Virus record (IMG/VR): IMGVR_UViG_3300016722_000010
Span: 1-26,509 of that record
From: a virus
Lineage: Duplodnaviria > Caudoviricetes
Strand: one strand, 5' to 3'
Length of the DNA stretch: 26,509 nucleotides
Positions 1 to 26,509 of this stretch are shown here, piece after piece. Numbering within the stretch: the first letter of the stretch is position 1; each line of letters begins with the position of its first letter. A program made the position numbers and the translations under genes. The notes beneath the pieces were generated by a model, which ran no database searches, was not told the DNA's origin, and saw only the letters and a list, made by a program, of their open reading frames with translations.

Positions 1-2
1 CA

Positions 3-371
3 ACCACCGACACTGCGGCAGAAATTGCTACCCTGACCGGACAGCCTTGTAGTGACGCCTGTTTGAACGATGGGTTCAGGCGCCTGGGCGTAAACGCCGA
101 TTCTACCGAAAAGCGCCGTGACTGGGTGCCAGGGTATACGGTTGAACCGCTACCGAAAATGCCAGATGAAACACTGGCCGTATCCGCTACGGAATGCGTA
201 CCCAAGCCTGTGGCAGAATTCGACCTGCGCCCTGATCCGAAAGCCCATTACTGTATCCTGCTGGATCAAATGCGACTGGTACAGGAGCTTTCCCGCACTT
301 GCATCATTGCCACTGATATGGTAGCGCTGAGCGATGTGCTGATCCGGTTAGCCGAAGAAATCACCGACTAA
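3..371 (+). CDS. Hypothetical phage protein, probably 5'-truncated by the window edge
   Basis: The frame of ORF 63..371 is open back to position 3; it stops at TAA 369-371, just before the abrB RBS. Confidence 0.6.
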   Translation, partial: TTDTAAEIATLTGQPCSDACLNDGFRRLGVNADSTEKRRDWVPGYTVEPLPKMPDETLAVSATECVPKPVAEFDLRPDPKAHYCILLDQMRLVQELSRTCIIATDMVALSDVLIRLAEEITD

Positions 372-392
372 TGAAACAGTGGAGGTAATCCT

Positions 393-683
393 ATGAAAAG
401 CACTGGTATAGTTCGAAAACTGGACAACCTCGGGCGCATTGTAATCCCCATCGAATTGCGCAAGACCATGGGCATTGAGATCAAGGATTCGCTCGAAATC
501 TTCACGGAAGGCAATCAGATCATACTCAAAAAATACGCGCCTGGGTGCGTGTTTTGCGGGGATGCTCGCGAGCTTGTTATGTTTGCAAGCAAACTCATCT
601 GCCAGAGCTGTGTAAGAAAAATTGCATGTGACCCGAAACAGCCCGCTGTGAACAGATCATTGCCGTACGAGGTAGCCAAATGA
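393..683 (+). CDS. abrB: AbrB/MazE/SpoVT-family transcriptional regulator with C-terminal Cys4 zinc ribbon
   Basis: MKSTGIVRKLDNLGRIVIPIELRKT is the AbrB N-terminal signature; CVFC...CQSC follows; GGAGG RBS upstream. Confidence 0.92.
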   Translation: MKSTGIVRKLDNLGRIVIPIELRKTMGIEIKDSLEIFTEGNQIILKKYAPGCVFCGDARELVMFASKLICQSCVRKIACDPKQPAVNRSLPYEVAK

Positions 684-1345
684 TCAACATCGATGTAAAA
701 ACCTACAATAACATGGTACGAGCGCTCAAGCACTGTGTTGCTTTGCATGAGAGCCGTGTTGCACTCACGTACATTGAACTCAAATGCTCCAACGGGCAGT
801 TCATCGCTACCGCTTTGGACGGCTTCAAAATGGGGCAGGTGCGCGGGGATTGCAGCGACGGTGAGCTCTATTGTCTGCTCCCTCCGATGCTCATGCGCGG
901 GAAGGGCGACTTCGTCGGCATCGACAAACGCGAGGGCACCGTATCGCTCACCTTGGATGATACAACCATCACCAAACGTGTGCCGGATGTACCGTTCATT
1001 AACTGGCGACAGATTGTTGATAACAACCGACAAGACATCACATCTCGGATTGCGTTGTCGCCCAAGCTGCTGCGTCAGTTGGCGGATACCTATGATGGAG
1101 AATCTTCCATCATTCTTGAAATCGGCGATGATCTCAACCCTGTACTGGTTCACGGGGGAAACCGTTGCGGGATGATCCTGCCGGTTCGCATCAGCAGTAT
1201 TGATGCTCCGCTAAAAGACAAACTTCCCTCGTCGTATATGCGATTTGGCGAGGCGAGGGAGGTAAAACAAAAAGCCGCAAATCGTACATTGGAATACGAA
1301 ATCGGGCCCGCGCTGGAACGCGAACCCGACGACCCGAACCCGTGA
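680..1345 (+). CDS. Shortened DNA polymerase III beta (sliding clamp)-like protein
   Basis: ESRVALTYI, ATALDGFKM (cf. ATDGHRL), PFINWRQIV (cf. FPDYRRVL), IALSPKLL (cf. IGFNxxYL) and MILPVR (cf. VMPMR) occur in DnaN order; ATGA overlap with abrB. Confidence 0.7.
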   Translation: MINIDVKTYNNMVRALKHCVALHESRVALTYIELKCSNGQFIATALDGFKMGQVRGDCSDGELYCLLPPMLMRGKGDFVGIDKREGTVSLTLDDTTITKRVPDVPFINWRQIVDNNRQDITSRIALSPKLLRQLADTYDGESSIILEIGDDLNPVLVHGGNRCGMILPVRISSIDAPLKDKLPSSYMRFGEAREVKQKAANRTLEYEIGPALEREPDDPNP

Positions 1346-1368
1346 CGCAAACCACAGAATTCACTTAC

Positions 1369-1397
1369 ATTGTACCACTACGAGAGGAGCAAAACAA
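1369..1397 (-). promoter_or_regulatory. Putative antisense sigmaA promoter (TTGTTT-17-TACAAT, with extended -10 TG)
   Basis: The minus strand reads TTGTTT (1397-1392), a 17-nt spacer ending in TGG, then TACAAT (1374-1369), in an intergenic gap. Confidence 0.4.
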
Positions 1398-2662
1398 TGA
1401 AAATCAACCGGTTGGAAATTGAGAACGTCAAGCGCGTCAAAGCGGTCACCATTGAACCCGCCGCCAACGGCCTGACGGTGATCGGAGGAAAAAGCGGACA
1501 GGGCAAAACTTCCGTGCTGGATTCCGTTGCGTGGGCGCTTGGCGGAGATCGCTTTCGCCCCAGCGAAGCGCAGCGTGAGGGTAGCACGCTACCGCCCAAC
1601 ATTCACATCGTCATGAGCAACGGGCTTGTGGTGGAACGCAAGGGTAAAAACAGCGATCTTAAGGTGATTGACCCTTCCGGAAAGCGTAACGGACAAACGC
1701 TGCTTGATGGCTTTGTAGAGCAGCTCGCGCTTGACCTTCCGCGCTTCATGCAGGCGACCAGCCGCGAAAAGGCCGAAACACTTCTCAAGATTATCGGCGT
1801 TGGTGATCGGCTCAAAGAACTGGAACGGCAGGAATCCGACATCTACAACCGCCGCACGGCCATCGGGCAGATCGCCGATCAAAAGGAGAAGTACGCCAAG
1901 GAGCAGGTGTACTACCCTGACGTGCCCCGCGAGCCGGTGAGCGCGGGCGACCTGATTAAGCAGCAGCAGGACATTCTCGCCCGAAATGGCGAGAACCAGC
2001 GTAAGCGGCAGAACCTTGCTTATCTGGAAGGGGAGGCCGCGCGGCTTGCCCAGCAGATGAATGAGCTTCAGGCCAAGATCATGGCCAACGCCGCAGATCT
2101 GGAAACCGCTCGAAAGTCCGCGCTTGACCTCCACGACGAAAGCACCGCCGAGCTGGAAACGAATATCAACCAGATCGACGATCTTAACCGCAAGGTTCGC
2201 GCGAATCTGGACAAGTTCAAGGCCGAGGAGGACGCGCAGGGATACCGCGACCAGTATACCAAACTCACCGGTGAGCTGGACGGCGTGCGCAAGGCTAAAA
2301 CCGATCTGCTGGCGGGCGCTCCGCTTCCGCTGCCTGACCTGTCGGTACAGGATGGCGAATTGCTCTACCGCGGTCACAAATGGGACGGTATCAGCGGCAG
2401 TGACCAGCTACGTGTAGCGACCGCCATCGTGCGCAAACTTAACCCGCAGTGCGAGTTTGTGTTGCTCGATAAGCTTGAGCAGATGGACCTTGACACTCTG
2501 CGCGAGTTCGGCGTTTGGCTGGAAACCGAGGGCTTGCAGGCCATTGCAACCCGCGTGAGCACCGGCGGGGAGTGCTCTATCATCATTAGCGACGGGTACG
2601 TTGAGGGCGCGCCCGTTGCGGAAATCCCCGCCACGCCCACCTATCAGGAAGGAGTGTTTTAG
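1397..2662 (+). CDS. SMC/RecN-like coiled-coil AAA ATPase (phage recombination module)
   Basis: MKINRLEIENVKRVK start, Walker A GKSGQGKT, long coiled coil, signature-like ISGSDQL, Walker B VLLDKLEQMD; GAGGAG RBS before ATG 1397. Confidence 0.88.
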   Translation: MKINRLEIENVKRVKAVTIEPAANGLTVIGGKSGQGKTSVLDSVAWALGGDRFRPSEAQREGSTLPPNIHIVMSNGLVVERKGKNSDLKVIDPSGKRNGQTLLDGFVEQLALDLPRFMQATSREKAETLLKIIGVGDRLKELERQESDIYNRRTAIGQIADQKEKYAKEQVYYPDVPREPVSAGDLIKQQQDILARNGENQRKRQNLAYLEGEAARLAQQMNELQAKIMANAADLETARKSALDLHDESTAELETNINQIDDLNRKVRANLDKFKAEEDAQGYRDQYTKLTGELDGVRKAKTDLLAGAPLPLPDLSVQDGELLYRGHKWDGISGSDQLRVATAIVRKLNPQCEFVLLDKLEQMDLDTLREFGVWLETEGLQAIATRVSTGGECSIIISDGYVEGAPVAEIPATPTYQEGVF

Positions 2663-2665
2663 CCC

Positions 2666-3760
2666 ATGCAGATCATCCGTGGAAGGATCATTAAGCCCCT
2701 CAAGACCGTGATCTACGGCCCCGAGGGCATCGGTAAGACCACGTTCGCCACGCACTTCCCCGATCCGCTCTACTGCGACACGGAGGGCGGCAGCCACAAC
2801 ATTGACGTGGCGCGTACCCCCGTGCCCACAAGCTGGACCATGCTGCTGGACATCGTGCAGGAAATCATCAAAGACCCGAGCCTGTGCAAAACGTTCGTGC
2901 TGGACACCGCCGACTGGGCGGAACGCCTGTGTGTCAAGCACGTGTGCGACAAGTACAACCAGAGCGGCGTTGAAACCTTCGGCTACGGCAGGGGCTACGT
3001 ATACGTGTACGAGGAATTCGGCCGGCTGCTTGACCTGCTCAGCACCCTGATCGAGCGTGGTGTGCATGTGGTGGTGACCGCACATGCTCAACTGCGCAAA
3101 TTCGAGCAACCCGACGAAATGGGCAGCTATGACCGCTACGAGTTGAAGCTCAGCAAAAAGACCGGCGCGCAGGTTGCCGACATGCTCAAGGAATGGGCTG
3201 ATCTGCTACTGTTTGCGAATTACAAAACACTGGTGGTGAACGTGGACGGGCAGGGCGCAGCCAAGGGCAAAAACAAGGCGCAGGGCGGCCAGCGTGTGAT
3301 GTACGCTACTCACACCCCCAGTTGGGACGCGAAAAACCGGCACGGGCTGCCGGATGAAATGCCATTCGACTTTAAGCCGATCTCACATCTGTTCGCGGGC
3401 ACGGCTTACACACCGCCTGCTCCGGCTCCCGCCCCTGCACCAGCGCCTACGCCTATGCCAACACCTGCCCCCACGGAAGAACCCGAGGTGTTGGAAGGGG
3501 ACGAGGCATTGGCCGCCATGAGTGCCGCATCCGATCCGCCCAGGGTATCTGATGCGATCCCGAAAGCGCTTCGTGACCTGATGGAATCCAACAGAGTGAC
3601 CGAGCAGGAAATCATGTACGCGGTATCCGGGAAGGGCTATTACCCGGGCGACACGCCGATTGCCAACTATGACCCCGCGTTTATCAACGGCGTGCTGATC
3701 GCGGCTTGGGCGCAGGTATTCGCAATGGTCAAAACCAACCGCACCGCTACCCCGTTTTAA
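2666..3760 (+). CDS. Sak4-like (AAA_24) ATP-binding single-strand annealing protein
   Basis: IYGPEGIGKTT Walker A, DTEGGS, FVLDTADWAE, TAHA, WDAKNR; Pro-rich linker to a C-terminal domain; followed by an SSB-like gene. Confidence 0.85.
   Translation: MQIIRGRIIKPLKTVIYGPEGIGKTTFATHFPDPLYCDTEGGSHNIDVARTPVPTSWTMLLDIVQEIIKDPSLCKTFVLDTADWAERLCVKHVCDKYNQSGVETFGYGRGYVYVYEEFGRLLDLLSTLIERGVHVVVTAHAQLRKFEQPDEMGSYDRYELKLSKKTGAQVADMLKEWADLLLFANYKTLVVNVDGQGAAKGKNKAQGGQRVMYATHTPSWDAKNRHGLPDEMPFDFKPISHLFAGTAYTPPAPAPAPAPAPTPMPTPAPTEEPEVLEGDEALAAMSAASDPPRVSDAIPKALRDLMESNRVTEQEIMYAVSGKGYYPGDTPIANYDPAFINGVLIAAWAQVFAMVKTNRTATPF
3413..3472 (+). repeat. Low-complexity (PA/PT)n coding repeat: interdomain linker
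   Basis: Encodes PPAPAPAPAPAPTPMPTPAP. Confidence 0.8.
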
Positions 3761-3801
3761 CCAAAGTCAACGATTATACACAGAAGGGATGATTTTGTAC
3801 C

Positions 3802-4254
3802 ATGGCTGAAAACGAACGTGAGCTTGGATGGGACGATGTTATCGAAAAAGAATCCTCATTTACCCTGTTGCCTGCCGGTGAGTACGACTTTACAGTAAAG
3901 AACTTCGAGCGCGGACGCTACGAGCCCGGCCCCAAAGCCAAGCTGCCTCCGTGCAATATGGCGACCGTTACGCTAGAAGTAACCGATGGCGAGTTGACCG
4001 CGACGATGGAACATCGCCTCTTCCTTCACAGCCGCTGCGAGGGAATGCTGTGCGAGTTCTTCCTCGCCATCGGTCAACGGAAGCATGGCGAGCCGTTGAA
4101 AATGAACTGGCCAAGCGTGCCAGGAAGCCGTGGGCGTTGCAAGATCGGCATCCGAAAATGGAACAATACCCAGACTGGCGAGGAAATGCAGAGCAACGAA
4201 GTCAAGAAATTCCTTGAACCCGTCGATACCAGTTTTATCCCCGGCAAATTCTAG
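3802..4254 (+). CDS. DUF669-like phage single-stranded DNA-binding protein
   Basis: FTLLPAGEYDFTV, LCEFFLAIG, GRCKI...NEVKKF; sits directly after the Sak4-like gene. Confidence 0.8.
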   Translation: MAENERELGWDDVIEKESSFTLLPAGEYDFTVKNFERGRYEPGPKAKLPPCNMATVTLEVTDGELTATMEHRLFLHSRCEGMLCEFFLAIGQRKHGEPLKMNWPSVPGSRGRCKIGIRKWNNTQTGEEMQSNEVKKFLEPVDTSFIPGKF

Positions 4255-4266
4255 CCATCAGCTTTT

Positions 4267-4294
4267 CACCGGCAGGCGTGACTGCCTGCCGGTG
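4267..4294 (+). terminator. Perfect 11-bp GC-rich hairpin between the SSB-like and helicase genes (weak terminator or processing/stabilising stem)
   Basis: CACCGGCAGGC-GTGACT-GCCTGCCGGTG; only a weak U-tract (CTCTT) follows. Confidence 0.55.
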
Positions 4295-4317
4295 CTCTTG
4301 CGGAAAGGAACCGAATC

Positions 4318-5994
4318 ATGACGCAAATTAATTTTCTACATTCTGCCCCCATACCACCCGCGCCGCGCGAACTGATGTCGCTTCGCCCATATCAGGAAGA
4401 AGCAAAATCGGCCGTGCTTACGCAATGGGCCGAAGGCATCAAGCGCACACTGCTGGTGCTGGTGACGGGCGGCGGCAAGACGATCATTTTCAGCAAGGTG
4501 ATTGAGGAGCAGGTGCGCAAAGGCGAGCGCGTGCTGGTGCTGGCACACCGGGGCGAGTTGCTTGACCAGGCGGCGGATAAACTGGCCGCTTCTACGGGGC
4601 TCAAATGCGCGACCGAAAAAGCCGAACGCAGTTGTCTGGATGACGATGACCAGCGGTGGTACCGCGTTGTGGTTGGCAGTGTGCAATCCATGATGCGCCC
4701 GCAACGGCTGGAACGTTTCCCGGCTGACTACTTCGGCACCATCGTCGTGGACGAGGCGCACCATGTGCTGGCGGACGGGTACCAGCGCATACTGGATCAC
4801 TTTGGGGATGCTAAGGTGTTGGGTGTGACCGCCACGCCTGACCGTGGCGACATGCGCAACCTGGGCGCGTTTTTTGAAAAACTGGCCTACGAGTACACCC
4901 TGCCACGCGCAATCAGAGAGGGCTTCCTGTGCCGCATTGAGGCCATGACCATTCCGCTCAAACTGGACATCAGCGGGGTCAAGATCAGCGGCGGGGATTA
5001 TGCGCTGGGAAGCCTTGGAACAGCGCTTGATCCGTATCTTGAGCAGATTGCCGATGAAATGGCGAAGGTTTGCATGAACCGAAAGACGGTTGTATTCCTT
5101 CCGTTGATTGCCACCAGCCAGAAAATGCGGGGGTTGTTGGAAAAACGGGGATTCCGCGCGGCAGAAGTCAACGGAAACAGCGCTGACCGCGAGCAGGTGC
5201 TCACCGCGTTTGACCGAGGCGATACCAATGTGCTGTGCAATAGTATGCTGCTGACCGAGGGCTGGGACTGCCCGAGCGTGGATTGTATTGTGGTGTTGCG
5301 GCCGACCAAGATACGGAGCCTGTACTGTCAGATGGTGGGGCGAGGAACCCGGCTTCATCCGGGCAAGGAAAACCTACTGTTGTTGGATTTTCTGTGGAAC
5401 ACAGAACGGCATGAGTTGTGCCACCCAGCTGCGCTAATTGCGGAGAACGAAGAAGTATCCAATCAGATGACGCTCAACGCCGAAGCCGCGCCCGGTATGG
5501 CAACGGACATTGAGGAAGCGATGGAAAAGGCTACCTCCGATGTGGTTGCCCAGCGCGAGGAAGCGCTTGCCAAGGCGTTGGCCGAAATGAAGCACCGTAA
5601 GCGCGCGCTGGTGGATCCGTTGCAGTTTGAAATGAGCATACAGGCCGAGGATTTAAGCGGATACGTGCCCGCGTTCGGCTGGGAAATGGCGCCCGCCAGC
5701 GACGCGCAGAAAGCCACGCTCGAGAAGCTGGGCATACTGCCCGACGAGATCGACAACGCCGGAAAAGCCGCCAAGCTGCTGGACAGACTAGCGGCGCGCC
5801 GTAGCGAAGGACTGACCACCCCGAAACAGATACGGTTTTTGGAAGGTAAAGGCTTTCAGCACGTAGGCACGTGGGAGTTCAGCGCGGCTAAAAGCCTGAT
5901 TGACCGGATTGCGGGGAACGGTTGGAGGGTGCCGCAGGGAGTTATTCCGAGTAGTTACACGCCGCCGCAGACCGTTGGGGGTGAGATTGCTTGA
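4318..5994 (+). CDS. Superfamily 2 DEAD/DEAH-box helicase
   Basis: LRPYQ, TGGGKT, VDEAHH, TATP, LTEGWDCP, QMVGRGTR motifs. Confidence 0.95.
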   Translation: MTQINFLHSAPIPPAPRELMSLRPYQEEAKSAVLTQWAEGIKRTLLVLVTGGGKTIIFSKVIEEQVRKGERVLVLAHRGELLDQAADKLAASTGLKCATEKAERSCLDDDDQRWYRVVVGSVQSMMRPQRLERFPADYFGTIVVDEAHHVLADGYQRILDHFGDAKVLGVTATPDRGDMRNLGAFFEKLAYEYTLPRAIREGFLCRIEAMTIPLKLDISGVKISGGDYALGSLGTALDPYLEQIADEMAKVCMNRKTVVFLPLIATSQKMRGLLEKRGFRAAEVNGNSADREQVLTAFDRGDTNVLCNSMLLTEGWDCPSVDCIVVLRPTKIRSLYCQMVGRGTRLHPGKENLLLLDFLWNTERHELCHPAALIAENEEVSNQMTLNAEAAPGMATDIEEAMEKATSDVVAQREEALAKALAEMKHRKRALVDPLQFEMSIQAEDLSGYVPAFGWEMAPASDAQKATLEKLGILPDEIDNAGKAAKLLDRLAARRSEGLTTPKQIRFLEGKGFQHVGTWEFSAAKSLIDRIAGNGWRVPQGVIPSSYTPPQTVGGEIA

Positions 5995-7748
5995 CGCATG
6001 AGCTTGTCGTTGACAACTTCGCGGGCGGCGGTGGGGCTTCCACGGGAATCCGAATGGCACTGGGGCGCGACGTGGATATAGCCGTCAACCACGATGAGAG
6101 CGCCATCGCCATGCACAAGGTTAACCACCCCACCGCGCGTCACTATCAGGAGGATGTGTGGGCGGTTGATCCTGCTATGGCCTGTGCCGGCCGACCTGTC
6201 GGGCTGGCGTGGTTCTCGCCCGATTGCAAGCATTTTAGCAAAGCCAAAGGCGGAAAGCCTTGCGACAAGAACATTCGCGGGCTTGCATGGGTGGCTGTGA
6301 AATGGGCAAAGGCAGTACGCCCGCGTGTGATCATGATGGAAAACGTGCAAGAGATTCAGACGTGGGGGCCGCTTTTGCCGAATGGGAAACCAAACCCGGA
6401 GAAATCCGGACAGACCTACAGGCGTTTCATCCGGGCGCTGGAACGGCTGGGCTACAAGGTGGAAACCAATATCCTTGTGGCGGCTGATTACGGCGCGCCC
6501 ACCACCCGCGAACGGTGGTTCCTGATTGCCAAGTGCGACGGGAAGCCTATCGTTTGGCCAGAGCCGACGCACATGCCGCGGGGAAAGTTTGAGACGCTCT
6601 ACGGGTGGGCGGCGCAGGGTATAAAGCCTTGGGTGCCGGTGGCGGATGTGATTGATTGGTCGTTACCGTGCCCGTCGATATTCGACACCAAGGACGAAAT
6701 CAAATCCCAGTATGGTTTCAACGCAGTGCGACCGTTGAGCGAGAACACGCTGGCGCGGATTGCGCGCGGAATCAAACGGTATGTGATTGACAACCCTGAG
6801 CCGTTCATCGTTGATATGAAATTCCAGAATGAACCGCAAAGCATTACACGTCCGCTCTCTACAGTTACCGCGGTTAATTCAAAGTTGATCGTTACCCCCA
6901 TGATGGTATCCATCGGGCAAACAGGCGGCGGGGATAACCGTTCACGTGGCGTGGATGACCCGCTGCGCACCGTTGTCAGCAAAAACGAAAGTTGCCTGTG
7001 CACGCCGGTGCTGATGCGCAACAACGAAAACGCCGTGGGAACCAGCCCGCTCGACCCGCTGCAAACGGTGATTGCCAGCAATCATTTCATGGTGGTTGCT
7101 CCATCGCTGATCCAATATCACCAAGAGCGAGCCGGAGAGGCTGCACGGGGGCAAGCGGTTGACAGGCCGGTAATGACGCTGGATGCAAGCAACCGTTACG
7201 CGATGGTATCTGCATTCCTGCATAAATACTACGATGGCGGGTACACCGGCCCCGGTAGCGACATGCGCGATCCTGCCCCAACCGTAACCACCATCGACCA
7301 CAATAGCCTCGCCTGCGCCTATCTGACTCAGTTCAACAACCACTGCATCGGTCAGAATTTGACCGATCCTATCAACACCATCACAGCCGGTCAGGGGCAT
7401 TTCGGCGAGGTACGTGCCTTTCTGCTGAAATACTATGGCAACGAAGGATACAGCGGGTGTAACGAGCCGTTGCCGACCATCACCACCAAAGATCGATTCG
7501 GGCTGGTCACGGTCGCTGGCGTGGATTACGCCATCGTGGACATAGGGCTGCGGATGCTGACGCCCCGTGAACTGTTCGACGCTCAGGGCTTCCCGCATGA
7601 CTACGAAATCGAACAGGGCGCAGATGGACGCGTGCTGAGCAAGGCTGAGCAGGTTGCACGCTGCGGGAACGCCGTACCGCCGCAGTTGGCAGAGGCGCTG
7701 GTACGGGCAAACCTGCCGGAGATGTGCGAAGAAAGGAAAATTGCATGA
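5991..7748 (+). CDS. C5 cytosine DNA methyltransferase with a long, repetitive variable region
   Basis: Motif I FAGGGG, IV SPDC, VI MENV, VIII PTTRERWF, IX RMLTPRELFDAQGFP, X CGNAV; TTG start overlaps the helicase stop. Confidence 0.95.
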   Translation: MTHELVVDNFAGGGGASTGIRMALGRDVDIAVNHDESAIAMHKVNHPTARHYQEDVWAVDPAMACAGRPVGLAWFSPDCKHFSKAKGGKPCDKNIRGLAWVAVKWAKAVRPRVIMMENVQEIQTWGPLLPNGKPNPEKSGQTYRRFIRALERLGYKVETNILVAADYGAPTTRERWFLIAKCDGKPIVWPEPTHMPRGKFETLYGWAAQGIKPWVPVADVIDWSLPCPSIFDTKDEIKSQYGFNAVRPLSENTLARIARGIKRYVIDNPEPFIVDMKFQNEPQSITRPLSTVTAVNSKLIVTPMMVSIGQTGGGDNRSRGVDDPLRTVVSKNESCLCTPVLMRNNENAVGTSPLDPLQTVIASNHFMVVAPSLIQYHQERAGEAARGQAVDRPVMTLDASNRYAMVSAFLHKYYDGGYTGPGSDMRDPAPTVTTIDHNSLACAYLTQFNNHCIGQNLTDPINTITAGQGHFGEVRAFLLKYYGNEGYSGCNEPLPTITTKDRFGLVTVAGVDYAIVDIGLRMLTPRELFDAQGFPHDYEIEQGADGRVLSKAEQVARCGNAVPPQLAEALVRANLPEMCEERKIA

Positions 7749-9982
7749 CCTACGACGTAAAAGAGCTGCTTTCCGCGATCAACCCCTCCATGCTCAGTTA
7801 TCAGGAATGGGTGAACGTGGGAATGGCGCTCAAGGAGGGCGGATACACCGCTTTCGACTGGGACGCATGGAGCCGCAGTGATAGCGCCCGCTACCATGCC
7901 GGTGAATGCTACAAGAAATGGGATTCCTTCGATGGGGATTCTAAGCCCGTGACCATGGGCACGGTGGTGCAGTACGCCCGCGATCAGGGCTGGCGTCCTG
8001 CTGCATCAGACGATGGTTACGAACTCGACTGGGATAGCCAGATCGGGGGACACGGCGTTGTGGTCGATCACAACTGGCTGGAGGCGCGCGAGGTTGCCGC
8101 GCCTTCCGCCAATTGGGACGGCGTACGCGAGCTGACCACATACCTGGAAACTCTGTTCGAAGCCAGCGAGAACGTCGGCTATGTGACCGACTGTTACGAA
8201 AAAGACGGCCGGTTCCTGCCTACGCGTGGCAATTATGACCGTACGGCCGGGGCGCTGATTGAGGCGCTCAGTAAGTGCGGCGGGGACATCGGCGCGGTGA
8301 TCGGCGACACTACGCCGGAAGCGGGGGCATGGATCCGTTTTAACCCGCTGGACGGCAAGGGCGTAAAGAACGAGAATGTGACCGATTTCCGCTATGCGCT
8401 GGTAGAAAGCGATTCCATGGAGATTGACCAGCAAAACGCTATTCTCCATGAATTGGAATTGCCCATTGCCATTATGGTACACAGCGGTGGTAAGAGCCTC
8501 CACGCGATCGTCAAGATCAACGCCGCCAGCTACGATGAGTACCGCAAGCGTGTGGATTACCTGTATGAGGTGTGTGCTAAAAACGGCCTTAAGATCGATA
8601 CGCAGAACCGCAACCCTTCCCGCTTAAGCCGCATGCCGGGCGTTACCCGCAACGGAAACAAGCAGTACATCGTAGCGCGCGAGATCGGAAAACCGAGCTG
8701 GGACGAATGGAAGGAATGGGTAGAGAGCCAAAACGATAATCTGCCCGAGCCTGAAAGCATCGCCACGATGTGGGACAATCTGCCTCCGCTGGCGCCCGCG
8801 CTGATTGACGGGGTGCTCCGCATGGGCCACAAACTACTGCTTGCGGGCCCCAGCAAGGCGGGCAAGAGCTACGCGCTGATAGAGCTGTGCTGTGCCATCG
8901 CTGAAGGTAGGAAATGGTTGGGCTGGCAATGCACGCCGGGGCGCGTAATGTATGTGAACCTTGAACTGGATCGCGCAAGCTGCCTGCACCGCTTCAAGGA
9001 TGTGTATCTGGCGCTGGGATACGCGCCCGCCCATCTAGCAAGCATCGACGTTTGGAACCTGCGCGGCAAAGCAATCCCAATGGATCAACTCGCGCCCAAG
9101 CTGATCCGTCGGGCGACCAAGAAGGGATACACAGCCATTGTGATTGACCCGATTTATAAGGTGATCACCGGCGATGAAAACAGCGCCGATCAGATGGCCA
9201 ATTTTTGCAACCAGTTTGACAAGGTGTGCACGGAATTGGGTTGCGCGGTGATTTATTGTCATCACCACAGCAAGGGCACACAGGGCCAGAAGCGTTCCAT
9301 GGATCGCGCCAGCGGAAGCGGCGTGTTTGCCCGCGACCCAGATGCGATGCTGGACATGATCGAGCTGGACGTAACCGACGCGCTGCGCAAGGCCGAGGGC
9401 GACCGCGCCGTATGCCGCACTTACGAAATGGCTTTCGACCGGCTGCTGGGCGACAAGTGGCACGTCGATGTTAGCCAGGATGACCGATGCAGCGCGGCCG
9501 CCATGCGCGACCATGCCGCCAATCTGCTCACACGGGCGCAGGAAGCGACTATTGCGCAGGAGCTTGCCGATGCACGCAACCGCGCGGAGAAGCGCACGGC
9601 GTGGCGAATTGAGGGCACCCTGCGCGAGTTTGCGCCCTTCCCGCCGCTGAACCTATGGTTTGATTACCCGGTGCATCAGAGCGACCCGTCGGGCGCGCTG
9701 GGCGACCTGAGTGCAGACGGAGAGCAGCCGCCTTGGAAAAAAGCGGTTGATAAACACAAGAAAGTTGCTGCCGCTAAGAAAAGCAACTACAAACTGGAAT
9801 TTGAGAGCGTGCTTCAATCCTGTGGTGCCGGAAAGCAGACAACGTTCAAAGATTTACAGGACTACTATGGCGGTGAAAAGTCGGACGATACCCTCTACCG
9901 GTGGATAAAAAAGTACGGGTATCAACTCGACAAAAACACGGGGATTATTATAAAAGCAGAACAAAAGGAGGTTTCACAATAA
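7745..9982 (+). CDS. Primase-helicase (N-terminal PriCT-2-like domain, primase domain, AAA_25/RepA-type helicase)
   Basis: YQEWVNVGMALK...W..WS (PriCT-2-like), LVESD, HSGGKSLH, NPSRLSRMPG, Walker A GPSKAGKS, VIDP, HHHSKG, ASGSG; start ATG 7745 after AAGGA. Confidence 0.92.
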   Translation: MTYDVKELLSAINPSMLSYQEWVNVGMALKEGGYTAFDWDAWSRSDSARYHAGECYKKWDSFDGDSKPVTMGTVVQYARDQGWRPAASDDGYELDWDSQIGGHGVVVDHNWLEAREVAAPSANWDGVRELTTYLETLFEASENVGYVTDCYEKDGRFLPTRGNYDRTAGALIEALSKCGGDIGAVIGDTTPEAGAWIRFNPLDGKGVKNENVTDFRYALVESDSMEIDQQNAILHELELPIAIMVHSGGKSLHAIVKINAASYDEYRKRVDYLYEVCAKNGLKIDTQNRNPSRLSRMPGVTRNGNKQYIVAREIGKPSWDEWKEWVESQNDNLPEPESIATMWDNLPPLAPALIDGVLRMGHKLLLAGPSKAGKSYALIELCCAIAEGRKWLGWQCTPGRVMYVNLELDRASCLHRFKDVYLALGYAPAHLASIDVWNLRGKAIPMDQLAPKLIRRATKKGYTAIVIDPIYKVITGDENSADQMANFCNQFDKVCTELGCAVIYCHHHSKGTQGQKRSMDRASGSGVFARDPDAMLDMIELDVTDALRKAEGDRAVCRTYEMAFDRLLGDKWHVDVSQDDRCSAAAMRDHAANLLTRAQEATIAQELADARNRAEKRTAWRIEGTLREFAPFPPLNLWFDYPVHQSDPSGALGDLSADGEQPPWKKAVDKHKKVAAAKKSNYKLEFESVLQSCGAGKQTTFKDLQDYYGGEKSDDTLYRWIKKYGYQLDKNTGIIIKAEQKEVSQ

Positions 9983-9997
9983 CATGATTAATGTTTA

Positions 9998-10145
9998 TGC
10001 AACTCGTTGCAGATTTGTTGCAATAACTAAAAACATGTTATTGCAACTCGTTGCATATCTTCCGCAAATACTTACTTTATGTAATTGCAACTCACCGCAA
10101 AATCCGTTGCAAAAACATCAATTTATGTTTGTGCGGAGAGTTGCA
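9998..10145. repeat. AT-rich iteron-like array, putative phage replication origin
   Basis: TGCAACTCGTTGCA at 9998 and 10042, TGCAACTCACCGCA at 10086 (44-bp period), inverted copy TGCGGAGAGTTGCA at 10132; directly downstream of the primase-helicase. Confidence 0.7.
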
Positions 10146-10182
10146 AAAACACTATCCTATAATCCTTATTTTTTGCGTGCGG

Positions 10183-10271
10183 TTGCAGGTGTGCGGTCGC
10201 TGGCACCTAGGGGTGGGCGTGAAGCTTCGCCCACACCCATAGGATGCGACCGACACGCACCCTCACTGCAA
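10183..10271. other. Long imperfect hairpin adjacent to the putative origin
   Basis: Nested pairings TTGCAG/CTGCAA, GTGT/ACAC, CGGTCGC/GCGACCG, CCTA/TAGG, GTGGGCG/CGCCCAC around loop TGAAGCTT. Confidence 0.65.
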
Positions 10272-10301
10272 ATGGACGCTGACGAAAGAGAGGTTGAACT
10301 G

Positions 10302-10784
10302 GTGAAACACAACTGTAAATATCAGGGAACCCCGGAAGAACCCGAGTGCCAATACTGCGACGGGGACGAACCCTGCTGCGTTCCGTGCACGTTGCAATTC
10401 TTCTGCCCGATGGCGAAAGTGCCAACCGCTACCCAGCAGATGCACAAGGTTCAGATGGTTAACGGTAAACCCCAATTCTACGAGCCGCCAGAGGTTGCGC
10501 AGGCACGCGCAAAGCTTCTGGCTGCCGTGTGCCAGCATATGCCTCCTAAGCCGCTGAAAGGCCCCGTATCGCTATTGGTCAAGTGGTGCTTCCCGGTTTC
10601 TGGCAAGCATCATGACGGCGAGTACCGCATTACCAAGCCTGACACCGATAACCTGAACAAGATGCTCAAGGACGTAATGACCCAGTGTGGGTACTGGATG
10701 GATGACGCGCAGGTATGCCGGGAGATTGTCGAAAAATTCTGGGCAGATACCCCGGGGTTATTCATTCAGGTGGAGGCGTTATGA
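10302..10784 (+). CDS. rusA: RusA-family Holliday junction resolvase with a Cys-rich N-terminal extension
   Basis: KPDTDNLNKMLKDVMT...WMDDAQV catalytic motif; GTG 10302 follows RBS AGAGAGG, so the ORF-track start at 9984 is unlikely. Confidence 0.88.
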   Translation: MKHNCKYQGTPEEPECQYCDGDEPCCVPCTLQFFCPMAKVPTATQQMHKVQMVNGKPQFYEPPEVAQARAKLLAAVCQHMPPKPLKGPVSLLVKWCFPVSGKHHDGEYRITKPDTDNLNKMLKDVMTQCGYWMDDAQVCREIVEKFWADTPGLFIQVEAL

Positions 10785-11092
10785 CAGACGTGCCGGACGG
10801 TTGCACGCTGGTAACCGAACCGTACTGGCCGTGCGAGGATATATGGCCACCCGGTACGCTATCAAAGGCTGCCATCGCGGCGTACAAGCGGCTACAACAG
10901 CACGGACAGATCACCATTGAACGCGTGTTTTACAACAAGCAGACAGATGTTACCCGATTCAAATACTTGTCGATGGAATCAGGGGATGCGCTGAAAACCA
11001 AGCTCCGGAAGGCGATGGAGGAGGTAAAACCCACATGCGAATTGAGAAAGGACGGGAGCCTAAATGAATGCACGACTACAAGCAATTCGTGA
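10781..11092 (+). CDS. Hypothetical phage protein
   Basis: GGAGG RBS then ATG 10781 overlapping the rusA stop (ATGA). Confidence 0.65.
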   Translation: MTDVPDGCTLVTEPYWPCEDIWPPGTLSKAAIAAYKRLQQHGQITIERVFYNKQTDVTRFKYLSMESGDALKTKLRKAMEEVKPTCELRKDGSLNECTTTSNS

Positions 11093-11405
11093 ATACATGC
11101 AAGCTGATCCTGACTATGGAGTATATGACGGTGTTTTGTCGAGAAGCGAGCTTCAGCTATTTTTCGATGAAATCGCCCGCCTTACCTCCGAGCGGGACGC
11201 AGCAATAAGCGATATGATACCGGTGTGTTGCGTTTGCAAGCATTTTTACAAAAAGGCGAAAGGCGTGTATTCGTGTCACAAAGCGGGCGACATGGAGAAC
11301 GTATATTCATGGGACAACGACTACTCATGTCCTATGTGGGAATGGCGCGGCCTGTGCGCCGAGAACGCGCCGGAGGGAACATGCGAGAGCAAAGAAAGCC
11401 GCTAA
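11064..11405 (+). CDS. Hypothetical Cys-rich phage protein
   Basis: GGGAG RBS; CCVCKH...C...CPMWEWRG pattern typical of small phage accessory ORFs. Confidence 0.65.
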   Translation: MNARLQAIREYMQADPDYGVYDGVLSRSELQLFFDEIARLTSERDAAISDMIPVCCVCKHFYKKAKGVYSCHKAGDMENVYSWDNDYSCPMWEWRGLCAENAPEGTCESKESR

Positions 11406-11878
11406 TTGGTTTGTGTGAAGCGACTAGGCTTTACGGCGCGGATACCGTCACCTTCTGTCGCCCACGTTACGTACCTGATGGCATGTGTGAATGGTGCGGA
11501 AAGCCGATCAACAACAAGCGGAGAACCTCGTGCTGCTGCAAAGAGTGCAACGACAAGTTCCTTGACTGGACAAGCACCGTTCGTTATTGCAACAGCGGAA
11601 GCCGTGGGGGATATGCGAATCACATCTTGCGGCGCGATAACTACACTTGCCAAGAGTGCGGAGAATTTCACGCCCTATATAACGCAAACGGAATCCCAAT
11701 GCCAACCTCTGACGGAGCACTGGAAATACATCACATCGTGGCCGTTCGTGATGGAGGAGACGATTCGCCACAAAACCTTATTACGCTATGCAAAGATTGC
11801 CACAAACGGCACACAGCGGAACAAGTGCGGATGCGGAAAAACGCGCCAACCGGCGCAGAAAGCGGGGGAGCCAGATGA
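11381..11878 (+). CDS. HNH endonuclease with an N-terminal zinc finger
   Basis: CEWCG...CCKEC, ILRRDNYTCQECG, LEIHHIVAVRDGG..SPQNLITLCKDCH; GGAGG RBS before ATG 11381. Confidence 0.9.
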   Translation: MREQRKPLIGLCEATRLYGADTVTFCRPRYVPDGMCEWCGKPINNKRRTSCCCKECNDKFLDWTSTVRYCNSGSRGGYANHILRRDNYTCQECGEFHALYNANGIPMPTSDGALEIHHIVAVRDGGDDSPQNLITLCKDCHKRHTAEQVRMRKNAPTGAESGGAR

Positions 11879-12189
11879 GCAAGTGGAGAAAAAAGCCCGT
11901 CGTGATCGAGGCGTTTATGTTTGATGGTAAATTTTTTGACGAAACGGAAGCGAGGTACATGCCGGAGTGGGCGCGGGAGGCGCTAGAATCGGGCAAATTG
12001 CACTACGGTGGTCGTTGCGACGACGAACCGCCATGCACGCTGTTTATTGATACGCTTGAGGGCACAATGATAGCGCAGGTTGGCGACTACATCATTCAGG
12101 GAGTGAATGGTGAAATTTACCCCTGCAAGCCGGATATTTTCTCCAAGACCTATGAACCGGTAGAAAGCGAGGGAGAACATGCCGAGTGA
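11875..12189 (+). CDS. Conserved phage protein (RKKPVVIEA / PGDYG-like family)
   Basis: MSKWRKKPVVIEAF...IDTLEG.MIAQVGDYIIQGVNGEIYPCKPDIF.KTYE. Confidence 0.8.
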   Translation: MSKWRKKPVVIEAFMFDGKFFDETEARYMPEWAREALESGKLHYGGRCDDEPPCTLFIDTLEGTMIAQVGDYIIQGVNGEIYPCKPDIFSKTYEPVESEGEHAE

Positions 12190-12484
12190 CTTCATCAGCC
12201 GGGAAGCGGCGTTAAAAACTCTTTATGACGAGATTGGAGAAGAAAACGAAGAAGTGTCGATGGCAACGGCATATGAGATTTTGCTCTATCATTTCCAGAG
12301 GATTCCCGCCGCCGACGTTGTGCCGGTGGTGCGGTGCAAGGATTGTAAGCACTACAGCCCACACCCGACAGACGCGGAATATGGTGGTAAGGGATGGTGC
12401 AGAAAGCTACAAGGGCAAGCCAAACAGGATTTCTTTTGTGCGGCTGGTGCGCACGAGGACGGAGGCGAGCACTATGCTGATTGA
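12179..12484 (+). CDS. Hypothetical phage protein
   Basis: DFISREAA...IPAADVVPVVRCKDCKH...FC..G, a pattern recurrent in Clostridia prophages; GGGAG RBS. Confidence 0.75.
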   Translation: MPSDFISREAALKTLYDEIGEENEEVSMATAYEILLYHFQRIPAADVVPVVRCKDCKHYSPHPTDAEYGGKGWCRKLQGQAKQDFFCAAGAHEDGGEHYAD

Positions 12485-12692
12485 ACTCAACCCGTGCGTG
12501 AAGTGCGGAGGAAAACCCATCCGAGAAAATGGCCGCAAAGATGAGCGCGAAAACGATTTTTGGACGATGGCAAGAGTTTATTTTTGTACGTGCGGGAAGT
12601 GCGGTAAATTTGAGTATGGGTATTCCCGAAAAGAGTCTGACGCGGCATGGAACGCCGCCAACCCGAAGGAGGCTGAACCCAATGCACGATAG
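12474..12692 (+). CDS. Lar-family restriction alleviation-like zinc-finger protein
   Basis: ELNPCVKCGG...CGKCG...AAWN pattern; GGAGG RBS before ATG 12474. Confidence 0.7.
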   Translation: MLIELNPCVKCGGKPIRENGRKDERENDFWTMARVYFCTCGKCGKFEYGYSRKESDAAWNAANPKEAEPNAR

Positions 12693-13128
12693 CACCGTAT
12701 GGCAGGCACGGGAGATCAACCCAGCAAAGCGCTACCTGCTGGAATACCGTACCCTGATTAAGCGACGTGACGCCCTGCTGGATGAACTGGACAGGCTACA
12801 GGACGCTAACCACCGGGCAACGTCACGGTTGACCGCCGTACGGCTTGGCGGCACCGGCGGGCATGCGAGTTTTGCGGATGGCGCCATTCGAGTGGTGGAC
12901 GCGAAAACATCAGTGCGGGTAGTTATAGACCGCATTGACGCGTGTCTGGAGGATCGGCTGGCCGCGATCGAGCAGTTGACGGACGAGCGGCAGAAGCTGG
13001 TGCTGACGTATCGGTATATCAACGGGTGGGACTGGTCGCATATCTGCCAAGAAATGAATTATGAGAAACGCAGGGTATTAGATTATCACGGATACGCGCT
13101 TTCTGAGATACGAAAAAGTCTGCACTAA
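12682..13128 (+). CDS. ArpU/RinA-like late transcription activator (sigma region 4-like C-terminus)
   Basis: AKRYLLEYR...QKLVLTYRYINGWDWSHICQEMNY...H..AL; last gene before the terminase; AAGGAGG RBS. Confidence 0.82.
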   Translation: MHDSTVWQAREINPAKRYLLEYRTLIKRRDALLDELDRLQDANHRATSRLTAVRLGGTGGHASFADGAIRVVDAKTSVRVVIDRIDACLEDRLAAIEQLTDERQKLVLTYRYINGWDWSHICQEMNYEKRRVLDYHGYALSEIRKSLH

Positions 13129-13153
13129 ATTGCACCACTTGACGTGGTATACT
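13121..13153 (+). promoter_or_regulatory. Putative activator-dependent late promoter
   Basis: Extended -10 TGgTATACT (13145-13153) with no correctly spaced -35; TGCAC direct repeats at 13121 and 13131, one helical turn apart. Confidence 0.6.
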
Positions 13154-13275
13154 GGTATCATCGGAACGCGAGGCGATAAAGGCCCGCGTACCAGGTGCAG
13201 AATGCACCGTTCATATAGCGCCTTGGCTGGTTAGCCCGGGCGCTTCTCTATACCCAAAATAAGCGCCGGAGGTGC

Positions 13276-13869
13276 GTGATCGGTGTGGCAGACTGGGTAA
13301 GCATCAAGGCGGAGTATATCACTACTGACATCAGTACGCGCGCACTGGCTGAAAAATCCGGCGTTTCGTACGCATCGCTCCGCCGCCGAGCGGAAAAAGA
13401 GCATTGGGCGGATGAGCGCAAAACAACTGAGCGCAAAGTGAGCGCAAAAGTAGCGCAAAAAGTTGCGCGCGTGAAGGTTGCGCACGAGACAGACCGCATT
13501 ACCCGCCTGCTCTCTGTGAGTGATGCGTTGCTCCAGAAAGCCGAGCGTGGAGTATCCGAGCTGGGTGAGTTTTACATCGTCAAGCGTAAGGTGTCGCGCG
13601 TGCAGCAAGTTAAAGACGATGCTGGCAACGTACTCGGCATTGCTGATATCGATGAGACTGCTGAGGTCGCTACAAAAGGGCCGGCTATAGTCGATGGCGC
13701 GTCTGTTCGGCATTTTGCGGCCGCGATTAAGGATCTGGTTGCTGTCGCCACCACGCCCAAAACCGACGAGCAGAGCCTGTCAAAGGTCGCGGAGATGATG
13801 GTGCGACTGGATAAGGAGGCGAGCGCCGATGCCGTTTCTAAGCCCGAAGCAGATGGAGTATCGACGTAA
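13276..13869 (+). CDS. terS: Terminase small subunit (true start may be GTG 13285)
   Basis: N-terminal HTH (DWVSIKAEYITTDISTRALAEKSGVS...RRRAEKEHW); overlaps the start of terL. Confidence 0.75.
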   Translation: MIGVADWVSIKAEYITTDISTRALAEKSGVSYASLRRRAEKEHWADERKTTERKVSAKVAQKVARVKVAHETDRITRLLSVSDALLQKAERGVSELGEFYIVKRKVSRVQQVKDDAGNVLGIADIDETAEVATKGPAIVDGASVRHFAAAIKDLVAVATTPKTDEQSLSKVAEMMVRLDKEASADAVSKPEADGVST

Positions 13870-15019
13870 TGCCGTCAAGGTTTGGAATGTGAAAACCGGC
13901 GCGACACGCTCTGGAAAGACATACGGCGATTACTTTATGATCCCCAAGCGGCTGCTGGCGGGGCATGGTCTGCCGGGCCTGAACGTGATCCTGGGCAACA
14001 CCAAGGGCACCATACAGCGCAACCTGATTCAGCCGATGCAGGATATATACGGTGTGGGATTGGTCAGCGATATCCATAGCGACAACAGCGCGGAGCTGTT
14101 TGGCGAAACCTGCTACTGCCTTGGTGCGGATAACGTCAAGCACGTGAATCGCCTGCGCGGCAGCAGCATCAAATACTGTTATGGTGACGAGGTGACAACC
14201 TGGCATCCGGAAGTATTCCAGATGCTCAAGAGCCGCCTTGACAAGGCGTACAGCATTTTTGAGGGTACCTGCAACCCAGACGGCCCTTCCCATTGGTTCA
14301 AGCGCTTTCTGGATGATCCAGAATTACAGGGCGATATTTACCAACAGGCGTACACCATTGACGATAACCCATTTAACCCGCCCGAGGTTGTCGCCCGTAT
14401 GAAACGTGACTATGCCGGCACGGTTTACTACGACCGGTACATACTTGGGTTGTGGGCGGTTGCTGATGGACTGATCTACCCACAGTTCAAGGAGTGCATC
14501 ACGGAGGCTATACCTGCGTCGTTCGACCGCTACGTCGTGTCAATGGACTACGGCGTGATGAATGCTACGTCGATGATCCTGTGGGGTAGAAACGGGCGAC
14601 ACTGGTACGCGCTGGATGAGTTTTACTATTCCGGCCGGGATAGCCGCAACCAGAAGACAGACGAGGATTACCTGAACGACCTTAACAGGCTTTGCGTTGG
14701 AAAGCGCATCAACCTTCTCGTGATAGATCCATCCGCATCTAGCTTTATCATTCTGGCACAGCGTCGGGGATACCGTATCACGAAGGCGGACAACAACGTG
14801 CTGGAGGGCATCCGTGAAACATCCACCGCCATCCAGCGTAAACGTGTATTTATCCATCCAAGATGCCGGAATCTTATTAAAGAGGCCGAAGGGTACGCAT
14901 GGGATCCGGAAGCCTTGGAGGATAAGCCTGTAAAAGTCAACGACCACGCCATGGACGCGTTGCGTTACATGGTTAATACTATCGTCAGCGAAAAGCGCGC
15001 GGCGATTGTGCCGAGGTGA
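13829..15019 (+). CDS. terL: Terminase large subunit, PBSX family
   Basis: GATRSGKT, YGDEV, TCNP, SMDYG, VIDPSA, DHAMDALRY motifs. Confidence 0.96.
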   Translation: MPFLSPKQMEYRRNAVKVWNVKTGATRSGKTYGDYFMIPKRLLAGHGLPGLNVILGNTKGTIQRNLIQPMQDIYGVGLVSDIHSDNSAELFGETCYCLGADNVKHVNRLRGSSIKYCYGDEVTTWHPEVFQMLKSRLDKAYSIFEGTCNPDGPSHWFKRFLDDPELQGDIYQQAYTIDDNPFNPPEVVARMKRDYAGTVYYDRYILGLWAVADGLIYPQFKECITEAIPASFDRYVVSMDYGVMNATSMILWGRNGRHWYALDEFYYSGRDSRNQKTDEDYLNDLNRLCVGKRINLLVIDPSASSFIILAQRRGYRITKADNNVLEGIRETSTAIQRKRVFIHPRCRNLIKEAEGYAWDPEALEDKPVKVNDHAMDALRYMVNTIVSEKRAAIVPR

Positions 15020-16488
15020 GAATAATGATCACGATCAATGCCGGTTTGCTGGACACGGAAGGATTGCCCTCATCCATGCTGTTAATAGCGTTACTGGGTA
15101 AACAGGACGAAACTTGCCGGTCGCGACTGAATAAGCTGCATGAGTACGCTCACACGCGGCACGCGATCAGCGGCAGGCAGCGGCTGAGGGGGTTGCCTAA
15201 TAACCGGCTGCCGCACGACCTGCCTGGCTACATCGTTACGGTATCCAGCGGGTATCTGGTGGGCGAGCCGGTACAGTATGCCAAGGCTGACGCGGCTGAC
15301 CAGCTCGCGTTTGACACGCTCAACGCTGCGCTTAAAATGTGCGATACCGCCAGCGTGGACGCAGAACTGGCGGTTGACGCCGCCGTGTACGGCAAAGGCG
15401 TGGAACTATGCTATGCCGATCGGGACGCACAGCCAAAGGTAGCGCAGGTGGATCCCCGGAGCGCGTTTGTGGTCTATGATGATACGGTGGAGCATCTTCC
15501 GCTGCTGGGGATTGTGCGGTATGAGATGGTGGATCAACAGCTGGCGAAAAAGGGTGAGCGTGTGGACGTTTACACGCCTGCCCTGTGTGTGCACATGGAG
15601 CGCGCGGGCGCGGAGGTGCCGCATGAGGTTTCCCGCGAGCCACATTACTTTGGCGCGGTGCCAATGATCGAATACTGGAACAATGCGCAGGAAACGGGCG
15701 ATTTTGAGCCGGTGCTTGATCTGATTGACGCCTATGATACGTTGCAAAGTGACCGGCTGAACGACAAACAGCAGTTCACGGACGCGATCATGGTATTCAA
15801 GGGATTGGCATCACTGGAAAATGACTCGGACGATCCGGCGCTTGAGGACGGTACTGACAGCGAAACGGATACTACTGTCGTTCCGACACTTACCCCCGCC
15901 GAACGCTTGCGCCAGACCAAGATGTTATTCATGCCCGGGCAGGATACAGACGCTACGTTCCTCACCAAGCCGGACGCAGAAAGTGGCAACGAGCTTTTGC
16001 GCAAAAGCCTTGCAGGCGACATACACAAATTCTCGTACGTGCCGGATCTGACCGATGAGAATTTCGCGGGAACTACCTCGGGCGTGGCCATGCGCTTCAA
16101 GCTCTTCGGGTTGGAAATGCTGGTCAACACCAAGGAGCGTTGGTTCCGGGAAGCCCTGCGTACCCGGCTGAAATGTATGATTCAGTTTTTAGCCAAAAAG
16201 GGCATGGCGAGGATCAACGTGGATGATGTGCAGATCACGTTTACCCGGTCGCTGCCCGTGAATGAGCTGGAAATTGCGCAAATGGCGTCTGCGTATCAAG
16301 GTATCCTTCCGGATGAACTGATCCTGGCGAAAATACCGGGAGTGGATGATCCCAAGGCAACGCTTGCCATGCTCCAGCAGCAGAAAGCGGAGGACGTTAA
16401 GCGGCAACAGGCGATGTTCCCGCGCTTTGACGCGAGCAACGCGCCTGCGGAAGATCCGCAGACAGGCACAACCGACGAGGAGGTATAA
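15016..16488 (+). CDS. Portal protein, SPP1 gp6-like (start may be ATG 15025)
   Basis: NNRL...YLVGEPV, PMIEYWNN..TGDFE.V.DLIDAYD..QSD, FAGTTSGVAMRFKL, ITFTRSLPVNELE. Confidence 0.95.
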   Translation: MRIMITINAGLLDTEGLPSSMLLIALLGKQDETCRSRLNKLHEYAHTRHAISGRQRLRGLPNNRLPHDLPGYIVTVSSGYLVGEPVQYAKADAADQLAFDTLNAALKMCDTASVDAELAVDAAVYGKGVELCYADRDAQPKVAQVDPRSAFVVYDDTVEHLPLLGIVRYEMVDQQLAKKGERVDVYTPALCVHMERAGAEVPHEVSREPHYFGAVPMIEYWNNAQETGDFEPVLDLIDAYDTLQSDRLNDKQQFTDAIMVFKGLASLENDSDDPALEDGTDSETDTTVVPTLTPAERLRQTKMLFMPGQDTDATFLTKPDAESGNELLRKSLAGDIHKFSYVPDLTDENFAGTTSGVAMRFKLFGLEMLVNTKERWFREALRTRLKCMIQFLAKKGMARINVDDVQITFTRSLPVNELEIAQMASAYQGILPDELILAKIPGVDDPKATLAMLQQQKAEDVKRQQAMFPRFDASNAPAEDPQTGTTDEEV

Positions 16489-16491
16489 CGT

Positions 16492-18066
16492 ATGGCGCCG
16501 CTCACGTACTGGCAGCAGCGCGCCATACGCCGCGTGCTGGCGGCACAACGGCAGGAGGACAACGCGCTTGTTATCATCCGTCGGGCGGTGCAGCGGGCAC
16601 TGGCGGAAATACAGGATGCGGTTGAGCGCATCGGAAGAAACTTTCAGAAGGCATTTGACCTTACGCCCGAACAGGCGCAGGAAATGCTTGATGCGCCTGC
16701 CGACCATGCGGAATATGAGCGCCTGCTGCGTGAGATAGCCGACATGCCCGATGGTCCCGAACGCGTACGGTTACAGGCGCGTGCATCATCCGGCGCATAT
16801 GCCTACCGGATCAGCCGGGAAGAGGCTATGCGCGCCTACGTGGAAGCCCAGTCGGTCATCCTTGGCGGGAAGACCAAACAGGCGCTTGAAACAACGCTGC
16901 TAAAAGTCGGGGCAGCCGAAGCACTCGGGCAACGTGCAGAACTGACGCAAGCTGGCGCGGTAGCGTCATTCGTTGGGGATAACCTTTCGGCTACTCGCGA
17001 GATTCTGCGCACGCCGTGGAATGGTGGAGATTACTCCTCCCGCATTTGGGGCAATACGCAGGCGTTGCGTAAATCGCTGGACGATACCATCATGGGCGGG
17101 TTCCTGTCCGGCAGGTCCTCGCGGATGATGGCCGCCGACATCGCCAAGCAGATGAGCATGGCGTATTATCAGGCGGAACGGCTTGTGCGCACCGAGGTCA
17201 ATCGCCTGCAGAACGCCGTGGCGCTTAAGGAACTGCTGAACGCTGGAATCCTTGAATACGAATGGCTTGCGACACTGGATAAGCGAACCTGCTCGCTATG
17301 TGGGGCAATGGATGGCAAGGTGTTCCGGATCACGGAGGCTGTAGTTGGGAAAACGCTTCCGCCCCTTCATCCCTATGACCGCTGCATCGTTGTGCGGCAT
17401 GTGGCTGCGACAGTCGAGCAGACACGCTTTGCGCGGGATGAGCAGGATAACGGCATTAAGGTTCCTGCGAGCACCACCTACGAACAGTGGTCGGCGCAAC
17501 AAGGTTCTCAGTTTACGGTACAGCAGAAGATGCAACGCAACCTCTCTTCCGATCAAGCCCAATATGACACGTACCGGAAACTGTTAGGGAAAAACGTGTT
17601 TACGGCTGACTTCAAAGCCTTCCAGCAAGCAAAATATTACAATGCGCAAGCCTATGAAATGCTGAAACTAGATTATAAGCGCCGTAACGCGCTGGCGTCC
17701 GATCCGTTGCTCGCGCTTCCGAATGCGAATATTGCGACCGCCGCGCCCGAGAAATTCACGCGGTACCTTTTCAACCCAGAGCATGCAGATGGTTGGGCTA
17801 AAGGCGTTGCATTTGACAGTCGCTTGGGCTATAATGTAAACAACTGGGAGGAGCTCAGGGACGCGATCCTGAAAGGGGCAGTTAGTTACCCAAGCACCTT
17901 GAAGGGCGAGAACCAGCACGGTAATCGCTATGAACAGCGGATGATCCTATATGGAATCAAAGGGACCCCTGCAAATGTTCTGGTGGGGTGGTTGGCAGAT
18001 AAAGACAGTACGCACATGACAACGGCGTACATCAAGGAGGTGAAACCCGGTGAAGAAGCAAATTGA
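16492..18066 (+). CDS. Minor head protein (SPP1 gp7/MuF) with a C-terminal DUF6883-like putative toxin domain
   Basis: MuF core (YSSRIW.N, AERLVRTE, ATLDKRTCSLC, PPLHP.DRC), linker DQAQY..Y..LLG, then LPNA...EKFTRYLFNPEH..G.AK...F...LGY...W. Confidence 0.88.
   Translation: MAPLTYWQQRAIRRVLAAQRQEDNALVIIRRAVQRALAEIQDAVERIGRNFQKAFDLTPEQAQEMLDAPADHAEYERLLREIADMPDGPERVRLQARASSGAYAYRISREEAMRAYVEAQSVILGGKTKQALETTLLKVGAAEALGQRAELTQAGAVASFVGDNLSATREILRTPWNGGDYSSRIWGNTQALRKSLDDTIMGGFLSGRSSRMMAADIAKQMSMAYYQAERLVRTEVNRLQNAVALKELLNAGILEYEWLATLDKRTCSLCGAMDGKVFRITEAVVGKTLPPLHPYDRCIVVRHVAATVEQTRFARDEQDNGIKVPASTTYEQWSAQQGSQFTVQQKMQRNLSSDQAQYDTYRKLLGKNVFTADFKAFQQAKYYNAQAYEMLKLDYKRRNALASDPLLALPNANIATAAPEKFTRYLFNPEHADGWAKGVAFDSRLGYNVNNWEELRDAILKGAVSYPSTLKGENQHGNRYEQRMILYGIKGTPANVLVGWLADKDSTHMTTAYIKEVKPGEEAN
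17807..17835 (+). promoter_or_regulatory. Putative internal sigmaA promoter for the downstream small ORF
   Basis: TTGCAT (17807-17812), 17-nt spacer, perfect TATAAT (17830-17835), inside the toxin-coding segment. Confidence 0.5.
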
Positions 18067-18220
18067 ACTGTATGAGCATGTAACGCTCAAAGATGGGCGT
18101 GAGGGTGCTGTTGTTGAGTTGCTCGGCGATGATACGCTGTTGATCGACATTGGGAGTTCGCCGGCCGACTGGGAAACCATCGAAGTGAAACGCGAGGATA
18201 TTGTTGTAAGCATTGACTGA
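18050..18220 (+). CDS. 56-aa acidic protein, DUF4926-like, candidate immunity protein (absent from the ORF track)
   Basis: AAGGAGGTG RBS (18034-18042), GTG start, MKKQIELYEHVTLKDGREGAVVELLGDDTLLIDIGSSPADWETIEVKREDIVVSID*; overlaps the MuF stop. Confidence 0.8.
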   Translation: MKKQIELYEHVTLKDGREGAVVELLGDDTLLIDIGSSPADWETIEVKREDIVVSID

Positions 18221-18221
18221 T

Positions 18222-18249
18222 ACCGCCAAGCGAAAGCATGGCGGTTTTT
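18222..18249 (+). terminator. Intrinsic terminator after the candidate immunity gene
   Basis: ACCGCCA-(agc GAAA gca)-TGGCGGT followed by TTTT. Confidence 0.75.
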
Positions 18250-18260
18250 CTATGGCAACC

Positions 18261-18291
18261 AGCGGCTACCCCATGCGGGGCGGCCGCTTTT
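18261..18291 (+). terminator. Second terminator-like hairpin
   Basis: AGCGGC-ta-CCCC-atgc-GGGG-cg-GCCGCT followed by TTT. Confidence 0.5.
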
Positions 18292-18358
18292 GCATACCCC
18301 CGACCTGCCGGGCAATGCAGGGCAAAAAGCCGACGGGCGTTAAACGGAGGTAGACCAC

Positions 18359-18955
18359 ATGAATACCATGCATACCTATATGCCCTTGAATTTGCAGTTC
18401 TTTGCCGAGCCTGCGCTAGAGGCCCCTTCTGCTGATGCTGGCGCCGATGATCCGGGCAAAGCTGGCGATCAGCCGGCCGCTCCCAAGACTTTCACGCAGG
18501 AAGAAGTGGACAAGATTGTTCAGAGCCGCCTGGCAAAGGAAGCTAAGAAGAACGCCGACGCAGTGGCTGCTGCGCGTACCGAAGCGCAAAAGCTGGCAAC
18601 TATGAGTGCCGAGGAAAAGGCCGCGCATGAGCAGCAGGAGCGCGAAACAAAGCTTGCCCAACGCGAGGCTGAGATCGCGCGCCGAGAATTGCGCGCGACT
18701 GCTCTGCAAACGCTCGGTGAAAAACAGCTGCCTGCCGAGCTGGCCGACGTGCTGGACTACACCGACGCGGATAAGTGCAGCGCGTCCATTGCCCGCGTTG
18801 AAAAAGCGTACCGTGCTGCCGTGCAAAAGGGCGTTGAGGAACGCATGAAAGGTAACCCACCGCCCGCCGCAACCGGCAAGCCCGCTGGTACGGCTCCGCA
18901 GGGCTTGAAGGGCGCCGTGGCCTTGTACTACGAGGCTGAAAAGAAGAAAGGATGA
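18359..18955 (+). CDS. Capsid scaffolding protein (DUF4355-like)
   Basis: LNLQFFAE N-terminal motif, KTFTQEEVDKIVQSRL, coiled coil, AVQKGVEERMKG.PP. Confidence 0.9.
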   Translation: MNTMHTYMPLNLQFFAEPALEAPSADAGADDPGKAGDQPAAPKTFTQEEVDKIVQSRLAKEAKKNADAVAAARTEAQKLATMSAEEKAAHEQQERETKLAQREAEIARRELRATALQTLGEKQLPAELADVLDYTDADKCSASIARVEKAYRAAVQKGVEERMKGNPPPAATGKPAGTAPQGLKGAVALYYEAEKKKG

Positions 18956-18960
18956 ACTGA

Positions 18961-19932
18961 ATGGCTATCACGCTTGCTGAGGTGCAGAAGAACACCACGG
19001 ACGCCCTCCAGATTGGCGTCATCGATGAGTTCCGCAAAAACAACTTCCTGCTCAACAACATGCCCTTTGCCGATGCGGTTTCCCCCGTGGGTGGTGGGGG
19101 CACGCTAACCTATGGCTATACCCGCCTCATCACCCAGCCCACCGCCGCGTTTCGCGCGATCAACAGCGAGTACACGCCCCAGAACACCGCCAAGCAGCGT
19201 TATACCGCTGACCTCAAGGTATTCGGTGGCGCGTTTGAGATCGACCGCGTGCTTGCCAAGATGGGGGGCATTGTGGATGAGGTACAGCTCCAACTGGAGC
19301 AGAAGATCAAGGCTGCGCAGGCGTTGTTCAACGATACCGCCATCAACGGCGACAGCGCTGTGGATGCCAACGCCTTTGATGGTCTCGACAAGGCGTTGAC
19401 CGGCTCCAGTACGGAACTGATTCCGTCGGCGGCTATCGACCTGTCGACCAGTGCCGCCGTTACTACTAATGCCACCGCGTTCCTCGATCTGCTGGACGAA
19501 TTCCTGATGGGCCTTGACGGCACTCCCAGCGCCATCATGGGCAACACCAAGCTCATCGCCCGCATCCGCGCCTGTGCGCGTCGCGCGGCCATGTACAATG
19601 TGACCAAGAACGACTGGGGCCAGCAAGTCGAAAGCTATGGCGTAATTCCGCTGGTTGACCTGGGTGCCAAGCCGGGCAGCAACAACCCCATCGTGTCCAT
19701 TGGCACCGGCGACAACGCTGGCTTGACCAGCCTGTACGTCGCGCGCTTGGCGCTGGACGGCTTCCATGGCGTGAGCCTCGCGGGTGTGTCGCCCATTCAG
19801 TCGTGGATGCCGCACAACAACCCCAACGGCGAGGAAAAGGCGGTACAGCGTGGAGGCGTCGAAATGGTCGCCGCTGTTGCACTCAAAGCTACCAAGGCGG
19901 CTGCGGTGCTCCGCAAGATCAAAGTGGCGTAA
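18961..19932 (+). CDS. Major capsid protein
   Basis: 323 aa directly after the scaffold; MAITLAE..., AAFRAINSEY, INGD...FDGL; strong C/G-ending codon bias. Confidence 0.92.
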   Translation: MAITLAEVQKNTTDALQIGVIDEFRKNNFLLNNMPFADAVSPVGGGGTLTYGYTRLITQPTAAFRAINSEYTPQNTAKQRYTADLKVFGGAFEIDRVLAKMGGIVDEVQLQLEQKIKAAQALFNDTAINGDSAVDANAFDGLDKALTGSSTELIPSAAIDLSTSAAVTTNATAFLDLLDEFLMGLDGTPSAIMGNTKLIARIRACARRAAMYNVTKNDWGQQVESYGVIPLVDLGAKPGSNNPIVSIGTGDNAGLTSLYVARLALDGFHGVSLAGVSPIQSWMPHNNPNGEEKAVQRGGVEMVAAVALKATKAAAVLRKIKVA

Positions 19933-19944
19933 GGAGGTGCCAAA

Positions 19945-20496
19945 ATGCCCAGAATCTTTGCGCCCAATGACGGGCACAATTACAACGCGGGCGGCGTGCT
20001 GTTCCAGTATGGAGCCGCCGCCCTTCCCCTGGGTTCTGCGATCGCCGCAGAGTTTACCGCCGCCGGGTATATGGTCGATACGTCTAAGCACGCGCTGACC
20101 CCGTTTGACACCCTCCCGCGTGCAGCACTGGACAGGATCGCCCTGTACCTTGATCTGACGCTGGATGCGGAGGACGGCAAGTATGAGGTGCTCCGCGACA
20201 TAGAAGGCGTGATCTCCACCGCCAAGCGTACCGCTCTCACCATCACGTCTGTTGCAGGTACAGCCAGTGGTGACACCAAGATTACCGTTGCCGGCGAAGG
20301 CACGGGGCAGCTGGTGTACAAGATTACGGATGCGGCGCTGACACCGCTGTACCGTGATTACGCGGGCGATTGGACGGAATTTACCGATGGCGACGATATT
20401 TCGGCCGCTACTGGCAAAAAGGTCAACGTGGCCGAGATTGACGCAAACGGTGATGTTATCGGTTTCGGATCCGCGACTGTGACCGCCAAGGCGTAA
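19945..20496 (+). CDS. Putative capsid accessory/decoration protein (N-terminal RIxAPN domain, helical HeH-like segment, C-terminal beta-rich Ig-like domain)
   Basis: AAGGAGG RBS; C-terminal LTITSVAGTASGDTKITV...DISAATGKKVNVAE...SATVTAKA is Thr/Ala/Val-rich. Confidence 0.65.
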   Translation: MPRIFAPNDGHNYNAGGVLFQYGAAALPLGSAIAAEFTAAGYMVDTSKHALTPFDTLPRAALDRIALYLDLTLDAEDGKYEVLRDIEGVISTAKRTALTITSVAGTASGDTKITVAGEGTGQLVYKITDAALTPLYRDYAGDWTEFTDGDDISAATGKKVNVAEIDANGDVIGFGSATVTAKA

Positions 20497-20508
20497 AAGG
20501 AGGTACCC

Positions 20509-20763
20509 ATGAGGATACTCGCGCCCAATACCAAGTATACGGGCGTGTCGGCTTCCGTGGCGTTCAGAGACGGGGTCGGCGAAACTGCCGACCCCAACCT
20601 GATTGAATGGTTCCGCGATCACGGGTATACCGTCGAGCAGCCCGCGCCCGAGATGGAAGCCACCGCGCCGGAAGTCCCGCCTGATCAACTCGCCGAGACT
20701 GCGCACGCGCCTATGTCGAAAACGGACAAACCCAAACGACCCCGAAAGGGTGAGGCCAAATGA
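20509..20763 (+). CDS. Small head-associated protein, paralog of the N-terminus of the preceding gene
   Basis: AAGGAGG RBS; MRILAPN...VAFRDGVG...WFRDHGYTVE, then a low-complexity basic tail. Confidence 0.72.
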   Translation: MRILAPNTKYTGVSASVAFRDGVGETADPNLIEWFRDHGYTVEQPAPEMEATAPEVPPDQLAETAHAPMSKTDKPKRPRKGEAK

Positions 20764-21083
20764 CCGCGGATGATCTGCGCGCCCGCGTAAAACTGCGTCT
20801 GGGCATTGACTCCGCAACCACCGCATACGACGCGCTGCTGAATGAGTACGTCATTGATGCGCAGGGATACCTCGCCGCAAACTGCCGGGCGGCGCGTACG
20901 CCTGGCGAAACGGCAGAGCTGGATAACATCACCGTCGCGCTGGCTGTGATCGCGTATACCCGCCGGGGTATGGAGGGGCAGACCAGCCACAGCGAGGGCG
21001 GCGTGAGCGTGAGCGTTACGGACGCGCTGCCCCAAGATATGCAAAACCGTATCAACCGCCTGCGCACAGCAAAGGTAGGGTGA
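20760..21083 (+). CDS. Head-tail connector (SPP1 gp15/HK97 gp6-like)
   Basis: VKLRLGI...DALL, LAVIAYTRRGMEGQTSHSEGGVS. Confidence 0.88.
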   Translation: MTADDLRARVKLRLGIDSATTAYDALLNEYVIDAQGYLAANCRAARTPGETAELDNITVALAVIAYTRRGMEGQTSHSEGGVSVSVTDALPQDMQNRINRLRTAKVG

Positions 21084-21087
21084 TGGA

Positions 21088-21450
21088 ATGCGACTGCTGG
21101 AACGCGAAAAACGCACCGTAACCCTCAAGCCTGCTACTACCCGCACCAATAAGTACACCAACACTGAACGGCTCTACCGCTATGATGACGCCTCCGCTCA
21201 GACCATCCGCGCCGTGGTGCAGCCCCTCAGCGGGCACACCGCGGCGCTCGTGTATGGGCAGGGAATCGGGCTGCGGAAACGGTTGCTGTATGACGGCGAG
21301 GCCGCAATCACGCTTGGAATGGGCGTTTGTGTCGATGTGGATGCGACCGCACCGTGCGATTACCGCGTGGAGGAACCGCCCGCCCACTACGGCGACGGGC
21401 ATATTTCAGCCGTGCTGGTGTACATACCGCCTGAACAGCGGGGAGCGTGA
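21088..21450 (+). CDS. Putative head-closure (stopper) protein
   Basis: Position and size; IRAVVQPLSG...VYG motif. Confidence 0.7.
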   Translation: MRLLEREKRTVTLKPATTRTNKYTNTERLYRYDDASAQTIRAVVQPLSGHTAALVYGQGIGLRKRLLYDGEAAITLGMGVCVDVDATAPCDYRVEEPPAHYGDGHISAVLVYIPPEQRGA

Positions 21451-21456
21451 TCGCGA

Positions 21457-21921
21457 ATGCCCATATCCTTTGACGGCATTGACAGTCTGATTGCCCGGCT
21501 GGAAGGAATGCAAGACGGAATCCTTGAGGCTGCGAGGGTGGGGATGGAGGATGGCTTGCTGATTGCTAAGGCAGACGCACAGAAAAACTGTCCTGTCGAT
21601 ACTAGCGACCTGCGTGGGAGCATCCAATCCCAATCCGTAATTGTAGACGGCGCGGTAGAGGGTAAAATGTACAGTCCACTGGAATACGCGGGATATGTGG
21701 AGATGGGCACCGGCCCCAAAGGGGAAGCCGATCACGCAGGTACGGCTCCCATAGGCGTTACCTATCGCACTACGGGCTGGACATACCATGACGAAAAAGG
21801 GTTTCACTACACTAGAGGCCAGCCCGCGCGCCCGTATCTGTACCCGGCATTCAAGGCAAACAAACGCGTTATCCTCGGAAAAATCATGGAAGCGGTGCGA
21901 AAAGTGGTAAAGGGGGGATAG
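21457..21921 (+). CDS. HK97 gp10-family neck/tail-completion protein
   Basis: AQKNCPVDTSDLRGSI, YAGYVEMGTG, GQPARPYLYPA. Confidence 0.92.
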   Translation: MPISFDGIDSLIARLEGMQDGILEAARVGMEDGLLIAKADAQKNCPVDTSDLRGSIQSQSVIVDGAVEGKMYSPLEYAGYVEMGTGPKGEADHAGTAPIGVTYRTTGWTYHDEKGFHYTRGQPARPYLYPAFKANKRVILGKIMEAVRKVVKGG

Positions 21922-21924
21922 CCT

Positions 21925-22266
21925 GTGGCGCTAAGCAACGAAGCGGAACACATTGCAACAGAGCTTGGAGAGCTGGAATGCGTCGCATCGGTGACGCGTG
22001 GATGGCCTACGGACGGAACGACGCTTCCGTGCATCGCGATCGCGCTTGCCGGCGAAACCCCTGCCGACTTCCGGGATGATGACGAATACCTGACGGAATT
22101 GGAATACTACCTGCACATTTTCACGGTGACCGCGCTCGAAGGGGACACGGTTGCCTCCAGCGTGGATGAAACCATGCGGGGAATGGGCTATACGCGCACC
22201 TTTGCCAACGAACAGCCTGAACAGGGCGCGGCTCACCTGATACGCAGGTATCGGAAAACTGCATGA
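21925..22266 (+). CDS. Putative tail terminator
   Basis: Sits before the tail tube gene; LPCI, YYLHIF, VDETMRGMGYTR. Confidence 0.75.
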   Translation: MALSNEAEHIATELGELECVASVTRGWPTDGTTLPCIAIALAGETPADFRDDDEYLTELEYYLHIFTVTALEGDTVASSVDETMRGMGYTRTFANEQPEQGAAHLIRRYRKTA

Positions 22267-22294
22267 GGCCGATGGCCTCGGAAAGGATGATACC

Positions 22295-22882
22295 ATGTCG
22301 GCTAAAAGAGCAGTAATCGGCCTTCGGGGAATAGCGCTGGCGCCCGTCACCACGGACACGCTGGCCAGCTATGTGACCGGCGCAGGCGTTGCCCTGCAAT
22401 ATGCGGGGAAGATTAACCGCACGGCCAAGGAGAACAAGCAGGATCTGAACTATGACGATGTGTTGTACGCACAGCTGCGCGATGTGACGGGGGAGGACGT
22501 GGAAATTCGCATGGCCGAAGTCCCGCTTGCCCAGCTACAAACGATGGGGCTTGGCACGTACGACGAAACCACGGAATCCTTTGAGGGTAACTTTTCCATT
22601 TCGGGGAAAACCTTTGCCCTGCGATTTGTGACGGACACGGTTTCTGGGCTCCCGTTCTACTTCAACTATCGCGTGTTTGAGTTGAATGGCATCAAGTTTG
22701 ACAACTTCGCTTCCAAGTCCGGGAATGCTACGGTGTGCGAAGTGATCATCACCGGCGTGTTCAAGAAACCTCAACTTGCAACGTTGGCGCCCTGGGCTGT
22801 GATGCAGCTCAAGGAAGATAAGACCAACGCCGCTGCGTGTACCGCGTTCCTGACGGCGGCCGAAACCAAGCCCGACGTGTAA
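22295..22882 (+). CDS. Major tail (tube) protein
   Basis: IGLRGIALAP N-terminus, YDD, FALRF; 195 aa at the canonical position. Confidence 0.85.
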   Translation: MSAKRAVIGLRGIALAPVTTDTLASYVTGAGVALQYAGKINRTAKENKQDLNYDDVLYAQLRDVTGEDVEIRMAEVPLAQLQTMGLGTYDETTESFEGNFSISGKTFALRFVTDTVSGLPFYFNYRVFELNGIKFDNFASKSGNATVCEVIITGVFKKPQLATLAPWAVMQLKEDKTNAAACTAFLTAAETKPDV

Positions 22883-22900
22883 CGACAACCCACACAATCC

Positions 22901-22931
22901 GCCCCTGCCGTGGCTTGCGGCAGGGGCTTTT
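22901..22931 (+). terminator. Intrinsic terminator after the major tail protein gene
   Basis: GCCCCTGCCG-tggcttg-CGGCAGGGGC-TTTT (10-bp perfect stem). Confidence 0.8.
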
Positions 22932-22942
22932 AGGAGGCTGCC

Positions 22943-23392
22943 ATGTTTGGGAGTATCAAACAATCCATCCCCGTCGAACAGACGGTGCACGGGTACGCAG
23001 TGAAGCGTATGCCGCTGGGCGCGTATCTGCGAGCGCTGCAAACATTGCAGGATTTTCCGCGTGATGTGGTAGCGCAGATGTTCCCGGATAAAACGGACCT
23101 CGGGAAGGCGCTGGAATCTCTGCGCAGCCTGAACAGGGACAGCATGATCGACCTGCTGCTGAAAGCGCTGACGGTGGTTCCGGAACGCGCCGTGGGATTG
23201 GTGGCAGAGTTGACCGGCATCCCGGCGGATACACTGCTGAACGATCCGGTTATTGGTTTGGATGGCATCGCGGAAATCGTGAACGCCTGGCTAGAGGTCA
23301 ACGGCGCGGAAAATTTTTCACGGGCGGCGAGCCGATCGGCGAAAACGATCAAAGCCCTCGCCGCGACCCTGAAAAATGGGTACAAAGGCTGA
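22943..23392 (+). CDS. Tail assembly chaperone (gpG-like)
   Basis: Between the tail tube and tape measure genes; contains the slippery heptamer A AAT TTT. Confidence 0.85.
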   Translation: MFGSIKQSIPVEQTVHGYAVKRMPLGAYLRALQTLQDFPRDVVAQMFPDKTDLGKALESLRSLNRDSMIDLLLKALTVVPERAVGLVAELTGIPADTLLNDPVIGLDGIAEIVNAWLEVNGAENFSRAASRSAKTIKALAATLKNGYKG

Positions 23393-23565
23393 TTGCGACG
23401 GCGCTAACGATCGGGATTGGCAAACGTGAGCTGATGGATGATTACTATCCCGGAGAAATCGCGGCAGTAATCAACGAATGGAATCAGTTACACGGGAATG
23501 GGGCGGATGAGCCCATGGAAGTATCGCCCGAGGAATTCCTCGGTAGCGGAGGTGAGATCCTGTGA
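23311..23565 (+). CDS. -1 frameshift extension of the tail chaperone (gpGT-like; full product 22943..23565)
   Basis: A_AAT_TTT at 23311-23317 is in X_XXY_YYZ phase; the -1 frame is open to TGA 23563-23565 (...EKWVQRLIATALTIGIGKRELMDDYYPGEIAAVINEWN...). Confidence 0.8.
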   Translation, partial: KFFTGGEPIGENDQSPRRDPEKWVQRLIATALTIGIGKRELMDDYYPGEIAAVINEWNQLHGNGADEPMEVSPEEFLGSGGEIL

Positions 23566-26509
23566 CCATAGAGGAACTGGCTATTGTAATATCGGGCTCG
23601 GCAGATGAAGCCCTTGCGACGCTTGATACGGTAATCGCCAAAATCCAGCAGTTGGAAGGCCTTAGTACAGGTACCTCCGTTACGCCCACGGTAAACGCCG
23701 CGCCTGCCACGGCTGCGCTGACGGAGCTCAACACCGCTGCAGCCACCATGAGCACAGGGATCGGGCAGGCGATTACACAGACGGCTACTGCTGCTGAACT
23801 GGCAGCGCCGGTACTAAAAGCAGCTGTGGATGTTACCGAGCCCGCGAAGGCGAGCGTTGTTGCGGTGGAGGCTGTAGGCAATGCCGCCTTAAAAACCGGT
23901 GAAGCGCTGACGAAGGGGGCTGGCGCGGGGGAAATTGCTCTCGGGGCGCTGAAAAAGACGGCCTCCAGCTTCGCCGGGAACCTGTTGCAGGGGCTTGTGA
24001 CCGGCGGGACAACGGCGCTCATGACGTTCGCCATAAGTGGCGTGACCGCGCTGGTCGACGCGCTGGTACATGCCAGAGAAAACGCGGAGAAAGCCGCCGC
24101 CGCCCTGCGCAAGCAGCATCAGGAAGAAGCCGACGCGCTGGAAAAAGAGCGCGCCGGACTGGACGATCTGGCGGACCAGTACGCGGTGCTTGCCGGGAAA
24201 ACCAACCGGACGCTGGATGAAACCGCCCAGATGTACACTATCCAGTCCCAGCTACGGGAGCAGTACGGGATTACTGCTTCCACCGTGCAGGGCCTTACCG
24301 GGAATTACACCAGCCTTGCAGAGGCTATCAAGGCTGCCAAAGAAGCGCAAGCGGCGCAGAGCTCCGACGCGCTGGCGAAGGTATCCGCCGATGCGGAAGG
24401 CGTTGCCTATAACAAAAGCAGCGCGATTTTCACACAGATTTCCGATCAGAAAGCCTATATGGAGCAGGCGCTTTCTGACATGTCGCTTTCCGGAGCTGAA
24501 CGCACTGAAACACAAAAGGCCTATACCGCAAGAATCGCTGAACTTGAAAATCAACTTTCAGCGACGATTGACGATTACTCGGCCTTTTTTGCGGCAAAGT
24601 TGGAAGAAACCGGCGCCAAAACAAAAGCCATAGGTGGGCAATGGAACGATCAAATGGCGCTGGTTTTAGGCGCGGCCTTCTCGATTGACCCATCCAAGTA
24701 CGCAGATCAGGAAGCGCTTAGCAACGCGGTATATACCGCCCTGAACGGGGCAATCACGGCCCTGCAAAGCCCGGAGGCCGAAACGGCGCTTGCAGCCGCG
24801 CAGGACTTCCACGCTAACATCAGCAGTGGGTTAGTACCTACGGAAGATGATTATAACAAGGTTGCCGATGATTATGCTACCCTGCGCGATATTATCGCCA
24901 AGGCGCTTAGCGCAATTGCCGGGTCGAAGGTGGACGCAAACGCCGATCAAGTAACCGAAATGCTTGTGAATCTGGGGCTTGGCGCGGAATCCACGGCGAA
25001 AAGCTGGGAAGATATGACCCAGATATTGAAGGATAACAGCCTTGCGGATGCCAAAAAACAATCCGACGCGCTGACCAAGAGCGCAAACAGCCTGAATGAC
25101 GAGATTAAGTCCCGTACGGCGGTGCTAAACCATGTAAAAGACTGGAAGGATGCGGCCGCTGCGTACAAGGAAGCAACCACAAGCGGAAAGGACGCTTCGC
25201 GTTCACTGGAACAAATGCGAGCCGCCGCTAATGCGTTAGGGTTTGCTTTTGACGGGAGCCAAGAAAGCATTGACCGGGTAAACAAGGGCATCGAAACTAT
25301 GGGGCCTGTGCTTCAACAGCAGGCCGCAAATATGGAAGCCGACCTTGCTAACCTGGAACAGCAGTGGCGTGATCTGGGCGACAACGCTTACGTCAACGGG
25401 GTGCTTACGGCGGACGCCACAGACATTTTAAGCAAAATCAACGTTGTTCGGCTGGCTCTTGAGGGGCTACGGGCACTGTTGAGTTTGCTGGGCTTTGGAG
25501 CCGGGGATACCTCTACGAGTAAAAAGAAGTCCTCTAGTGGAGGGGGTAGTAAAACACCAACAACCTACACGTCAACCGGAGACACCGCCTATGAAAAGGC
25601 CATTGCATCCCTCGAACATCTCAAGGCGCTGGATAAGGAAACGCTTGACGCGGAACTTACCTACCTGCAAAACATCAATGCGCAGGCGAAAAAGTACAAC
25701 CTGTCTACGGCTGAACGACTGGACTTGGAAGAGCGCATCTACGATGTGAAGAAGTCCATCGCCGCGCGTGACGCCGACAGCGTGGATACGCTGGCCAACG
25801 GAATCATATCCGCCCTGCAGGAGCGTTACGAGAGCATGCAGGATACGGAGCTGACCGCGCTGGACGAAAGCCGCAAGCACTGGGAGGACTGGCGAGACGG
25901 AAACGTGGCGGCCATCCAGAGCCAGATTGACAAGCTGGACGAGCTGACCGATTCGGAAGACCGGGAAGCCGACAAAGCCGACGCGCTGCGCAAGATCGCT
26001 AAACTACAGGAGAGCCTGACCTATGAACAGGATGCGTACAGCCGGGCGAAAATTCAGCAACAGCTGACCGCCGCGCAGGAAGCCTACGATAAGCTGTTGA
26101 CTAAGTTCAGCCGGGAGGATCAGAAGGCGGCGCTGGAAAAGCAGATTACCGCCATTGAGGACTTCACCGACGCGCAACTTGCGGCGCTCGATGACCAGCA
26201 GGCACAGGTGGAGGCAGCCTACGCGGAACGGCTGAAAACCGCCGCGCTGGAAGCCGAAGCCGAAAAGGTGCTGATGAACAGCACCCAACAGCAGATCATC
26301 GACCTGATCACCGCCTATGCCCCGGATTACAACGCCACCGGGCAGACGCTGGGCGAGCAACTGTACAAAGGTTTTCTTGCGCAGGTGGGTAACATTGACA
26401 CCTGGGTGAAGAAATTCAACGAAAGCATTGAAGCGGTGCAAGCCAAACTCGCGGCAACGATGCAACAAGCATCGGATGAATTCAGCGCAACGCAAGCAGC
26501 GAATAATAT
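23562..26509 (+). CDS. Tail tape measure protein, 3'-truncated by the window edge (absent from the ORF track)
   Basis: GGAGGTGA RBS, GTG 23562 (MTIEELAIVISGSADEALATLD...); Ala-rich helical/coiled-coil frame runs to the window end; hydrophobic segment LMTFAISGVTALVDALV. Confidence 0.92.
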   Translation, partial: MTIEELAIVISGSADEALATLDTVIAKIQQLEGLSTGTSVTPTVNAAPATAALTELNTAAATMSTGIGQAITQTATAAELAAPVLKAAVDVTEPAKASVVAVEAVGNAALKTGEALTKGAGAGEIALGALKKTASSFAGNLLQGLVTGGTTALMTFAISGVTALVDALVHARENAEKAAAALRKQHQEEADALEKERAGLDDLADQYAVLAGKTNRTLDETAQMYTIQSQLREQYGITASTVQGLTGNYTSLAEAIKAAKEAQAAQSSDALAKVSADAEGVAYNKSSAIFTQISDQKAYMEQALSDMSLSGAERTETQKAYTARIAELENQLSATIDDYSAFFAAKLEETGAKTKAIGGQWNDQMALVLGAAFSIDPSKYADQEALSNAVYTALNGAITALQSPEAETALAAAQDFHANISSGLVPTEDDYNKVADDYATLRDIIAKALSAIAGSKVDANADQVTEMLVNLGLGAESTAKSWEDMTQILKDNSLADAKKQSDALTKSANSLNDEIKSRTAVLNHVKDWKDAAAAYKEATTSGKDASRSLEQMRAAANALGFAFDGSQESIDRVNKGIETMGPVLQQQAANMEADLANLEQQWRDLGDNAYVNGVLTADATDILSKINVVRLALEGLRALLSLLGFGAGDTSTSKKKSSSGGGSKTPTTYTSTGDTAYEKAIASLEHLKALDKETLDAELTYLQNINAQAKKYNLSTAERLDLEERIYDVKKSIAARDADSVDTLANGIISALQERYESMQDTELTALDESRKHWEDWRDGNVAAIQSQIDKLDELTDSEDREADKADALRKIAKLQESLTYEQDAYSRAKIQQQLTAAQEAYDKLLTKFSREDQKAALEKQITAIEDFTDAQLAALDDQQAQVEAAYAERLKTAALEAEAEKVLMNSTQQQIIDLITAYAPDYNATGQTLGEQLYKGFLAQVGNIDTWVKKFNESIEAVQAKLAATMQQASDEFSATQAANN

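Follow-up and report, generated by a model that had tools for sequence, protein, structure and literature searches.

The window, by which we mean the whole stretch of 26,509 nucleotides analysed here, is a 26.5-kb partial virus record in which the genes run from replication through terminase, portal and head to tail. Within the head region, the gene of a MuF1 minor head protein starts 3 nt after the stop of the portal gene and is followed by a small overlapping gene and then by the scaffolding gene, Table 1. No integrase was found among the 33 ORFs scanned in this partial record, so that the phage is only possibly temperate. Homologous loci sit in Bacillota genome contigs, and the host of this phage is probably a member of the Bacillota. 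Elsewhere in the window, the major capsid gene is followed by a gene (19945-20496) with an S-layer SbsC C-terminal-like domain (PF18316, E 3.9e-15), whose product is probably an Ig-like capsid decoration protein, and a C5 DNA methylase gene (5991-7748) is flanked by genes for a superfamily-2 helicase and a primase-AAA protein (region 5991-9982).

Table 1 Features of the MuF locus, in window coordinates
Feature	Position	Strand	Support
SPP1 gp6-like portal gene	15016..16488	+	PF05133, E 5.2e-95; directly upstream of the MuF gene
MuF1 minor head protein with C-terminal extension, 524 aa	16492..18066	+	phrog_115 minor head protein, E 4.6e-74; TIGR01641, 80.7 bits (cut-off 39.65)
MuF core domain, aa 196-300	17077..17391	+	PF04233 (Phage_Mu_F), E 4.6e-16, 60 bits (cut-off 29.6)
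Linker, aa 336-404	17497..17703	+	Precedes unrelated tips as well
DUF6883 (BECR-Tox3) tip, aa 405-524	17704..18066	+	Pfam match and predicted BECR RNase fold
Conserved residues of the tip	K421 (17752), Y425 (17764), K437 (17800), T511 (18022)	+	Alignment of relatives
Variable residues of the tip	H431 (17782), H508 (18013)	+	Alignment of relatives
Shine-Dalgarno-like AAGGAGGTG of the partner gene	18034..18042	+	Inside the K-E-V codons of the tip; 7 nt before the start
Acidic partner gene, 56 aa, predicted SH3/KOW-like beta-barrel	18050..18220	+	Conserved linkage and purifying selection
Candidate terminator or processing site: hairpin with a short T run behind the partner gene	18222..18251	+	MFE -15.9 kcal/mol, z -2.96
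Capsid scaffolding gene	18359..18955	+	PF14265, E 2.1e-26
Major capsid gene	18961-19932		After the scaffolding gene; weak capsid-family matches below cut-off

Contigs from two further studies match positions 17943-18202 with one difference and 17729-17892 with none, and the matching contigs from the runs compared (4 of the 19 listed) contain no joints within the gene. With near-exact contigs from further studies and no joints, an artefact of assembly is ruled out for this sequence. No RNA data set containing the locus was listed, a result that does not bear on its expression. A separate protein, P0181 (333 aa, from a 1641-nt contig), has 303 aa identical to this MuF protein and then 30 unrelated residues; its divergence right after the MuF core could reflect a frameshift, a misassembly or a tip exchange.

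The first-pass annotation, which was made from the letters of the DNA, had read the gene as a MuF domain ending near PPLHPYDRC, a linker and a C-terminal domain resembling DUF6883, and the profile searches agree with this division. The Pfam match to the MuF domain stops at aa 300, just past PPLHPYDRC (aa 290-298), the linker is present, and the profile search that had been proposed for the tip places DUF6883 at aa 409-515 (nt about 17716-18036), above the curated cut-off (E 3.2e-16, 60 bits, cut-off 27); the tip searched alone against PF21814 reaches 63.3 bits against the same cut-off. The linker also occurs in five MuF proteins of at least 400 aa that bear other tips, and is missing from P0099, a close relative bearing DUF6883. 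An NCBIfam match to ZorB1 (E 0.12, cut-off 400) was dismissed. Three MuF1 or MuF2 proteins with a DUF6883 tip (P0004, P0022 and P0045) carry an intein-like insert (Intein_splicing/HINT) just past the MuF core, which might represent either a genuine intein or a release module that cleaves itself; only P0022 exceeds the intein-domain cut-off.

The partner gene and its linkage to the tip

The small ORF begins with GTG, overlaps the end of the MuF gene by 17 nt including its stop, and encodes a protein with 14 D/E against 6 K/R, as counted from its sequence. Motifs similar to AAGGAGGTG precede the partners in related loci. The small acidic ORF with its ribosome-binding site had been proposed as a gene overlapping the tip and is confirmed as such; the accompanying remark that the ORF track had missed it may refer to another track, and the mechanical list of ORFs of 50 aa or more includes 18050-18220. 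With a profile built from this ORF and seven homologues from the protein search, partner homologues were found behind the tip in every evaluable locus, 68 of 68 viral (where they follow it directly) and 29 of 29 genomic; elsewhere in the viral loci the profile had no match. A viral locus was considered evaluable if at least 250 nt lay downstream of the match; 4 of 72 fell short of this and were excluded as truncated, as was 1 of the 30 genome loci. The two sets share loci and contain redundancy, with 69 distinct tips among 101 loci by a rough clustering, and, because the loci were found with patterns from close relatives, the linkage counts describe this clade only. The constant downstream position means that the small ORF is more than a chance reading frame. 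Among 50 DNA-backed partners, pN was lower than pS in 1223 of 1225 pairs, with a median pN/pS of 0.22 in the 18 unsaturated pairs, and the 56-aa ORF is a real gene under purifying selection.

Of 200 shuffled sequences, two folded as well as the hairpin behind the partner gene, which a scan for consensus terminators did not list; a promoter scan found one site where 1.2 were expected. Short contigs from three runs match 18255-18299 and differ upstream, where they carry hairpin-like sequence, hinting that the swappable module ends near there; these are single contigs of low depth.

The partner had also been likened to DUF4926, and here a distant resemblance stands while formal membership does not. 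The protein has no Pfam match at E<=1, so that the name DUF4926 can be applied only in the sense of a distant likeness. DUF4926 (PF16277) matches 20 of 57 partner homologues weakly at E<=1 (best 2.2e-4), an hhalign comparison of the partner family with six annotated DUF4926 proteins gave a probability of 67.6 (E 5e-5, 53 columns), and an Atlas search with the partner returned, at row 18 and with a score of 0.88, a cluster with 17% DUF4926. By these sequence comparisons the partner is at most a distant DUF4926 relative, which is likely but not proven. Its structural model is a small beta-barrel (pLDDT 89.9) for which a fold search gave only generic SH3, KOW and Tudor matches, the best at E 0.067. 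We consider the partner likely to be the immunity protein of the tip, and the two together very probably constitute a toxin-immunity module.

Predicted fold and candidate active site of the tip

An AlphaFold2 model of the tip, built from 146 sequences, has a mean pLDDT of 94.5 and consists of three helices (residues 15-22, 28-41 and 48-61 of the model) followed by a four-stranded sheet, which corresponds to the pre-alpha helix and alpha-beta1-4 core of the colicin-like BECR fold. In a Foldseek search with this model, the CdiA-CT toxin of Klebsiella 342 (6CP9) takes ranks 1-4 (E 2.1e-3, prob 1.00, TM 0.68) and that of E. coli 3006 (6CP8, EC3006) the fifth; no match reached E<=0.001, and the tip is 15-19% identical to 6CP9. 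A VIA comparison with 48,161 chains gave the same order, with 6CP9 (Z 10.8, rmsd 2.4, 103 aligned residues) as the only row with Z>=8 and 6VEK (EC3006) next, at Z 7.6 with an rmsd of 3.5 over 96 residues. The entries at rows 3-5 and 7-13 likewise belong to toxins, toxin-antitoxin pairs or toxin-immunity pairs, BrnT, colicin D and RelE among them. Judged on the predicted model, the best match of the tip among solved structures is thus the CdiA-CT tRNase of Klebsiella 342, followed by that of E. coli 3006. Searches of the PDB by sequence (tip profile, partner profile and single tip) gave chance matches only, among them a DeNovoTIM match covering 21 residues, which was dismissed. The earlier guess of a nuclease-type toxin is thereby supported by both structural searches and narrowed to a predicted BECR-fold RNase nearest to CDI tRNases, and we hold with good confidence that the tip is a BECR RNase.

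The alignment of relatives singles out four positions: K421 is conserved in 137 of 139 sequences, Y425 in 139 of 141, K437 in 143 of 145 and T/S511 in 140 of 145, and 130 of the 137 relatives with full coverage of these columns (of 145) have all four. K421 and Y425 are also invariant in ten of ten distant plasmid-borne homologues. Histidines are far less constant. The pre-alpha His that is frequent, if not universal, in colicin-like BECR domains is absent: the helix has K421 and Y425, and H431 lies in the following loop. A His at the latter position is present in 8 of the 10 distant plasmid homologues, in 20 of 141 alignment rows and in only 17 of the 130 relatives with the conserved set, 82 of which have Asn instead; H431 therefore cannot be the catalytic His of the whole clade and was rejected as such. 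Position 508 holds R, H or K in 97 of 145 sequences and Trp in 30.

The Kp342 and EC3006 CDI toxins have Lys-Tyr-Thr triads, cut uncharged tRNA-Ile(GAU) near its 3' end (PMC9086364, PMC6851490) and, besides the triad, need His and one or more Arg residues (PMC9086364). We mapped these triads onto the tip by taking the end residues of each aligned range as anchors and counting from them with no gap, so that the register follows from the ranges. In Kp342 (model 10-113 = 150-261) this places K421 on Lys157, T511 on Thr255 and H508 on Arg252, with Y425 one residue off Tyr160; in EC3006 (model 8-113 = 195-336) K421 falls on Lys204, Y425 on Tyr208 and T511 on Thr330. We infer that K421, Y425 and T511 of the predicted tip are in register with the Lys-Tyr-Thr triad of these two enzymes.

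Conserved residues of this kind bear on whether the tip is an enzyme at all. It could be a catalytically dead domain, or an accessory domain merely binding RNA or DNA, with the small gene as a chaperone or passenger, and both the loss of the family His in most of the clade and the inactive PBECR described in Mu gp30 (Iyer et al. 2017) would fit such a domain. We regard this as very improbable, given that K421, Y425, K437 and T/S511 are retained in 130 of 137 relatives, and that the partner, which is under purifying selection, was never lost in the 97 evaluable, partly redundant loci.

If the tip is an active RNase, its target is, in our moderately confident estimate, tRNA. An active BECR RNase might instead cut mRNA, rRNA or CRISPR/defence RNA: Iyer et al. 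(2017) proposed such targets for MuF-fused PBECR domains and argued that phage BECR domains may spare tRNA, and BrnT, RelE and MqsR entries match the tip too, with Z 5.2-6.8 in the VIA comparison. Phages, besides, rely on the tRNA of their host. The two structures that match best (Z 10.8 and 7.6), however, belong to enzymes that cut tRNA and share the triad, and tRNA is the usual target of colicin-like BECR members characterized so far, according to a recent preprint (Pham et al., August 2026, bioRxiv 10.64898/2026.08.28.747851), which makes another RNA target improbable. The reading that we prefer remains that of a tRNA-cutting tip.

Exchange, spread and possible delivery of the tip

Among 77 homologues of this N-terminus, 46 are at least 400 aa long, and 9 of these 46 bear this tip; other C-termini, among the 38 homologues scanned, include EndoU, PBECR2, deaminase, TNT and CdiA_C domains. 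P0195, which has a DUF6883 tip, is 96-98% identical to P0203, P0197 and P0192 over 329-358 aa and differs from them in its C-terminal end, and P0009 and P0186 share 94% identity over 341 aa, after which they are unrelated. The C-terminus thus varies among relatives, as expected for the polymorphic toxin first proposed, and N-termini that are 94-98% identical end in different tips, which rules out invariance. The protein with the closest N-terminus, P0003 (87% identity), has a tip only 64% identical to this one, whereas P0001 and P0002, with N-termini of 54-56% identity, have tips that are 68% identical, a pattern that fits recombination between tip alleles. As judged from these protein comparisons, tips are shown to be exchanged between MuF N-termini. 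When viral sequences were scanned with the first 335 aa, none of the 17 candidates proved to be a relative, so that the swaps are seen at the protein level only, without neighbouring genes.

Several side observations concern tips of related proteins. P0184, with an N-terminus 57% identical to this one, has an unrelated tip without a Pfam match, in which an EVQYHT-like motif presumably recalls RelA/SpoT-type (Apk2) synthetases. In a Lactiplantibacillus genome, a second DUF6883 lies in a 192-aa frame beside the MuF-fused copy (locus L106, G003:C40) and is possibly an orphan tip cassette. Finally, a 6.6-kb contig of higher depth from the same sample as the window matches the end of the tip at 18011-18044, and the sequence at its loose ends resembles a related tip followed by the start of a related partner, as though a second phage with the same module were present in one community.

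The domain itself is widespread, with at least 1047 clusters (at 50% identity) matching the tip at E<=0.001. Among 50,697 GenBank phage records the tip had no match, and a protein search that excluded DUF6883 clusters (Atlas features) gave only unnamed matches with scores under 0.9. Beyond MuF1, the DUF6883 tip is borne by MuF2 proteins and by WXG100 and VG15 carriers, and on plasmids a stand-alone DUF6883 precedes DUF4926 genes.

These settings matter for where the tip would act. A toxin-antitoxin module that happens to sit on a head gene could act only inside the lysogen or producing cell, in prophage maintenance, abortive defence or superinfection exclusion, with no active delivery from the virion. 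The plasmid copies lend themselves to such a view, as the DUF4926 gene lies directly downstream of the stand-alone DUF6883 in 5 of 10 plasmid hits, a layout like that of type II toxin-antitoxin systems, and beside an unannotated match in a sixth; MuF relatives without a tip (P0183) also exist. The tip is, however, fused in frame to a class of protein that is ejected from the virion (80alpha gp44, PMC7290940), and the presence of the same domain on WXG100 secretion carriers argues for export. We consider a purely intracellular role unlikely, and somewhat favour active delivery of the tip from the virion.

Taken as a whole, the locus is in our view reasonably likely to encode a MuF protein with a swappable DUF6883 RNase tip, most likely a tRNase, together with a likely immunity partner. 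The tip would be a metal-independent RNase of the predicted BECR fold with a Lys421-Tyr425-Thr511 site like that of CdiA-CT Kp342 and EC3006. From known MuF biology, the partner would be co-translated with the MuF protein, and by blocking the basic active site of the tip this acidic protein could keep the producing cell safe while virions are assembled. A small number of MuF copies would then enter the virion and, by analogy with gp7/gp44-type proteins, be ejected with the DNA, and the freed tip may cut the tRNA of a newly infected host cell that lacks immunity. Such cleavage might damp host translation, affecting defence expression or the lysis-lysogeny choice, or it might harm non-lysogens. 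A far more specific version, which we put forward as a rather doubtful speculation, is that Clostridia phages of gut and bioreactor eject an isoacceptor-specific tRNase of the Kp342/EC3006 type with their DNA and cut host tRNA within the first minutes, most of the clade through a His-free Lys-Tyr-Lys-Thr site, and that an SH3-like barrel, differing from the CdiI folds known for these toxins, confers immunity.

Comparison with known systems

DUF6883 was placed among the BECR RNases only in 2026, when Pham et al. described it as BECR-Tox3, a predicted RNase of the colicin-like BECR group with a downstream DUF4926 and frequent fusion to MuF. The first-pass annotation was thus right about the anatomy and the kind of system, a MuF protein with a DUF6883 tip and a DUF4926-like partner, and the arrangement is not new; as both the type of system and the combination of domains were already described, the locus carries little surprise. 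The present pair shares with BECR-Tox3 the Pfam tip, the MuF fusion and the position of the small downstream partner, but its partner lies below any DUF4926 threshold, and where the group has its pre-alpha His this tip has a Tyr, followed at a distance of six residues by a variable His. The abstract of the preprint reports tests of BECR-Tox2 rather than Tox3, and its main text mentions neither Kp342 nor EC3006 as a model, though its Table S1 may list the same residues. The terms DUF6883 and BECR-Tox3 led only to this preprint, and neither an assay of DUF6883 nor a tested MuF-borne tRNase was found in the literature searched, which leaves most subscription journals outside its reach. What appears to be new is the specific structural template, CdiA-CT Kp342/EC3006, and the candidate active-site residues that the model suggests for a DUF6883 tip.

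MuF polymorphic toxins of temperate Firmicutes phages are established (Jamet et al. 2017, PMC5576092; PMC5512222, PMC12226406, PMC11699363), with 2-3 copies of the MuF protein per head (PMC12226406), and Apk2 and Bxa are MuF toxins for which toxicity and immunity were tested (PMC12226406, PMC11699363). The protein studied here has the same MuF1 domain after the portal gene, a variable C-terminus and a small downstream ORF (56 aa, below 150). The tested tips that we found are (p)ppApp synthetases and an ADP-ribosyltransferase, whereas the tip here is a predicted RNase; the locus offers a compact candidate pair of the RNase type, for which putative catalytic residues and a putative class of substrate can be named.

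Compared with CdiA-CT Kp342 (6CP9) and EC3006 (6CP8/6VEK), the tip has a like predicted fold (Z 10.8 and 7.6) with Lys, Tyr and Thr in register by the range ends, at an identity of 12-19%, but its carrier is a MuF phage head protein rather than CdiAB, and the His/Arg set is variable in its clade. The likely immunity partner differs too, being a predicted 56-aa SH3/KOW-like barrel rather than a beta-sandwich dimer or an alpha-solenoid. With the ejection proteins SPP1 gp7 and 80alpha gp44, finally, the protein shares the N-terminal MuF/gp7 domain (TIGR01641) and the place between the portal and capsid genes, to which it adds a linker, a toxin-like tip and a partner gene.
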